Assembly (NCBI GenBank): GCA_964631415.1
Contig: CAZVZC010000008.1
Location: 1-56,705 of the forward strand
DNA from: an uncultured archaeon
Lineage (GTDB): Archaea; Asgardarchaeota; Thorarchaeia; Thorarchaeales; Thorarchaeaceae
Length of the DNA: 56,705 bases
Reading direction: 5' to 3'
Shown piece after piece: positions 1 through 56,705 of the stretch; the stretch's first letter is position 1, and every line of letters begins with the position of its first letter. A program made the translations under genes and the position numbers. Below the pieces are notes generated by a model. That model was not told the DNA's origin. It ran no database searches and saw nothing but the letters and a program-made list of their open reading frames with translations.

Positions 1-10
1 TTGAACAAGC

Positions 11-85
11 GGGCCAGTAGTTCAGTGGTAGAATGTCTGATTCGCATTCAGAAGGTCGCGAGTTCGATTCTCGCCTGGTCCACCA
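11..85 (+). tRNA. tRNA-Ala(CGC), intronless, CCA encoded
   Basis: Acceptor GGGCCAG/CTGGTCC with G3:U70 Ala identity pair; anticodon arm TCTGA-TTCGCAT-TCAGA; T-loop GTTCGATTC; ends ACCA. Confidence 0.95.
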
Positions 86-144
86 TGCGTGTCGTGCGAT
101 TCTCTCATTCTCGTGTGAATCCAGCAAGAGCAAGAAAGCCGTGA

Positions 145-651
145 ATGTTGACATTAGATGACCACGACCAAACCTTATTCAAACGGGAAATCATCATGGT
201 CACTCGGATGATATCATTGAGCGATGACTCCCGCGAGTACTTGGTGAAAGTAGTCTGGACTGGTGGCAAATCGGGTGATGTGTTGGTCAGTGACAAGCCA
301 ACAATAAGGACTGGAAGCCCTCCGGAGTTCGGCGGGACCAAAGAGTTTCATTCCCCGGAAGACCTGTTCGTGGCTTCAGCTTCTGTCTGTTTCATGAACT
401 CCTTCATTGTCTTCACAGAGAAAATGCATATCAGATTCGAGTCCTTCGAGGTGGAAGCAAAGGGATTGCTGGAGAAAGTGGGGCAGAGCTACGAAATCAC
501 CCATCTGCACTTGAAGACCAAGGTCGTCATAGAGTCAGAGGACCTGAGAAGCAAGATGACTAGGGCATTGGAACTCGGTGCGAAGTACTGCTATGTTGCA
601 AACAGCATGAAATGCCCTAAAGAGTACGAGAGTGAGATAGTCGTCGGATAG
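145..651 (+). CDS. OsmC/Ohr-family protein (true start probably near 196-217)
   Basis: SPEDLFVASASVCF and AKYCYVANS two-Cys OsmC motifs. Confidence 0.85.
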   Translation: MLTLDDHDQTLFKREIIMVTRMISLSDDSREYLVKVVWTGGKSGDVLVSDKPTIRTGSPPEFGGTKEFHSPEDLFVASASVCFMNSFIVFTEKMHIRFESFEVEAKGLLEKVGQSYEITHLHLKTKVVIESEDLRSKMTRALELGAKYCYVANSMKCPKEYESEIVVG

Positions 652-706
652 CAAGAAAGAAACCAGACCCAAACGCTTTTTCGTAGAGTTTCCACTGTAC
701 TCTCAG

Positions 707-1150
707 GTGAGCACCCTGAGCCAAGAGTCGCATGAATACCGCGTACAAGTAGACTGGACGCATGATCGTGTTGGCGACCTTCTCATTGATGGAAAGCCCA
801 CAATGAAAGTGTCGGCGCCGCCAGAGTTCGAGGGGCCAGAGGGCATAATATCACCAGAAGACCTCTTCGTCGCAGCGGCCACATCTTGCTTCATGACCAC
901 TTTCGTCACCTTCTCGAAGAAGCTGCGCTTCGACTTCAAGTCCTTTGCCTGTCAGGGGATAGGCACACTCCAGAAGCTTGAGAGAGGTTTCGAGTTCACG
1001 AAGCTCCTGTTGAAGACTAAGGTGGTCGTAGACTCTAAGGAAACGAAACCAAAGGCGGAGAAGGCACTGGAACTGGCAGGCAAGTACTGCTTGGTTTCTA
1101 ACAGTATGAAATGCTCCACTGAGCATGAGAACACTGTCGTCGTAGGTTGA
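707..1150 (+). CDS. OsmC/Ohr-family protein, tandem paralogue
   Basis: SPEDLFVAAATSCF and GKYCLVSNS; colinear with the upstream ORF. Confidence 0.88.
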   Translation: MSTLSQESHEYRVQVDWTHDRVGDLLIDGKPTMKVSAPPEFEGPEGIISPEDLFVAAATSCFMTTFVTFSKKLRFDFKSFACQGIGTLQKLERGFEFTKLLLKTKVVVDSKETKPKAEKALELAGKYCLVSNSMKCSTEHENTVVVG

Positions 1151-1172
1151 ACAGATACGATACCAGCGCCGC

Positions 1173-3647
1173 TCAGGAGCCAGATGTTGTGGGCTGAGGA
1201 GGCCTCACATAGATGACCTCACTAGACTCTGGAAGGCTCACTTCAACAAACCCACTGCCCTTTGGCTTCGTGAACCTCAACTTCTCGATCCCATGCATCG
1301 CCTGAAGGTCCCTCGCCCATGGCTTCAGCTTCCCGGATATACAGGCCTCAGGTATGCCTTGCCTGAGTGACAGGTTGTTGTCACGCTTGAACTTCCAAAA
1401 ACCTGCATTGGTCTGGAGCAGAAGACTCGTGTATTTCGTCAGTGGAGACTGCCACTCGTTGTTTGGCACCGGGAACCCCTCGCGATGAATACCTTCGTGG
1501 TTGTACAGGTCTCTGTAGATTCTGTCAGTGATGAACGGAATGACGGGAGCCAGAGCCTTCAACACTATCTTCAATGCCTCGTGTAGGGCAAACCATGCCG
1601 AGCGTTGCTCCTCTGGCGTGAACTGATTCTCGCTGTTGAAGCAGCGGCCCTTCAACATCTCCAGCACATGGTCAGCAAGGAAGCTCCATGCGAACGTCTT
1701 CACGTCGGTAGCAGGCTTGTGGAAGTCGAGCGCCTCACAATCTGGCGCTATTCCCTCGACCATCTTGTTGGCCTCTGCAAGTACCCACTGATCTACGGGG
1801 TTAAGGTCTTCAAACGGAATCGCACTTGGGATAGGGAACATGGACACAAAGCGGCCTATGTTCCACAGTTTCGTCATGAACTTGGATACACCCGAAAGCC
1901 GGTCCTCCGAGAAGCGTACGTCACTGCCCAGTCCGGCCTCCAGCACACCGAAAAGCCTCATGGCGTCTGCGCCGTACTTGTTGATGAAAGGCCTTGGCGG
2001 CGGAGAGTTGCCCTTCGACTTGCTCATCTTCTCACCCTTCTCGTCCACCACGTGCCCAGATACCCAGATTTCGTTGAAGGCGGGCTTCTTCAGTAGTTGG
2101 TAGGTCCTGAGGAGCGAGTAGAACAGCCATGTGCGAACAATGTCTTTACCCTGCGGCCTGATGACGTTGCCAAACGCCTTCTTGAACAGCATCTGATCTC
2201 GCATGTATCCGGTTATTTGGAGGCACGAGATTGATGAGTCCATCCATGTATCGAATGTCCTGTCCTCTCCTTTGAATCCCTTCTGGCCGCCGCACTTTGG
2301 GCACTTGCTGAATGGGGGGTCCTCCCGCCAAGGCTGGTAGTACTTGAGTTCCCCGGACTCAGGCACAACTGGCTGTCCACAGGCATTACAGTACCAGATT
2401 GGCATCTCTGTTCCATAATACCTTCGCCTGCTTACTGGCCAGTCCACAGTGACCCTGTTGATCCAGTCAATCAGTATTTGTCTGTGAGATTCAGGGTAGA
2501 ACTTGGTTTCCCTAGCTATCTTCATCATGGCGTCTGTGAACTCGGCTTGGCGCAGATAGTACTCGTCCATGGCGATGAACTCTATTGGGGTCTTGCTCCG
2601 CCAGCAGATAGGCACCCTCTGGGTGATTGCCTCTTGCCTGTACAAGATCCCTTCCGCCTTCAGGTCTTCGATAATCTGCCTTCTTGCATCCTCAGTGGTG
2701 AAACCGGCATACTTCCCTGCGGCCGAAGTCATCTTGCCATCGGGGGAAACTGCAGCAATCGTCTTCAATGCGTAATCACGGAAGGCCATCACATCAGCCA
2801 TGTCGCCGTAGCTGCACACCATTAGCGCACCTGTGCCAAACTCGATCTGGGCTGTCGCGCTTTCAATGATCGGCACCTCCAAGTTGAAGATGGGCACTCT
2901 GGCCTTCTTGCCGCCGTAGCCATGATAGCGTTCATCTCCCGGATGTACAAAGACTGCACCACAGGCGCACAAGAGCTCCGGACGTGTTGTGGCAATCTTG
3001 AGGGGGTCCATTCCCTCCACTTGAAAGCAGAGATAGTTCAGAGTCGCTGGCCGCTCATCATATTCCACTTCAGCGTCTGCGATTGTCGTGCCACACTCAA
3101 AGCACCAGTTGTTTGGTCTGTAGTCGCTGTAGACCAGACCTTGGTTCCAGAGGTCAATAAAGGTCGCTTGGGTCAAGGCCCTGTACTCAGGGCTGTCAGT
3201 CCTGTAGCTGCCTTGGTCCTCATATGTGTTGAAGCCAATGCCCATTCTCTTGAAGCTCTCAACCACCTCGTCCTCGTACAGATTGAGCTGTTCCCTGCAT
3301 TTCTGAACGAACTCCGCACGCGGTGTTGTGTGCATGTTCATCCCGAACTCTCTCTCGACGCGAAGCTCGACCGGGAGACCGTTGCGGTCGATGCCCAAGG
3401 GGAAGTTCACCTCAAGACCCTGCATGCGCCTGTATCTTGCGATTATGTCAATCTGCGTGTAGTGCAACAGCTGGCCGATGTGCACGTGGCCGGAAAGATA
3501 AGGTGGAGGAGTGTCTACGGAGTAGATTTTCTTCCTGTTCTTTGAATCAAAGGTATACACGTTGTCCCTGAGCCAAGTTTCTAGCAGAGCGGCCTCATCA
3601 TTGGGGGTCCATCGATTGGACGTGATCCTCGGCACAAACTTCGACAA
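1173..3647 (-). CDS. valS: Valyl-tRNA synthetase (archaeal type)
   Basis: DTPPPY..HIGQ (HIGH-like), KMSKS, ATTRPE, FDTWMDSS class Ia motifs. Confidence 0.93.
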   Translation of the reverse strand: MSKFVPRITSNRWTPNDEAALLETWLRDNVYTFDSKNRKKIYSVDTPPPYLSGHVHIGQLLHYTQIDIIARYRRMQGLEVNFPLGIDRNGLPVELRVEREFGMNMHTTPRAEFVQKCREQLNLYEDEVVESFKRMGIGFNTYEDQGSYRTDSPEYRALTQATFIDLWNQGLVYSDYRPNNWCFECGTTIADAEVEYDERPATLNYLCFQVEGMDPLKIATTRPELLCACGAVFVHPGDERYHGYGGKKARVPIFNLEVPIIESATAQIEFGTGALMVCSYGDMADVMAFRDYALKTIAAVSPDGKMTSAAGKYAGFTTEDARRQIIEDLKAEGILYRQEAITQRVPICWRSKTPIEFIAMDEYYLRQAEFTDAMMKIARETKFYPESHRQILIDWINRVTVDWPVSRRRYYGTEMPIWYCNACGQPVVPESGELKYYQPWREDPPFSKCPKCGGQKGFKGEDRTFDTWMDSSISCLQITGYMRDQMLFKKAFGNVIRPQGKDIVRTWLFYSLLRTYQLLKKPAFNEIWVSGHVVDEKGEKMSKSKGNSPPPRPFINKYGADAMRLFGVLEAGLGSDVRFSEDRLSGVSKFMTKLWNIGRFVSMFPIPSAIPFEDLNPVDQWVLAEANKMVEGIAPDCEALDFHKPATDVKTFAWSFLADHVLEMLKGRCFNSENQFTPEEQRSAWFALHEALKIVLKALAPVIPFITDRIYRDLYNHEGIHREGFPVPNNEWQSPLTKYTSLLLQTNAGFWKFKRDNNLSLRQGIPEACISGKLKPWARDLQAMHGIEKLRFTKPKGSGFVEVSLPESSEVIYVRPPQPTTSGS

Positions 3648-3998
3648 GACAGTCGGACTCCTTGATAACGAAACGGCCGGACATGGCCCATTCTCGAGCC
3701 GAACAATGCCCTCCTGCTAAAAGGATTGTGGGCAATGGCGCTTGTCCATGGCCTCTGCAACGCGTATCTTGCTCTCTGTCCCAGCCAAGTACAGTGATTA
3801 GGCCTGCAACAACATAGACATGTCTGGTCAGTCCTGCTCGTCGCAGTATGGAGTTGAGAGGAGAGAAAACCCACGCATGTCAGTCATGGGCGCTGAGGCG
3901 GCCTAGCGAAATATCGACCAGCTCTTTCCATTCAAGAAAGCTTCTTTAGGAGCCCGCAGGATGTCTGTTTGTTTGGACAGCGCAGTGGAGAGCAGAAT

Positions 3999-4700
3999 AT
4001 GCGCGCGGTTCTCAAGATTGGAGGCTCGCTTCTCTTTGATGACACTGGCAAGGTGCTCACCGATAGGATTGCGAAGTATGCCGTGTCAGTAAGGGCTCTG
4101 CTTAAGGAGGGACACCAGCTGGTGATAGTTGTGGGAGGAGGAAGACCAGCACGAACGTTCATAGGTGCTGCCCGAGATCTTGGCGCAACTGAAACGCAGT
4201 GCGACTGGTTCGGGATTAAACTCGCTCGTCACAACGCTGAACTGCTCTGCGTGGCTCTTGGGGACGCGGCGTATCCAAGAGTTGTGGAAGGCTTAGATGA
4301 ACTTGAGACAGCCATGTGTTCCGGAAGGGTTGTCCTGATGGGGGGACTGACGCCCGGGCAGTCGACGAACGCAGTGGCTGCCCTTGCGGCGGAAGTATTA
4401 CGAGGCGCCAAGCTTCTGAATGCCACTGATGTCGATGGAGTCTATGACAAAGACCCTGACAAGCCTGGCGCCAAGAAGCTGGACACGGTGGACATCAACC
4501 AGTTCAAGACCATTCTTGCGGCAACTGGCGCGCGTGCAGGGGAGTACAAGCTATTTGACCCGGTCGCAGTAAGGATTGTGGAACGGTCTAGAATCGAAAC
4601 TGTGGTCTTTGACGGCAGGGACCCAGAGAATCTTCTTCGTCTCTTCAAGGGAAAGAAGATCGGGACCACAATCGTGCACGGTCAAAAGGAAGAGTCCTAA
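3999..4700 (+). CDS. pyrH: UMP kinase
   Basis: VLKIGGS, VVGGG, PGQSTNAVAA, TDVDGVYDKDP; ATG at 3999 preferred. Confidence 0.95.
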   Translation: MRAVLKIGGSLLFDDTGKVLTDRIAKYAVSVRALLKEGHQLVIVVGGGRPARTFIGAARDLGATETQCDWFGIKLARHNAELLCVALGDAAYPRVVEGLDELETAMCSGRVVLMGGLTPGQSTNAVAALAAEVLRGAKLLNATDVDGVYDKDPDKPGAKKLDTVDINQFKTILAATGARAGEYKLFDPVAVRIVERSRIETVVFDGRDPENLLRLFKGKKIGTTIVHGQKEES

Positions 4701-4714
4701 GGAGGCCTTGCGAG

Positions 4715-5020
4715 TTGCAGAAGCTACTTGAGAAGATCTTTGCCTCACGAGCTCAGACAAGAGTTGTCCAGCATTTCCTTGACAGGCCAAAGGAGTTCTT
4801 CAACCTGAGCAGGATTGCCAAGGAAACTGGACTCGCGCATTCGACAATCCATAGAGTGATGCAGCCCCTTGTCGACATAGGTTTTGTCAAGGAGATAAGG
4901 GTCGGTCAGCAGATACGACTCTTCATCTTGGAAACAGAAGATGCAAGGAGTAAGGTCATCGCTGACTTCTACCACCAGATCAGGCCGTTCCTAGAGGAAA
5001 TGCGCAAGGTGACTTCTTAG
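4715..5020 (+). CDS. Winged-helix DNA-binding protein
   Basis: LSRIAKETGLAHSTIHRVMQPLVDIGFV HTH plus wing. Confidence 0.8.
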   Translation: MQKLLEKIFASRAQTRVVQHFLDRPKEFFNLSRIAKETGLAHSTIHRVMQPLVDIGFVKEIRVGQQIRLFILETEDARSKVIADFYHQIRPFLEEMRKVTS

Positions 5021-5054
5021 GCCGCGGAAAGTTTTCAAAGGACCCGCTTAGGAA

Positions 5055-5858
5055 TCAGCCCTTGAGATATGATATGAGAAGACGATTAAACTCGTCACGC
5101 CTCTCCACGGTGGGTGAATGACCACATCCCTTGAGAACGTGAAGACTTGAACCTTTTATGCCCTTGTTGATGAGCCTTCCCATCTCGATATTGATTATGC
5201 CGTCACGGTCCCCATGGATTACGAGAGTCGGAGCTGATATCTCCTGAAGACGATCCACTAGGTCTGTCACTGCAAGACCAAGACCTGCAGCAACAACTCC
5301 TTCTATCTTGATATCGGCAGCTCGCTCTTTCAAATGGTTAACAATGTCGGGGTTGTTCTTGACCCATTGAGTAGTGAAGCCGCTTCGTACAGTCGCCCAG
5401 AAGTATGCCTCGTTTCCTCCTTCGAGCTGTGCCTCACGCCAGCCTAACACAACATCGGCGATTTCTTCTGTGACTTTGGCCGTGGTGTCAACCAGAACGA
5501 GCTTCTCAACGCGATGAGGGAAGTCTAGTGCAAACTGCTGTGCCACAATGCCGCCCAATGAATGTCCGACTACACGTACCCTGTCAACGTGGAGGTGTGT
5601 GAGGAGATGGTCTAGGTCCTCTGCAAACTGGTGTGCTGGGATGAAGTCTGTGAAGCCACCCTCTGATTGACCGTGTCCACGCAGGTCAGGCAGTACCAGA
5701 CGGAAATGCTGCTTCATGTCATCCTGTTGATATTCCCACCCCCGATGGTCCGATCCCAGACCATGTATCAAGAGCACGGGCGGACCCCTCCCGATAGTTT
5801 CGTAGAACATCGAGAAGTCTTGAGTCTTCATGTACGGCATATGACTAGCTCCAGTCAT
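5055..5858 (-). CDS. Alpha/beta hydrolase
   Basis: LLIHG, DLRGHG, GHSLGG, HGDRD, GH triad motifs. Confidence 0.92.
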   Translation of the reverse strand: MTGASHMPYMKTQDFSMFYETIGRGPPVLLIHGLGSDHRGWEYQQDDMKQHFRLVLPDLRGHGQSEGGFTDFIPAHQFAEDLDHLLTHLHVDRVRVVGHSLGGIVAQQFALDFPHRVEKLVLVDTTAKVTEEIADVVLGWREAQLEGGNEAYFWATVRSGFTTQWVKNNPDIVNHLKERAADIKIEGVVAAGLGLAVTDLVDRLQEISAPTLVIHGDRDGIINIEMGRLINKGIKGSSLHVLKGCGHSPTVERRDEFNRLLISYLKG

Positions 5859-5984
5859 TCAGTCAAATGGCTGCGGTATGTGATTACTTACTCATAAACT
5901 ACACCGAAAGCTGATTTCTCTATGATGAGCTAGGAAAAAGGGAAAACGGCTATAAACGAACCAGCAGGAGATGCAGACCGAAGT

Positions 5985-6096
5985 GCCGAGGTTGCCAAGT
6001 CAGGTCAAAGGCGGTGGACTCAAGATCGGCGCCTGACTCCGCTGAGAAATCCACTCTCGTAGGAGTCCGTGGGTTCGAATCCCTCCCTCGGCACCA
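5985..6096 (+). tRNA. tRNA-Leu(CAA) with 24-nt intron at 37/38 (6025-6048)
   Basis: GCCGAGG/CCTCGGC acceptor; GTGGA-CTCAAG[intron]A-TCCAC; BHB core CTCA/TGAG with AGA and AAA bulges; long variable arm; ACCA. Confidence 0.93.
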
Positions 6097-6224
6097 TTCT
6101 CTATGCGCAGATTCCGCGCAGTGGCCAGCCCTCGGCGTGCATTACCTCAGAATCACACGGATGCACGGAAGGTCACGAAGTCAGAAGAAATAGTACGGAA
6201 ATCGGAATTGTGCATATTCAACAT

Positions 6225-6254
6225 AAGAAGAGGGGAGGTGTTACGTTGCCTCCC
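6225..6254 (-). terminator. Hairpin plus pyrimidine tract ending the small-peptide operon
   Basis: Minus strand GGGAGG-CAACGTAACA-CCTCCC-CTCTTCTT, overlapping the TAA of peptide 3. Confidence 0.55.
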
Positions 6255-6363
6255 ACGCGAAAACCTCAGTCACAGTCAACACATGAGCCTTGGTTGGATT
6301 GGAACTCCGCACATGCAGGCTGGTAGGACGAACTCTAGATCGCTTGGCAGAATCAACGTTCAT
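6241..6363 (-). CDS. Small peptide 3 (40 aa) MNVDSAKRSRVRPTSLHVRSSNPTKAHVLTVTEVFAWEAT
   Basis: ATG 6 nt after SD AAGGTGA, which contains the stop of peptide 2; motif TEVFAW; not in ORF track (<60 aa). Confidence 0.6.
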   Translation of the reverse strand: MNVDSAKRSRVRPTSLHVRSSNPTKAHVLTVTEVFAWEAT

Positions 6364-6369
6364 TCAGTT

Positions 6370-6477
6370 TCACCTTGCGAACCTAGCGAAGTATGCGAAA
6401 GCGATTGCCTCGGTGGAGATTGGGACTCTGCGGACTGGTGCCCCTGCGGTATGGACGTAAGTCTTCATCTGAGCCAT
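6370..6477 (-). CDS. Small peptide 2 (35 aa) MAQMKTYVHTAGAPVRRVPISTEAIAFAYFARFAR
   Basis: ATG 5 nt after SD GAGGTGA, which contains the stop of peptide 1; STEAIAFAY matches STDAIAYAY of peptide 1. Confidence 0.7.
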   Translation of the reverse strand: MAQMKTYVHTAGAPVRRVPISTEAIAFAYFARFAR

Positions 6478-6482
6478 TGAGT

Positions 6483-6593
6483 TCACCTCACAACAGTAGC
6501 GTAGGCGTAGGCGATTGCATCAGTGCTCTGAGCCTTTGCCATGATGTTCTTCTTCCCAACAGATGTGTTTCGAGTGTTTACTTCGTGCGCCAT
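6483..6593 (-). CDS. Small peptide 1 (36 aa) MAHEVNTRNTSVGKKNIMAKAQSTDAIAYAYATVVR
   Basis: First ORF downstream of TATATATA (6626-6633); GTGAACTAAA-ATG start block resembles those of peptides 2 and 3. Confidence 0.7.
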   Translation of the reverse strand: MAHEVNTRNTSVGKKNIMAKAQSTDAIAYAYATVVR

Positions 6594-6614
6594 TTTAGTT
6601 CACGAGTTATGCTG

Positions 6615-6680
6615 CTCAGACTGAGTATATATAGCGAAGCCACTTTCAGGGGTCACTGCACAGAGTCACATGATGTGACT
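6615..6680 (-). promoter_or_regulatory. TATA box with flanking palindromes for the small-peptide operon
   Basis: TATATATA 6626-6633, 33 bp from the ATG; CTCAG-A-CTGAG 6615-6625; AGTCACA-TGA-TGTGACT 6664-6680. Confidence 0.5.
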
Positions 6681-6751
6681 GTCTTCTTCCCCGATTTGGC
6701 CTAGGAAGCCACCCGAGCACCTCCCCTCCGTTTCGATGCTGTCGGGAGAGC

Positions 6752-8470
6752 CTACTTCCTGATTTCCTTGAGCAACGCTTTCAACGGGTATGTGTTGACC
6801 ACGTCTTTGGGCTCTATCCATCCTCGCCGTGCTTGGAACACCCCAAATGGCATATTGGAGAGTTCGCTCACCCGATGGGCGTCCGTATTTATGGCAATCT
6901 TAAGACCAAACCTCTTTGCAGCTCTCAGGTTTCCGTCATTGAGATCGAGCCGTTGGGGATGGCTGTTCAGCTCCATGATGACCTTGTTTGCACGCGCCAC
7001 CTCAAACACTCGTTCCAGGTCAATCTCATACTCAGACCTCTTGAGCAGCAGCCGGCTTGTTGGGTGACCTAAGATGTGTGCATGCCTGTTCTGAAGGGCT
7101 GTGCAGACTCGATTGGTGATCACCTCTTTTGTGTCCTTCATCCTAGAGTGGACAGATACTGTGACCACATCCATTTGCTCCAACACTTGGTCGCTGATGT
7201 CGAGATCTCCATTGGCCAGTATGTCCACCTCCGCGCCCTTCAGCACCTTCATCTTCCATCTGCCTGATGAGTTGATACGGTCGATCTCTTCGAAGGCCTT
7301 CAGCATCTGCTTCTCATCCATGCCGCCTGCTATCGTCAGACTCTTGGTGTGATCTGACACACAGAAGTAATCATAGCCTCTCTTGGAAGCGGCGTCAATC
7401 ATCTCTTCAATCGTGTTTGCGCCGTCGGATTTGTCAGTGTGGCTGTGAAGGTCGCCCTTTATGTTTCGTAAGGAAACAAGCTGCGGGAGCTCGTGACGCT
7501 GCGCGGCCTCGATCTCGCCCTTGTCCTCCCGGAGTTCCGGAGGTATGAGGTCTAAGCCGAGCACCTTGTAGAGCCCCTCTTCGTCCTTCCCCGCCACCCG
7601 GTCCTCACCTCTGAATAGGCCGTATTCACTGAGTCTGAGGCCCATCTTCTGGGCGATTGTTCTCACGTGTACATTGTGATCAATGCTACCGGTGAAGTAC
7701 TGAAGACCAGCCCCGAAGCTGTCAGTCGGAAGCACCCGCACGTCGACCTGAAGACCGCTCTTTAGTCTGACCGAGGATTTGGTCGGTCCATGAGCAATGA
7801 CATCTGCCACATCCGCGAGATGTACGAATGCTTCCATCACCATAGTACCATCATCGGCGTCCACTAGCACATCAATGTCGCCGATGGTTTCCTTCCTTCG
7901 TCGAAATGAGCCAGCTATGACGACTTGTCGTACCCCTTCGACCTCTTTCAGTGACTTCTCAATGCTCTCCGCGATAGGAAAAGCATCAGCCAGAAGTGTC
8001 CGACCAAGACCCGCACGAACAAGTTGGATACCCTCGACTATCTGGTCCACAGTCTTCTTTCCTATGCCTTTCAGTTCCGTTAGCCGCTCCTCCTTGACCG
8101 CCTTCTCCAGAGACTCAAGGTCTGTTATACCGAGGTTCTCATAGAGCAGCTTCATCGTCATGGGGCCGACACCAGGTATCGCATCGAGTTCCTTGACTTT
8201 GACAGGTATCTCTCTTCTTAGGTCTTCAAGCGCAGGTATTGAGCCCGTCTTGAGGAGAGAATCAATCTTCTCGGCCAACGACTTGCCAACACCGGGAATC
8301 TGCATCAACTCGCCTCGAGAACTTATGGCCTCGATGTCTTCTCCAAGCGATGCTACGGACCGGGCCGCCCGATCGTATGCCCTAGCCTTCTGCTTAGATT
8401 CCGGCTTACCTTGTATCTCCAACAAGACTGCGAACTCACTCAGTGCTTGTGCGACCTCGTTGTTCCTCAC
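6752..8470 (-). CDS. polX: DNA polymerase X with C-terminal PHP domain
   Basis: HhH repeats, GSFRR..GDIDVL, YFTGS, PHP motifs DLHSHT..SDH..TDAH; GTG start at 8470 after SD GGGAGG. Confidence 0.93.
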   Translation of the reverse strand: MRNNEVAQALSEFAVLLEIQGKPESKQKARAYDRAARSVASLGEDIEAISSRGELMQIPGVGKSLAEKIDSLLKTGSIPALEDLRREIPVKVKELDAIPGVGPMTMKLLYENLGITDLESLEKAVKEERLTELKGIGKKTVDQIVEGIQLVRAGLGRTLLADAFPIAESIEKSLKEVEGVRQVVIAGSFRRRKETIGDIDVLVDADDGTMVMEAFVHLADVADVIAHGPTKSSVRLKSGLQVDVRVLPTDSFGAGLQYFTGSIDHNVHVRTIAQKMGLRLSEYGLFRGEDRVAGKDEEGLYKVLGLDLIPPELREDKGEIEAAQRHELPQLVSLRNIKGDLHSHTDKSDGANTIEEMIDAASKRGYDYFCVSDHTKSLTIAGGMDEKQMLKAFEEIDRINSSGRWKMKVLKGAEVDILANGDLDISDQVLEQMDVVTVSVHSRMKDTKEVITNRVCTALQNRHAHILGHPTSRLLLKRSEYEIDLERVFEVARANKVIMELNSHPQRLDLNDGNLRAAKRFGLKIAINTDAHRVSELSNMPFGVFQARRGWIEPKDVVNTYPLKALLKEIRK

Positions 8471-8472
8471 GA

Positions 8473-9495
8473 CTATTCCTCCCATTCCTTTGTCCATGGG
8501 ACTATTGACCTGATGGCATCTACTACTGCATGAATGTTGTCCTCCGGGGTGTCCATTGGGATGTTGCAGCCAGGAGCCACAATCAGGCGTTCGAGCCCAG
8601 CCTCGTGTACAGCCGTTAAGACCTGCTCTTTCGCTTCATCACGTGAGCCTGTCTTCAACGGGCCATCATGGTCAATTCCCCCAAGGACTGCCCTTCTTGA
8701 CATTGTCTTTCCCTCTCTGAGTGTAGGGCCAACACGCTGGTCCTCCCAGCTCAGTCCGTCCAATCCGGGTGTGCGAGCAACTCTCTCGAGGGGGACAGTT
8801 TCAGCTCCCGCTCTTGCGTGGAGATGCATTATGATGAACTTGGCCCGGCGCTGGAGCCGCGCTATCAGCTTCAAGTTATACGGAAGAACGAACTCTTTGT
8901 ATTGATCTTCCGTGATTTCCGAGTCAGTCGAGCGCTCCGACACGATAAACAGGCCATCGGCGCCAGCATCGAGAGCGGCTCTTCCGAAGTCAATCATGAC
9001 TCCTGTGACCATCTCTAGGGCGCTCTTCATGATGTCTGGGCTCTCCACAATGTACTCCGCGAACTTCTCTTCACAGAGCCTGTCCGCGACAGCCGAAGAA
9101 TCCAAGACAGGGGCCATTGTCGGTACCTGTGCTTGGGCATACCTGTGTATGAGCTGCACGGCGCGAATCTGCTTGCCAAACTCACCCGCATTGACGTCTA
9201 AGGGCTCTAGCACTTCCCAGTCAGCGGAAGAACGCACGGCGTAGCTCTCACACTTGGTCGAACCTGTGACTGCACCATCATACACAGGTACGCAACCCCA
9301 GTCCACAACAGGATAGCAGTCATGAAAGCTGATCTTCATGAGATCGTGGTCGAACTGCCTGTGCAATGCTATCTCAGACTCGGCTAGCCCTTCTGGAGTG
9401 CGGTTTCTCTCCTGGTGATTCTTCCATATGGTGATTGGCACACTGTCGCCGACATTCCCCAAGAGAGTCTGCCTAATCAACTCAAATCGTGACAT
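8473..9495 (-). CDS. Uroporphyrinogen decarboxylase-like (URO-D/MtaA superfamily) protein
   Basis: DAGADGLFI, MHLH, GGID, IVAPGCNIP motifs. Confidence 0.8.
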   Translation of the reverse strand: MSRFELIRQTLLGNVGDSVPITIWKNHQERNRTPEGLAESEIALHRQFDHDLMKISFHDCYPVVDWGCVPVYDGAVTGSTKCESYAVRSSADWEVLEPLDVNAGEFGKQIRAVQLIHRYAQAQVPTMAPVLDSSAVADRLCEEKFAEYIVESPDIMKSALEMVTGVMIDFGRAALDAGADGLFIVSERSTDSEITEDQYKEFVLPYNLKLIARLQRRAKFIIMHLHARAGAETVPLERVARTPGLDGLSWEDQRVGPTLREGKTMSRRAVLGGIDHDGPLKTGSRDEAKEQVLTAVHEAGLERLIVAPGCNIPMDTPEDNIHAVVDAIRSIVPWTKEWEE

Positions 9496-9696
9496 CTATA
9501 GCATTGAAGCAGTCCCATCGATAATGAGGCTTTCGAATCGTAGCAGCCTACTTGTGACTAGCGCAAAAAGACTCGATTGACGCTGGCATCCCAAAGGCTG
9601 GCAGCCGTCGGGAGCAGATTGGTGGCCACGTCCACCAAAGATAAGAGAAGCCGGAGTTCCCGAAGACCCGCCCCCCGCGAACCTGGAGGATGCCAG

Positions 9697-10881
9697 TTGT
9701 CCGATCTGACTGCATTGTATAATCCCAAGGCGCTCCTCGAACTGCGAGGAGTTGATCAGCTTGATAGAATGAGAGCTGAACCGAACCCCTTTTGGAATAG
9801 AGCAAGGCTCGAGATTGCATGGGCCCTTCCAGTCATGTGTGGTTTGGTGGAGAGAGAGTCCATCTCACTGCAGCCCATGAGATTGGCAACAGGAGATGAG
9901 CTTAGACTATATCACGACTCGTCTTACGTTGAAACATTAGAGTTGTTTGGAAACATGGGCTACGCTTTCTCATCGCGTTTCGGACTTGACACCGATGACT
10001 GTCCGGTTTTCCCGGATGTTGACAAGTACGCAAGCTACCCCGTCGGTGCAACGGTTGATGCAGTGATGAGCGTGGCTAGCGGCAAGTTCCGTAATGCAAT
10101 GTCGTTCTTTGGTGGGTTCCATCACGCGATGGCAAGCATCGCTGCGGGTTTCTGCTACTACAATGATTGCGTGATCGCTCTGAAGAAGTATAGGCAGACG
10201 TATCCTAGCAAGAAGGTCCTGTACTTGGATACTGATGCCCATCATAGTGACGGTACGCAACAAGCCTTCTACTCAGACCGAAATGTATTGAAAATATCAA
10301 CACATGAGTATAGCATGGGCTTCTTCCCGGGGACGGGATCAGTGCAGGAGATTGGTGAGGGTGAAGGAAGGGGCTACTCAGTGAACATACCCCTGCCCCC
10401 TCTGACCGATGATGTGCAGTTCTGGAAGGCCTTCGAAGAGGTGATTGTACCGATTTGGGAGGCCTATAAGCCCGACTTCGTCTTCTGGGAGGTCGGCGGA
10501 GATGCGCATATGAAGGACCCCCTCACAGACCTAATGCTCACACTCGAAACATACCAGCGGCTGTCAATGGCAGTACAGCAGCTCGTCCATGCAGGCGGCA
10601 GCAGGCTAGTGGTCGTCGGAGGTGGCGGGTATGACCCGGTGGCAACAGCGAAGATCTGGACCCTAGTACTGGCGGATTTAGCAGGTGTTCCACTCCCGCC
10701 TGCCCTTCCGACCGAGTGGATCAAGCTATGCCGGAGGTATAATCATGAAGTGGAACGCCAAGGGTGGACTGACTCACCTGTACGCACAGACCCCGAACAC
10801 CGTCCGAATGTGCAAAGGGCAGTGGATGAAACCATCTCCTCAGTAAAGAAACTGGTTTTTCCCTTCTTTGGACTGAAATGA
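9697..10881 (+). CDS. AcuC/histone deacetylase-family Zn deacetylase
   Basis: GGFHHA, GFCYYND, DTDAHH, FFPGTG, GGGGY; TTG at 9697 after GGAGG. Confidence 0.9.
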   Translation: MSDLTALYNPKALLELRGVDQLDRMRAEPNPFWNRARLEIAWALPVMCGLVERESISLQPMRLATGDELRLYHDSSYVETLELFGNMGYAFSSRFGLDTDDCPVFPDVDKYASYPVGATVDAVMSVASGKFRNAMSFFGGFHHAMASIAAGFCYYNDCVIALKKYRQTYPSKKVLYLDTDAHHSDGTQQAFYSDRNVLKISTHEYSMGFFPGTGSVQEIGEGEGRGYSVNIPLPPLTDDVQFWKAFEEVIVPIWEAYKPDFVFWEVGGDAHMKDPLTDLMLTLETYQRLSMAVQQLVHAGGSRLVVVGGGGYDPVATAKIWTLVLADLAGVPLPPALPTEWIKLCRRYNHEVERQGWTDSPVRTDPEHRPNVQRAVDETISSVKKLVFPFFGLK

Positions 10882-10925
10882 TCCAATGGCCTACAATGTG
10901 TTTGGTTTGGGAATTCGTCGGCAGA

Positions 10926-11564
10926 TTAGCCACCATGGCGGTTTCTCTTGACCCCTAAGAAGCATCTATGCCTTGTGTCATCTATGTACATCTCTAGGAC
11001 GTCGAACGAACTGAAGACCGTACGTATCTCTTCCTCAGTGAAGTAGTGGTGTAGCAGGCCACTTTCAGGGCCTGCATGAGGAAGGTATGTATCCTTCTCA
11101 ATCAGCTCCAGCGCCCAGTCCTCTCTAGAGCGATACTCGGTCATTGTCGATACAGTTATGAAAAGCAGACCTTCGGGCTTTAGAACTCTGTCAATCTCTC
11201 GGACCGTCTTCAGGGTGTCCTTCATCAGATTGTGGTGAATCACTTGTGTGGAAATGATAGCATCGAAGAATGTATCGGCATACGGGAAACGATTCTCCAT
11301 CCTGTGCAGTCTTAGGTCTGCTTCAAGACCTTCCTCGTGCAACCATTGATGAGCTATAGACAACGCCCGAGGTGATGCATCGAAGCCGTACACCTCGAAT
11401 CCGCGCTTCGATAAGAATACGAGATGTCGTCCGGTCCCACAACCCAAGTCCAAGACTCTGCGAACGCCTTTGTCACAGAACAGATCGGCAATCCTAGCCA
11501 TGTCCTTATGGGGTTCTGTGAAGAACTTGCCCCTTTCACCGAATATCTGTTCCCAATCTGGCAT
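10926..11564 (-). CDS. Class I SAM-dependent methyltransferase
   Basis: VLDLGCGTGRH, FD, RVLKPEG. Confidence 0.9.
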   Translation of the reverse strand: MPDWEQIFGERGKFFTEPHKDMARIADLFCDKGVRRVLDLGCGTGRHLVFLSKRGFEVYGFDASPRALSIAHQWLHEEGLEADLRLHRMENRFPYADTFFDAIISTQVIHHNLMKDTLKTVREIDRVLKPEGLLFITVSTMTEYRSREDWALELIEKDTYLPHAGPESGLLHHYFTEEEIRTVFSSFDVLEMYIDDTRHRCFLGVKRNRHGG

Positions 11565-11671
11565 CGGGGTACAAGATATCTGTGAGCGTGATATGGATTT
11601 CTATCCCTCAGATTCGTACTAGATAAATGGGGGATTGACAATAGTCAGGGTTCACTTAGGAGAAGCAGTCC

Positions 11672-13387
11672 ATGTCAAGATTCCGCCCAAGGTATGTCAT
11701 ACTGATACTCAGTGTGGTTCTGATCCTAACCGGCACCGCCACAGCATCTGTGATCCAAGGAGGGCTTGGCACTGTCGCTGTGACTGAGGTCGACTTCCGG
11801 GCAGCTGATGGCTCCAACATACACAGTACCCTCCAGAGGCCTACCTACGCCACGAATTCGAATCCGCTTCCAGCCGTGGTTGTCATTCATGGTGTGATCC
11901 AGAGCAAAGAATGGCTGATGGCCTTTGGTATCGAGTTGGCCCGACGAGGATTTGTCGTACTGACAATCGATGCGAACGGGCATGGCAACTCAGATCCGGG
12001 CACGGGTGCAGGGACTGCTGCACTAGAGTTTCTGACCACACTCGACTATGTCAATGCGTCCTCCATCGGTATCATCGGTCATAGCATGGGAGGAGGAATT
12101 GCTTGGACTGCCATTCAGAACTCACCAGTCACTGTGAGTGCGCTGGTCATAGTAGGCAGCCCTGTATCTACTACTGCTAACACAACGTATCCTAGAAACA
12201 TGCTTGTTGCAGTAGGCGAGTTTGATTCACTCGTGCGTTACTCCACAAACCGGACTAGTCTGCAGAAGTCATTCGGTCACGCAGACATCGAAGCAGGAAC
12301 CATCTATGGTGACTTCAGAAACGGGACTGCTCGCGAACTCTTCATTGCCCGTACAAACCATCTGTTCGAAACAGTGAACCCACAGATTGTGAGTGAGAGT
12401 GTGGAGTGGATGAAGGACAGTCTGAAGGGAGGAGCAGAGGACACACATTGGCTTCAGAAGACAGACCTTATCTATCCATATTGGCTGGCAGGGGGATTCC
12501 TAAGCCTCCTTGGCGCACTTCTGTCGGTCTTTCCGTTGCTGGCAATCATCATCGAGCTCCCCGTCTTCACTAGTCTGAAACATACGCCAACTGTCGAGAA
12601 CCCGGCAAGTAGCAAGTCGTATGTCATTCGGGGACTTGTTTACGGTGCGATTGGTCTGGGGACGTTCTTCCCTCTCTTAGCAGTTGGCGCGTTAGCGGAG
12701 GGATTGATTCACCCGCTGCAGAGCTACGGTCTTGCGGTGAGCATGTGGATTCTGGGAAGTGCACTGATTGCCGCTCTAGTTCTTTGGCGGTTCCCTCGAT
12801 CTGGCGTCAGCCTCAAATCCCTCATCAGCATAGACGACGGTTCTGAAGTACCATTCCGAAAGCTCGTGAAGACTCTTCTGTTGGCCCTGTCTGTGACCGT
12901 CTGGCTCTATGCATGGACCCTCTTGGTTGACCTAGGTTTCGCACTCGACATCCGGTGTTTTCTCCCCGGGTTTAACGACCTCATGCCAGCTCGTGCTCTA
13001 GTAGCACCGCTGTATTTTGTAGTGTTCTTCGTCTACTTCCTGATTGATGGGTTCTGGTTGATGGGAGTGTTAAGGACTGGGGCGAAGCAGACTTGGGGTC
13101 GTACACAGTTGAACTGGACTCTCAGAGCTATGTTCATCAAGTGCATCCCGTACTTTGCCATCGTGGCACTTGAGTACGGCATCGGCCTGATCACGGGCAT
13201 GCCAATCATCAGCGGGTACGCAGGTTTCTCTCTCCTGTTCTTCTATGCCTTCACCCCGTATTTCGCAGTCAGCGCTGTCGTCACGGTGTGGGGCCACCAC
13301 CTCACAGACCGTTACTACCTTGGTGCTGCAATCAACGCCATGCTATTCGCGTGGGTTCTAGCGGCAGCTCTTCCCATTCCAGCTTAG
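11672..13387 (+). CDS. Membrane-anchored alpha/beta hydrolase with multi-TM C-terminus
   Basis: N-terminal signal/TM, VVIHG, GHSMGG, many C-terminal TM helices. Confidence 0.85.
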   Translation: MSRFRPRYVILILSVVLILTGTATASVIQGGLGTVAVTEVDFRAADGSNIHSTLQRPTYATNSNPLPAVVVIHGVIQSKEWLMAFGIELARRGFVVLTIDANGHGNSDPGTGAGTAALEFLTTLDYVNASSIGIIGHSMGGGIAWTAIQNSPVTVSALVIVGSPVSTTANTTYPRNMLVAVGEFDSLVRYSTNRTSLQKSFGHADIEAGTIYGDFRNGTARELFIARTNHLFETVNPQIVSESVEWMKDSLKGGAEDTHWLQKTDLIYPYWLAGGFLSLLGALLSVFPLLAIIIELPVFTSLKHTPTVENPASSKSYVIRGLVYGAIGLGTFFPLLAVGALAEGLIHPLQSYGLAVSMWILGSALIAALVLWRFPRSGVSLKSLISIDDGSEVPFRKLVKTLLLALSVTVWLYAWTLLVDLGFALDIRCFLPGFNDLMPARALVAPLYFVVFFVYFLIDGFWLMGVLRTGAKQTWGRTQLNWTLRAMFIKCIPYFAIVALEYGIGLITGMPIISGYAGFSLLFFYAFTPYFAVSAVVTVWGHHLTDRYYLGAAINAMLFAWVLAAALPIPA

Positions 13388-13422
13388 GGACAGTGTAGGA
13401 AAGTAGTCAGACTAGGAAATCT

Positions 13423-14358
13423 TCAAGCGGCCGGCCGGGTCTTCTGATCCGCAGCTGGCCCTTGCACTTCTGGATGTGTGAACAGCCACTCTAAGAGCCC
13501 GGTTCCCCTCTGACCCAACCCCTGGCACTCGTGGACTGCCATCTCTTCGTAGAGCTCAGTCGTACCGCCCGGAAACGGACGAGAGAATCTGACAAAAGCA
13601 GTAGGTGATATCATTGCTGAGCGCAAGGTGTAGCATGAGCCATCTGCTCCGTGAACGTGTGTAATGGCTTGGATGGGGATACGTGCTTCTCCACTCGCAA
13701 ACTCAGTTTCAAGCTCAACCTCCGAGATTGGGATGTGCCCCTTGTCTGAAGATATGCCACCTGATGCATGCGCCTGACTTTTCACCATGTCACGTCTGAG
13801 CCCTATCGAGAATGTTTCGAACTGTGCATGAAGCGCAAACCAGCCCTCGATGTGCCAATCACGTGCACCCCAGCTCTTGTCGCGCTCGCCAAGGCCTTTC
13901 AGCTTGATCAGACCGCCCTCTCCAAGCTCGACCTTGCCAGTGACACGACCAGACTGCTCGAAGTGACCCGCCCAAGACGTACCACTTCCCGTGCCGAAGT
14001 TGTATGCCGGGTAGCGGGCCTTCCACTTCAGGTCCGCAGTGAGGCCGGCTCCAGCAAAACTGATCCTCCACTCACGAAGAGGTTTGATGAGCTCGAAGCT
14101 CAGGTGGCCATCAGAGAGAGACTCGGCGAGGCCCTTGGGGACTGCGCCAGAAGGCTCGACATAATAGACTTCACGTTTGTCATCGTGGAAGAGAACAAAG
14201 ACGAACTCTCGCTTGGCGGCGTTAGGTAGAAGGCCGATGGTTGAGAAACCGGACACCTTCGACTCCGAGTCGACAAAGTTGAAGTAGTAGCTCTCGCGCC
14301 AGTCTGGACGCTCAGACGGCGAATGGGCAGATTCATCAGTTTCGCCAGGTCTACTCAT
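13423..14358 (-). CDS. AttH/CrtC/tocopherol-cyclase-like beta-barrel protein (DUF7064/7065-like)
   Basis: WRESYYFNF, HFEQSGRVTG, GERDKSWGARDW motifs. Confidence 0.65.
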   Translation of the reverse strand: MSRPGETDESAHSPSERPDWRESYYFNFVDSESKVSGFSTIGLLPNAAKREFVFVLFHDDKREVYYVEPSGAVPKGLAESLSDGHLSFELIKPLREWRISFAGAGLTADLKWKARYPAYNFGTGSGTSWAGHFEQSGRVTGKVELGEGGLIKLKGLGERDKSWGARDWHIEGWFALHAQFETFSIGLRRDMVKSQAHASGGISSDKGHIPISEVELETEFASGEARIPIQAITHVHGADGSCYTLRSAMISPTAFVRFSRPFPGGTTELYEEMAVHECQGLGQRGTGLLEWLFTHPEVQGPAADQKTRPAA

Positions 14359-14387
14359 GTGACATCACTTCCGTACGTTTGGCTGCA

Positions 14388-15554
14388 CTACTCTGGGAGT
14401 AGGTAGAGCGTTGGGTCCTTTTCCTGCTCCTCCGGCTCACGAAACATCCTGAAGAATGCCGGGTCTGCGTCGACCTCCATAAACCTCGGGAGATACTCGT
14501 CTATCACAGAGGGTGAGAGGCCCCAGTCTATCTTCTTGGTTATGCCCACCTGATTCGTGAACCTTGCGAATCCACGCCAGTATGCGGTGGCTCCGGCAAT
14601 GAGAAGCTTCTTCCGATCCCATTCTGCGAACTTCATGTAGAGCTCTGCTTGAGCAGCATCTGCCGCTTCCGCATATGCAGATAGCTCGTCAAGACCAATC
14701 GGGACCACCTTGCCGGTGCGTTTCCTGTAGACGCCCATCTTAGTCACGAGCTTGGAGTAGTCACCAGGCTCCACGGTCATTGTGCCCACATCGTTGAAAG
14801 TCACGCTTGCGCCCCTGAGTGTCATGGCGACACCCAAAGTGGAAGATGGAAGCTTGGCATCGGTCTTGGACCAAGGAAGCCAGAGATCACCGGTCCCATC
14901 GTACAGGTTCGTGTATTCTGAAACGACTAGAATCTCGCCGCCGTCCAGTGGATAGGGTCCATGGTCGATTATCTTCGCGCGCGCCTCACATTCTTCCATG
15001 AACGCGTATAGGTCAACAGACGCTATTGCGCGTCTGGCCTTTGCGGCCTTTTCCTCGGTGACGGGCTGGAGGTGATCCACCAGCCAACTGATGGTCTTCT
15101 TGTCAAAGGCCAAGTTCGTGCCACCTGACGCCGCTACCGTTGGCTTCCCTGTGTTGAAGTAGTTGGTCGCAAGCCTGTACCAATTATCAAGCATGAAGAG
15201 CCATTGTGTGCGTTTCTCTTTGGGCTCCTTGGATACGTCGCCCCCATACTTGTTGAAGATGGCACCCATCCTAGCTAGAGAGTAATAGAGCCAAAGGTAG
15301 GTTGTGGAAAGAGCTTGAACCTCTGAGAGCAGAGTCTTACTCTTCTTTGCCAGCTCCTCCGGTGTTGTCTTCTGCCAGACCTGCTTCATGACATCATACA
15401 GACAGGCGTACGTCTGATAGAAGCCAACGCATATGTAAGCATTCACGGGGAAGAGCTTAGACTCTAGAAGCCCCCTCTCCATCAGGATGTTTGTGAAGAC
15501 CGAGGAGAGGTGATTTATCTGTTTGTTTGCGTCCCGAATCTGCAACAAAAACAC
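14388..15554 (-). CDS. Hypothetical protein, 388 aa (candidate substrate-binding subunit of the split dikinase)
   Basis: Long clean ORF with no family I recognise; divergent from the PEP-utilising modules. Confidence 0.75.
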   Translation of the reverse strand: MFLLQIRDANKQINHLSSVFTNILMERGLLESKLFPVNAYICVGFYQTYACLYDVMKQVWQKTTPEELAKKSKTLLSEVQALSTTYLWLYYSLARMGAIFNKYGGDVSKEPKEKRTQWLFMLDNWYRLATNYFNTGKPTVAASGGTNLAFDKKTISWLVDHLQPVTEEKAAKARRAIASVDLYAFMEECEARAKIIDHGPYPLDGGEILVVSEYTNLYDGTGDLWLPWSKTDAKLPSSTLGVAMTLRGASVTFNDVGTMTVEPGDYSKLVTKMGVYRKRTGKVVPIGLDELSAYAEAADAAQAELYMKFAEWDRKKLLIAGATAYWRGFARFTNQVGITKKIDWGLSPSVIDEYLPRFMEVDADPAFFRMFREPEEQEKDPTLYLLPE

Positions 15555-15766
15555 AGCTCCACGCGACAGTCTTGAAAACGGATTGGAGTGGCTCCGGCCC
15601 TGTGGCAGATATTAAGTGTTTCAGACGCGTGACACATCTGTATCGGCATCTTTCGATAAACCATCGGTGATTTGGCATCCTAGCGATACACGGTAAGCTA
15701 AGATGCACGAGTCTTTTAAGACCTGACCCGGCCTAGCGCCGAGAAAGCGTCTGGTGGCCTGCTGAG

Positions 15767-16117
15767 TTGAGAAGAGTCGGAAGAGGGCTCATCACCCTGA
15801 GACTCAGTGCGGAAGGAGAACTGCGCGTCGTGACATCGATTCAGGACGTGATTAAGCTATGGAAGGAGGGACCAGACGGCAAGATTGTCCTCGTTGAGGA
15901 CGCAGGCACAACGACGTTGGCGCCAGTGCTCCCGAAACTGGCAGGAGTCGTCTGCACATCAGGGGCTCTCGGCTCTCACTTAGCCATTGTCACCCGAGAG
16001 CTTCAGATTCCTGCGTTGATGGGCACCAAACTGGAAACAACTGAGAGCCTTGACCGCAAAAGAGTGACTATCCAACCAGATGAAGGGGCCGGTGGCGTGC
16101 TCCTGCTATCGGAGTGA
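15767..16117 (+). CDS. Stand-alone PEP-utilising enzyme mobile (phospho-His swivel) domain
   Basis: GVVCTSGALGSHLAIVTRELQIPA matches the (T/S)SH(A)AIVARExGIPA signature. Confidence 0.88.
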   Translation: MRRVGRGLITLRLSAEGELRVVTSIQDVIKLWKEGPDGKIVLVEDAGTTTLAPVLPKLAGVVCTSGALGSHLAIVTRELQIPALMGTKLETTESLDRKRVTIQPDEGAGGVLLLSE

Positions 16118-16170
16118 TATGTGCTGTGGTGCGCCGAAGAGAGAGGGGTTCCTCAGGAGGGAAGTCAGAC

Positions 16171-17196
16171 TTGGAAACAGCACATCCAGATCACGGTCTG
16201 GCTGATTCTCCGCCTCCCCGCCGGTTTCATTCGGTCACGTTCTTGGAACACATAGGTCAAGATGAGTATGAGAAGCTCGGTGGCAAGGCAGTGAACCTTG
16301 GGCGGCTCCATCATGCTGGTATCGACGTCCCGAACGGGTTCACGATCTCCTGTGACTGCTTTACAGAGTTCTTGGAAAAAGTGCCTCGATCGCGAGAGGT
16401 GCTGCAACGTCTAGAGGCCTCGACCGACATCGAGGAGATTTTGGATGCCGCGACAGAGCTTGAGCGGCTTGGGGGACAGTGCAAGATGGCCAAGAGGATT
16501 AGAGAGGAGATCACTGCTGCCTTCTTGCAGCTCGACGAGAGAGGAGGCAGCCACGACACGAGGTATGCAGTCCGATCCTCAGCCAACATAGAAGATGGAA
16601 GGCAGGTTTCGTTCGCAGGACAGGCGGAGAGCTTCCTATGCGTGAATGGAGTTGAGAACATCATCGACGCTGTGAAGAAGACATGGCAGTCAGCCATTTC
16701 CTCACGCTCTGTCCTGTATCTTCACAGCAGGGGTATCAGAATCAATAGAGTAGCAATGGGTGTCATTGTACAGGAGATGATTACGGCAGAGGTTTCTGGT
16801 GTCATGTTTACGGCCAATACAGTGACGAGTGACCCCAGCCAGATGATTGTGGAATCCACTTGGGGGCTAGGAGAGCCCTTGGTTTCAGGAAAGATAGTAC
16901 CTGACACCTATGTGCTCAGTAAGAATCCTATGGGAGTGATACAGCGAACACTTGGTTCAAAGGCTGTCACAGCTGTGCCTAGTAGAACTGGCGGAAGAGA
17001 ACGCGTACTGCTCGAGGCAACCCCACAGAGCAAGCAGGAAGCTTTCGCACTGGGCAATCGGGAGATACTCAGGATTGCGCGCAAGGGCTTGGAGATTGAG
17101 CAGATTCTAGGCTGCCCTCAGGACATAGAGTGGTGTATTGATGGCCCTCGCCTTGTTGTGGTTCAAGCACGGCCGATAACTACTCTTCAACCCTGA
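16171..17196 (+). CDS. Stand-alone PEP synthase/PPDK N-terminal ATP-grasp domain
   Basis: GGKAVNLG, AVRSSANIED..SFAGQ, SGVMFT, WGLGE, QDIEW, QARPITT then stop; TTG at 16171 after GGAGG. Confidence 0.9.
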   Translation: METAHPDHGLADSPPPRRFHSVTFLEHIGQDEYEKLGGKAVNLGRLHHAGIDVPNGFTISCDCFTEFLEKVPRSREVLQRLEASTDIEEILDAATELERLGGQCKMAKRIREEITAAFLQLDERGGSHDTRYAVRSSANIEDGRQVSFAGQAESFLCVNGVENIIDAVKKTWQSAISSRSVLYLHSRGIRINRVAMGVIVQEMITAEVSGVMFTANTVTSDPSQMIVESTWGLGEPLVSGKIVPDTYVLSKNPMGVIQRTLGSKAVTAVPSRTGGRERVLLEATPQSKQEAFALGNREILRIARKGLEIEQILGCPQDIEWCIDGPRLVVVQARPITTLQP

Positions 17197-17291
17197 ACAA
17201 GGCAAGCGTAGGTTCGCGGTCAGATGCACAGCCATGCGACTGAACACTCGCCATTTGATTGATTCGTCGGTACCTAGCTCCATGGCAATGC

Positions 17292-17585
17292 CTAGGGCTG
17301 GCGCATTTGATACAGAGACCGCTCGGCTTTGACTGTGATTGCCTGTTCAGGGCACACCTCTGCGCATCTCATGCATCCAGTGCACATACAGGGCCAAACA
17401 GGCGTCACTAACCATCGCTCCGGGTTGTAGGGGTCTTTATGCTCCTCAAGCGTTGGGTGCATCAGAAACACTGCCGGGTCACAGACATTCATGCACTTCC
17501 TGCACTCTCTGGGGTCCATCTTTGCATTAGGACCACACTTCTTGTAGTCAATCTTGATCTTTGTCTTGTCCATCCAGTTCACCAC
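17292..17585 (-). CDS. 4Fe-4S dicluster ferredoxin
   Basis: CRKCMNVC and CTGCMRCAEVCP. Confidence 0.85.
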   Translation of the reverse strand: MVNWMDKTKIKIDYKKCGPNAKMDPRECRKCMNVCDPAVFLMHPTLEEHKDPYNPERWLVTPVWPCMCTGCMRCAEVCPEQAITVKAERSLYQMRQP

Positions 17586-17587
17586 CC

Positions 17588-18457
17588 CTAGAACTTGCCA
17601 GCCTGTCCGGGCACTGACTCCCGGGGCACGAGAGTGAGAGCATCATAGTTGCATGCGTGTCTGCATACACCACATCCAAAGCATTTGTCGTGGTTGACTA
17701 TTACCTTCTTGATTGATGGAAGATATCGGAGAGCTCCGAACTGACACATCTTAACACAGTTCTTGCAGCCTTGGCACTTGTCGCGGTCAAGCGTGACGAC
17801 GTATTCGCCTTTGTAGACGACCCTGAGGCCGAAGTCGTTCCTGAGGCGCAAGCCCCCACACTCCGGGCTCTCGCATGAACAGATTGCATTGATATAGGGC
17901 ACTGGCTGGAACCAGACAGACGCCACGTATCCTCTCTTATTCTGCTCCTCCAGGGCTGCAATGGCCTCCTCCCTGTCCAGCTGCCACTTCTGATCGACCG
18001 GGATGTATCTTGTGAGCTTCGGTATTATCTGACTCAGACAGCCGAAGTTGATACACACGGCGTCCTTCACCCCTCTCTGCATCCACCTGCACACACAGTA
18101 GTTCTTTATGATAGGCTCAGCCGCTAAGTTGCCGATAATATGCTGAGCGTCCTCGAGGGGGATTACCTGTCCAAAGTGACCATCGGCTCTTACGGGGTTC
18201 CGTCCAGGTTTCTCACTGTGTATCTGCCGCTCGGCAGCCCATCGAAGAAAACGTCCCATAAGCGGCATCTGCATCTTGTACCCGAGACCAATGGAACTGA
18301 ACCCCATGATCTTGCGAATGAACAGGGTTTCCATGTTCTTCCACTGTTCTTCGAGGTACGCCTGCATGTTGTACTCGTCAGCGAGCTCATAGGAGTAGTT
18401 CCTGGCGTTCATGTACCACTTGCCGCCTGCTCCGTGCTTCATACACCAATCACACAA
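17588..18457 (-). CDS. 4Fe-4S binding protein with Cys-rich N-terminal domain
   Basis: MCDWC, CVCR, ICSC..C, CQGCKNCVKMC, CFGCGVCRHAC. Confidence 0.85.
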   Translation of the reverse strand: MCDWCMKHGAGGKWYMNARNYSYELADEYNMQAYLEEQWKNMETLFIRKIMGFSSIGLGYKMQMPLMGRFLRWAAERQIHSEKPGRNPVRADGHFGQVIPLEDAQHIIGNLAAEPIIKNYCVCRWMQRGVKDAVCINFGCLSQIIPKLTRYIPVDQKWQLDREEAIAALEEQNKRGYVASVWFQPVPYINAICSCESPECGGLRLRNDFGLRVVYKGEYVVTLDRDKCQGCKNCVKMCQFGALRYLPSIKKVIVNHDKCFGCGVCRHACNYDALTLVPRESVPGQAGKF

Positions 18458-18705
18458 TGTGAATCACCCAGTCAGTTCGTCCGTGAAGAGGAAGTCGCGT
18501 CGATTATGTTATTTAAGGGTCACGAGAAGAACGACAACCAGTTCGACAAAAGACTGTTTTTGAGCAGAATCACGTAGGGCTAGGCGTTAACCTTTCAGTC
18601 CAACGTGATTTCCTCGTGCCTCTATTGGCGCTCGGATTTGTTGCCCCTTTTATTGCATGCCATGACACGCTATTGCAGCTCGGACCTAGATAGAGGACGG
18701 AATCT

Positions 18706-19377
18706 ATGCAGCTCATCTTTGACACGGCAGTCATCGCTAACCTGGCAACGGCTGCGTTCTCAGCAGTGCTCTCCCTGTACCTACTCGCACTCTGGTTCAG
18801 ACAGAAGAACCATCTCTATACAGATTTGCCCCTGATGTTCGGTATCACGTTCATGGCTCAGGCATTCAACACCCTGATTCGGACACTGCCACTCATTGGT
18901 GTGGTCGAGATGTCGTTGAACCTCTTTCGTCTACGAACACTCGTGATCATGGGAACAGCCTTCCCATTACTGGTTGTTGCTTTGCACATCTGGCTACCCA
19001 GAGCACGCAGGTATCATCCCAAAATAGCTGGGGTACTCGCGGTCTACTGGATTCTTGTTGCATTGTTCGGACCCTCAGAAGCGGTGATCATGCTGCTATG
19101 TATCCCGGTCGTCCTAGTACTTAGTGTAACAATGATTGTCACCTTCATGATCACTTGGAAGACGAACAGGCTGAAAGAGGTCAGGAGCGACCTGATGGTC
19201 CTCTCATTCGTGCTGGGCTTCGTGAGCCAGTTGGTGGCGAGCCAAGTGATTCTCAACAACGTGCTCATCACACTCGGGACTGTCTTCTCGACCCTTGGAC
19301 TGACCAATCCATGGTTCAGACGAAGGCACATTCCTCTTGCCATGTCGCCCGAATCAGTTGAGCCTCCAGTGGTCTAG
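18706..19377 (+). CDS. Polytopic (about 7 TM) membrane protein of unknown function
   Basis: Consecutive hydrophobic segments; SD GAGG before the ATG. Confidence 0.75.
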   Translation: MQLIFDTAVIANLATAAFSAVLSLYLLALWFRQKNHLYTDLPLMFGITFMAQAFNTLIRTLPLIGVVEMSLNLFRLRTLVIMGTAFPLLVVALHIWLPRARRYHPKIAGVLAVYWILVALFGPSEAVIMLLCIPVVLVLSVTMIVTFMITWKTNRLKEVRSDLMVLSFVLGFVSQLVASQVILNNVLITLGTVFSTLGLTNPWFRRRHIPLAMSPESVEPPVV

Positions 19378-19403
19378 ACCTAGGAAACGAATGGAGGAAG
19401 ACT

Positions 19404-20372
19404 GTGATGAGTGCGGTCGAAACTGTTGTGAGCAGTGTTGTCACTGTAAAGAGCTCGAAGCATTTCTGGTCACGGGCTGGACTACTGCGACTAGCAGGGC
19501 TCATGTTAGCCATAGCCATCGCGTGGCGGGTAGTCGACATCTTTGTACTGAGATTGGGAGAAACTTGGGTGAACATATTGCCGTCCAAGATCTTCCCGTT
19601 CCTCATCATGGCAGCGCTCTTCTGGAAGTACCGACCTGGAGAGATTGGTACAGTCCTTGGGCTGAACAGACGACAGTTCAGACTGCAGCTAGTACTTGGG
19701 CTCTTGGTCGGCTGCTCGATGTATCTCCTGCTTGATGTCATCCCCACGGTGATTTACGGGACATTCTTTGATGCATCGTATCCTCTGAACCTAAACATCC
19801 TCTTCATTGACATTCTCTGGTACCAATTCCTGTTCTTCTTCACAAACGCGCTTCTAGAGGAGTCTCTATTTCGCGGTCTTATTCAGAATGGCCTAAGGTC
19901 GATTCTCACTCCCAATAGAGCGATACTCCTGTCAGCGATTGTGTTCGGCCTCTGGCACGTCGCTTGGCCAATCGTGAAAGGGCTATATGGAGAGTTCTCG
20001 CCGTCCGAAGCTGCGGCCATGCTCTTGTTCGCGGGAGTGGTGGGGCTGTTCTTTGGTACGTACTACGAGAAGTTCAGCTCAAGAGCGACACTCACAGGGC
20101 CAATCATTGCCCACACTCTGATTAACTTCCTCAATGAATGCATCAAAGTTGGTCCAGACCCCAGCGTGCAGGGCCCTGATATCACCTTCAAGAGCCCAGT
20201 GCTTCTTGCAATCACCTTCTTGTTCCTCGTAGTGACGCTGGGAGTGTTTACAAAGCTTGCATGGTCGCGCAGAACAGAAGATGTGGAGTCAATTTGGGCA
20301 CAGCTCAGAGAGAGAGAGAGTGAGATTCTGTGTCAGTTCAGACTGCTGCTGCACATTGGGTCCCCGCAATGA
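19404..20372 (+). CDS. CPBP (CAAX/Abi) intramembrane metalloprotease
   Basis: EESLFRG, FGLWH, AHTLIN. Confidence 0.9.
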   Translation: MMSAVETVVSSVVTVKSSKHFWSRAGLLRLAGLMLAIAIAWRVVDIFVLRLGETWVNILPSKIFPFLIMAALFWKYRPGEIGTVLGLNRRQFRLQLVLGLLVGCSMYLLLDVIPTVIYGTFFDASYPLNLNILFIDILWYQFLFFFTNALLEESLFRGLIQNGLRSILTPNRAILLSAIVFGLWHVAWPIVKGLYGEFSPSEAAAMLLFAGVVGLFFGTYYEKFSSRATLTGPIIAHTLINFLNECIKVGPDPSVQGPDITFKSPVLLAITFLFLVVTLGVFTKLAWSRRTEDVESIWAQLRERESEILCQFRLLLHIGSPQ

Positions 20373-20522
20373 ATCTCGAACGTTGTTCAGCTTGGGCGTG
20401 CCCTCACATCAGTTTCCTGTGATTCCTGTTTCATCTGCTCAATCAGATGGTCGATTGGTGTGACAAGTAACGACACCAATCAGACTGGCACATAGCAAGG
20501 CGCTCTTGACAGGCGTAACTGT

Positions 20523-21101
20523 TCACTCCTTGAAGATCTCTGTTTCGGTGAAGGTAGGCCACCAAGACGGGTCTGTCTCTCCCATGAACAACGTCTTGCT
20601 GAACCTGATTAAGTACTCCAAGACTGCACCCATTGACACTCGGTCCGTGACATCAAGCGCCTTCGGGTGCCAGACAGAAACCGGCGCCCAACTGTCTGTC
20701 GTGATCTCGGCAGCTAGCCGCTGCTCCTGTTCTTTCTCAAGCTTAAGGGCTGAGAAGACATCGATAGTCAGGTACTTCTTGACCTGCGCATACAGGACCA
20801 TTGGCAGCTTCTTCTTCCCTCCGGCACCATCTGGAATGAAGGAGCGAAAAGCGAACGCATCTCCCTTAAGCGGTTTCTCACCCGCAGCGGTCGTGTATGA
20901 CCCTCTCAGTATCTTGCCTTGTCTGTATTCGCCAATCAAATCAGTGGGCCATTTCGCCTTGCGCCACTTTTTGAAATCCTTGCCAGAAATCCAAGACTCT
21001 TTCCACTTGTCGAAGAGCTGGGAGTCAAGAGGAATAGAGGACTCGAGCTTGACTTCCTCTCTTGCCTTTCCTTCTGGTTCAACCATCATCTTTGTCTTCA
21101 T
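20523..21101 (-). CDS. Hypothetical protein
   Basis: Protein-like composition; GGTGA SD-like motif upstream; no recognised motif. Confidence 0.65.
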   Translation of the reverse strand: MKTKMMVEPEGKAREEVKLESSIPLDSQLFDKWKESWISGKDFKKWRKAKWPTDLIGEYRQGKILRGSYTTAAGEKPLKGDAFAFRSFIPDGAGGKKKLPMVLYAQVKKYLTIDVFSALKLEKEQEQRLAAEITTDSWAPVSVWHPKALDVTDRVSMGAVLEYLIRFSKTLFMGETDPSWWPTFTETEIFKE

Positions 21102-21294
21102 GCACTAGTCCTCGCCACGACTCACCGGCATTCTTCAGCTAGAAAAAAGAACTGATAAAACTTGTCACTGACCGCTGCATATCCAAGCGCCTATTTCCAT
21201 GGGATAGCATGTCTTGTCACTACATGTGACGGATTCGATTGGCAGACAAAAGAAGTGAGAAGAGAGCCTTGCTAGGCCCTCTCCAGTATTGAGT

Positions 21295-23295
21295 CTATTG
21301 TACACGTTCCTTGACAAGGGTATCCACAACGGACGGGTCTGCAAGAGTCGTCGTATCACCGATGTCCTTGATTTCGCCTGAAGCGATCTTCTTCAGAATG
21401 CGCCTCATGATCTTTCCGGAACGAGTCTTCGGCAAGCTGTCTGCAAACTGGATCTTGTCAGGAGTGGCAATGGGGCCAATCTCTTTGCGGATATGCTGTC
21501 GGAGTTCTTCCTTCAGCTTGTCACTCTTCTGGATACCTGTCTTCAGTGTCACAAAGGCATAGATTGCCTCGCCCTTGACATCGTGTGGGAAGCCGACGAC
21601 AGCAGACTCTGCGACTGCAGGATGGCTGACGAATGCTGACTCTATCTCAGCAGTCCCCAGTCTGTGACCGCTGACTTTCAAGACGTCGTCAACTCGACCC
21701 ATGATGAAGTAGTAACCGTCCTCATTGAACCTAGCCCCGTCACCAGTGAAGTACACTGGCAGCCCAGTCTTCTGATCCTTGTATTGGGCCCAGTAGGTCG
21801 ATATGAAGCGCTCGTGGTTCCCATATACGGTCCTCATAAGAGCGGGCCAAGGCTTCTTGATACAGAGGTACCCACCCTCGTTGGCTCCGACTGGCTTGCC
21901 TTCTTCCGACACGATCAACGGATCGATCCCGAAGTATGGCAGAGTGGCAGAACCCGGAATCGTCGGAGTGGCAGCAGGCAATGGAGTAATGCATATCCCG
22001 CCTGTTTCTGTTTGCCACCAGGTGTCAACTATCGGGCATTTCTCTCTGCCAATGTTGGTGTAGTACCACATCCACGCCTCAGGGTTGATTGGCTCTCCCA
22101 CTGTTCCGAGCAGTCTGATGCTCGAGAGGTCGTGCTTCTTGATCGGTTCCTCACCAAACTTCATGAGGGCACGTAGAGCCGTAGGCGCAGTGTAGAACTC
22201 GTTGACCTTGTACTTCTCGCATATTTGCCAGAACCGGTCATTGTCCGGGTAAGTTGGAATCCCCTCGAACATCAGAGTGGTCGCACCTGCACAGAGTGGG
22301 CCATAGACGATGTAGCTGTGACCAGTGACCCAGCCGATGTCAGCAGTGCACCAGTAGATGTCACCCGGATGCCAGTCGAAGATATCCAAGAACGACTTGG
22401 CACAGTAGACCATGTAGCCGCCTGTTGTGTGGAGAACACCCTTTGGCTTGCCGGTGGAACCAGAGGTGTACAGGACGTACAGAGGGTCCTCCGCGTTCAC
22501 CCACTCAGTTTCGCACTTGGGGGATGCCTTTGCCATCAGCTCGTGGTACCACTCGTCGCGCCCCTTGGTCCACTTGATTTCGACTCCAGTCCTCTTAACA
22601 ACAAGGACCTTCTCTACTGTAGGCGTGTCTTTGAGAGAGATGTCTGCATTGTCCTTGAGAGGGAACACCTTTCCGCTCCTGTAGCTGCCATCGGCGGTTA
22701 TGAGCACTTTTGACTTGCAGTCGTCAATCCTCTCTCTGAGAGCATCAGAGCTGAAGCCGCCAAACACTATACTGTGAACAGCACCGATTCGTGTGCATGC
22801 AACCATTGAGATTGCCAGCTCGGGAATCATGGGCAGGTAAATGGACACCCTGTCGCCCTTCTTGACTCCAAGTGACTTCAGGACATTCGCGAGCTTGTTC
22901 ACCTGATCACGCAGCTGCTCATAGGTGAAGATTGCTGAGTCCGTTTCGGGCTCACCCTGCCAGATGAGGGCGGTCTGCTTCCCTTTGCCGGCCTCTATGT
23001 TTTTGTCCAGACAGTTGTAGGCCATGTTAGTAATGCCGTCCTCGAACCAAGTGAAGCGGGCGCCTTTCGGATCCTTCCAGTCGAACCCCTTGGTCGGGAC
23101 TTTCTTCCAGTAACAGTACTTCTTTGCAATGTCGAGCCAAAACTTGTCAGGATTCTTCATCGACTCTTCCCAGAGCTTCTTTCGTTCCTCGGCAGACTTG
23201 ATGTATGCCTTGTCTACGAAGCTCTTCGGAGGCGAGAACTTCCTGTGCTCGTGGCTCGTGACTGTAATTTTCTTCTCAATGGACAAGGTCGTCAC
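21295..23295 (-). CDS. acs: AMP-forming acetyl-CoA synthetase
   Basis: [37 protein letters not shown]. Confidence 0.97.
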
Positions 23296-23410
23296 CCGGT
23301 GGGTCTGATAGTTTGGGCGCCGACCAATAATATACGGATATAAGGCTTGTCCAAAAACCTCTCTTGACCGAGGTTACGACGCTTACTGACGGGAGGGGCT
23401 ACACCGACAT

Positions 23411-23459
23411 AGAAGAGAAGAAAGAGAGGCCATCAGGCATGTGATGCCCTCTGACCTCT
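23411..23459 (-). terminator. Hairpin plus pyrimidine tract after the MFS gene
   Basis: Minus strand AGAGGTCA-GA-GGGCAT-CAC-ATGCCT-GA-TGGCCTCT-CTTTCTTCTCTTCT. Confidence 0.55.
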
Positions 23460-23470
23460 GACTCGAAACA

Positions 23471-24751
23471 CTACTTCCTCTTCTTTAGGACTCGCTTCAA
23501 TGCAAAGGTAAGGAGAGCAGCTATAACAGCAAGAATACCGGTTATCAGGAAAGCCACCATGTAGCTTCCCGTCCAGCCCACAAAGAGCCCAGCGACCAAG
23601 CCGCCCAGAATGCCGGCAATGCCATAGGATGTGAAGACCACACCATAGTTCTTGCCGACGTTCTTGGAACCGTAGAGATCAGCAGTTGCAGACGGGAACA
23701 GTGAAAAGTTGCCCCCAAAGCAAAAACCAACCAAAGAGGCGACCGCCATCACCGCGATCCAGCTGATGCTGATAGTCGACATGTAGGAGAAGATGAACAT
23801 TGCAGCAGCAAGAAGGCTGAACATACATAGCATTGTGTTCTCGCGGCCCATACGGTCAGAAACTGCGCCCCAAACGATTCGTCCACCAGCATTGCACAAC
23901 GACATGACACCGACAATCAGCACGGCCCATTCCGCTGCGGCAGGATCAATCACTATGGCCGCAGTCTTTACATTCCCAATTGTCATCAAACCTGCCGTAG
24001 CAGCAAGGACGAACATTGTCCATAGAAGCCAGAAACCGCCAGTGCGAATCATTTGTCCGGGCATGATGCTCAGACCCTTGCCATCAGCAGTAGTCGTAGG
24101 GGGGGTATAGCCGGGGCATGTCCACCCGGGAGGAGGATTCTTCAGAACCTGAGCACCGACTGTGACACCGATGAGATAGACAACGCCCAATATGAGGAAA
24201 GGCCCCCCGATTGAGGCAGTGGCAGGTGCTTGGAATAGTCCAAGGAGAGTCTGTTCTGCGTAACCAATGACCAAGGCGCCAGCACCGAATCCAGCTACAG
24301 CGATACCTGTGATTGTGCCTTTCTTGTCAGGGAACCACTTCACAAGGGATGCTATCGGGCAGACGTACCCAAAGCCAATGCCCGCCCCACCAATGATTCC
24401 GTAGGTAAGAATCAAGTACAAGGCGCCCACGGTGACATCGCCGGCAGCCACTATGTCAACCAGCCACGCGAGTATGTAGCCAGCACCCAGAAGAACACCG
24501 CCGAAGGTGGCCACTTTTCGAGGACCAACTCGGTCTTGCCATCTGCCAGCGAAAACCATGAAGAAAGCAAATGACGCAAGACCTGCTGCGAAAGGCAACT
24601 GTGTCAGTAGTGTTGGCCAGTGATACACACCGGATGCTGCTCCGAGTGCAGTCTGGAAGAACGACCAAGCATAAATGCTGCCGAGGCAGACTTGAATCAG
24701 CAGACCGCCAAGTACAACGACGTAGCGATTGCCCACCTTTGTTTCTGACAT
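23471..24751 (-). CDS. OFA-family MFS transporter (monocarboxylate/oxalate-formate antiporter-like)
   Basis: GSIYAWSFF, VKWFPDKKG, GRIVWGAVSDRMGR; about 12 TM. Confidence 0.9.
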   Translation of the reverse strand: MSETKVGNRYVVVLGGLLIQVCLGSIYAWSFFQTALGAASGVYHWPTLLTQLPFAAGLASFAFFMVFAGRWQDRVGPRKVATFGGVLLGAGYILAWLVDIVAAGDVTVGALYLILTYGIIGGAGIGFGYVCPIASLVKWFPDKKGTITGIAVAGFGAGALVIGYAEQTLLGLFQAPATASIGGPFLILGVVYLIGVTVGAQVLKNPPPGWTCPGYTPPTTTADGKGLSIMPGQMIRTGGFWLLWTMFVLAATAGLMTIGNVKTAAIVIDPAAAEWAVLIVGVMSLCNAGGRIVWGAVSDRMGRENTMLCMFSLLAAAMFIFSYMSTISISWIAVMAVASLVGFCFGGNFSLFPSATADLYGSKNVGKNYGVVFTSYGIAGILGGLVAGLFVGWTGSYMVAFLITGILAVIAALLTFALKRVLKKRK

Positions 24752-24916
24752 GAAGCACTCACCAACTGTGTGTCGAGTATCGTGGGCGGCACCTACACCA
24801 ACTAAAAGGCTTGCGCCAATCGTGCGGCGCCCAGTTAGGTGGCTTTGACTCGTTCCACTTGGAAAGCTCTATATGTCGTCTGAACTGGATATCCGAGAAG
24901 GCCTGACGGTGAGCCT

Positions 24917-26803
24917 ATGGTAGCTGCAAAATGGACAGAGAGGTACAAGAAACAGGTGTTGAGTGCACCTGACGCCATCAGGAAGATCAAGAGAGGAACC
25001 CGAATCTTCCTAGGGACAGGCTGTGGCGTCCCCTACCATCTTGTACAGGAACTGGCAAACAGTGCAAGCAGGATGGCTGATAATGAGATTGTGCATCTGC
25101 TGACCCTAGGAGACACACCGTCCGCCGACCCACAGTTTCAGGCACAGTTCAGGCACAATTCATTCTTCATCTACGACAACATGAGAGATGCCGTTTCTGA
25201 CGGACGTGCAGACTACACACCCATAATGCTCTCAGACATACCTCAACTGTTCAAGTCAAAGAGGATGCCTCTAGATGTGGCACTCGTGCAGGTGAGCCCG
25301 CCAGATGACCACGGCTACTGCTCTCTCGGCATCTCTGTCGACATAACCAAGTCTGCTGCCGATTGTGCAGACCTTGTCATTGCCCAAGTCAATGAGAACA
25401 TGCCAATCACGCACGGAGACTCCTTCATCAATGTGAGGGACATTGACTATCTGGTCCCTTTCGATGAACCACTTCGCGAGTTCGAGTCTGCAGAGGTCGA
25501 CAAGAACATCGACCTCATTGGCTCTTATGTGGCCAGACTGATTGAGAATGAGTCTACGCTTGAACTTGGTATTGGTGCATTGCCCCAGGCTGTATGCAGC
25601 AACCTGCTCGAAACTGGTGTCAAAGACTTGGGTGTACATACTGAGATGTTCAGTGATAGCCTTCTGCCTCTGATTGATAATGGTGTGGTCACCTGCAAGA
25701 AGAAGACCCTGCACAGAGGCAAAGTGATTGCCAGCTTTGCAATGGGTTCAAAGAAGCTGTATGACTACATCGACAACAACCCGTTTTTCGAGTTTCACCC
25801 GAGTGAATATGTCAACGACCCCTATGTAATTGGTCAGAATCGAAGGATGGTCGCTATCAACTCTGCCCTTGAAATAGATCTCACCGGCCAAGTGTGTGCC
25901 GACTCCATCGGTCACAGATTCTACAGTGGTATCGGGGGACAAGTCGACTTCATCAGAGGAGCGACAAAATCAGTGGACGGGAAAGCAGTAATCTGCATGC
26001 AGTCCACTGCCATGGACGGCCAGGTTTCGCGGATTGTACCCCGGCTCAGTGAGGGGGCAGGCGTTGTCACTACTAGAGGCGATGTGGACATAGTCATCAC
26101 CGAGTATGGTCTTGCTGTGCTCCATGGTAAGACTATACGTGAACGCGTGCTCTCGCTTATAGCCGTCGCACATCCTGATTTCAGAAACCAGCTTCTTGAA
26201 GCGGCCAAGAAGATGCACTATGTCTTTGAGGACCAAGTACCGTTCCTAGTGCGTGGAACGTACTTCGCCTCAGAGTTTGAAGTGCAGGAGTCATTCAAGG
26301 GTCCAGACGGCCCCATCACAATCAGATTCCGGTTGATACGCCCGGATGATGCTGATAGAATAAAGGACCTGTTCTACGATCTCAGCGAGGAGAGCATATA
26401 CTTCCGCTTTCTGACCCCACTGAAGAGCCTGCGTCGTCAGACCCTTCAGGACTTCTATGCTGTCGACCAAGACCGCGACATATCTCTGGTTGCAGTCGTC
26501 AGGACAGATGATGAAAGCGAAAACGAGAAAATCATCGGAGCAGGAAGGTATCTGTTGAACAGGAGCACCAATCAGGCAGAGTTTGCACTCCTTGTGCAGG
26601 ATGAGTACCAGAACAGAGGGATAGGTTCGTTCTTGTTGAGCCAGCTCATGCGCATTGCCAAGAGCAAGGGTGTTGATGCGTTCATCGCATATGTGCATCC
26701 ATCAAACAGGAAGATGATAGCATTCATTCACAAGACCGGCAAGGTCGTTGAGAGCAAGCTGAGCCTTCAGAATGATGAGTACATATTCACTCTGAAACTG
26801 TGA
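24917..26803 (+). CDS. Acetyl-CoA hydrolase/CoA-transferase fused to a C-terminal GNAT acetyltransferase
   Basis: LGIGALP, HTEMFSD, GIGGQVDF; GNAT part LSEESIYFRF, AEFALLVQDEYQNRGIG. Confidence 0.9.
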   Translation: MVAAKWTERYKKQVLSAPDAIRKIKRGTRIFLGTGCGVPYHLVQELANSASRMADNEIVHLLTLGDTPSADPQFQAQFRHNSFFIYDNMRDAVSDGRADYTPIMLSDIPQLFKSKRMPLDVALVQVSPPDDHGYCSLGISVDITKSAADCADLVIAQVNENMPITHGDSFINVRDIDYLVPFDEPLREFESAEVDKNIDLIGSYVARLIENESTLELGIGALPQAVCSNLLETGVKDLGVHTEMFSDSLLPLIDNGVVTCKKKTLHRGKVIASFAMGSKKLYDYIDNNPFFEFHPSEYVNDPYVIGQNRRMVAINSALEIDLTGQVCADSIGHRFYSGIGGQVDFIRGATKSVDGKAVICMQSTAMDGQVSRIVPRLSEGAGVVTTRGDVDIVITEYGLAVLHGKTIRERVLSLIAVAHPDFRNQLLEAAKKMHYVFEDQVPFLVRGTYFASEFEVQESFKGPDGPITIRFRLIRPDDADRIKDLFYDLSEESIYFRFLTPLKSLRRQTLQDFYAVDQDRDISLVAVVRTDDESENEKIIGAGRYLLNRSTNQAEFALLVQDEYQNRGIGSFLLSQLMRIAKSKGVDAFIAYVHPSNRKMIAFIHKTGKVVESKLSLQNDEYIFTLKL

Positions 26804-26845
26804 GCTCTGTCACCAATCAGATACTGGCCTATCATGAGAAGGAGT

Positions 26846-26952
26846 TGGTGGGCGCGACGCGATTTGAACGCGCGATCTACGCCTTATCAGAGCGTCGCAT
26901 TGACCAGACTAGCTGCAGGCGGCTTGCCATACAGCGCCTATGCTACGCGCCC
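26846..26952 (-). tRNA. tRNA-Ile(GAT) with about 29-nt intron in the D-loop (approx. 26907-26935)
   Basis: GGGCGCG/CGCGCCC acceptor; ACGCT-CTGATAA-GGCGT arm; D-stem GCAT/ATGC interrupted by a hairpin insert; ACCA. Confidence 0.88.
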
Positions 26953-27030
26953 AGTTACTTTGAGCCTACGCGCTCCAGAGGCGCTAGACTGTGAACGTGA
27001 TTTAAACATTATGACAGCAAGGCCCTTCTA

Positions 27031-27918
27031 TCACTTCAAAGCCTCTGGAACAACCGCTCGTATCTTCGCCAGTGATTCCTTTGCCTCAGCTGCTGTCAAC
27101 TCGAACACTACAGGACCATTGAACCTGTCCTTTACAAGCTCCTTCAGGAACTCCCTGACCGGCATAGCTCCACGGCCAAGGGCCATATGGTCTCTATGAA
27201 CTACGCTTTCGCCGAGCTTTTCGTAGCTACCATCGTGCAGATGAATCTCGACAATCCTATCACGATGCCGTTTGTAGAACTCCAACACCGATTCGTCGCC
27301 AGAGTACCGTGTCAATAGATGACCTGTGTCAAAGCAGATGCTGGTGTTGTACTGGTCTACCAGGTCCCGTGTGACCTCAAACGGGAACTCTACGTTTTCA
27401 ATCGCGACCTTGCGTGGATCAATCTCTGTCCTAGCAAGGATCTCTTCTATGCTCTTGGCGGCACATGAGGCCATGTAGCCAGATATCAGCAGGACCATGC
27501 TCTTCGGAAGCTTCAATCTTGAGAACTCGGCAGCCAAAGCGCCTGTTGCGTGGAAGACATAGACCTCTGGCTGGAGTGGTTTGGCCAGCTCAATAGATTC
27601 CACAGTGCTCTCAACACTGCCCTTCCTAACATGTTCATTGAATGTCGAGAGCTCAAGCGACCAGATTGGAAGGTGCACTGTGTAAGCATGCTTCAGTTCG
27701 TCCTTGAGCTTGACCATCTTCTCTATGGACTGTTGAGTGAGTGATCCCGGGATTACATGTTCGATGTCCATCGTCACCTCAATCAAGCCAATATGCTCAA
27801 TCTGGAGAGCCGAACGAATCAAGCTAGAGATACTGAACCTTGAGAAATCCGCTACACCGTTCACGACTATCTGCTCGATAATGGGCTTGAACTCAAGTGG
27901 CACGATGCCGAATCTCAT
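27031..27918 (-). CDS. TIM-barrel AP-endonuclease-2/sugar phosphate isomerase family (CbiR-like)
   Basis: TVHLP, VFH, IENV, FDTGH, IHLHD..DH..LG, VFE. Confidence 0.8.
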   Translation of the reverse strand: MRFGIVPLEFKPIIEQIVVNGVADFSRFSISSLIRSALQIEHIGLIEVTMDIEHVIPGSLTQQSIEKMVKLKDELKHAYTVHLPIWSLELSTFNEHVRKGSVESTVESIELAKPLQPEVYVFHATGALAAEFSRLKLPKSMVLLISGYMASCAAKSIEEILARTEIDPRKVAIENVEFPFEVTRDLVDQYNTSICFDTGHLLTRYSGDESVLEFYKRHRDRIVEIHLHDGSYEKLGESVVHRDHMALGRGAMPVREFLKELVKDRFNGPVVFELTAAEAKESLAKIRAVVPEALK

Positions 27919-28101
27919 GAGCCATCTGCTCCTGTAGTGCTAGGTGTTTCTGGCGTTATTCATTCTGATATCTGTTCTGGATTGCCGCCCTTGCGGCTAA
28001 CAAGCCTGCACCAGGGCAACTAGAGAAAGCCAAAGTGATTTCGACACACGCACTCGCCCATCGGCTTATTAACGCGCCAGAGAGTCTTTTGGCCCGCCTC
28101 C

Positions 28102-29307
28102 ATGATTGCCACGAAAGAGTACACAGAGGGAACTACGACTTTCCTTAGCGCGGATATAGAGCACTATGCCGCTGGCAGCCACCAGCTGACATCAGACCTG
28201 CCGGTCTTCTACAATCCACGCATGCGTGTAAACAGGGATCTGTCCGTACTTTTCCTTTCGGCGTATCTTGAGAGAAGTCCCATACAGGCGATATGTGAGC
28301 CCCTTGCTGGATGTGGGGTCAGGACCCTGCGATACCTCAACGAGTGCCCTGGGGACTTCCATGCCACAGTATCGGACACAAACCCTCTGGCTCTGGATGT
28401 CGTGAGAAAAAACATAGAGAGGTACGGGTTCGAACATAGGACCACTATCAAGAGAGGCGACGCCAAGGTCTTGCTACTCACGGAATCGCGCGAGAAGAGG
28501 TTTGACTTCGTCGACATCGATCCGTTTGGATCTCCGGCTCCCTTCCTGACTGCTGCAGTTCAATCGCTGAACCCGAGGGGGGCAATGCTCGGTCTCACTG
28601 CAACTGATATGCCAGTGTTGTGCGGCGCACAACCCCGCGTCGCTCTCAGAAAGTACGGGGGGCTATCCATCAGAGCTCCGTTTTCACATGAACTTGCAGT
28701 CCGCCTTCTCATCGGACGTGCATACAACATAGCAGCGATGAACGACTGCGCAGTCTACCCGCTGGCCGCCCTTAGCACGGACCACTATATTCGCGTCTGG
28801 CTTGATGTCAGGACTAGCTGTACAGACTCCAACAATCAAGCCGAAAAGATGGGCTTTGTGGTCTATTGTCAAGGGTGTATGCGAACGGAAACTGTGCCGC
28901 TGGGTTCGACTCTGGCCCGATTACAGATTGAGCATGAGAGAAACGACTGCAACGGCAGAGTATCTGTGGCGGGTCCGCTCTGGACCGGTGAGATATACGA
29001 CGAATCGCTCCTTGAAACTGCCTATGGGCTGCTATCCAAGAAACCTGACAGTTACCATACACGCGTGCCCAAGCTGCTTGGCACCATGAGAGAAGAAACC
29101 GACCTGACCGACCACATATATGTGGACATACACGCGCTATGTGACCTGCATGGTCTGGAGTCGCCCCCCATGGCAGGTCTCATGGCCAAGCTCAGAGAAG
29201 CGGGCTACAAGGCGAGTAGAACGCACTTCAGGCCAACAGCCATTCGTACAACTGCTCCTGTCCGAGAGATCACGGCGATGGCGAGGGATCTGACAAGTTC
29301 GAAGTGA
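28102..29307 (+). CDS. trm1: tRNA (guanine26-N2)-dimethyltransferase
   Basis: VFYNPRMRVNRD, DIDPFGSP, GPLWTG, SRTHF. Confidence 0.95.
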   Translation: MIATKEYTEGTTTFLSADIEHYAAGSHQLTSDLPVFYNPRMRVNRDLSVLFLSAYLERSPIQAICEPLAGCGVRTLRYLNECPGDFHATVSDTNPLALDVVRKNIERYGFEHRTTIKRGDAKVLLLTESREKRFDFVDIDPFGSPAPFLTAAVQSLNPRGAMLGLTATDMPVLCGAQPRVALRKYGGLSIRAPFSHELAVRLLIGRAYNIAAMNDCAVYPLAALSTDHYIRVWLDVRTSCTDSNNQAEKMGFVVYCQGCMRTETVPLGSTLARLQIEHERNDCNGRVSVAGPLWTGEIYDESLLETAYGLLSKKPDSYHTRVPKLLGTMREETDLTDHIYVDIHALCDLHGLESPPMAGLMAKLREAGYKASRTHFRPTAIRTTAPVREITAMARDLTSSK

Positions 29308-29312
29308 TATCT

Positions 29313-29933
29313 ATGGGTAGACCAAGAGGAGATCGTAAGAATGAGCACTACTACAAGGCGGCCAAGAGGGAGGGATACCGCAGCAGGTCTGCCTACAAGC
29401 TCAAGCAGGTCATATCGGAGCACAAACTGCTCAATAAGGTCAAGAAGGTGCTGGAACTCTGTTGCTGCCCCGGGGGCTGGACACAGGTCTTACATGAGCT
29501 CAATGCAACCCTTGAGATAGTGGCAGTAGATCTCAACGCAATGCTGCCCATAGAAGGAGTTGCCTTCATCCAAGGGGACATCACAGTACCTGAAACTATT
29601 GAGAGTATTGAGAGAATCACAGGGGGGTCTGTGGATCTTGTTCTCTCGGATTGTTCTCCGAACGTCAGCGGCACCTGGGAACTTGATGTGGCTCGACAAC
29701 TCTTCTTGGCCGAAGCCACCATCGAGATTGCACTAAGGTTGCTCGGCGGAGGAGGGAAGGTGTTTGTCAAGGTGTTTCAGGGGAAGGGGTTTCAGGAGTT
29801 CGTACAATCGGTTCGGACCATGTTTCACTCAGTCAGGCTCGTCAAGCCTGAGGCGTCGAGAAAGACGAGTGCGGAGATCTATCTCTTGGCAGAGCACCCA
29901 ATCAAGAAGCCAGTTCGAAACAAAACCAATTAG
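29313..29933 (+). CDS. rlmE: 23S rRNA 2'-O-methyltransferase RlmE/FtsJ
   Basis: GYRSRSAYKL, PGGW, SDCSPNVSG, KPEASRKTSAE. Confidence 0.93.
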   Translation: MGRPRGDRKNEHYYKAAKREGYRSRSAYKLKQVISEHKLLNKVKKVLELCCCPGGWTQVLHELNATLEIVAVDLNAMLPIEGVAFIQGDITVPETIESIERITGGSVDLVLSDCSPNVSGTWELDVARQLFLAEATIEIALRLLGGGGKVFVKVFQGKGFQEFVQSVRTMFHSVRLVKPEASRKTSAEIYLLAEHPIKKPVRNKTN

Positions 29934-30274
29934 TCTGACTCGGAACTAACAACCCACTCTTCGATACTTCTGCACAGCACAGGTGAGTCTGGCTGTCTCA
30001 CACCGCACCGGTCTATCCTAAGACAATGAAAACAAGGACACCCATTCAAGTCCGAAAGATGGCCAGCCTCTTCGTCCAACTGGGCCTTCACGATGTATCT
30101 CGGGTTCTCGACGTCCTGCTCTTGCATCACTATTCCCTCTGCCAACATGCTTTCGATGGTCGACGTAATCACTTGATGGTCGATGTCTAACCTTTGCGCT
30201 AGTTCTTCAGCGAACAGACCTTCACGGCCTGCGTTTCGCAGGGCCTTGAGTACGAGGTCAGCTACGCTGTTCAT
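29930..30274 (-). CDS. TFEbeta / RNA polymerase III C34 (RPC6) homologue
   Basis: N-terminal wHTH; C-terminal CPCFHC-x5-C...SPVLC-x5-W Fe-S motif; adjacent to gar1-srp19. Confidence 0.8.
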   Translation of the reverse strand: MNSVADLVLKALRNAGREGLFAEELAQRLDIDHQVITSTIESMLAEGIVMQEQDVENPRYIVKAQLDEEAGHLSDLNGCPCFHCLRIDRCGVRQPDSPVLCRSIEEWVVSSESD

Positions 30275-30407
30275 TGGAATAACCCTTAGGCTGGACACAT
30301 GACAACAGAAAACTACATACACGGTCCCAAATTAAGTGTTCGGAATGCACAAGTTTCAGAACGACAGTCCATGTACTGTCTGGAGCGTCTATGTACCAAT
30401 GTGTACA

Positions 30408-30638
30408 TCATGTCTTGTAGAGGTATAATGGCTGGCCTATCAGTTTCGTAGTATCAACACCCTCCTTGACGCGCACTGAAACATAGGGAAGCTTCACTGG
30501 TCCAAAGACATCTGCAACAGTTCCCACGACATCAACATTCTTGTCAACAACCTCTGCACCGACAGGAGGAGTCTTGTCGGTTCTGAGTATGACATGTCCG
30601 CGCCGCGATATGTGAAGAACCTTGCCAAGTCGCCTCAA
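30408..30638 (-). CDS. gar1: H/ACA RNP protein Gar1
   Basis: LGKVLH, VGTVADVFGPVKLPY. Confidence 0.92.
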   Translation of the reverse strand: MRRLGKVLHISRRGHVILRTDKTPPVGAEVVDKNVDVVGTVADVFGPVKLPYVSVRVKEGVDTTKLIGQPLYLYKT

Positions 30639-30658
30639 ATTGCAGTCACAACCCCCGA

Positions 30659-31021
30659 TTACACAGCCTGTTTGCGTCGCTTCTTCTTTGTCTTCTTGAT
30701 CTCGGCTGCCTGTCGTTCAGACTCACGTTGAGCCGCAACCCTCCGGACGCCTTTAGCCAGCATCAGAAGCAGTCGTTTCTTCTTGTGTCCTTCGTGGTTG
30801 GTCAGAAGAATGTGGCCACTGTTTCCGGACCAGTTGCGGGGATAGCGCTTATCGGGTGCGGCCTCCGATTCAAAACCCGCAGCGTCTGCAGCCGCCTCCA
30901 GCATCTCGACTGTGACATCAGGCGCTGCTAGGTTAGCTGGAATTCTGCGTCCCTGAGCCCTTGTCAGATTTGCATCGAGATACGCGGGCCAGACTATGAC
31001 CATGTCTTTGCTTTTCTTCAT
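30659..31021 (-). CDS. srp19: Signal recognition particle protein SRP19
   Basis: VWPAYLDANLTRAQGRRIP, DKRYPR. Confidence 0.93.
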   Translation of the reverse strand: MKKSKDMVIVWPAYLDANLTRAQGRRIPANLAAPDVTVEMLEAAADAAGFESEAAPDKRYPRNWSGNSGHILLTNHEGHKKKRLLLMLAKGVRRVAAQRESERQAAEIKKTKKKRRKQAV

Positions 31022-31194
31022 GGCGTGTCCCTAGCATCGTCCACTAGCGGGAGGTCTTCCGACTAGAAGAGGGTGTTCTTTTTACCTTTATCATTCTATG
31101 GGACCGCAAATACACTGAAAGTTGAATTCAACAATGAGATTGATAAGTCATTGAGCCGGCAACGACACGGCTGACGACAAAGGAGAAAGGACTC

Positions 31195-31677
31195 TTGCCA
31201 CGAAAGAGCAAGGACGTATACTTCGCTGAAATCGCCGATCTTGTATCATCAAGAAGCACATGTCTGAGGAACCAAGTGGGCGCAGTGATTGTAAAAGAGT
31301 CGCAGATTCTCTCTACGGGGTACAATGGTGCACCTAAGGGACTGCCGCACTGTGATGAGGTTGGATGTATCAGAGAAAAGATGGCCGTGAAACCCGGAGA
31401 ACGTCACGAACTCTGCCGGGGTCTGCATGCAGAGATGAACGCAATCGTCCAGGCAGCATATCACGGTGTGAGTGTCAGGGATGGAATCTTGTACTGCACA
31501 ACTCGACCCTGCAGCATATGCACGAAGATGCTGATCAATGCAGGAATCGTCGAGATTGTCTACATTGAGGAGTATGAGGATGAGCTGGCAGCACAGCTCG
31601 CAAGAGAAGCAGGCCTGAACGTCAGACGTGTGGAAGTAGTCCGCAACTACGGCCGCAGCGCCGGCAAGCGTTCTTGA
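31195..31677 (+). CDS. dCMP deaminase
   Basis: RSTC..VGAVI, GYNG, HAE, PCSIC. Confidence 0.92.
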
Positions 31678-31758
31678 CCAGTTCGATTGGATACTGGCTG
31701 GAAACCTTAAAGAGTGACACGCATATGCCCTTTCTGAGATGCCAGAGGGTGACATATC

Positions 31759-32673
31759 ATGGGGCGACTTCACAACCTGATTAGTATACTGGACCTCACA
31801 CGGCAAGACATCGATCTCATACTCGAGTACTCAGCGAGGATGGAGCAGGTCGCGATAAAGAAGAGCAAGGACTTGGAGGGGAAAATAATGGCCTGCCTGT
31901 TCTTCGAACCCTCTACCAGAACACGACTCTCATTCGAGAGTGCAATGATCAGACTCGGTGGAAGTGTCCTCGGCTTCGCGGATGTGGCCGTTTCAAGTGC
32001 AGGAGGAAAGGGAGAAACCCTTGCAGACACCATTCGTACAGTCGAGTGCTATGCTGATGTCATAGTCATTCGTCACAATCTTGACGGGTCAGCGAGAGTG
32101 GCTGCAGAGTTCTCAAACATACCAGTCATAAATGCAGGCAGTGGATCGGAAGAACATCCTACCCAAGCACTGCTTGACTTATACTCGATAAAGAAGCTCA
32201 AGGGAAAGATAGACGGGATTTCGATCTCTCTCTGCGGTGATCTCAAGTACGGTCGTACAGTCCATTCACTCGGCATGGCACTTTCACACTACGATGTCAC
32301 CGTCAAGCTTGTGGCTCCGCCTCCGCTGAGGATGAAGCCCGCAGTAATAGAAGAGATGAAGGAGGCAGGCCTTCGGGTCACAGAAGTCGACACCTTGGAA
32401 GAGGGTCTGAAGGACGTGGATGTCGTCTACATGACCCGTATCCAGAAGGAGAGGTTCCCAGACACCAGAGAGTATGATGCCCTAAAGGGCAAGTTTCGAC
32501 TTGGTCTAAGGGAAGTGGCCTTGATGCGTGATGATGCAATCATCCTCCATCCTCTGCCCAGAGTTGACGAGATAGACACGGAAGTCGACTCGACACCCCA
32601 GGCCAAGTACTTCGAACAGGTGCACAGCGGTGTGGTGACGAGAATGGCAATACTGAAACTCATCCTCGGCTAG
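31759..32673 (+). CDS. pyrB: Aspartate carbamoyltransferase catalytic subunit
   Basis: FFEPSTRTRLSF, HPTQALLD, HPLPR. Confidence 0.97.
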   Translation: MGRLHNLISILDLTRQDIDLILEYSARMEQVAIKKSKDLEGKIMACLFFEPSTRTRLSFESAMIRLGGSVLGFADVAVSSAGGKGETLADTIRTVECYADVIVIRHNLDGSARVAAEFSNIPVINAGSGSEEHPTQALLDLYSIKKLKGKIDGISISLCGDLKYGRTVHSLGMALSHYDVTVKLVAPPPLRMKPAVIEEMKEAGLRVTEVDTLEEGLKDVDVVYMTRIQKERFPDTREYDALKGKFRLGLREVALMRDDAIILHPLPRVDEIDTEVDSTPQAKYFEQVHSGVVTRMAILKLILG

Positions 32674-33395
32674 TCGGGCTTCACAGTCTGAAGTTCCTTG
32701 ATCAGTGTATCAACAGAACTGATCTTGCTCACACCTAGAGGGATCTTCATCTGCTCTGAGAGCTCTATGGCCAGACGATCAACCTCGGTGACACCGTGGA
32801 AGACAACCAAGACGGGCTTGAACTCTTGCGACTTTATGGCAATCATCGGTGCACGTCCAGTAGATACCTTCGTGAATATAAGACAGCGTTCGGTCGTGGC
32901 TCCGAACAGCTTCAGGAAAGCATCACTGCTCAGCTCCCTGACAGCCCGCTCCACATCCACGAGCGTGTAGCCATAGATCTGTTTGTTCAGTAGGCTCTTT
33001 CCTGAGAGGATTTCGCATTTCAGCCGCTTGCAGAACTCTCCACAAGTCATAGGAGAGGAGAAGTCACTCATTGCCAACACGATGTTCAGGTCAACAAGGC
33101 TGACATCCATTAGTCTGGCAAAGGCGGCAATCACCTGCCCACCATTGTGCTCATCAAGTGTGAGCAATGCCATGACGAGGCGTCTTATTGTGGACGTGCC
33201 CGGAGACTTCCGGCGACCTGACTCGTAGTCGCTGATCACACTGGGACTGATACCTAGGAACTCGGCCAAGACAATCTGTGGCAATCTGAAACGCTCTCGC
33301 CAGATGCGCATTGCCTGTCCGGGGTGCTCTGACAGAGCAATCTCGCCCGCCATCCGGCGCGCAAGCTGCTCCCGGATTGACACCTGAGCCGTCAT
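32670..33395 (-). CDS. Archaeal XRE-HTH transcriptional regulator (COG1709-like)
   Basis: MAGEIALSEHPG, SPSVISDYESGRRKSPG, FTKVSTGRAPMIAI. Confidence 0.88.
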   Translation of the reverse strand: MTAQVSIREQLARRMAGEIALSEHPGQAMRIWRERFRLPQIVLAEFLGISPSVISDYESGRRKSPGTSTIRRLVMALLTLDEHNGGQVIAAFARLMDVSLVDLNIVLAMSDFSSPMTCGEFCKRLKCEILSGKSLLNKQIYGYTLVDVERAVRELSSDAFLKLFGATTERCLIFTKVSTGRAPMIAIKSQEFKPVLVVFHGVTEVDRLAIELSEQMKIPLGVSKISSVDTLIKELQTVKPD

Positions 33396-33493
33396 TCCGA
33401 AATAAGAAATGCGACGATTCAGAGATAAGTATTTCGACTATTGCCGAACTACACAGAGGAAAAACCCGAGTAGTACTGCACGATGTGACGAAC

Positions 33494-33601
33494 TGGTGGG
33501 CCGGGCCGGATTTGAACCGGCGACCTCTTGGAGCTCAGCGAGCCAAGGACACCTCGGTTCGTCCCAAACCAAGAATCATAGCCAAGCTAGACAACCGACC
33601 C
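33494..33601 (-). tRNA. tRNA-Pro(TGG) with 30-nt intron at 37/38 (33533-33562)
   Basis: GGGTCGG/CCGGCCC acceptor; CTTGG-TTTGGG[intron]T-CCAAG; ACCA. Confidence 0.92.
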
Positions 33602-33746
33602 ATTCATCGGGTTCACAGATTGCAGCAGATATAAGACTAACGGGCTCTGTGACCCGGGAATCTGTGTCGCAGGGAGATGATAAATGCCAAGACAGTTCTC
33701 ATTCATGCCGACTGCTCTTGCCCACTATGTGAGAGAATGGAAACTG

Positions 33747-36131
33747 TCACAGGAGCAGAGTAATTCCATGGGAGTTTCCGTCATCTTTGAATTTCATGTG
33801 AAGCGTCTTGTGAGCCGGGTCATAGAATGATGAAGGAGAGCGCTTCTCGAGTCCAGCAACCGTCTTCTCCCGCAACACTCGCTTTCCGTCAGCTTCGACC
33901 GACTTGGGTCTTGTCAACCCTCTGATTTCAAGGACGAGTGATCGTTCAGCCGGCTTCCAGCGACCCTTTCTCTTGTCGATTGTCACTACCACTCTATCGT
34001 CCGTTGAATCTTGGGCGACGGTGGTTTCGCAACTCTGCTCATTGTCCGAAATACCATCATCCTCGAAGACCACAGTGGTGCTTGTACCACCCGGGTAGAT
34101 CCAGAGGACCAAGTCCCCTTGATCTTCATCTGTGTTCTGGACAATACGCCCGGTTGGAATGATGGAACCTTCACGGAGGTAGACAGGTATTCTGGTGAAC
34201 GGTGCGTCTACCCGAAGACTCTGTGGTCCCTCAATACTCGTGCCTGTCCACAAGTCATACCATCTCCCTCGCGGGAAGTATACCTCGCGTGAATTCGCAC
34301 CCTCCTCGAGGACCGGAGCCACCATCACGAAAGGCCCAATCATGAACTGTGTGTCAAGGGCATATGTGACAGGATCATCTTGAAAATCCAAGACCAAGGG
34401 ACGCATGATTGGAGTGCCGCTTGTGCTAGCAGTCTTAGCAAGAGAGTAGAAGTATCGCATGAGGCGATATCTGAGAGACATGGAGTCACGCGCCACGCTC
34501 TCCACTTCCTCACCGAAGAGCCAAGGCTCCTGCCTTATGGTCCTCATGTCGGAGTGGTTCCTAGAGAATGGATAGAATGCTCCCAGCTGGTACCAGCGTG
34601 CAAGCAGCTCAGGTGTCGTGTCACCTCCAAAACCACCGATGTCAGCACCGCAGAACGGCACTCCCGACAGACCAAGATTGAGAAGCATTGGAATGGAGAA
34701 CCATAACATCTCCCATGTGGAGTGGTTATCACCAGTCCACATTGCTGCATAGCGCTGGTATCCAGCGAAACCTGATCGTGTCAGAATGAAGGGCCTCTTG
34801 CTAGGGAATGCACCCTTCAGGCCCTCGAAGACAGCTTGAGCCATGCCGAGTGCATAGGCATTTCGCAGTCTTGCCTCCCACGGGTTTCCTTGGCTGTCCA
34901 CCACATCGACCATCGAGTACTCCGCTTTCAGCCCATCGTAGATGCAGTTGCTTGGCTCATTCATATCGATCCAACTGCTGTTGCTTGTGCCAGAATCCGC
35001 AAGCATCTTGTACTTCGACCCAAACCACGCTCTTACCTCGGGTCGTGAAAAATCGGGGAAGACCGTTTCGCCAGGCCATACTAGGCCCACATACAGAGAC
35101 CCGCTCTCTTTCTTCAGGAAATAGCCTGCTCGTACGCCCTCGTCGTACATGAAGTACCCCTCGTCAAGTTTCACGCCCGGATCGATTATGGTCATCACTT
35201 TGAACCCCATTCGGGCCAAGCTGTCTGTGAATGCCTTTGGGTCGGAAAACACTCTGCGGTCCCAAGTGAACACTCGGTACTCGTTCATGTAGCAGATGTC
35301 GAGCACCATGGTGTCACAAGGAATCCTGCGACTGCGCAGGTTCCGGGCTATGCTGAGGACGTCCTCTTCACTCTTGTATTCCATGAAACGTGACTGTTGA
35401 TGCCCAAGCGCCCAGCGAGGCACGAAACAGGGTTTCCCCGTCAATGAGGTATATGCTTCAACGACGTCACTGATCTTTGGCCCCAGAAACATGTAGTAGT
35501 CAAGAGAACCGTCTGGTGCGGCGAAAGAGTAGTAGCTCGGATCCTTTAGACCGAAATCGAGCTCAGTCCGATATGTGTTGTCCAAGAAGACGCCGTGAGC
35601 AACACCATCACGCAAGACTATGAAGAAGGGAATGCTCTGATAGAGCGGGTCTGTCTTTGAGTCGTGATCACCGTTGTCAGTATTCCACATTTCGTAGTGT
35701 AGGCCCCTCTTGTCTAGACCGTGAGCCTTCTCACCTGTGCCGTAGAAATGTTCACTCCCCAGCATGCGTTTTCTGCATTCGAACCCATGCTCGCTCCAGA
35801 CAACACCACCCGATGGTAAGTCCTCTTGAATGACACTTTGAGATGCGTCCAACAGCCGCAGGGCAAACTGATCGAGCATCACTTCCAGTCTGAAGTGCTT
35901 CCCGGAGATGGCCTTACAGTCTTTGCAGTCTTCTTCTTTGACCGTGACTGGCTCGGAGTAGCCGACCGTGGCGAACGATTCGTAGCGGCGGTACTCTTTA
36001 TCCCGTGTTACTTGGACACGGATGACTCTGGGACCCAGTATCGTTATCCTTGACTTGCCACCGGTGCAATGGAATTCGAAGATGTTGGCGCGACGCTTCA
36101 CCTGAAGGACCTTGCCTATGCTCTCTGTCAC
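33747..36131 (-). CDS. GH31 alpha-glucosidase
   Basis: WIDMNEPS nucleophile motif, WTGDN, GADIGGF, PFSRNH. Confidence 0.95.
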   Translation of the reverse strand: MTESIGKVLQVKRRANIFEFHCTGGKSRITILGPRVIRVQVTRDKEYRRYESFATVGYSEPVTVKEEDCKDCKAISGKHFRLEVMLDQFALRLLDASQSVIQEDLPSGGVVWSEHGFECRKRMLGSEHFYGTGEKAHGLDKRGLHYEMWNTDNGDHDSKTDPLYQSIPFFIVLRDGVAHGVFLDNTYRTELDFGLKDPSYYSFAAPDGSLDYYMFLGPKISDVVEAYTSLTGKPCFVPRWALGHQQSRFMEYKSEEDVLSIARNLRSRRIPCDTMVLDICYMNEYRVFTWDRRVFSDPKAFTDSLARMGFKVMTIIDPGVKLDEGYFMYDEGVRAGYFLKKESGSLYVGLVWPGETVFPDFSRPEVRAWFGSKYKMLADSGTSNSSWIDMNEPSNCIYDGLKAEYSMVDVVDSQGNPWEARLRNAYALGMAQAVFEGLKGAFPSKRPFILTRSGFAGYQRYAAMWTGDNHSTWEMLWFSIPMLLNLGLSGVPFCGADIGGFGGDTTPELLARWYQLGAFYPFSRNHSDMRTIRQEPWLFGEEVESVARDSMSLRYRLMRYFYSLAKTASTSGTPIMRPLVLDFQDDPVTYALDTQFMIGPFVMVAPVLEEGANSREVYFPRGRWYDLWTGTSIEGPQSLRVDAPFTRIPVYLREGSIIPTGRIVQNTDEDQGDLVLWIYPGGTSTTVVFEDDGISDNEQSCETTVAQDSTDDRVVVTIDKRKGRWKPAERSLVLEIRGLTRPKSVEADGKRVLREKTVAGLEKRSPSSFYDPAHKTLHMKFKDDGNSHGITLLL

Positions 36132-36311
36132 CTCTGACTACTCCGCGTACCGGCACATGACCAGTCCCTTTTGTCAGTTGTGAAGTGATTCTGATTTTGT
36201 TCCAACGGCTTGGTATGATCTGGATATGGCGGAGCTCAGCTCCCCCCAAGAAACCACTCAAAGGCAAGGTGAAGGAAAAGCCATAACCTCCCGACGAGTA
36301 TGTTACATTGA

Positions 36312-36563
36312 TTGAAAATGAGTCTTCTCGGGCCTGACGATTTCGGACTGGACCGCAAGGGCCGGACCAAGAAACTGGCGAAAGATCTATCGCCATCGCT
36401 CCAGAGAGAAATCGAGAAGTGGTTGGACAAGGCGGAAGAACCTGATGCATTGGAGAAGCTCAGCGAGATTGTGGGACCGGAAGAGGCTAGGCGGCTCATG
36501 TCCCGGCGCCTGACGAGCAAGAAGAAGGAAACGGAGAACGAAGACAGACTGTCAGAAGACTAG
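36312..36563 (+). CDS. Small charged hypothetical protein
   Basis: Helical, Lys/Glu-rich 83-aa ORF occupying the intergenic space. Confidence 0.6.
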   Translation: MKMSLLGPDDFGLDRKGRTKKLAKDLSPSLQREIEKWLDKAEEPDALEKLSEIVGPEEARRLMSRRLTSKKKETENEDRLSED

Positions 36564-36643
36564 ACTGGAGATTGTGCAGTCCGTATAGCCTTCACGAAGC
36601 GTCGTATCCTCATTCATCAGAGATGAAACTGGACGAGAAAGGA

Positions 36644-36753
36644 TGGAGCCCCAGGCGAGATTCGAACTCGCGACTTCCTCCTGCTTGCGAGGCCAGACTA
36701 AGTGTCAGGCCGTCATACCAAGGAGGCGATCTAACCAGCTGAGCTACTGGGGC
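36644..36753 (-). tRNA. tRNA-Thr(GGT) with 33-nt intron at 37/38
   Basis: GCCCCAG/CTGGGGC acceptor; CCTCC-TTGGTA[intron]A-GGAGG; TCCA end. Confidence 0.92.
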
Positions 36754-36961
36754 TTTTGTTGGAAAGGCCTAGGGTCCGTCAAAATCGCCGTTCCGCGCTC
36801 TCGGCCCTGCTGCGAGAGATAAATCTTTCGACAACAATGATGGATGATAAACCTCTATACGCAGACTCATGAAGCCGCATGTCGTTCCATTTGACCCAAT
36901 ATGATGGTGGTGTGGACCTGTGAAGGATATCCACAAGCTCTTGCTCTGAGGAGGCACCCAA

Positions 36962-37918
36962 GTGAAAGTGAGCGTGAACAAACAGGCCTTGGAGATTGTC
37001 CTTGAAATCATGGATAGGAAGGATGAACTGAATTGTGCAGTGACAGAGCAGCACAATGGAGCTATTCTCGTCGATGCCGGGATAACAGTGCCCGGTGGAG
37101 CCGAAGCGGGTCGACTGGTCGGAGAGGCCTGCATGGGGGGATTAGGAGCAGTCAGACTGACTAGTGTACACATCGGAGACCTGACTCTGCCCGCAGTCAT
37201 TGTTGGGACGGAGCAGCCCAAGATTGCCACATTGGGATCACAGTATGCGGGTTGGCCCATAAAAGCCGAAGGCTACTTCGCCATGGGTTCAGGTCCGGCA
37301 CGGGCTCTAGCAGTGGTCGAAACCAAGCTCTACTCCGAGTTGGACTACAGAGATGACTGCGACTTTGGGGTGATTTGCCTCGAAACTAGAAACCCTCCGC
37401 CAGAAACAGTCACCCAGTTCATAGCGGACTCGTGTCATATTTCCCCGTCGAACCTCTACTGTCTGATGTCGCCGACTGCTAGCGCAGCCGGTTCTGTACA
37501 GATATCTGCTCGGGTTGTGGAGGCCGGCATGCATAAGCTGCATATGCTAGGATTCGATCCCGGGAAGGTCAGAACCGGGTATGGGACTGCACCAATCGCA
37601 CCTGTAGCAAAGGATGACAGGAGGGCAATGGGAGTCACCAATGACTGCATCCTGTATGGCGGTCGGACACACTTCTTCGTGAGCTGTGAAGAGTCTGATG
37701 ATTTGGGCGCCCTCACTGAAAGAAGCCCGTCATCAGCCTCCCCTCAGTATGGTCGGCCCTTCTATGACCTGTTCAAGTCTGTGGGGTTCGACTTTTACAA
37801 GGTCGACCCAAACCTGTTCAGCCCCGCTGAAATCACCATCAATGATGTCACGAACGGGAGGACGTTCAGCGCAGGCAGGCTAAATCCAGATGCATTGAAA
37901 CAGTCACTCGGCATGTGA
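36962..37918 (+). CDS. mch: Methenyl-H4MPT cyclohydrolase
   Basis: SVNKQA, CMGGLG, LGSQYAGW, AMGSGPARALA, QISARVVE, NDCILYGG, LFSPA. Confidence 0.95.
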   Translation: MKVSVNKQALEIVLEIMDRKDELNCAVTEQHNGAILVDAGITVPGGAEAGRLVGEACMGGLGAVRLTSVHIGDLTLPAVIVGTEQPKIATLGSQYAGWPIKAEGYFAMGSGPARALAVVETKLYSELDYRDDCDFGVICLETRNPPPETVTQFIADSCHISPSNLYCLMSPTASAAGSVQISARVVEAGMHKLHMLGFDPGKVRTGYGTAPIAPVAKDDRRAMGVTNDCILYGGRTHFFVSCEESDDLGALTERSPSSASPQYGRPFYDLFKSVGFDFYKVDPNLFSPAEITINDVTNGRTFSAGRLNPDALKQSLGM

Positions 37919-38020
37919 CGACAAAGCCAGCCGTCCAAAGGGACAAGTGTAAGTCTGCAGGCTGGATGCGACTGCTTGGATTGGTTTATCACTGTGAGCG
38001 ACTCCTTGACAGCGAACGTC

Positions 38021-38305
38021 ATGAGAATCACAGTCCGGTTCAGAGGGCCCATAACAACCAGAGTGGGCAAGGCTGAGATTGAGATGGAGGTTGACAGGGA
38101 AACCAGTCTTCGCGCCCTCTTGGAAACTCTCATCGTTAGAGAGAGTAACATCGGAGCGACATGGGCAAGTCCTGAGCAGATCTGCCAAAATACGCTGATG
38201 TTGTGCGACGGGGTGGACGTCGAGCTGACTGGTGGTCTTGATACCAAGCTCAAGAACGGGAACAGTGTAGTGATTCTCCCACTCGTACATGGGGGTCAAA
38301 CTTGA
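38021..38305 (+). CDS. MoaD/ThiS/Urm1-SAMP ubiquitin-like protein ending HGG-QT
   Basis: Beta-grasp pattern MRITVRF...LDTKLKNGNSVVILPLVHGG. Confidence 0.85.
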   Translation: MRITVRFRGPITTRVGKAEIEMEVDRETSLRALLETLIVRESNIGATWASPEQICQNTLMLCDGVDVELTGGLDTKLKNGNSVVILPLVHGGQT

Positions 38306-38823
38306 GCCGCACCAGCACGGACTGCTTGCAGATTGACATCAAGGGACTTCGCAGGCACCATCTCGGCCACGGCTTTCTCTAGGATCTCCAAGGGAAAGAC
38401 TTTCGCCTTCTTGATTAGAGCTCCAAGCATGACCATGTTGGACACCATTCTCTGACCAAGGTCGTCAGCAATCCTCATTGCCGGGACCCCAATGATGTCG
38501 TAGTCTGTCCGAGTCGTGCCACAATCCACCAAGTCAGAGTCGATGATGATTGTACTGTGCGCCTTGGCACCGCTCGCATACGCGTCAAAAGCCTTCTGAG
38601 ACATGAGAACGCTGTAGTCTGCTTTCTGCACCTTTGGATAGTGTATCGGCTGGTCGCTCACGATGACCTCACTCTTGGCATCAGTGCCCCGAGCCTCAGA
38701 CCCGTAGCTCTGTGTCTGTACTGCATCAAGACCACCGTGTACAACAGCAGCATGGCCGACTATTACACCAGCGAGCACCACGCCCATTCCACCAGTGCCA
38801 GCAATGCGAATCTCGACCCTCAT
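38296..38823 (-). CDS. 2-oxoacid:ferredoxin oxidoreductase gamma subunit
   Basis: IRIAGTGGMG, QSYGSEARG, NMVMLGA. Confidence 0.92.
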   Translation of the reverse strand: MRVEIRIAGTGGMGVVLAGVIVGHAAVVHGGLDAVQTQSYGSEARGTDAKSEVIVSDQPIHYPKVQKADYSVLMSQKAFDAYASGAKAHSTIIIDSDLVDCGTTRTDYDIIGVPAMRIADDLGQRMVSNMVMLGALIKKAKVFPLEILEKAVAEMVPAKSLDVNLQAVRAGAAQV

Positions 38824-39692
38824 CGTGTTTCCCCTCCTGCGCCAGCCGCCATCTGTTTCAGTGAGTCGATGAATTCTGGCTCCTCCCGGTCAACAAAATC
38901 ACCAAGATCCTGTCCCTCTTTTGTGGGGACCTTGTACTCGACAGGCGAGTCCGGTTTCCGAATGGGGAGCTTCTTGAACCACTCAATCATGTCAACCGGG
39001 TTTGGCATCTTGACTCGGCGGCCGTATGCAGTCGGGCATTGGCTGAGTATCTCGACGAATGTGAAGCCTTTCCGCTGTAGGGCCTTTCTTATAGCGCGCG
39101 AGGCTTGAATCGGATGCGCGGTGGTCCATCGGGCAACATAGTTGGCACCTGCTGCTGCGACTAGTCGTGCGAGGTCAAAGGGTCGCTCAGGATTCCCATA
39201 CGGGGATGTGGTCGTCCTGTCGCCACTGAATGTCGTCGGACCAACTTGGCCCCCCGTCATGCCGTACACATAGTTGTTACTGCATATGACCGTCATGTCG
39301 ATGTTGCGGCGTGCCGCATGAATGAGGTGGTTGCCGCCTATGGCGGCCAGATCACCGTCACCACTTACGACGACTATTTTCAACTCGGGGCGTGCGACCT
39401 TCAGACCAGTGGCAAAGGCGAGAGCACGACCGTGTGTTGTGTGTAGTGTGTCTGCAAGAAAGTGAGGTGAAATGGCCCACGATGCGCACCCTATGCCGGA
39501 AACAAACGCAAACTTGCTGAGGTCATCATGTCCAAGGTCTTTCACTGCTTTCAGGAAGATGTTCATAATAATACCGTTCCCGCACCCCGGACAGAACGGT
39601 GTGGGCAGAACCGACTCGCGGATGTATTGAAGGGAGAAGTGCCGTGCAGAAGTGGACAACTTGCGCACCTCGTCTTGGTCGAAAGCTCCCAA
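38820..39692 (-). CDS. 2-oxoacid:ferredoxin oxidoreductase beta (TPP) subunit
   Basis: FCPGCG, GIGC, HGRA, GDGD..N, YGMTGGQ. Confidence 0.93.
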   Translation of the reverse strand: MGAFDQDEVRKLSTSARHFSLQYIRESVLPTPFCPGCGNGIIMNIFLKAVKDLGHDDLSKFAFVSGIGCASWAISPHFLADTLHTTHGRALAFATGLKVARPELKIVVVSGDGDLAAIGGNHLIHAARRNIDMTVICSNNYVYGMTGGQVGPTTFSGDRTTTSPYGNPERPFDLARLVAAAGANYVARWTTAHPIQASRAIRKALQRKGFTFVEILSQCPTAYGRRVKMPNPVDMIEWFKKLPIRKPDSPVEYKVPTKEGQDLGDFVDREEPEFIDSLKQMAAGAGGETR

Positions 39693-39867
39693 GTGTGCTC
39701 GGCTAATAACCTGTTGTTAGGAAACAATCCATGATTCCTGTGCCCCTAGAGGCCCCTTATGATGCCTGCTGCATCAGAAACGCCAGTCGTGTACAAGGAG
39801 CATCACTTTTAAGACAACAGAATGGGAGCCTTCATTCTCGTGTGACCCAAGTAAAGGGTGAACAAAG

Positions 39868-40314
39868 ATGTCAGATGTCACTGCAATGAGAGCTTTCAAC
39901 CGCGAGATGGCCTCGGTGATTGGAGCTTCTGTCAACGTCACTACTACGACAGGGAAGACATACACCGGCACTCTCAAGGGAATCGACCAGACCACACTGA
40001 GCATTGTCCTCTCTGATGTGGTCGTCCTTGGCGAAGAGCAGAGAATCCCTAGGATTTTCATATACGGTAGCAGCATTGTTTCTTTCTCGGTTTCTGAGAA
40101 GGAGATCAGCCTAGAAGGGCTTGCAAAGAAGCTGGAAGCAACGTTCCCGCCGGGCGGCGTGCGCTATTTCGCTGACACACAAGTGATAGTCGTCATGAAC
40201 AAGATACGCATCACCCCCGAGGGAGTAGATGGCTCTGGTCCACTCTATGAGCGAGTCGCAGCAATGGCAAAAGAGTGGATGGAAGAGCATGGTATCGAGA
40301 AGAAGACAGAGTAG
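39868..40314 (+). CDS. Extended Sm-like protein (SmAP3 type)
   Basis: Sm fold GKTYTGTLKGID..SIVLSD plus C-terminal domain FPPGGVRY..GSGPL. Confidence 0.85.
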   Translation: MSDVTAMRAFNREMASVIGASVNVTTTTGKTYTGTLKGIDQTTLSIVLSDVVVLGEEQRIPRIFIYGSSIVSFSVSEKEISLEGLAKKLEATFPPGGVRYFADTQVIVVMNKIRITPEGVDGSGPLYERVAAMAKEWMEEHGIEKKTE

Positions 40315-40431
40315 AACCATGTTCAAAGTCGGCTGCCGCTTGATGATCTAGTGAGGTCTAGGTGTCACTAGGACTGAGCGCTCGTGATTTGACATCTGTA
40401 CCATGGTCACAAGGAGAACAACGCCAAGGCC

Positions 40432-41712
40432 TCACAGGATTTTCCTAAGTCCCAAGTCCTCAATGTTCTTCTTCCTATCTGCAAAATCGCGGTCGGGTCG
40501 AGCGGCGGCCTGGTGCCTTTCTATAGGTTTCAGCCTGTCTTCCCAAGAACCTTGACGCGGATAGGACGGAATCTTGCCAATAGTCTTGAACTCCTCTTTG
40601 ATTCTTCTTGGGTCGATAGAGCCTGCCTGTGATGCAAGCACTCCCAAATCAGCCAGCTTCCTCCTGTTTGAAGAGGTGGGACCATCTTCCTTGGCTCTGG
40701 GAAGTAGCTGAGGACTCTTCACACCGGTGAGTATCAGCATCACGCGTAGTAGTCCACTCAGGCGTGGATCTACTCGTGCACCCCAGATGACATTGGCGTC
40801 AGTGCTCAGCTTCTTCGATATCATCTCTCCGACATTGTTCGCCTCAGCCAACGACATATCAGGCCCGCCTGTGATGTGTATCAGCGCACCTGTGGCACCG
40901 TTCCAGTCGACCTCCAGCAACGGACTGTTCAGTGCGTTCTGTATGGCGGCCTCGGCTCTGTTCGGACCAGTCGCCTCGCCCAGACCCACAAGAGCGACAC
41001 CGCCATTGCATATGATTGATCGTACGTCTGCATAGTCAAGATTGATCAGACTAGGCATCGTTATCGTTTCTGTGATACCCTTTACCATCCCAGCTAGGAC
41101 CTCGTCTGCTACTCCGAACGCCTCCTCTATTGGCAGATCAGGCACGAGCTCCATCAGCTTCTGATTGTCAATCACTACAACCGTGTCCGCGTTCTCCTGA
41201 AGCCGGGCCAGTCCGGCCTTGGCTTTGTCCATTCGCGTCCGCTCCAGTTCAAAGGGCATTGTGACGACGCCAACGACTATTGCATCGTTCTTCTTTGCAA
41301 TCTCTGCTATCACTGGTGCACTGCCGGTCCCAGTACCGCCGCCCATGCCCGCGGCAATGAAGACCAAGTCTGCATCTCTGAGGAGCTCAGTGAGCTGAGG
41401 TATGGACTCTTCTGCTGCGGCTTGACCCACGTGCGGGTATCCGCCTGCGCCGAGCCCGCGTGTGATTCTTTCTCCTATCAGAAGCTTGCGATGAGCTGTG
41501 GTCACTGCTAGGTGTTGTCTGTCTGTATTGATGGCAACACACTCCGCGCCTTGGACTCCGATTGTCATGAGCCGCTTGATTGTGTTATTGCCTGCACCTC
41601 CGCAGCCAACAACTACGATTCTGGCTTGACCCATGTCACGACCGTCTGACATGCCTCGCTCCCCGCGGCTGTGTTCCTTTGCATCATCAACGAAGGATTT
41701 CATCCCTCTCAT
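40432..41712 (-). CDS. ftsZ: Cell division protein FtsZ (FtsZ2-type context)
   Basis: [25 protein letters not shown]. Confidence 0.96.
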
Positions 41713-41885
41713 ACCACTCCTAGGTCTTCCTTTCTTGTATTGCCTTGCGTCCAGAGTTCTTTCTTGAGCAGGTCGCGGATGGCTATTCGGATGGTTTCTG
41801 AACGGTTAGGGTAGAGACCATTGGCGACTAGGCGCTGTATGTCATCGACCAGCTTCTCAGGCAAGTGCACCGCAATGAGACGCAT
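41709..41885 (-). CDS. cdrS: Ribbon-helix-helix regulator CdrS-like (58 aa) MRLIAVHLPEKLVDDIQRLVANGLYPNRSETIRIAIRDLL...
   Basis: Hand translation; G-x-YPNRSE-x-IR-x-A-x-R motif; ATGA overlap with the ftsZ start; missing from ORF track. Confidence 0.9.
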   Translation of the reverse strand: MRLIAVHLPEKLVDDIQRLVANGLYPNRSETIRIAIRDLLKKELWTQGNTRKEDLGVV

Positions 41886-41960
41886 GGGCAGTCCTCCGAA
41901 GAGAGGACCTGCCAGAAAGATATGTACTCGTGTAATACCAGTGTGTGAACTGCATTTCCG

Positions 41961-42006
41961 GGAGAAAAGAAGGGCTGAGATGAAGAGGCGGACCTCTTCA
42001 ATCTCA
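41961..42006 (-). terminator. Hairpin plus pyrimidine tract after rpl2
   Basis: Minus strand TGAGAT-TGAAGAGG-TCCG-CCTCTTCA-TCTCA-GCCCTTCTTTTCTCC. Confidence 0.6.
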
Positions 42007-42015
42007 AGTCTGAAT

Positions 42016-42741
42016 CTACTTCTTGCGCTTTAGACCAGTCCGTCGTGCAGCAATGTGGCCTACCTTGCGTCCAGGCGGTGCGTTCCTGCTTACAGTTGTG
42101 GGCTTGCTTGGAGACTGGTGAGAACCACCACCGTGGGGGTGAGAACAGGCGTTCATTGTGTCGCCACGTACAACTGGCCACTTGATTGCCTTACCACTGA
42201 TATTGTGGAATACTCCACCAGCCTTGAGAAACGGCCTCTCTGGACGTCCGCCTCCAGCGACAATGCCTATCGTAGCCCTGCATCGGGGACTGAAGGGTCT
42301 CTGCTGACCACTGGGCAATCTGACTATGGTGCGAGTCTTGTCAGTAGACAGCACCGTCGCGGAGAGTCCTGATGCTCGAACGAACTTGCCGCCGTCACCT
42401 GGGCTTCCCTCAATGTTGTAAATCGGCATGCCTTCCGGGATGTGTTGAAGCATCAGAGTGTTGCCGTTGGCGAGGACTGCATCATCTCCACACTCGATCT
42501 CCTGACCAACATAGGCGCCTTCCGGAGCCACGATGTAATTGGGTTGTCGTTCGTCATGAAACCTCACTACTGCCAGAGGAGCACCTCTGCCGGGTTCATG
42601 GCGGAGAGAGGCTATGACACCCATGTATGTCTTCCCAGGGGCCCATTTCGGATGCATTGCGGGTGCCAACTTCTTATGTGTAGGTGAAGTGAATTGCTGT
42701 GCACCGCGCCCTTTCCTTCGAGCTAGTATTCGTCTACCCAT
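42016..42741 (-). CDS. rpl2: 50S ribosomal protein uL2
   Basis: HEPGRGAPLA, GDGGKFVRASG, HPHGGG. Confidence 0.97.
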   Translation of the reverse strand: MGRRILARRKGRGAQQFTSPTHKKLAPAMHPKWAPGKTYMGVIASLRHEPGRGAPLAVVRFHDERQPNYIVAPEGAYVGQEIECGDDAVLANGNTLMLQHIPEGMPIYNIEGSPGDGGKFVRASGLSATVLSTDKTRTIVRLPSGQQRPFSPRCRATIGIVAGGGRPERPFLKAGGVFHNISGKAIKWPVVRGDTMNACSHPHGGGSHQSPSKPTTVSRNAPPGRKVGHIAARRTGLKRKK

Positions 42742-42753
42742 ACGAACACCTCC

Positions 42754-43017
42754 TTAGAATATCCCCAGCTGCGTCGCCACATCGGCCGCACTGTATTCAG
42801 GCGCCAGACGCAGTGTTGCCTTCTTTCTTCCGTCAGGCAATATCTGAGTGTTCACCTTGTCAACAACAACGTCGTAGAGAGTTTCTATGGCCCACCTTAT
42901 CATGTTCTTGTTAGCCGAGCGAGCAACATAGAACACCAGCTTGTTCTGGCTCTCGACTGCCTGAAGGCTGGCCTCTGTCACAACTGGTCGGATGACGATT
43001 TCGTTTGGATCTACCAT
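42754..43017 (-). CDS. rpl23: 50S ribosomal protein uL23
   Basis: PVVTE..NKLVF..KVNT..GRKKA; start MVDPN. Confidence 0.95.
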   Translation of the reverse strand: MVDPNEIVIRPVVTEASLQAVESQNKLVFYVARSANKNMIRWAIETLYDVVVDKVNTQILPDGRKKATLRLAPEYSAADVATQLGIF

Positions 43018-43028
43018 CGTACGACACC

Positions 43029-43817
43029 TCATATGAACAGATTCTCTTTCTCCAGTCGAGAGATGGCCCCTTGCGTCCACACTACAAGACGACCGGGATG
43101 AGTCCCGGGGGCAAGGAGCTCTGCATTCAAACCTTGTACCTCGACCGTGTCGACGCCCGTGAGATTGTGAGCGGCCTTCGAAATGCCCTGATCGGAACCA
43201 ACAACTATCAGGAAGGACTTCGGGTTCTTCATCTTCCGCCCGCGCATCTTTCCTTTGCCTGCCCTGACAGCACGACCATCATTTGCACGTTTCAGATCGT
43301 CCTGCAGACCGAGAGCAGATGCAACTTCCTGGACTGCCTTTGTTGTCTTGAGTGACTCAAGGCCATCATTCACGACCAGAGGAAGTGCGGGCACCGAGTC
43401 TATGTGATGACCACGCGCTCTCACAAGATCACTGCTTGCGGTCGCCGCGATTGCTGAACGGATCGCAAGCCTCCGTTCCTTTATGTTGATCTTCTCAATG
43501 ATGACCTTTCGAGATTCTGGCGGATGTGCCTGGCGACCACCCACAGTGCCTGGAGCAAACGCGCCTTGGTTGGAGGCTTTGCTACCGCTACCCTTCACTC
43601 GTGGTATACGTGCTTTACCGCGTCCAGTCTGCCAGCTCTGAGCTGTGGTCCGCTTTCCAGCCAACTCGTCGGTACCATGCGGTTGGCGCCTTCGCGACTG
43701 CACTGCCAGTACGGCCCTCTTTATCACATCAGGGCGATAAGGGGTTTCAAAATGCACTGGCAGCTGAATGGCAGCACCTGCCTTCCCCTTGAGAGAGTAT
43801 GTCTTTACACTTGCCAT
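43029..43817 (-). CDS. rpl4: 50S ribosomal protein uL4
   Basis: RPDVIKRAV, GRGKARIPR, RAGKGKMRGR, LAPGTHPGRL. Confidence 0.97.
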   Translation of the reverse strand: MASVKTYSLKGKAGAAIQLPVHFETPYRPDVIKRAVLAVQSRRRQPHGTDELAGKRTTAQSWQTGRGKARIPRVKGSGSKASNQGAFAPGTVGGRQAHPPESRKVIIEKINIKERRLAIRSAIAATASSDLVRARGHHIDSVPALPLVVNDGLESLKTTKAVQEVASALGLQDDLKRANDGRAVRAGKGKMRGRKMKNPKSFLIVVGSDQGISKAAHNLTGVDTVEVQGLNAELLAPGTHPGRLVVWTQGAISRLEKENLFI

Positions 43818-43834
43818 AGGATATCATCTACCCA

Positions 43835-44842
43835 CTACTGTTTTGAGGAGGTGCTGATGTAGCTCGGTCGGATTGGTGCTGCAGTGTAGCTCCTCTTAGG
43901 TCGAATCGCGAACCTCAGCCTGACGGGCCTCTTGACTGTGCCCGGGACGTGACCGTGCAACATGATGTAGTCGCCGCGGATAACACCGTAGTTCACAAAC
44001 CCACCGGAGGGCGTAATCTCCTCGCCACGCTCACCCACCTTGATGACAGCGTTATTGAAGCTTGTACGCGAATGAAACCCTGTCTGTCCGGCACGGGGCA
44101 CTGTGTATCGAATGCTGCTGGGGTTCCAAGGTCCAAGGGTCCCAATTCCTCGCTTCGTCTTCCTAGCCTTATCCTGCATTATCCTGACACCCCATCGGCG
44201 TACAGGGCCTTGGATACCGTGTCCTTTTGAGACAGCGACTGTGTCGACCAAAAGTCCTTCGCCGAAAATGTCAGCGATACGCAGGTCTGCTCCCAAGACA
44301 CCCTTGGCGTAGGTGAAGGCGTCCTTGACGCTCGGTGCGCCAATCTTATACTCCATCACATCGGGTTTCTTCTTGGGCACTCCTGCAAGCCTTGGCTGAG
44401 TGTGGATCAACATCCTGATCTCGGCAAGTGAATCGAGCTTTGACTCGAGTTCATTCATCTTTGCTGCTTGGTCGTACTCCTTAGGCAGGGGCATATCTCT
44501 GCGGAGGTCATCTGAGAGGTTGTCTGCGAGCACCTCTGTGACAAGTCTTAGACCTGTTGGGGTGGCCGCATATCCTCGTATCGAGAACGGGCGCACCGGT
44601 GGGGTGTCAATGACCGTGACCGGAACGACTACCTCCTGTCCCTTCATCGGGCTGTTTGGATTGATGTTCGTGACCACTGCGTGAGTCATGCCGGCCTTGT
44701 AGCCAGCAAAACCAAGTAGTTTTGCAGCCGAGCCTTTCCACTCAGGCCAGTTCGTGATCCTAGGGACGAACTTAGAGGCCCTACCTCGTGGCAAGTACGC
44801 AAGACTGCCACGCTTAGGTTGATGCTTCTTTCTGTGAGCCAT
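43835..44842 (-). CDS. rpl3: 50S ribosomal protein uL3
   Basis: PKRGSLAYLPR, FAGYKAGMTH, PRAGQTGFH. Confidence 0.97.
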   Translation of the reverse strand: MAHRKKHQPKRGSLAYLPRGRASKFVPRITNWPEWKGSAAKLLGFAGYKAGMTHAVVTNINPNSPMKGQEVVVPVTVIDTPPVRPFSIRGYAATPTGLRLVTEVLADNLSDDLRRDMPLPKEYDQAAKMNELESKLDSLAEIRMLIHTQPRLAGVPKKKPDVMEYKIGAPSVKDAFTYAKGVLGADLRIADIFGEGLLVDTVAVSKGHGIQGPVRRWGVRIMQDKARKTKRGIGTLGPWNPSSIRYTVPRAGQTGFHSRTSFNNAVIKVGERGEEITPSGGFVNYGVIRGDYIMLHGHVPGTVKRPVRLRFAIRPKRSYTAAPIRPSYISTSSKQ

Positions 44843-44987
44843 CTAACAACACCACAATAGTCCCTTGCCGAACGGCCTCTAGACTGGGCTATTCGTACTA
44901 CAGCGGGGCGGTTCGGGGGTTCACTTTTTAACCTTACCGTATGACGCCCCAGTTTCATCATGGTCTGGCTGATGAGCGGGGCACATC

Positions 44988-45875
44988 TCATGTGTGGTAG
45001 CCCGGTTTTTGAATGAGCGACCCAATCGAGTTGTTCAGAAGAGCGAGACTCGCGAGCACCGCTTCTTCCAGACGCACAGTTTCAGTACCTTGGTCAGGGA
45101 TTGTGTTCACCCAGAATTCAGTGCAGGTTCTGAGTGACCCCAAGTTGCTGCTGAAAATCTCTTGGAGGCCATGATAGGGGCCACCAAACATGGCCACGAC
45201 AGACTTTGTGCCTGCCACTGCGGACTTGATTGCACCCTCTTGACTCTGGAAAGGTGGGGCCGTCCGGGACAGAGCAATTCGAGTGGAACCAGCTGAAGCC
45301 TCTAGGTAGTGCAGCAGGCTTCCGACAAACTTGGTTTCAAAACCCCAGTAAAGCTCTGCATCCTTCCGTGACACTACCTCGAGCCGGACCTCAGGACGAA
45401 TGTCTGTAATGCGAAAGAGGGTTGGTACTGTGGCGCTCACAGGGCTGCGGCAGTCCACAGGCGTTTCAGTCCCGATGTCGACCTTCCCCGTGCGATCTTG
45501 GACACCCCATCTCAACTCACCCTTTGCAAGACCGGATGTGTCTGAGTTCAGAGGATGGCTTCGGGTCCGCAGCGGAGGCAGGAGACCAGCATATCTAAGT
45601 GAGGCACTCTGCGGGAAGACACGTCTGCGCAGGTACTGTGGTGTGTCCATATACCGGAGCAATGTGACAAGTATGTCTGCGTCCGTTTTCCGGTCACGAC
45701 GGAGCAGACCACTGTCGTATACGACGACCGTGTCAACACGAAATACTGCAAACGCACGTGCTAAGACTCCGACCTTCATGGTCTTGTCACGAAGGTCTGA
45801 ACAGTCTGCAAGTGATGTGTCAGGAATTGCTACAACGAGCCCCAAGCCAGAGAACCTCCAATGATCAGATGTCAA
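44988..45875 (-). CDS. SPOUT RNA methyltransferase (DUF171/SPOUT1-like)
   Basis: TPQYLRR, YAGLLPPLRT, FGGP, NTIPDQGTETVRLEEA. Confidence 0.9.
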   Translation of the reverse strand: MTSDHWRFSGLGLVVAIPDTSLADCSDLRDKTMKVGVLARAFAVFRVDTVVVYDSGLLRRDRKTDADILVTLLRYMDTPQYLRRRVFPQSASLRYAGLLPPLRTRSHPLNSDTSGLAKGELRWGVQDRTGKVDIGTETPVDCRSPVSATVPTLFRITDIRPEVRLEVVSRKDAELYWGFETKFVGSLLHYLEASAGSTRIALSRTAPPFQSQEGAIKSAVAGTKSVVAMFGGPYHGLQEIFSSNLGSLRTCTEFWVNTIPDQGTETVRLEEAVLASLALLNNSIGSLIQKPGYHT

Positions 45876-46296
45876 GAGTGAACCAGACGGTTGTCTTGGC
45901 GGCAGACTGCTCGATTCTCATGTCGGCATAGGTCATTGCCTTCACTCCAGTTCTCGTTTCGTGACGCTCCAAGTCTATGGTTTCGCCCAATGCTCTTCCT
46001 CTGAGCCTGAAACCTTCAGGTCCCTCCGAGATGTCCTCGACTTCAAACTTGCTGTAGAACTGCCTGTTGATATCCACGAGAGCAATGAGCCGGCCAATCC
46101 ATGCCAACAAGAGTTCTTCGAGGTCAACGCCCTCGACTTGGATTGTGATTGGTTCGACCGGGCGGACCTTGGAGGTGTTGACCATCACCTCAAAGGTTGC
46201 CAGAGCCGCTACTTCGAACGCTTGCTTCAGTGTGCGGCCCCAGCATTCAATTGTCACGTCAGACGTGTGACCATGGAACCTGAAGCCTTCCTTCAA
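45865..46296 (-). CDS. Archease (RtcB cofactor)
   Basis: HTSDV, VKAMTY, C-terminal LDI. Confidence 0.92.
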   Translation of the reverse strand: MKEGFRFHGHTSDVTIECWGRTLKQAFEVAALATFEVMVNTSKVRPVEPITIQVEGVDLEELLLAWIGRLIALVDINRQFYSKFEVEDISEGPEGFRLRGRALGETIDLERHETRTGVKAMTYADMRIEQSAAKTTVWFTLDI

Positions 46297-46391
46297 CCGG
46301 TTGTTCGCACCTTTGCCTCAGGCACTCCAAGAAGCTTAAAAGGAGTTTCCAACCGCTGACTCCGGGAGTCCTCTGAGGACGACCATGTAGA

Positions 46392-46509
46392 GCCGAGGTA
46401 GCCAAGCCAGGATTAAGGCGCTGGTCCTGAAAACCAGTGTGCGTAGCACTCAGGAGTTCAAAGGTCCTGACAACGCGTCAGGGCTGAACACATCTCCTCC
46501 TCGGCGCCA
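46392..46509 (+). tRNA. tRNA-Ser(TGA) with 30-nt T-loop intron at 58/59 (46462-46491); C at position 33
   Basis: GCCGAGG/CCTCGGC, G73, long variable arm; CTGGT-CCTGAAA-ACCAG; BHB GTTC-AAA...GAAC-ACA. Confidence 0.92.
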
Positions 46510-46582
46510 CAATATCCCTCATGAGGGGCTTCGAGTATGTTTGTGTTTCTCTGAGTGCACTCTCATACGGTACCGGGAAGTA

Positions 46583-48184
46583 TCAGAGAGCCTTGACCAT
46601 GTATGGTCCAGCATCTCTGAACCCAAGAGACCGATAGTATTGCTTGACTCCGAGACCGCTATTCACAAGCATTCGGTCTGCATGATAGTCTGTGCGACCA
46701 ATCTCCTCTGCTGCCGTCATGAGCTTCTCACCCAGACCTAAGTGCTGCCAAGCCCCCTGTTCTCTCCGACCTACATCTACAACGGGGCCATAGACCCTGA
46801 GTTCTCTGATTATGACAGATGAGCCCTCTCCAATCTCAGGACGGTGTGCCTCCGGGCTTGGCCTTCTCAGCCGCAGGAAACCACCGATGAGATCGAGGTC
46901 AGGCACCTCAAAGGACAGGAATGTTTCAGTCCCGTCTGATGCCTTGTAGTCGCGTCTTACGAGCCGTGAGGCATCGATCTCAACCTTCTCGTGTGTCCTC
47001 AGCTGATAGTGGCCTATCTCCCTGTATCGTATCGTGGGGTCTCTAAGCCCCCCTGCTCTCATCTTCTCCTGCACGAGCTCTCTCAGGTTGCCCCTGTTGA
47101 GGCCGGCCTCTATCTGGTGCAGTGGAATATCCCTCTGCATTCGCTGGATTCGAACGTACTCAGGCATCCTGCTTATGGCCTGTGCCAGCATATCCACGAC
47201 CAGCTCGACGGAGTATGGAGTGTATTCCCCCTTCATCCACCAGTCATACAGTTTCGTGTTCTTGATGACCAATGTGGGATATATCTTCAGCATGTCAGGA
47301 CGAAAGCGGGGATCCGAGAAGAGCGTTTCAAAGTCCTTCAGATCATCAGAGGGTGTGTTGCCCGGCAGACCGGGCATCATATGGTAGCACACCTTCAGTC
47401 CGCTGTCCCGAAGAAGCTTGGTCGCACGAGCAGTCGCCGCAACATCGTGCCCACGTGAAACCCGCTCTAAGACCTTGTCAGAGAGAGTCTGTACACCAAT
47501 CTCCACTCGTGTCGCACCCATCCGGAGCATGTCATCGATGTTCTCCGGGGTGATCATATCTGGACGAGTTTCAAAGGTCATGCCTACGTTTCTGACCCCT
47601 GCAACCTCGTTGAGCGCTTTGGCTTCGTCTAGGCTTCCGCTTGTCTGCCCGTTCATGGTGTCAATGCAGCCCTTCACAAACCACTCTCTGTATGCCTGAT
47701 CCTTTGAACACCAGTCACCACCCATGACTATGAGTTCAGTCTTGCTCACAGCATGGCCAGTAGCCCTTAACTGCCCAAGTCGGCTACTGACCTGTCTATT
47801 GGGGTCGAAGTCATTCTGGAGACCTCTCATTGTGGCGGGCTCGTATCCAGTGTAACTCTGAGGCACTCCTGCTTCAGGTCCACCGGGGCAGTACGCACAG
47901 CGCCCATGCGGACAAGATCGTGGACTGGTCATTACGGCAACGACGGCCACACCCGAAACTGTCCGTACAGGACGTGTTTGGAGCAGACGGACTAGCCTGT
48001 CGAGTTCACTTGGACGCGCAGCCTCAAGCACGTCAGCATTAGCGGGAACGACAGGATGTCTGTACTTGGCGCAGACCTGGGTCTTGATCCTATTGATGGC
48101 TTGCCTGTTGAGTACTACGTCCGAGCCGAGTAGAGTCTCGATTATCTCCCTTCGGAGACGATAGTCTGTGTCCTGCGGCGACAT
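46583..48184 (-). CDS. elp3: Elp3 tRNA U34 carboxymethylation enzyme (radical SAM + KAT)
   Basis: CPHGRCAYCPGG, QSYTGYEP, KIYPT, RELRVYG, QHLGLG. Confidence 0.96.
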   Translation of the reverse strand: MSPQDTDYRLRREIIETLLGSDVVLNRQAINRIKTQVCAKYRHPVVPANADVLEAARPSELDRLVRLLQTRPVRTVSGVAVVAVMTSPRSCPHGRCAYCPGGPEAGVPQSYTGYEPATMRGLQNDFDPNRQVSSRLGQLRATGHAVSKTELIVMGGDWCSKDQAYREWFVKGCIDTMNGQTSGSLDEAKALNEVAGVRNVGMTFETRPDMITPENIDDMLRMGATRVEIGVQTLSDKVLERVSRGHDVAATARATKLLRDSGLKVCYHMMPGLPGNTPSDDLKDFETLFSDPRFRPDMLKIYPTLVIKNTKLYDWWMKGEYTPYSVELVVDMLAQAISRMPEYVRIQRMQRDIPLHQIEAGLNRGNLRELVQEKMRAGGLRDPTIRYREIGHYQLRTHEKVEIDASRLVRRDYKASDGTETFLSFEVPDLDLIGGFLRLRRPSPEAHRPEIGEGSSVIIRELRVYGPVVDVGRREQGAWQHLGLGEKLMTAAEEIGRTDYHADRMLVNSGLGVKQYYRSLGFRDAGPYMVKAL

Positions 48185-48329
48185 CCCTTAGGTAGCACGT
48201 TGTGTCCAGATTAATACTCAGCGATGCGCTCAGATGTCGCTGTCGTTCGATTGGGGAATCGTGCCGATTGGATACCTTTTTATGAAGATGGAGCGGGCTT
48301 GTGACGATTGCTGATTGAGGTAGGTTCGA

Positions 48330-48491
48330 TTGCCCGGTTCACACGGCTCACTAACAAAGGCGGGAAAGGTCCGAGAGGCCACTCCAAAGGTCGCATCTCG
48401 AGAGCGTCACACTCCAATCCCACGCATCCGCAACAAGACAAACTACGTCAAGCGATTCATCCGCGGACGTACCGTCGGCGTCAGAGCATAG
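48330..48491 (+). CDS. rps30e: Ribosomal protein eS30 (53 aa) MPGSHGSLTKAGKVREATPKV...
   Basis: Hand translation; HGSL-x-KAGKVR-x-x-TPKV signature; TTG start after GAGGT; missing from ORF track. Confidence 0.93.
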   Translation: MPGSHGSLTKAGKVREATPKVASRERHTPIPRIRNKTNYVKRFIRGRTVGVRA

Positions 48492-48507
48492 GACGGTCTC
48501 TAGCTCC

Positions 48508-49383
48508 TCAGTGCCCTCTTAGTTTGACTTCTTTGGTTCCATCCTGTGTGTGTTGCACTAGCTTCTTCGCGCCAGTAGAGTCCCTGCAGTAATTACCGAA
48601 CTCACTTATCTTGGCCAGTTGATTCCAAGTGAACACCGGGCCATCCAAGCAAACCAGATCGCCTGTCGTGTCCAACGCACATGAACCACAGATGCCACAC
48701 CCACACTTCATGAATCGCTCCAATGACGCCTGAATCTGGATACCCTTGCGATGAGCAATCTTGTAGAGCTCTACCATCATCAACTCAGGGCCGCAGGTGT
48801 ACATGATGTCGAAGTCGGACTTGCTGATGATGTCTTCCACAGCATCGGAAGCAAGTCCCTTGAATCCTGCTGAACCGTCGTCTGTCGCCAACTTGAGAAC
48901 GAGCCCCTTTCTGGCCAACTTGGTGAACTCATCTACAAAAATGAGGTCGTCAACAGTGCGTGCAGCCATCAACAGTGTCACGTGCTTGGTCACGTCCAAC
49001 AGACTGTAGACAAGTAGTCTGAGCGCGGCCATGCCGATCCCTCCCCCGACCACAAGCGCTCTCTCAGGTTGAACCTTGAAATGGTTCCCAAATGGGCCTC
49101 GGACTCCGATGTATTGGCCCTTAGACATTGAAACGAGGGCTTGAGTAGCCTCACCTATTGGCAAGACTGTTACTCCCGCATAGGGTGATTCCCAGAACGA
49201 CACACTCATCGGAACCTCGTCCACGCCTGGGACCCAAATCATGAAGAACTGTCCAGGTTGCACTTTCACGTTTCTTCTCTTGATAGGAAAGGAGAGGGTG
49301 CGTGTCCGTCTGTTCTCCTCTTTCACCGAACTCACGCGTACAGACTCCGGGCTTCCAACCAGTCGTTCTATATCCAACTTCAA
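48508..49383 (-). CDS. pyrK: Dihydroorotate dehydrogenase electron transfer subunit
   Basis: PGQFFM, RGPFG, GGGIG, CGPE, MKCGCGICGSC, CLDGPVF. Confidence 0.94.
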   Translation of the reverse strand: MKLDIERLVGSPESVRVSSVKEENRRTRTLSFPIKRRNVKVQPGQFFMIWVPGVDEVPMSVSFWESPYAGVTVLPIGEATQALVSMSKGQYIGVRGPFGNHFKVQPERALVVGGGIGMAALRLLVYSLLDVTKHVTLLMAARTVDDLIFVDEFTKLARKGLVLKLATDDGSAGFKGLASDAVEDIISKSDFDIMYTCGPELMMVELYKIAHRKGIQIQASLERFMKCGCGICGSCALDTTGDLVCLDGPVFTWNQLAKISEFGNYCRDSTGAKKLVQHTQDGTKEVKLRGH

Positions 49384-50249
49384 CTCCTCCCGGCCAAACC
49401 AATGATATCTGAAACGTCCTTGAAGCCCTGCTCACGAATGTACGTCCTCACACCATCCTTGATTCGTCTGAACACGTCAGTGCCGCCGAGCACAGCAGTC
49501 CCAATCTGAATTGCCCTCGCCCCCGCCAAGTGCATCTCGACAGCGTCTTCCCAAGTCGACACGCCGCCCACGCCAATGACCGGGATTGACAAGGCATTGA
49601 AGAGATCGTAGACACAGCGGACGGCTATGGGGAAAACAGGTGGACCCGAGAGGCCTCCGACCTTGTTGCTCAGTACTGGACGCCTCTGGTAGATGTCAAT
49701 CTTCATTGCTCGAACTGTATTGACAGCGACCACGGCGTCAGCACCAGCACGTTCTGCAGCCTGACCTACCGAAACTATGTCAGAGGCATTCGGAGTCAAC
49801 TTGGCGAGAAGAGGGCATCCGACCACATCCTTGGCTGCCCGGACGAAGTTATAGGTCAGCTTCGGATCATGCGCTATCTGACTGATTTCTGCGTGTGGAC
49901 AGGACAGGTTCAGTTCAATTGCGTCAGGCTCCATAGCCACTCCTTTCTTCGCCACCTGCACAATCTCCTCCAGAGTGCCTCCAAAGACGCTTAGTACGAT
50001 AGGTACGCCCAACTGCTTCATCAACCGGACCTCGTCAGCGAACTGGTCGATACCCGGGTTGGTCAAGCCAACGGCATTCAACAAGCCCCCATGTGACACT
50101 GCAAGAACGGGTCCGGGGTTTCCCTTCCTTGGCTGAGAACCGATTGACTTAGTGACAACTGCATCTGCGCCAGACTCAACAACACGGCGCATGGAAGAGC
50201 CAGTGACTCCAAGGATGCCTGATGCAAGCCAATAGCCTTCAAGCTTCAA
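49380..50249 (-). CDS. pyrD: Dihydroorotate dehydrogenase B catalytic subunit
   Basis: LNAVGLTNPG, ELNLSCPH, KLTPN, GGLSG. Confidence 0.95.
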   Translation of the reverse strand: MKLEGYWLASGILGVTGSSMRRVVESGADAVVTKSIGSQPRKGNPGPVLAVSHGGLLNAVGLTNPGIDQFADEVRLMKQLGVPIVLSVFGGTLEEIVQVAKKGVAMEPDAIELNLSCPHAEISQIAHDPKLTYNFVRAAKDVVGCPLLAKLTPNASDIVSVGQAAERAGADAVVAVNTVRAMKIDIYQRRPVLSNKVGGLSGPPVFPIAVRCVYDLFNALSIPVIGVGGVSTWEDAVEMHLAGARAIQIGTAVLGGTDVFRRIKDGVRTYIREQGFKDVSDIIGLAGRS

Positions 50250-50377
50250 CTAGATCCCACCATTTCCGACTGGCGAAGCCGCTGTAATAAGCTCAGTGGC
50301 AGAAGCACTTGCTATGGCAGGTGGTGGACAGTCAAGCTTATCATCAACTGGCCAGTCAGAGCATTGGTTGATGAGCT

Positions 50378-51637
50378 GTGCCAGTGTATCTAGTGCAAAC
50401 CGTCTTTGGCATCTTCCTGCTTAATCAGGCCAGTGGATTGATTGGAAAACAACTGACCTACCCTGACGTAGGAGCCTCCGTCTTGGAGACGAACGCCTTG
50501 AACAAGGGCACACCGACAGAGAACCTCAGACGGATCATTGAAGGGCTTGAAAGATCAGCCACGGATACAATAGTAGTCGAGAGCTCGGCAATGGCACGAG
50601 CGCTCTCTGCACTTACCAAGACCCCTGTGAGGGTTGAAGAGAACTCGACCACTGCAAAGCTGTTCAGGACAACATTAGACCGGCATCTCTTGGAAACAGG
50701 GATTGTCACATCAGAAGGAGACACAGTCCTGTTCAAACACGAAGTGGCTGTGAGCCTAGCGAAGTCTGCAGTGAGTACAGCGACTGAGGCAAAAGACCTC
50801 TTGGTGAAACATGCGATAGATGCAGTGGGTGAGATTGACCGGTCAATAAACATCGCCACGATGCGGCTGAGAGAGTGGTACTCACTTCACCATAGCTCGC
50901 TGAGTGGACTCATTGAGGATCAACAGCAGTTTGTTAGAACCGTGATTGCCTGTAAGAGCCGACAACAAGTGACCGAGGACCGACTCAGGTCAGCAGGACT
51001 CCCAGATGCCCTGATTCAGTCAGTGATTGATCGGGTCGAAGACGACATTGGAGCTGACTTTGACGAGGCTGACCTTGGAATCATCAATCGTTTGGCTGGG
51101 ACCATTGAAGGGCTTTATGATACCAGAAGAGAACTTGAGAACTACATCGAGTCTCTGATGCGGAGGGTTGCTCCAAACATAACCTCGCTTGTGGGTCCAA
51201 TGGTCGGTGCTCGCTTGATCAGTCTAGCAGGTAACATCCATGATCTGGCCCAGAAACCCTCGAGCACTGTTCAGGTCTACGGTGCAGAGAAAGCACTCTT
51301 TCGTAGTCTAAAGACTGGAACAGACCCGCCAAAACATGGTGTGATATACCAGGTCCCGGAGGTATACTCCGCCCCCTACTGGCAGAGGGGTAAGATTGCC
51401 AGAGCACTGGCTGGAAAGCTCGCCATAGCAGCCAAGATTGACGCCTATTCACGAAGAGATGCCGGAGCTGAGATCAGAGGCGCTTTCGAGAGAAGGCTTG
51501 AGGAGATTCGTAAGCACAATCCAGAGGCCCCGAAGAAAGAACCACAGAAGAGGGTCGGGGGCAGACAGGTGCGGGCACCGCCACCAAGACGGAGTCGAGG
51601 CAGAACACAGAAGAGATGGGAAGGACGTAGACAATGA
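50378..51637 (+). CDS. nop5: Box C/D RNP protein Nop5 (Nop56/58)
   Basis: RLREWY, APN, STVQVYGAEKALF, PPKHG, GKIARALAGK. Confidence 0.95.
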   Translation: MPVYLVQTVFGIFLLNQASGLIGKQLTYPDVGASVLETNALNKGTPTENLRRIIEGLERSATDTIVVESSAMARALSALTKTPVRVEENSTTAKLFRTTLDRHLLETGIVTSEGDTVLFKHEVAVSLAKSAVSTATEAKDLLVKHAIDAVGEIDRSINIATMRLREWYSLHHSSLSGLIEDQQQFVRTVIACKSRQQVTEDRLRSAGLPDALIQSVIDRVEDDIGADFDEADLGIINRLAGTIEGLYDTRRELENYIESLMRRVAPNITSLVGPMVGARLISLAGNIHDLAQKPSSTVQVYGAEKALFRSLKTGTDPPKHGVIYQVPEVYSAPYWQRGKIARALAGKLAIAAKIDAYSRRDAGAEIRGAFERRLEEIRKHNPEAPKKEPQKRVGGRQVRAPPPRRSRGRTQKRWEGRRQ

Positions 51638-52329
51638 GTGTAGAAGCACACAAGTTCCCTGGCGTTTTCAGAGTGAAAGACGGGGAGAGGGCGTCACTTG
51701 CTACACGCAGTCTTGTTGAAGGCCAGAGTGTCTACGGTGAGAAGATTGTCAGGAATGAGCAGGGGGAGTTCAGACTCTGGTCTCCAAGAAGGTCCAAGCT
51801 GTCAGCAGCCATTGAGAATGGTCTCACTGAGATGCCAATCCAGCCGGGGTCGAAAGTCCTGTATCTCGGAGCGGCATCTGGAACAACCGTCAGTCACGTT
51901 TCGGATGTCGTCGGGAGCAGTGGAGTGGTCTACGCTGTTGAGTTCTCACCTACAACCGCCAGGGGTCTGATCAAGCTCGCCGGAACGAGGAGAAATGTGA
52001 TCACGATTGTCGAAGATGCCAGATACCCGCTACGATACAGTCCGATTGTCACTGGACCTATCGATGTGGTGTACGAAGATGTGGCACAATCAGACCAAGC
52101 AAGAATCCTGCACGACAACGTCGCGGCCTTCTGCTCGTATGGTGCGTGGGGCATGATTGCGATAAAGGCGCGGAGCATAGACTCCACTTTGGACACCAGC
52201 AAGGTCTACAACAGGGAAGTCTCCAGACTTGATGAGCTTGGACTTGAAGTCGTGGAGAAAGTAGACCTTGAGCCCTATGAGAAGGACCACATATTCGTGG
52301 TCTGTCGTGTTAGGGAGGACGTTCCGTGA
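51634..52329 (+). CDS. flpA: Fibrillarin-like rRNA/tRNA 2'-O-methyltransferase
   Basis: VYGE, RSKLSAA, VLYLGAASGTTVSHVSD. Confidence 0.96.
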   Translation: MSVEAHKFPGVFRVKDGERASLATRSLVEGQSVYGEKIVRNEQGEFRLWSPRRSKLSAAIENGLTEMPIQPGSKVLYLGAASGTTVSHVSDVVGSSGVVYAVEFSPTTARGLIKLAGTRRNVITIVEDARYPLRYSPIVTGPIDVVYEDVAQSDQARILHDNVAAFCSYGAWGMIAIKARSIDSTLDTSKVYNREVSRLDELGLEVVEKVDLEPYEKDHIFVVCRVREDVP

Positions 52330-52772
52330 GCAGACTGTTTGACAAGATGATTCAGCGTGAGATTGACGCTGCCAATGATCATCTGCCAAAAGAGACAGTC
52401 GCGCTATGTGATCTGATTCGGACTAAGTCGCCACACTACGTTTCTCGGGGAGGAGAGGTCTCTGTATTTCGGACTGAGGAAATCGAGATGCTCTCAAGGG
52501 AGGTCCCCATCGAACTGCAGTGTGAAGTCAAACTCCCAATCATAGTCCTGAGGAGGACGGATCTTGGGCCGGGAATATTCACGGTTGCCGGGGGCCGAGT
52601 CGAGCTGTTTCTAGTTCAGAGAATCATCGTAGGACAGGTTGACCTAGGTTGGGACAAGCTCAACTGTTGGAAACCCATTGACACGATTTACCGACGTAAT
52701 GTAAAGACTCTCAGGCGCAGGTTGCCTTCAACAACATGTCTGGGATTCACATTGGCCCCGGAAGCCGACTAA
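52326..52772 (+). CDS. DUF61-family protein
   Basis: NDHLP..L, VKLPII, LRRRLPSTT; typical position after fibrillarin. Confidence 0.75.
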   Translation: MSRLFDKMIQREIDAANDHLPKETVALCDLIRTKSPHYVSRGGEVSVFRTEEIEMLSREVPIELQCEVKLPIIVLRRTDLGPGIFTVAGGRVELFLVQRIIVGQVDLGWDKLNCWKPIDTIYRRNVKTLRRRLPSTTCLGFTLAPEAD

Positions 52773-52865
52773 AGACCGTGCCAGCAGACTTCCCTTGCCA
52801 ATTGCCGGTACCTGTTCAGCAATGCTGAAATAAGCTTGACACTAGACCTAGTCAGGGCATTGAAG

Positions 52866-53828
52866 ATGACGAAAGCTCGAAGCCAACTCCTACAAAAGGT
52901 CATGTCAAACCTAGAGGAGGCTGGGTTCGAACTCTCGTCACAGTGTGATGTGCGACCGAGCTGCTTCGATTTGGTGGCTCGAAGAGGAGGACAACTGATT
53001 CTCGTCAAGGTGCTCGCGAATGTCGATGCATTGACAAAGGAGGACGCCGTGACACTTCAGCAGGTGGCTCACTTCTTCAATGCCACGGCCTTGGTTGTCG
53101 GTGAAAAGAGCCGAAGAGGCGTGTTGGACGAAGGAACGGTCTACAAGAGGTACGGCGTGTACGCAATGACCCCACCCAGCTTCCGGACAATGGCCACGGA
53201 GGGCGAACAGCCAAGAGAGTTGATCCAGAGGGGAGGAAGGTTCGTCGCCATTGACGGCTCCAAACTGAGAAAGGCCCGTGAATCTCTTAAAATGACCCAA
53301 GAGGAGCTGGCCCACTGCGTCGAGGTGTCTGCCAGAGCAGTTCTCGCGTATGAGAAGGAGGAGATGGATGTTAGCTCCGATGTTGCTCAGCGGCTGGAGA
53401 AGGTCCTCGAAACAGACATTGTCATCCCAATAGATGTGCTGAGCGAGCCTGTCAGACAAAGGCACATAGAACAGCCAAAGGTGCGACAGGACATTCCGGA
53501 CTTGGAGAAGCGAGTGAATGAGTTCTTCGAGAGGCTTGGGATGAAAGTCCTGTGGACCGACCGGGCACCGTTCCACGTGGCGGCGAAAGAGGAGGGACCA
53601 CCTGTCATGTCAGGAGTTGGCTCATTGAGGAGCTGGACCCTACAGAAACGCATGGAGATCCTGAAGAGTGTTTCAAAGGTGGCCGAGTCCAACGTCGTAA
53701 TCATTGTTGAAGAGGGAGAGGCCGACGAGCAGGTCTCTGACCTTCCTGTGATCAGACAGCTGGAGCTGGATGAGATTGAGAAGCCCAGCGAACTGAAGAA
53801 GATCATTGCGGAGAGGTCAGGGGCCTAG
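52866..53828 (+). CDS. Archaeal HTH transcriptional regulator (COG1395-like)
   Basis: SCFDLVARR..VKVLANVD, RGG..V.IDG, central XRE-HTH, APFH. Confidence 0.88.
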   Translation: MTKARSQLLQKVMSNLEEAGFELSSQCDVRPSCFDLVARRGGQLILVKVLANVDALTKEDAVTLQQVAHFFNATALVVGEKSRRGVLDEGTVYKRYGVYAMTPPSFRTMATEGEQPRELIQRGGRFVAIDGSKLRKARESLKMTQEELAHCVEVSARAVLAYEKEEMDVSSDVAQRLEKVLETDIVIPIDVLSEPVRQRHIEQPKVRQDIPDLEKRVNEFFERLGMKVLWTDRAPFHVAAKEEGPPVMSGVGSLRSWTLQKRMEILKSVSKVAESNVVIIVEEGEADEQVSDLPVIRQLELDEIEKPSELKKIIAERSGA

Positions 53829-54532
53829 ACTGTGCCCAATGAACCTTGACTATTCGTGGTTCCCTCAACAAGAATCCGTTTGACAGACATCCAGCTTCTT
53901 CGCACAATGTCGGGCAGTTCTTTGCCTTCTGCGACTAGATTGCGTACAAACTGAACGGTCTTGGGGTCGGACGGGTATCCCGAGCCGATGTCGCCAAAGG
54001 CCTCTCGCATTCGTTCAATCTGCCTGTCACGTTCCACCTTTGCAACTATCGACGCGGCTGACACAATCGGATAGTTGAAGTCGGCATGGTGCTCAGAAGT
54101 TATGCTGCAGCCGAGTGAGAGCAACCCGCTCCTCTCTCCCACCAGCCTTCCGAACCTCTGAGGGTTCACGTCCACTGAATCGATAAAGACACGTTCGGGG
54201 CGAAGAGAACTCAAGACGAACGCGAAGGCCACTGCCTCGATCTCATTGAGCGTGATACCCGCTGCCCTCTGCTTGTCAATGTCTGCAGCAGATATGGACT
54301 GCAGGACGACCTGCGCGGTTATACCTCGAATCAGCAAAGCAAGCTCAGTGCGACGTTTTGGAGTAAGCAGCTTTGAGTCCTTGACACCTATGCGCTCCAG
54401 CTCTGGAAGTGTGTCTGCTGCCACTGACACACCACATACGACAAGCGGACCTATCATGGGACCACGACCGGCCTCATCTATTCCTCCTATGCCCTGAAGC
54501 TCGGGGTTTCGTGGTACCATGAATATGTCCAT
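53825..54532 (-). CDS. rnhB: Ribonuclease HII
   Basis: GIDEAGRGP, KDSK, VSAASIVAK, GSGYPSDP; start at 54532 or 54520. Confidence 0.95.
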   Translation of the reverse strand: MDIFMVPRNPELQGIGGIDEAGRGPMIGPLVVCGVSVAADTLPELERIGVKDSKLLTPKRRTELALLIRGITAQVVLQSISAADIDKQRAAGITLNEIEAVAFAFVLSSLRPERVFIDSVDVNPQRFGRLVGERSGLLSLGCSITSEHHADFNYPIVSAASIVAKVERDRQIERMREAFGDIGSGYPSDPKTVQFVRNLVAEGKELPDIVRRSWMSVKRILVEGTTNSQGSLGTV

Positions 54533-54901
54533 CACAGCCGGACTTATTATTGTCATGCCTTTTGGCCGGCATGAACTAAGTCCGGCGACTCTGTGGAAAA
54601 AAAGAGTCAGGCGGAGAACCACCGGACTGGGCCTGGAATCGGAGATGACATCAAGTGTTCACAGCTTGGCATAATCCACTCTGATTGAACTTGCTGCTGC
54701 TTCATTTGCATTGCTTGTCTAGCACAGCCTGCAGGAAACCGCCAAGTCATAGACTCAGGATTCCTTCAAGTGGTTATCCTGCCAGTCATGCGCAGTCATT
54801 GATGACACTGTTCCCCTGTACAGCCCTCGAGTCCATCCCAGCGACTAGTGACAGCGTGTTCTTAAGTGAAGGCTAAGACGACTAGGTACTGTGGTGTAGG
54901 T

Positions 54902-56705
54902 ATGTGGAGAAGAAATCGATTGATTGAGGCAAGACGCTGGAACTGTATCCTATTACTCTTGGTCCTGACCCTGCCGCTGCTGAGCATTGGTTTCCATGGC
55001 TCCACACTCGGCTTCGTGGTATGGATTGTGAATGCGGATGTTGACGATGTGGATACAAGCCTGGCAGTGCGAACACTCCGCGTGGAAACTGCTCAAGCCG
55101 GGCTTGACGTCAAAGAAACCACGTTGGCCAGGCTCGAATCAGTTCCGCTAGGAGCGGACGTCTTGGTGGTTGTTGGTCACGGCGAGCCAGATGGACTTGC
55201 AGTTTCAGAGTCGCTCAGGCCATGGTCTGAGCTGTACAGGGCCATCGCAGAACGCCAGCCACGGAAGACTATAGTCATCGCATGCCACTCACCGTCCGAC
55301 CCGTCTTCGGAGGTGTTCGGGTTTGCAGGTCGAGTTGATGCGGAGGCCGGTGCACTAGTGGTCGGCTGGTACCTCACACAGCTCACGATGCCAGACAAGG
55401 AGGTGGCCTTTCCTCTCGACCGAGTGGCGTGTGCTCAAGAGAGCATGCTTCATCCGTTGGGGCGGTACCTGTACTTCATCCACGGCTACTGGGGACTCAA
55501 CACTCAGTTCTATAGTATGTACGACGATTTCGACCAGCGCGGGCTTTTCAAGACCGACTACCACGCCGGCGATGTGAGGTTCTTCGACTACTTCGAGGCC
55601 TACAGTGCAACCACGCAGCCCGAAAAGGACACGGTGCATTGGGGATGCTCCATCTCGAGCTTCGCTTACAACCTCTACGACGAGCTGCGCAACCTTCCCT
55701 CTGGTAGTCAAGTGAACATCATAGGGCACAGCATGGGAGGACTCATTGCTCGCGAGATGCTCAGGCTGTATCGAGCCCAGCTCGACAGTGCCGGGGTGAG
55801 CATCGGGAAGGTCGTTACTCTCGGAACGCCCAACTACGGAACATTTCTCGCGAATCCTCTCAACAACTGGGCCTTGATTCTTTCTCTGATCGGTGGATTG
55901 CTCTACAGTGGAACGCTCTGGCCGAGTCCTGTTTTCTGGTCGATGATGCCCGGGAGCTGCTTCCTCACGGCTCTCAACTCAGGCCCACTCAACTACTCGT
56001 CTGGAATCGAATGGTGCACGGTGAGCGGCTATGAAGCTTTTTGGAGCACGCTGATGCTGTTCATCCATCTCGACGTCAGCGACCCGATAGTCGCCAGAGG
56101 AAGAGCGCACCTCTCCTTCGCGGAACAGGCATTCTTCGATGTCGAACACAGTGTGCTCATCGACGACCCAACTGGCACGACGTACTCATACTTGGCAGAC
56201 TGGATCACAGCAGGCCCAGACTCGGACTCCGACGGACTGACCGACGATGCCGAAACGTACTGTCACCAGACAGACCCGTATGACAGTGACACGGACAACG
56301 ATGGACTTACTGACTATGACGAGGTCGTGACGTATGGCACGGACCCGAGAAACGACAACACCGACGGGGACGGCCTGACTGACGGGTACGAGGTCGAACA
56401 CGACTACGATGCTCTTGACATCAACGACCCTGTCCCTGCTACCCTGTTAATCTCGTCTGTCACTCTGGTCGGTTCCAAGGTCATGGTCTATGTGAACCAC
56501 TACACCATAATGGACTACGTGGACTTCTATGTGAGATACAAGACCACGTACGGCTCTTGGACCAGCTATAGCAACAAGGGCAGGGACTACACGCCAGACA
56601 CAGGTGACAAGTACTATGCCACATGGACGTACCCGTCGGGTTACAGTCGATTGGAGGTCAAGGTGATGGCCTATGACTCAAGCGGCCTTTGGCTGGGGAC
56701 TGACT
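54902..56705 (+). CDS. Secreted multidomain protein, 3'-truncated: signal peptide, caspase/CHAT-like His-Cys domain, lipase-type alpha/beta hydrolase, TSP3-like Ca repeats, beta-rich domain
   Basis: Hand translation is open from ATG 54902 to the window end; VVVGHG/VIACHS; FIHG, GHSMGG, TLGTPNYG; DSDSDGLTD..E repeats. Confidence 0.85.
   Translation, partial: MWRRNRLIEARRWNCILLLLVLTLPLLSIGFHGSTLGFVVWIVNADVDDVDTSLAVRTLRVETAQAGLDVKETTLARLESVPLGADVLVVVGHGEPDGLAVSESLRPWSELYRAIAERQPRKTIVIACHSPSDPSSEVFGFAGRVDAEAGALVVGWYLTQLTMPDKEVAFPLDRVACAQESMLHPLGRYLYFIHGYWGLNTQFYSMYDDFDQRGLFKTDYHAGDVRFFDYFEAYSATTQPEKDTVHWGCSISSFAYNLYDELRNLPSGSQVNIIGHSMGGLIAREMLRLYRAQLDSAGVSIGKVVTLGTPNYGTFLANPLNNWALILSLIGGLLYSGTLWPSPVFWSMMPGSCFLTALNSGPLNYSSGIEWCTVSGYEAFWSTLMLFIHLDVSDPIVARGRAHLSFAEQAFFDVEHSVLIDDPTGTTYSYLADWITAGPDSDSDGLTDDAETYCHQTDPYDSDTDNDGLTDYDEVVTYGTDPRNDNTDGDGLTDGYEVEHDYDALDINDPVPATLLISSVTLVGSKVMVYVNHYTIMDYVDFYVRYKTTYGSWTSYSNKGRDYTPDTGDKYYATWTYPSGYSRLEVKVMAYDSSGLWLGTD
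56219..56430 (+). repeat. Three TSP3-like (DxDxDGLTDxxE) calcium-binding repeats
   Basis: DSDSDGLTDDAE, DTDNDGLTDYDE, NTDGDGLTDGYE with TDP spacers. Confidence 0.85.

Follow-up and report, generated by a model that had tools for sequence, protein, structure and literature searches.

Between polX and a tRNA gene of an uncultured thorarchaeon, three very short open reading frames lie back to back on the minus strand, raising the question of whether they are genes at all and, if so, what their products may do. The window, i.e. the whole stretch of DNA analysed, comprises 56,705 nucleotides. The comparison of sequences described below confirmed that the three ORFs represent a real, conserved and unannotated micro-protein operon, and it also yielded a candidate regulon from which a function may be approached.

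Organization of the locus

On the minus strand, from 6680 to 6225, a palindromic operator is followed by a TATA box, then by three coupled ORFs and finally by a hairpin and a pyrimidine tract. This layout bears out the first-pass annotation, which had proposed a hidden operon of three cistrons having a promoter and a terminator of its own. The first cistron, ORF1 (6483–6593, minus strand), encodes a micro-protein of 36 residues, designated type A, with the pattern M-A-x3-N-x-R ... S-T-x-A-[IL]-x-[YHF]-A-[YF] ... R; the second, ORF2 (6370–6477, minus strand), encodes its paralogue, type B, having 35 residues counted from its own ATG; and the third, ORF3 (6241–6363, minus strand), encodes type C, a micro-protein of 40 residues from a separate family with a conserved C-terminus. 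Directly upstream of the unit and on the same strand is polX (8497–6752), which is syntenic in at least 17 loci. On the other side there is a convergent tRNA-Leu(CAA) gene (5985–6096, plus strand), matched by Rfam and used as the syntenic marker of the orthologous locus; it contains an intron of 12 nt and was found by ARAGORN with the option -i, the default run having missed it.

Concerning the translation signals, the Shine–Dalgarno (SD) sequence of ORF2 (GAGGTGA) consists of the last codon and the stop of ORF1, and that of ORF3 is formed in the same way by the AGG and TGA closing ORF2. This use of an Arg codon plus stop, noticed originally in the window, holds family-wide, since 96 of the 105 distinct type A genes end in an AGG codon, after which comes TGA, TAA or TAG; the gap from the type A stop to the next ATG is 5–10 nt. 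At the end of the unit, a terminator-like hairpin, GGGAGG-N10-CCTCCC (6254–6233, minus strand), overlaps the end of ORF3, from its last codons to the stop, and is directly followed by the pyrimidine tract CTCTTCTT (6232–6225, minus strand). Most other genera have a different hairpin of 9 bp over the same ORF3 codons, supported by covariation (88% of cells paired; 14 double changes versus 4.5 ± 1.7 in shuffles). No gene that could be regulated is present downstream on the transcript, the hairpin and tract after ORF3 being succeeded by the convergent tRNA.

It should be pointed out that these signals impose overlapping constraints. The terminal Arg codon serves as the SD of the next gene, the conservation of the terminal Arg of types A and B being at least partly a constraint at the nucleotide level, and the last six codons of type C form the terminator stem, so that the codons of its last residues are also constrained by the hairpin.

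Distribution and relatedness of the three types

The type A profile matched 53 of the 59 genomes of the window's Thorarchaeota family, with 1–11 copies each, and none of 192 genomes representing 27 further families in the phylum; as far as sampled, the sequences thus appear to form a multi-copy gene family restricted to one Thorarchaeota family. Genus g5 and a few others have divergent members only. The recurrence of the cassette with open frames in those 53 genomes shows the operon to be far beyond chance, and a stop is present in just one of the more than 150 matches listed. The loci fetched contain 104 distinct sequences of type A, 60 of type B and 38 of type C, and the genome of the window itself carries further paralogous copies (C19, C41, C9 and C42/C62). 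More than 118 matches to the promoter were found, nearly all of them in metagenome-assembled genomes labelled as Thorarchaeota or as unnamed archaea, with no match in viral contigs; scanning metagenomes for the pattern retrieved only ordinary contigs longer than 1 kb and no transcript-like contigs. The multi-copy nature of the unit, the operator upstream as its best-conserved part and the apparent control of other genes by this operator had all escaped the first-pass annotation.

The three ORFs had been described there as paralogues with a common motif. This is true for ORF1 and ORF2, the profiles of types A and B being related with an hhalign probability of 98.6%, and the two are indeed related by duplication, having a C-terminal motif that is conserved and basic N-terminal parts that vary. 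It does not apply to ORF3, for which the probabilities remain below 0.3% in both the A versus C and the B versus C comparisons; type C has its own C-terminal motif, E-V-L-A-L-E-A-T—with the variant ending E-V-F-A-W-E-A-T in the window—and ORF3 is therefore a member of a separate family rather than a third paralogue. The two families also differ in where they are conserved: type A at both ends, with a variable middle and with Asn6, Arg8 and Lys14 invariant or nearly so, and type C in its last eight residues only.

All 38 representative matches of type A are essentially 29–59 residues long, and the search of longer proteins found no fusion of type C to larger domains. Natural B–C fusions of 68–77 residues, present in public protein sets and first taken as Rosetta-stone evidence, turned out to be gene-calling artefacts. 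The two checked (P0003 and P0020) can be translated only with TAG read as Gln, which means that a TAG stop interrupts the frame in their DNA, and the fusion reading was rejected on that ground; the rest carry the same Gln at the stop position. Two long repetitive proteins matching type A were likewise discarded, the match being limited to their low-complexity middle. An apparent ORF that follows type A in some loci, ahead of the next gene, is not coding, because the same conserved DNA is read there in different frames across genomes.

Coding evidence and selection

All three ORFs are under purifying selection at the protein level, as had been proposed from the codon differences within the window. 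The median dN/dS ratios are 0.36 for type A, 0.22 for type B and 0.44 for type C, and variation has a clear three-base periodicity with the third codon positions being the most variable, the mean entropies at the three positions being 0.90, 0.87 and 1.32 bits (A), 1.02, 0.85 and 1.59 bits (B), and 0.61, 0.42 and 1.10 bits (C). Moreover, three to four synonymous codons are in use in the invariant Thr, Ala and Val columns, and an indel with respect to a relative from the same genus comprises a codon in frame. The comparison with the same-genus relative also reveals a fast divergence of ORF2, with three synonymous and 17 non-synonymous codon changes, and a dN/dS above 1 for the N-terminal part of ORF3; the constraint is therefore confined to short motifs.

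Promoter, operator and candidate regulon

The region of about 90 nt upstream of the unit, covering the operator, a half-site, a BRE-like block, the TATA box and the start region, is more strongly conserved than the coding part: 85 of the 87 promoter nucleotides are identical in the same-genus relative, whereas ORF2 shows the 17 non-synonymous changes mentioned above. Conservation begins abruptly, in 118 distinct units, at the distal operator (6664–6680, minus strand), a perfect palindrome AGTCACA-N3-TGTGACT, the pattern of which occurs in 2–11 copies per family genome versus nearly none for a reversed control pattern. Variants of its arms (GTAACA) are not compensated on the opposite side, which makes the palindrome a site in DNA and not an RNA stem. 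It is followed on the same strand by the proximal half-site GTGACCCC (6649–6656), corresponding in the bactofilin promoter to the right arm of the palindrome, and by the core promoter (6626–6643), composed of the conserved GTGGCTTCGC block in the BRE position (6643–6634) and the TATA box TATATATA (6633–6626). From the spacing we infer that the transcript starts at the conserved (T)TGTGAA block (6594–6603, minus strand), about 23 nt past the TATA box, which predicts a short 5' UTR with a weak SD-like GTGA. Four RNA runs with the same species label contained no read from the stretch, a result that speaks neither for nor against expression.

The operator is not limited to the micro-protein genes. 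It was also found upstream of a gene for a protein with a bactofilin domain (PF04519) in at least 24 of 28 family genomes, three more having near-variants and one locus being cut by the contig end, and in the present genome this protein is encoded on contig C6 at 6312–7550; the same core promoter precedes the bactofilin-domain gene in other genomes, too. In four genomes the operator lies upstream of the gene for a polytopic membrane protein of 369 residues. The operator and core promoter common to the micro-protein, bactofilin-domain and membrane-protein genes point to a regulon. Archaeal bactofilins, the halofilins, have been linked to cell-shape plasticity, with homologues reported in Asgard archaea (PMC11459167). 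They are relevant here to the co-regulated bactofilin-domain gene only, since the micro-proteins are without a bactofilin domain and their link to it is a putative co-regulation deduced from the shared operator, not homology. No gene for the factor binding the operator was recognised adjoining the loci checked.

Predicted structure and similarity searches

AlphaFold2 predicts one helix at residues 24–34 of type A (pLDDT about 81) and one at residues 31–38 of type C (pLDDT about 79), with the rest disordered in both; a short helix with a pLDDT near 80 in a model of 36–40 residues represents weak structural evidence. The prediction of a complex of A, B and C scored 0.02, which speaks neither for nor against binding. 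The micro-proteins are hydrophilic (GRAVY −0.5 to −0.6) and no transmembrane helix is apparent, the median of the highest 15-residue Kyte–Doolittle window being below 0.5 and the top single value 1.9. Net charge amounts to +5 for type A and +6 for type B, with 31–34 residues at the median, and to a median of −2 for type C, the charge of which is not conserved and is positive in the window's own genus. Cysteine is almost absent from types A and B. The C-terminal tryptic fragments of type A, and of type C beyond its final Lys or Arg, are unique.

No match to A, B or C was obtained in Pfam, NCBIfam, PADLOC, PHROGs and PDB sequences at E values up to 1–10, the nearest neighbours in the ESM Atlas were at noise level (best score 0.78), and the tRNA was the sole match in the Rfam 15 scan. 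Searches of the literature on Asgard small proteins, RiPPs and microproteins brought up no description of the A/B or C families, in agreement with the initial impression that no described system matches the operon.

Possible functions

The best reading of these results, to which we give about an even chance as a whole, is that the locus is a self-contained transcription unit—one of multiple copies—for three soluble micro-proteins, which would be co-regulated, translationally coupled and engaged in docking through their helices. A dimeric transcription factor would bind the operator and switch the whole set on together; the position of the site just upstream of BRE/TATA fits an activator, a role assigned from that position only. 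Translational coupling would then yield A, B and C in a fixed proportion. Each micro-protein would consist of a disordered N-terminal tail that evolves fast, being basic in types A and B and mostly acidic or polar in C, and of one C-terminal helix of 8–11 residues, which in A and B would present a small-residue A-x3-A face. If this helix is a docking module binding the other micro-proteins and/or a common partner, the products would thus act in stoichiometric amounts as regulators or accessory subunits, and not as enzymes, as RNAs or as peptides for export, and the co-regulated bactofilin-type polymer and membrane protein would be the first candidate partners.

A more specific proposal, which we consider unlikely, makes A, B and C the high-copy output of a Thorarchaeota-specific regulon including the bactofilin-type polymer and the repeat membrane protein, with the micro-proteins forming a new class of helix-docking modulators in an Asgard programme for the cytoskeleton or for membrane remodelling; the quick divergence of the N-terminal tails of the paralogues could then tune the response.

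It is likewise unlikely that the micro-proteins are small basic proteins of high abundance with a protective or nucleic-acid-binding role, in which case DNA or RNA would be coated by A and B via their Lys/Arg/Asn-rich tails and Tyr-bearing helix and the mostly acidic C would be a chaperone or neutraliser. Such a role would suit the high positive charge packed into A and B, set beside the negative median of C, as well as the near invariance of Asn6, Arg8 and Lys14 in type A, and the 1–11 dispersed copies under one shared, very conserved promoter suggest a need for quantity. The multi-copy genes would be induced together, like those for the α/β-type small acid-soluble proteins (SASPs) of Bacillus, which also constitute a dispersed multi-gene family of small proteins with one conserved promoter type. 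The SASPs are, however, monocistronic DNA-binding proteins of 60–75 residues with a defined fold, whereas A, B and C are coupled in a three-cistron unit, and homology between them was not found. Moreover, none of the nucleic-acid-binding families shows similarity to the micro-proteins, type C carries a positive charge in the genus of the window, and the conserved part is a hydrophobic, small-residue helix face and not the basic tail.

It is quite unlikely that the micro-proteins are RiPP-type precursors for an enzyme acting in trans from another locus, which would recognise or modify them at the S-T-x-A-[IL]-x-x-A-Y block and at the C-terminus of C. The many dispersed and tandem genes for 30–40 residues, with short conserved motifs containing Ser, Thr and Tyr, would suit such a role, and other RiPP classes, such as the prochlorosins, include cases in which precursor and enzyme genes lie far apart. 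Within 1.5–8 kb of about 100 loci, however, no enzyme is common to the paralogous loci—the neighbours vary from polX through an MFS transporter, GNAT and 3-hydroxyacyl-CoA dehydrogenase to methyltransferases and hydrolases—which leaves this reading without support; conserved ends around a variable middle in type A would be an unusual pattern for leader and core, A and B have almost no Cys, and an export gene is absent.

Leaderless secreted peptides, i.e. an archaeocin-like multi-peptide antimicrobial or a signalling set, are very unlikely. Tandem, coupled genes for leaderless cationic peptides of 30–40 residues do resemble the operons for multi-peptide leaderless bacteriocins in Firmicutes (aureocin A70, garvicin KS, enterocin L50), in which 2–4 closely spaced tandem genes encode related, leaderless cationic peptides of 30–45 residues, a description that also suits the paralogues A and B. 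The bacteriocin peptides are, however, hydrophobic or amphipathic throughout and encoded beside transporter and immunity genes, whereas the micro-proteins are hydrophilic (GRAVY about −0.5) with one short helix of 8–11 residues and no full-length amphipathic helix, their loci have no transporter or immunity gene in common, PADLOC and PHROGs gave no matches, type C as the third peptide has no relation to the other two and is mostly acidic, and each paralogous locus is stably syntenic instead of cassette-like. Finally, a non-coding RNA or a purely cis-acting leader, with ORFs incidental or acting only via translation (arrest or attenuation), would account for the high nucleotide-level conservation upstream and in parts of the ORFs, for the conserved residues before each stop, as in arrest peptides, and for the hairpin overlapping the last ORF, but is largely refuted by the signs of amino-acid selection (third-position variation, 3–4 synonymous codons, dN/dS of 0.2–0.4), in-frame indels, the Rfam match to the tRNA only, the uncompensated palindrome variants and the lack of a downstream gene to regulate.

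Significance

As unannotated proteins of less than 60 residues, for which binding to a larger protein and regulation at the promoter level are proposed here, the micro-proteins resemble sP26 and sP36, the small regulatory proteins of Methanosarcina mazei, which act by binding to a larger protein and are under promoter-level control. Those are encoded by single genes and have no sequence relation to A, B or C, unlike the multi-copy three-cistron cassette with its family-wide operator.

Asgard archaea are the closest known relatives of eukaryotes; to our knowledge, the Thorarchaeota are still uncultivated, and almost nothing is known about Asgard small proteins and transcriptional regulons. The present locus adds two undescribed micro-protein families, A/B and C, mostly missed by annotation pipelines, together with a sharply defined signature of operator and core promoter for which any Thorarchaeota genome can be scanned. 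It also offers experimental reagents—synthesisable peptides of 30–40 residues, an operator of 17 bp that may serve as bait for its binding factor, and a candidate partner known by name—and the candidate regulon would tie the micro-proteins to a bactofilin-type cytoskeletal protein.

Organization of the locus

The cassette, encoded on the minus strand, has polX (8497..6752) as its upstream neighbour and is followed by a convergent tRNA-Leu(CAA) gene on the plus strand (5985-6096), the latter being the sole match of an Rfam scan of the locus. Re-reading the minus strand gave a perfect palindrome AGTCACA-N3-TGTGACT (6680-6664), a half-site GTGACCCC (6656-6649), a GTGGCTTCGC block (6643-6634), TATATATA (6633-6626) and a GTGAAC block (6603-6598), followed by ORF1 (6593..6483; 36 aa, type A), ORF2 (6477..6370; 35 aa, type B) and ORF3 (6363..6241; 40 aa, type C), as well as by a hairpin GGGAGG-N10-CCTCCC (6254-6233), which includes the last codons of ORF3, and a pyrimidine tract (6232-6225); the layout proposed in the first-pass annotation was thus accurate. 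It should be noted that the tRNA gene contains a 12-nt intron after position 40, ranging from 12 to 36 nt across relatives; because of this intron, the gene is missed by default ARAGORN, being detected by Rfam and aragorn -i.

Gene family and its taxonomic range

According to a DNA search of related genomes, the region extending from the palindrome to the end of ORF1 is multi-copy both in the window's own genome and in many genera of its family. The own-genome copies, recovered by tblastn and an HMM made from the first matches, are found on contigs C19 (13988-14095), C41 (7230-7337) and C9 (46605-46712), the last with a type C gene behind it. A second, near-identical cassette is split over two contig ends (C42:1-77 and C62:6323-6468), its repeat having probably broken the assembly; its promoter is 99% identical, and its third ORF, ending without the type C motif, continues for ~100 codons.

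When the promoter pattern was scanned against a single genome of each species, at least 118 stretches were found, those listed coming from MAGs labelled Candidatus Thorarchaeota, 'uncultured archaeon', Promethearchaeota and, once, Hermodarchaeota; the source organism is accordingly a member of the Thorarchaeota (Asgard). The three types were defined by reading the DNA 3' of each promoter match. Type A has the start M-A-[LHQ]-x-x-N-x-R, a variable basic middle and then S-T-x-A-[IL]-x-[YHF]-A-[YF], with R as its last residue; type B, often the next gene, starts with M-A-L-A-K and later has S-T-x-A-I-x-x-A-Y-F-R-R; type C, often third in the cassette, consists of a hypervariable polar stretch leading to [LT]-[ST]-[LV]-x-E-V-L-A-L-E-A-T. 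The fetched loci comprise 104, 60 and 38 distinct sequences of types A, B and C, respectively. The cassette, whose frames and motif had been expected to recur in relatives, does so, the type A profile matching 53 of the 59 genomes of the family (1-11 matches per genome), with a stop codon in only one of the more than 150 matches listed; outside the family, 192 genomes of the phylum, belonging to 27 families, gave no match to this profile. The profile-negative family genomes examined (G013, G018 and G022) possess the operator and divergent members (e.g. at locus L007). Judged from sequence, the three ORFs belong to a gene family and are not reading frames that are open by chance.

Peptide properties and genomic neighbourhoods

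No match for the peptides was found in Pfam, NCBIfam, PADLOC, PHROGs or PDB sequences, and their Atlas features were at noise level only. Searching 1.8 billion representative proteins gave 38 matches, nearly all of 29-59 aa and none fused to a known domain; type C is present in public sets solely as 'hypothetical protein [Candidatus Thorarchaeota archaeon]'. The AlphaFold2 models based on the family alignments contain a single helix each, at positions 24-34 in type A (block pLDDT ~81) and 31-38 in type C (pLDDT ~79), the remainder being of low confidence and without secondary structure. We read the conserved positions of types A and B as sharing one small-residue helical face (A-x3-A with I/L and Y/F), a pattern that would suit tight helix-helix packing.

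That the peptides are abundant nucleic-acid-binding proteins is a rival explanation to be weighed with their charge, the median being +5 for type A (median length 34 aa), +6 for type B (31 aa) and -2 for type C (38 aa), the latter ranging from -8 to +3 with a positive member in the window. Precursors of RiPPs modified in trans represent another rival, on which the neighbourhoods bear. The order polX, cassette and convergent tRNA-Leu(CAA) is kept at one copy per genome; each other paralogous locus is syntenic across species and the neighbours differ between loci, including an MFS transporter with a GNAT, a 3-hydroxyacyl-CoA dehydrogenase, an ATC-hydrolase-like protein and methyltransferases, with no common enzyme, transporter or regulator found across the paralogous loci. 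Leaderless secreted peptides, a further rival, fit poorly with the hydrophilic character of all three types (GRAVY -0.5 to -0.6), in which no stretch resembling a TM segment was found.

One paralogous locus has a RimJ/RimL-type GNAT acetyltransferase (PF13302) just 3' of it, at C41:7491-8060 (L304:2491-3057) and at 15 other loci. The M-A start, present in all A and B peptides, is a typical substrate of N-terminal acetylation; the adjacency of the GNAT may be mere synteny.

Coding evidence and relationships among the types

The protein-level selection proposed at first is borne out by the codons, which argue against the last rival, a non-coding element: the mean entropies at the three codon positions are 0.90/0.87/1.32 bits for type A, 1.02/0.85/1.59 for type B and 0.61/0.42/1.10 for the last ten codons of type C, three or four synonymous codons are in use at the invariant Thr, Ala and Val positions, and the median dN/dS (pairwise Nei-Gojobori, from pairs aligned without gaps at an amino-acid identity of 60% or more) is 0.36 for type A (293 pairs; 99% below 1), 0.22 for type B (31 pairs) and 0.44 for type C (22 pairs). 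Lengths vary in frame: in G002, a relative from the same genus, ORF1 is for example one codon longer. Compared with G002, the window has only 2 differences in the 87 nt 5' of ORF1, 4 synonymous and 2 non-synonymous codon changes in ORF1, 3 and 17 in ORF2, 2 and 7 in the first 26 codons of ORF3, and 0 and 1 in its last 14; constraint is thus focused in the short terminal motifs, the tails being fast-evolving.

The paralogy suggested for all three peptides holds for ORF1 and ORF2, as the profile-profile comparison of types A and B gave a probability of 98.6% (E 5.6e-16). It does not extend to ORF3: the alignment of T-E-V-F-A-W with T-D-A-I-A-Y fails at the family level and, since both A vs C and B vs C remain below 0.3% probability, type C is a separate family.

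Translational coupling and the terminator hairpin

The idea of translational coupling also stood: AGG is the last codon in 96 of 105 distinct type A genes, followed by TGA, TAA or TAG, and together with the stop it forms the SD (G)AGGTGA/AGGTAA, 5-10 nt 5' of the next ATG. Conservation of the 'invariant' terminal Arg therefore reflects, in part, a requirement of the SD.

A 9-bp hairpin, closed by a GAAG-type loop and with a T-rich tract behind it, is formed in most genera by the stop of type C and the six codons preceding it. Pairing is retained in 88% of cells (37 distinct sequences) vs only 21-43% in slid controls, and two-sided changes occur in 14 cells vs 4.5 +/- 1.7 in shuffles, none of 500 reaching 14; some compensating pairs replace Ala by Met or Lys and, in the partner codon, alter Thr synonymously. 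The window's genus has a different hairpin over the same codons and retains the ...W-E-A-T ending, so that the type C motif is not a mere by-product of one stem.

In many loci (e.g. L138, L119 and L109), B and C are in frame, parted only by TAG and two codons; hypothetically, stop-codon read-through would there result in a B-C fusion. The B-C fusions of 68-77 aa among ENA metagenome gene calls were rejected as artefacts, the two checked (P0003 and P0020) translating only with TAG=Gln; these and 16 similar public proteins (L159, L160) are false fusions produced by a TAG=Gln code on short Thorarchaeota contigs.

Operator and putative regulon

Among 118 distinct units, conservation begins sharply at the palindrome and extends to the ATG. 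Since arm variants, such as GTAACA, lack a compensating change, the operator is more consistent with a DNA site bound by a protein than with a stem in the RNA. The pattern AGT[CA]ACA-N3-TGTGAC[CT] has 2-11 sites per family genome vs ~0 for the reversed control. The operator ends ~15 nt 5' of the TATA box, the usual position of archaeal activators, and this position would be typical of an activator, a role that is putative.

Away from known peptide genes, the sites precede divergent family members, a bactofilin-domain protein or a 369-aa membrane protein. The bactofilin-domain protein (~412 aa; PF04519, 28.8 bits) is encoded at C6:6312-7550 with the operator at C6:6228 (locus L181/L305; orthologues L306-L334), the palindrome in the orthologues lying directly 5' of the same GTG..T.CGC-TTTATATA core as in the micro-protein operons. 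Operator and core are found by the strict pattern in 24 of 28 family genomes; of the remaining four, three have near-variants, and in one the locus is truncated at the edge of its contig. The half-site of the peptide promoters corresponds in position to the right palindrome arm in the bactofilin promoter, so that the peptide promoters appear to combine a full distal site with a proximal half-site. The polytopic repeat membrane protein, with an acidic N-terminus and no Pfam family, has the operator upstream in at least four genomes (L173, L175, L178/L182:1537-2643(-) and L180); it was not found in the window's own 85%-complete genome. The operator common to the micro-protein operons and the bactofilin gene suggests a Thorarchaeota-specific regulon.

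Some loci (L108, L059, L105, L098, L151, L146, L071, L068, L069 and L072), as well as the own-genome C41 copy (C41:7150-7229), have a second upstream element instead, sited after a type A gene and ahead of the family gene that follows it; three direct TGGTCA(C/G) repeats ~11 nt apart are succeeded here by CATGTGACCA and TTGTGAAA, and the element has a TGTGACCA box. An ORF was ruled out here; the element is non-coding, since its frame differs between genomes.

Biological meaning

The locus is a conserved, coding three-cistron cassette with A/B paralogy, SD coupling, a terminator hairpin and an operator that recurs at a bactofilin-domain gene; very probably, it is a genuine operon whose micro-proteins are translated and whose operator is shared. 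As to function, a dimeric factor would turn the whole set on jointly, coupling would set fixed A:B:C proportions, and each peptide would be a disordered tail with a short docking helix, binding another peptide or a common partner, the first candidates being the co-regulated bactofilin-type polymer and the membrane protein; we give this docking-module mechanism as a whole an even chance.

A literature search found no description of the A/B or C families or of the operator. Coupled micro-protein operons are a known kind of thing; new here is a lineage-specific one, notable for its regulon link and instructive in the overlap of its constraints.

What the first reader, a model, noticed from the sequence alone, without database searches (positions are those of the whole stretch)
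14388..17196. PEP-synthase-like dikinase split into separate genes, with an unknown candidate substrate subunit
Seen: a 116-aa stand-alone phospho-His swivel domain (SHLAIVTRE) and an ATP-grasp domain ending right after QARPITT. No PEP/pyruvate-binding barrel is present in the window. Divergently transcribed is a 388-aa protein with no recognisable family. Established: phenylphosphate synthase, rifampin phosphotransferase and PigC reuse these two modules with a different substrate-binding domain to phosphorylate or activate non-pyruvate substrates. Inference: a three-subunit ATP-to-AMP dikinase in which the 388-aa protein supplies a novel active site for an unknown substrate.
Basis: partly seen in the sequence, partly recalled or inferred. 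Interest (0 to 1): 0.72.

Follow-up and report, generated by a model that had tools for sequence, protein, structure and literature searches.

The report
Split dikinase paired with phosphate lyase
An Asgard archaeon keeps the ATP-binding and phosphate-carrying parts of a PEP-synthase-type kinase as two small genes, next to a conserved protein of unknown fold and a relative of a phosphate-eliminating lyase; together they most likely use ATP to phosphorylate and then remove a hydroxyl group on an unknown, probably greasy, molecule.

Summary
A 116-aa stand-alone swivel domain (PF00391, His71) and a stand-alone PPDK_N ATP-grasp lie divergent from a 388-aa protein ("X") that matches no Pfam or NCBIfam family. 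These are not fragments of a decayed ppsA.

- **Distribution:** the split layout recurs in over 100 loci across Asgard and TACK archaea, with relatives in bacteria.
- **Swivel link:** X is tied to the swivel domain by adjacency and by natural swivel-X fusions (Gordonia, Citricoccus, metagenomes). A complex prediction gave ipSAE 0.77 against 0.00 for the best control.
- **X fold:** the model is confident (pLDDT 89) but matches no solved structure, including rifampin phosphotransferase.
- **Missed fourth partner:** the gene directly downstream of X (13423-14358) is a DUF7065/7064 protein. By sequence (E 5.5e-9) and fold (Foldseek E 3e-14, TM 0.72) it resembles the newly solved 25-phosphosteroid lyase. 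It follows X in 75 of 76 testable loci.
- **Fe-S pair:** two Fe-S proteins often travel with the cluster.

Best reading: an ATP-driven phosphorylate-then-eliminate (dehydratase-type) system built on a fully split dikinase with a new acceptor subunit. The substrate is unknown. No biochemistry exists.

This scan has already reported the same system on other genomes, with the same reading. I reached it independently here.

The parts
13423..14358 (-). DUF7065/DUF7064 double beta-barrel protein (311 aa), a relative of 25-phosphosteroid lyase and the proposed phosphate-eliminating lyase
   Evidence: Pfam PF23213 E 9.6e-15 and PF23212 E 0.0016, the latter below its cut-off. The family profile hits PDB 9FZN/9G2I/9G4C at E 5.5e-9, sharing the YYFN and RDxSWGxR motifs. 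The AF2 model (pLDDT 90.7) has 9g4c_B as its top Foldseek hit: E 3e-14, TMq 0.72. It lies directly downstream of X in 75 of 76 loci.
14388..15554 (-). X: a 388-aa conserved protein of unknown fold, the proposed acceptor-substrate subunit that receives phosphate from the swivel His
   Evidence: No Pfam or NCBIfam family. There are 208 close homologues at 62-95% identity and 226 clusters at the 50% level. The AF2 model has pLDDT 89 and pTM 0.88, with no PDB or Atlas fold match and no PDB sequence match. Natural fusions to the swivel domain exist. The predicted complex with the swivel domain scored 0.77 against 0.00 for the controls. R95, R192 and Y201 are invariant across the family.
15555..15766 (.). 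212-bp divergent intergenic region between X and the swivel gene, presumed to hold a shared promoter
   Evidence: Read directly. The head-to-head arrangement is conserved in Thor-, Hod-, Bathy- and Methanomethylicia loci. No promoter analysis was done.
15767..16117 (+). Stand-alone phospho-histidine swivel domain (116 aa, His71)
   Evidence: PF00391 E 1e-12. The His and the motif G-S-H-L-A-I-x-x-R-E-x-x-I-P are invariant or nearly so in 27 homologues, including the fused forms. It is the only PF00391 match in the genome.
16114..17196 (+). Stand-alone PPDK_N ATP-grasp (nucleotide-binding) subunit, 360 aa, or 317 aa if it starts at TTG 16243
   Evidence: PF01326 E 1.1e-80. The best solved relatives are PEP synthase 8A8E (E 1.5e-58) and rifampin phosphotransferase 5HV1/5FBS (about 3e-47). 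It overlaps the swivel stop codon by 4 nt. It is the only PF01326 match in the genome.
17292..17585 (-). 97-aa 4Fe-4S ferredoxin-like protein, frequently linked to the cluster; role unknown
   Evidence: Fer4 families. It is always paired with the 289-aa protein in the Thor, Loki, Bathy and f13 loci that carry the pair.
17588..18457 (-). 289-aa protein with a Cys-rich N-terminal region of no known family and a C-terminal 2x[4Fe-4S] domain, frequently linked to the cluster; role unknown
   Evidence: Fer4 hits cover residues 221-275 only, and the N-terminal 215 aa match no family. Atlas neighbours are uncharacterised Fe-S proteins of about 280 aa. It is present in 30 of 49 fully flanked loci.

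Best explanation
The locus encodes a multi-protein, ATP-driven phosphorylate-then-eliminate system.

1. The PPDK_N ATP-grasp protein binds ATP and (pyro)phosphorylates His71 of the free 116-aa swivel protein, as in PEP synthase, phenylphosphate synthase and rifampin phosphotransferase. This follows from homology.
2. The phospho-swivel docks onto X. X is a new-fold protein that holds the acceptor molecule in a site lined by conserved arginines (R27, R95, R192). The phosphoryl group moves to a hydroxyl of the substrate. This is inferred from fusions, synteny and a complex prediction.
3. The DUF7065/7064 protein, a relative of 25-phosphosteroid lyase, then eliminates the phosphate and leaves a C=C bond. 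This is inferred from homology and near-obligate gene linkage.

The net reaction would be ATP-dependent dehydration of an unreactive, probably tertiary or otherwise hindered, alcohol on a hydrophobic, possibly isoprenoid- or polyketide-like, compound. A dikinase, which spends two phosphoanhydride bonds (ATP to AMP + Pi), would make formation of an energy-rich alkyl phosphate irreversible. The ordinary ATP-to-ADP kinase 25-HSK runs at equilibrium (Keq 0.34, PMC8449060). The two Fe-S proteins may act before or after this step; their role is unknown.

My odds: X is the swivel's acceptor-site partner, about 0.75. The lyase-like protein eliminates the phosphate, about 0.55.
For: - Domain assignments.
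- Synteny: the swivel gene lies beside X in 40 of 49 fully flanked species-representative loci. PPDK_N is present in 27 of those 49, always together with the swivel gene. The lyase-like gene lies directly downstream of X in 75 of 76 loci, with a median gap of about 13 nt. The same holds in 20 Asgard genome regions, including paralogous copies.
- Cognate pairing: L027 has two tandem swivel-X pairs sharing one PPDK_N and one lyase gene. Gordonia has three swivel-X pairs.
- Rosetta-stone fusions: an N-terminal swivel domain is fused to X in four distant cluster representatives, two of which include proteins of cultured Actinobacteria.
- Bacterial parallel: Burkholderia ambifaria has the DUF7065, swivel, X and PPDK_N+swivel genes together inside a PKS cluster.
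- Complex prediction for X + swivel: median ipSAE 0.77, best of three controls 0.00. This mark was reached by 58 of 80 solved complexes and 2 of 110 mismatched pairs. The runs agree in at least 86% of contacts and the partner's pLDDT is at least 88. The interface includes swivel residues 65-80 (with His71) and X residues 25-37 and 171-192.
- Conserved residues: family-wide invariant R192 and near-invariant R27 lie in that interface.
- Lyase homology: profile against PDB 25-PSL E 5.5e-9; Foldseek E 3e-14, TM 0.72 over the full length, ahead of kievitone hydratase, AttH and the Diels-Alderases at about 1e-9.
- Precedents in the literature: two-component small-molecule dikinases (PMC12167813) and the kinase-plus-lyase ATP-dependent dehydration (PMC7411048, PMC8449060).
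Against: - There is no biochemical or expression evidence.
- Identity to 25-PSL is only about 15-16%. Other enzymes with this fold are hydratases and pericyclases, so the barrel protein could make or rearrange the substrate rather than eliminate phosphate.
- I could not check the phosphate-binding residues of 25-PSL, because its paper is not in the held library.
- Five Methanomethylicia and Bathyarchaeia genomes with swivel-X-lyase contain PPDK_N only inside ORFs of 810-914 aa, the size of full-length PEP synthase or PPDK. In those lineages the phosphate donor is unclear, although the MAGs are small.
- Eight of 49 fully flanked loci have X and the lyase gene without a nearby swivel gene.
- The known partner of 25-PSL is an APH-type kinase, not a dikinase.
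- The complex model used my own alignments, so its calibration holds only roughly.
Confidence: 0.55

Rival explanations
1. Hydrate-then-phosphorylate, or kinase only. The barrel protein acts like kievitone hydratase or CrtC and makes, or merely binds or delivers, a tertiary alcohol. The split dikinase (PPDK_N + swivel + X) then phosphorylates it, and the phosphoester is the end product: for activation, trapping or inactivation, as with rifampin phosphotransferase or HpeHI.
For: The fold family includes kievitone hydratase 7A0T and AttH 2ICH at Foldseek E about 1e-9. Known small-molecule dikinases end with a phosphoester (PMC12167813). Identity to 25-PSL is low, at 15-16%.
Against: The protein is closer to 25-PSL than to any hydratase. 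25-PSL is the only sequence-level PDB hit (E 5.5e-9), and it gives the best Foldseek E-value by five orders of magnitude. The conserved gene order is X then barrel, often with overlapping or nearly abutting genes. That order is compatible with either reading.
Confidence: 0.22
2. Phosphorelay or regulation. X is itself the target or sensor of the phospho-His swivel, in a signalling or regulatory relay like PTS-type regulation or VadK of M. tuberculosis, and not an enzyme subunit that holds a small-molecule acceptor.
For: VadK is a PPDK-derived ATP-grasp + swivel protein without a C-terminal domain. It autophosphorylates on His and has a regulatory phenotype (PMC13400623). The bacterial clusters carry two swivel domains in series, which resembles a relay. 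The complex prediction shows binding only, not catalysis.
Against: X is 60-70% identical across different archaeal phyla and has invariant Arg and Tyr residues typical of an active site. It is near-obligately linked to an enzyme-family partner. It sits in biosynthetic and catabolic contexts: PKS, P450 and SQHop-cyclase-like genes. There is no DNA-binding or other output domain.
Confidence: 0.1
3. Decayed or frameshifted ppsA. The swivel and ATP-grasp ORFs are pseudogene fragments, and X is an unrelated neighbour.
For: The own genome shows no intact PEP synthase or PPDK, so a broken one might be suspected.
Against: The gene order (swivel before ATP-grasp) is the reverse of ppsA. Both ORFs are intact, with conserved ends and lengths (116-130 aa and 323-350 aa), in dozens of genomes from several phyla. 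The catalytic His is invariant. No PF02896 remnant exists. The genome is only 85% complete, and same-genus genomes contain PF00391 matches inside ORFs of about 900-994 aa.
Confidence: 0.01

Closest known systems
Two-component small-molecule dikinases HpeHI, CreHI and phenylphosphate synthase PpsAB, and single-chain rifampin phosphotransferase RPH (PMC12167813)
   Same: They share a separate ATP-grasp subunit homologous to the PEP-synthase and RPH N-terminal domains. They share a phospho-His swivel domain with a Ser before the catalytic His, as in PpsA and CreH. They lack the PEP/pyruvate TIM barrel. The presumed ping-pong transfer runs from ATP to His to a hydroxyl of a non-pyruvate acceptor.
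   Different: Here the swivel domain is a free 116-aa protein, or is fused to the N-terminus of the acceptor protein in bacteria. In those enzymes it is fused to the C-terminus of a RIF-binding-type domain. The acceptor protein X has a predicted fold that retrieves neither RPH nor anything else from the PDB. The system is linked to a phosphate-lyase homologue. It is archaeal.
25-hydroxysteroid kinase (25-HSK) plus 25-phosphosteroid lyase (25-PSL) of Sterolibacterium denitrificans, the ATP-dependent dehydration of a tertiary alcohol (PMC7411048, PMC8449060; PDB 9FZN, 9G2I, 9G4C)
   Same: The gene downstream of X is a sequence and fold relative of 25-PSL. The proposed logic is the same: phosphorylate an unreactive alcohol, then eliminate the phosphate to give an alkene.
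   Different: 25-HSK is a single-subunit APH-type kinase that converts ATP to ADP through a ternary complex. It is fully reversible, and its gene is not near the lyase gene (PMC8449060). Here the kinase would be a split His-relay dikinase encoded next to the lyase. The substrate is unknown and unlikely to be a sterol in these anaerobic archaea. Identity to 25-PSL is only about 15-16%.
PEP synthase and pyruvate phosphate dikinase
   Same: The ATP-grasp subunit is most similar to archaeal PEP synthase 8A8E (E 1.5e-58), and the swivel profile also hits PEP synthases best.
   Different: There is no PEP/pyruvate-binding domain in the window or the genome. The domains are separate genes in reversed order.
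VadK (Rv1127c) of Mycobacterium tuberculosis, a PPDK-derived ATP-grasp + swivel kinase without a C-terminal domain (PMC13400623)
   Same: It is another natural case in which the dikinase charging modules work without the pyruvate domain. The bacterial relatives of this system carry a similar PPDK_N+swivel protein of 555-590 aa next to swivel-X.
   Different: In VadK the two domains are fused, its acceptor is unknown, and its phenotype is regulatory. No X or lyase partner is described for it.

Membership tests
PEP synthase / PPDK (canonical dikinases) | N-terminal ATP-grasp nucleotide-binding domain (PF01326) | tested here: met
   PF01326 E 1.1e-80; PDB 8A8E E 1.5e-58
PEP synthase / PPDK (canonical dikinases) | Central phospho-His swivel domain with a catalytic His (PF00391) | tested here: met
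   PF00391 E 1e-12; His71 is invariant in 27 homologues
PEP synthase / PPDK (canonical dikinases) | C-terminal PEP/pyruvate-binding TIM barrel (PF02896) on the same polypeptide | tested here: not met
   No PF02896 match in the whole genome, which is 85% complete. The domains are on separate genes in reversed order.
RPH / two-component small-molecule dikinases (HpeHI, CreHI, PpsAB) | ATP-grasp component homologous to the RPH ATP-grasp domain | tested here: met
   5HV1/5FBS E about 3e-47; the 387-aa chain 9GOJ E 1.2e-44; NCBIfam RIF_Ptrans_rph 244.7 bits over residues 41-360, far below the whole-protein cut-off of 999
RPH / two-component small-molecule dikinases (HpeHI, CreHI, PpsAB) | Swivel domain fused to the C-terminus of the acceptor-binding domain | tested here: not met
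   The swivel domain is a separate 116-aa gene. Where it is fused, it lies at the N-terminus of X.
RPH / two-component small-molecule dikinases (HpeHI, CreHI, PpsAB) | Acceptor domain with the RIF-binding-domain fold (Rph_4th and related) | tested here: inconclusive
   The X model (pLDDT 89) gave no Foldseek PDB hit better than E 0.29 and a best VIA-align Z of 5.1. RPH did not appear in either list. There is no Pfam hit. A missing fold match does not prove a different fold.
25-HSK / 25-PSL ATP-dependent dehydratase | Lyase of the 25-PSL (DUF7065/7064, double beta-barrel) family | tested here: met
   Profile against 9FZN E 5.5e-9 with shared YYFN and RDxSWGxR motifs; Foldseek top hit 9g4c_B at E 3e-14, TMq 0.72
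25-HSK / 25-PSL ATP-dependent dehydratase | APH-type kinase that converts ATP to ADP and phosphorylates the alcohol | tested here: not met
   No APH-type match among the ten proteins scanned between 10926 and 20372. The linked kinase modules are of the dikinase type.
25-HSK / 25-PSL ATP-dependent dehydratase | Phosphate elimination from a tertiary alkyl phosphate to give an alkene | not testable with these tools
   This needs an enzyme assay. The phosphate-site residues of 25-PSL could not be compared because the structure paper is not in the held library.

The most novel reading that the evidence does not exclude
X is the founding member of a new fold class of acceptor-binding domains for phospho-His swivel carriers. 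Together with a free swivel protein, a stand-alone ATP-grasp protein and a 25-PSL-like lyase, it forms a previously undescribed modular ATP-driven dehydratase. That dehydratase is widespread in Asgard and TACK archaea and is recruited into bacterial polyketide and catabolic clusters. In archaea it would act on an endogenous isoprenoid-type alcohol, that is, a missing step of lipid or cofactor metabolism, and the Fe-S pair would supply a coupled redox step.
Probability: 0.3. Interest if true: 0.85.

Novelty: new variant of a known kind. Interest (0 to 1): 0.68.

Why it matters
If this is correct, swivel-domain dikinases are more modular than known. The phosphate carrier can be a free protein that shuttles between an ATP-charging subunit and an acceptor subunit of a fold never seen before. 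One charging subunit may also serve several carrier-acceptor pairs.

It would also generalise the recently discovered kinase-plus-lyase way of removing unreactive hydroxyl groups without oxygen. That chemistry would extend from one steroid-degrading bacterium to many anaerobic archaea, including the Asgard relatives of eukaryotes, and to bacterial natural-product clusters. Several hundred "hypothetical" proteins (208 close homologues, 226 clusters at the 50% level) would gain a function.

Cultured carriers (Gordonia otitidis, Citricoccus zhacaiensis, Burkholderia ambifaria) make the idea directly testable.

Tried and rejected
- **Fold searches with the X model.** Foldseek against the PDB (best E 0.29), VIA-align against 48,161 chains (best Z 5.1, short helical fragments) and the ESM Atlas (best TM 0.32) gave nothing usable. 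A PDB sequence search with the broad family profile gave only chance hits.
- **C-terminal extensions.** Pfam scans of the extensions of long X homologues found no domains.
- **Fused lyase-dikinase proteins.** Two "longer" searches, one with the window's lyase-like protein and one with its family alignment, found none. The tool itself calls this weak evidence, so I could not reproduce the fusion reported by an earlier scan note.
- **Fe-S protein.** The Atlas look-up returned only uncharacterised ferredoxin-like clusters, and its N-terminal 215 aa match no Pfam family.
- **Literature.** The paper describing 25-PSL is not in the held library. No paper describing a swivel + X + lyase module was found.
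- **Rv3168 and Rv3169.** Rv3168 is an APH-fold kinase (PMC3691515) and Rv3169 names the DUF7065 family. That the two are neighbours is inferred from their locus tags only and was not checked.
- **Decayed ppsA.** Considered and rejected; see the rival explanations.
Full report
**Observation**

- X is at 14388-15554 (-), 388 aa, and matches no Pfam or NCBIfam family.
- The swivel gene is at 15767-16117 (+). Its 116-aa product is a PEP-utilizers mobile domain (PF00391, E 1e-12) with the motif GSHLAIVTRE.
- The ATP-grasp gene is at 16114-17196 (+). It encodes a PPDK_N domain (PF01326, E 1e-80) that ends just after QARPITT.

The swivel gene comes first and overlaps the ATP-grasp gene by 4 nt. This order is the reverse of PEP synthase, so a simple frameshift cannot explain the split. 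TTG 16243 is an alternative start for the ATP-grasp gene.

The window belongs to a Thorarchaeota MAG of 2.16 Mb that is 85% complete. These are the only PF00391 and PF01326 matches in that genome, and PF02896 (the PEP/pyruvate barrel) was not found. Same-genus genomes contain PF00391 matches inside ORFs of about 900-994 aa, so the lack of a canonical enzyme here may reflect incompleteness.

**X is a real, strongly conserved gene**

A word-indexed search found 208 homologues, and the 120 listed are 62-95% identical over the full length. They come from Thor-, Hod- and Methanomethylicia (Verstraetearchaeota) archaea, and all are labelled hypothetical.

A profile search of 1.84 billion cluster representatives found 226 clusters at E<=1e-3 and 124 at E<=1e-10.

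A scan of species-representative genomes returned 80 loci. They come from Thor-, Hermod-, Promethe/Loki-, Jord- and Freyarchaeia, and from Bathyarchaeia, Methanomethylicia and Brockarchaeota. Hodarchaeota appear.

Within the Asgard phylum X is patchy: 52 of 201 genomes, in 5 of 27 families, sometimes with two or three paralogues.

**Linkage**

I scored the neighbourhoods with phmmer, using the window's own proteins as queries.
- In 75 of 76 loci with at least 1 kb of downstream flank, the gene directly after X on the same strand is a homologue of window ORF 13423-14358. The median gap is about 13 nt.
- Of 49 loci with at least 5 kb on both sides, 41 carry a stand-alone swivel gene, and in 40 of them it lies right beside an X gene.
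- 27 of those 49 also carry a stand-alone PPDK_N, always together with the swivel gene.
- 30 of those 49 carry the 289-aa Fe-S protein. Its 97-aa partner was found beside it in the loci where I looked at gene order.

The same pattern holds for the paralogous copies. One Asgard locus (L027) has PPDK_N, then swivel-X, swivel-X, then the barrel gene. Each X therefore has its own swivel, while the ATP-grasp gene is shared. A distant homologue (E 1e-47) in another lineage has swivel, X and the barrel gene in one direction, with PPDK_N nearby.

**Fusions and bacterial relatives**

Four distant cluster representatives carry an N-terminal PF00391 domain fused to X. Members of two of these clusters are from cultured Actinobacteria, Gordonia otitidis (575 aa) and Citricoccus zhacaiensis (794 aa), where they are annotated only as "PEP-utilizing enzyme".
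- Gordonia has three swivel-X pairs followed by a DUF7065-like gene, with a PPDK_N+swivel protein nearby.
- Burkholderia ambifaria has the DUF7065, swivel, X (726 aa) and PPDK_N+swivel genes together inside a polyketide synthase cluster.
- Citricoccus has a PPDK_N+swivel protein, P450s and APH-type kinases around its fusion.

The catalytic His and the surrounding motif are invariant in all 27 swivel sequences aligned, including the fused forms.

**Structure of X and docking**

The AlphaFold model of X is confident (pLDDT 89, pTM 0.88). It is a helical N-terminal half, a beta-sheet insert and further helices.

It has no convincing match in the PDB by Foldseek (best E 0.29), by an exhaustive VIA-align pass (best Z 5.1 on short helical pieces), or in the ESM Atlas (best TM 0.32). 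Rifampin phosphotransferase, whose acceptor domain is the template for HpeH and PpsA, did not appear.

A controlled complex prediction of X with the swivel protein passed.
- The median ipSAE was 0.77, and the best of three controls was 0.00.
- The tool's mark was reached by 58 of 80 solved complexes and 2 of 110 mismatched pairs.
- The runs agree in at least 86% of contacts, and the partner's pLDDT is at least 88.
- The calibration holds only roughly, because my own alignments were used.

The interface contains swivel residues 65-80, including His71, and X residues 25-37, 171-192, 258-267 and 299-310. In a 44-sequence alignment reaching about 20% identity, the only invariant X residues are R95, R192 and Y201, with R27, G199 and P200 nearly invariant. 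R27 and R192 lie in the predicted interface. This fits a phosphoryl-transfer site but does not prove one.

**The fourth partner**

ORF 13423-14358 (-) is a DUF7065/DUF7064 protein.

A profile of 23 orthologues hits the PDB chains named 25-phosphosteroid lyase (9FZN, 9G2I, 9G4C) at E 5.5e-9, with shared YYFN and RDxSWGxR motifs.

Its model (pLDDT 90.7) has these three entries as its top Foldseek hits, at E 3e-14 and TM 0.72 over the full length. Diels-Alderases, kievitone hydratase and AttH follow at about 1e-9.

In Sterolibacterium, 25-PSL eliminates phosphate from a tertiary steroid-side-chain phosphoester that is made by 25-HSK. Together the two enzymes form an ATP-dependent dehydratase (PMC7411048, PMC8449060, PMC11061730). 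25-HSK is an APH-type kinase that converts ATP to ADP and runs at equilibrium (Keq 0.34), because the tertiary phosphoester is as energy-rich as ATP (PMC8449060). A dikinase spends two anhydride bonds and would make such a phosphorylation irreversible. This thermodynamic rationale is my inference.

**Mechanism proposed**

ATP passes phosphate through the PPDK_N subunit to His71 of the free swivel protein. The swivel protein carries it to a substrate hydroxyl held by X. The lyase-like protein then eliminates the phosphate to give an alkene.
- Shown: domain identities, gene linkage, fusions, predicted binding, and the homology of the lyase-like protein.
- Inferred: every catalytic step, the ATP-to-AMP stoichiometry, and the direction of the barrel enzyme's reaction.
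- Unknown: the substrate and the role of the Fe-S pair.

The barrel fold family acts on hydrophobic, often isoprenoid, substrates. Relatives of the cluster sit next to genes for a squalene-hopene-cyclase-like protein, P450s, SnoaL, SDR and enoyl-CoA hydratase enzymes, and PKS. Both observations point to a greasy alcohol.

**Caveats**

Five Methanomethylicia and Bathyarchaeia genomes with swivel-X-lyase contain PPDK_N only inside ORFs of 810-914 aa, the size of full-length PEP synthase or PPDK. In those lineages either the canonical enzyme charges the free swivel protein in trans, or another donor is used, or the MAGs are incomplete.

Eight of 49 fully flanked loci have X and the lyase gene without a nearby swivel gene. 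At least some of those genomes carry the swivel and PPDK_N genes at a second locus.

**Comparison with what is known**

The nearest described systems are the two-component small-molecule dikinases HpeHI, CreHI and PpsAB, and single-chain RPH (PMC12167813). This locus shares their ATP-grasp and swivel modules. It fails their architecture test, because the swivel domain is not fused C-terminally to a RIF-binding-type domain. It replaces that acceptor domain with a protein that has no detectable structural relative.

With 25-HSK and 25-PSL it shares only the lyase family and the proposed logic. VadK of M. tuberculosis (PMC13400623) is another PPDK-derived module without the pyruvate domain.

I found no paper describing X, free swivel proteins of this kind, or a dikinase-lyase pairing. 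I therefore rate it a new variant of a known kind.

**Earlier notes of this scan**

After reaching the lyase link myself, I found that the scan has already reported the same system on other genomes with the same reading. These notes are not independent evidence. I rechecked their main claims here, except the reported kinase-lyase fusion, which my two searches did not reproduce.

**Verdict**

The system is uncharacterised, widespread and testable in cultured bacteria. Interest is 0.68.

Noticed in passing
window 9577-13387: Next to the cluster lie a histone-deacetylase-family gene (9577-10881, PF00850 E 1e-81), a SAM methyltransferase (10926-11564) and a 571-aa alpha/beta hydrolase (11672-13387). 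This trio keeps the same order beside the lyase gene in many Thor- and Hodarchaeota loci, but not in TACK or most Loki loci. It may be a lineage-specific extension of the pathway or only conserved synteny.
   Followed up: partly
window 17292-18457; L017, L020, L021, L023, L029, L055-L058, L105-L111: A 289-aa protein (Cys-rich N-terminal 215 aa with no family, plus a C-terminal 2x[4Fe-4S] domain) and a ~90-aa ferredoxin-like protein always occur as a pair. They accompany the cluster in several phyla, though at different positions. This suggests an unassigned redox step.
   Followed up: partly
X orthologues: Thorarchaeota X is 60-69% identical to the Bathyarchaeia, Methanomethylicia and Brockarchaeota copies, but only 43-48% identical to the Loki/Promethe-, Jord- and Freyarchaeia copies. 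This looks like transfer of the cluster between Asgard and TACK lineages. No tree was built.
   Followed up: no
L027 (G129:C240) and L112 (Gordonia otitidis): There are tandem duplications of the swivel-X pair: two pairs in an Asgard genome and three in Gordonia. Each set sits beside a single ATP-grasp-containing gene and one barrel gene, which implies that each swivel is matched to its own X.
   Followed up: partly
L113 (Burkholderia ambifaria chromosome, CP113276.2 240096-258276): The DUF7065, swivel, X (726 aa, with an unassigned C-terminal extension of about 350 aa) and PPDK_N+swivel genes are embedded in a PKS, KAS III and ACP gene cluster whose product I did not identify.
   Followed up: no
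G201-G205 (Methanomethylicia and Bathyarchaeia genomes holding L035, L047, L054, L043, L055): These genomes have swivel-X-lyase but contain PPDK_N only inside ORFs of 810-914 aa, the size of full-length PEP synthase or PPDK. It is unclear what phosphorylates the free swivel protein there.
   Followed up: partly
window 18706-19377: A 223-aa ORF with no family lies next to a CPBP/Rce1-like intramembrane protease (19404-20372). Homologues of both recur near the cluster in several Thorarchaeota loci.
   Followed up: no
L009/L010 (metagenome contigs): In a distant version of the cluster, a 447-aa protein with a squalene-hopene-cyclase C-terminal domain sits immediately upstream of swivel-X-barrel. 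A full-length RPH-type protein (PPDK_N + Rph_4th + swivel) lies a few kb away.
   Followed up: no
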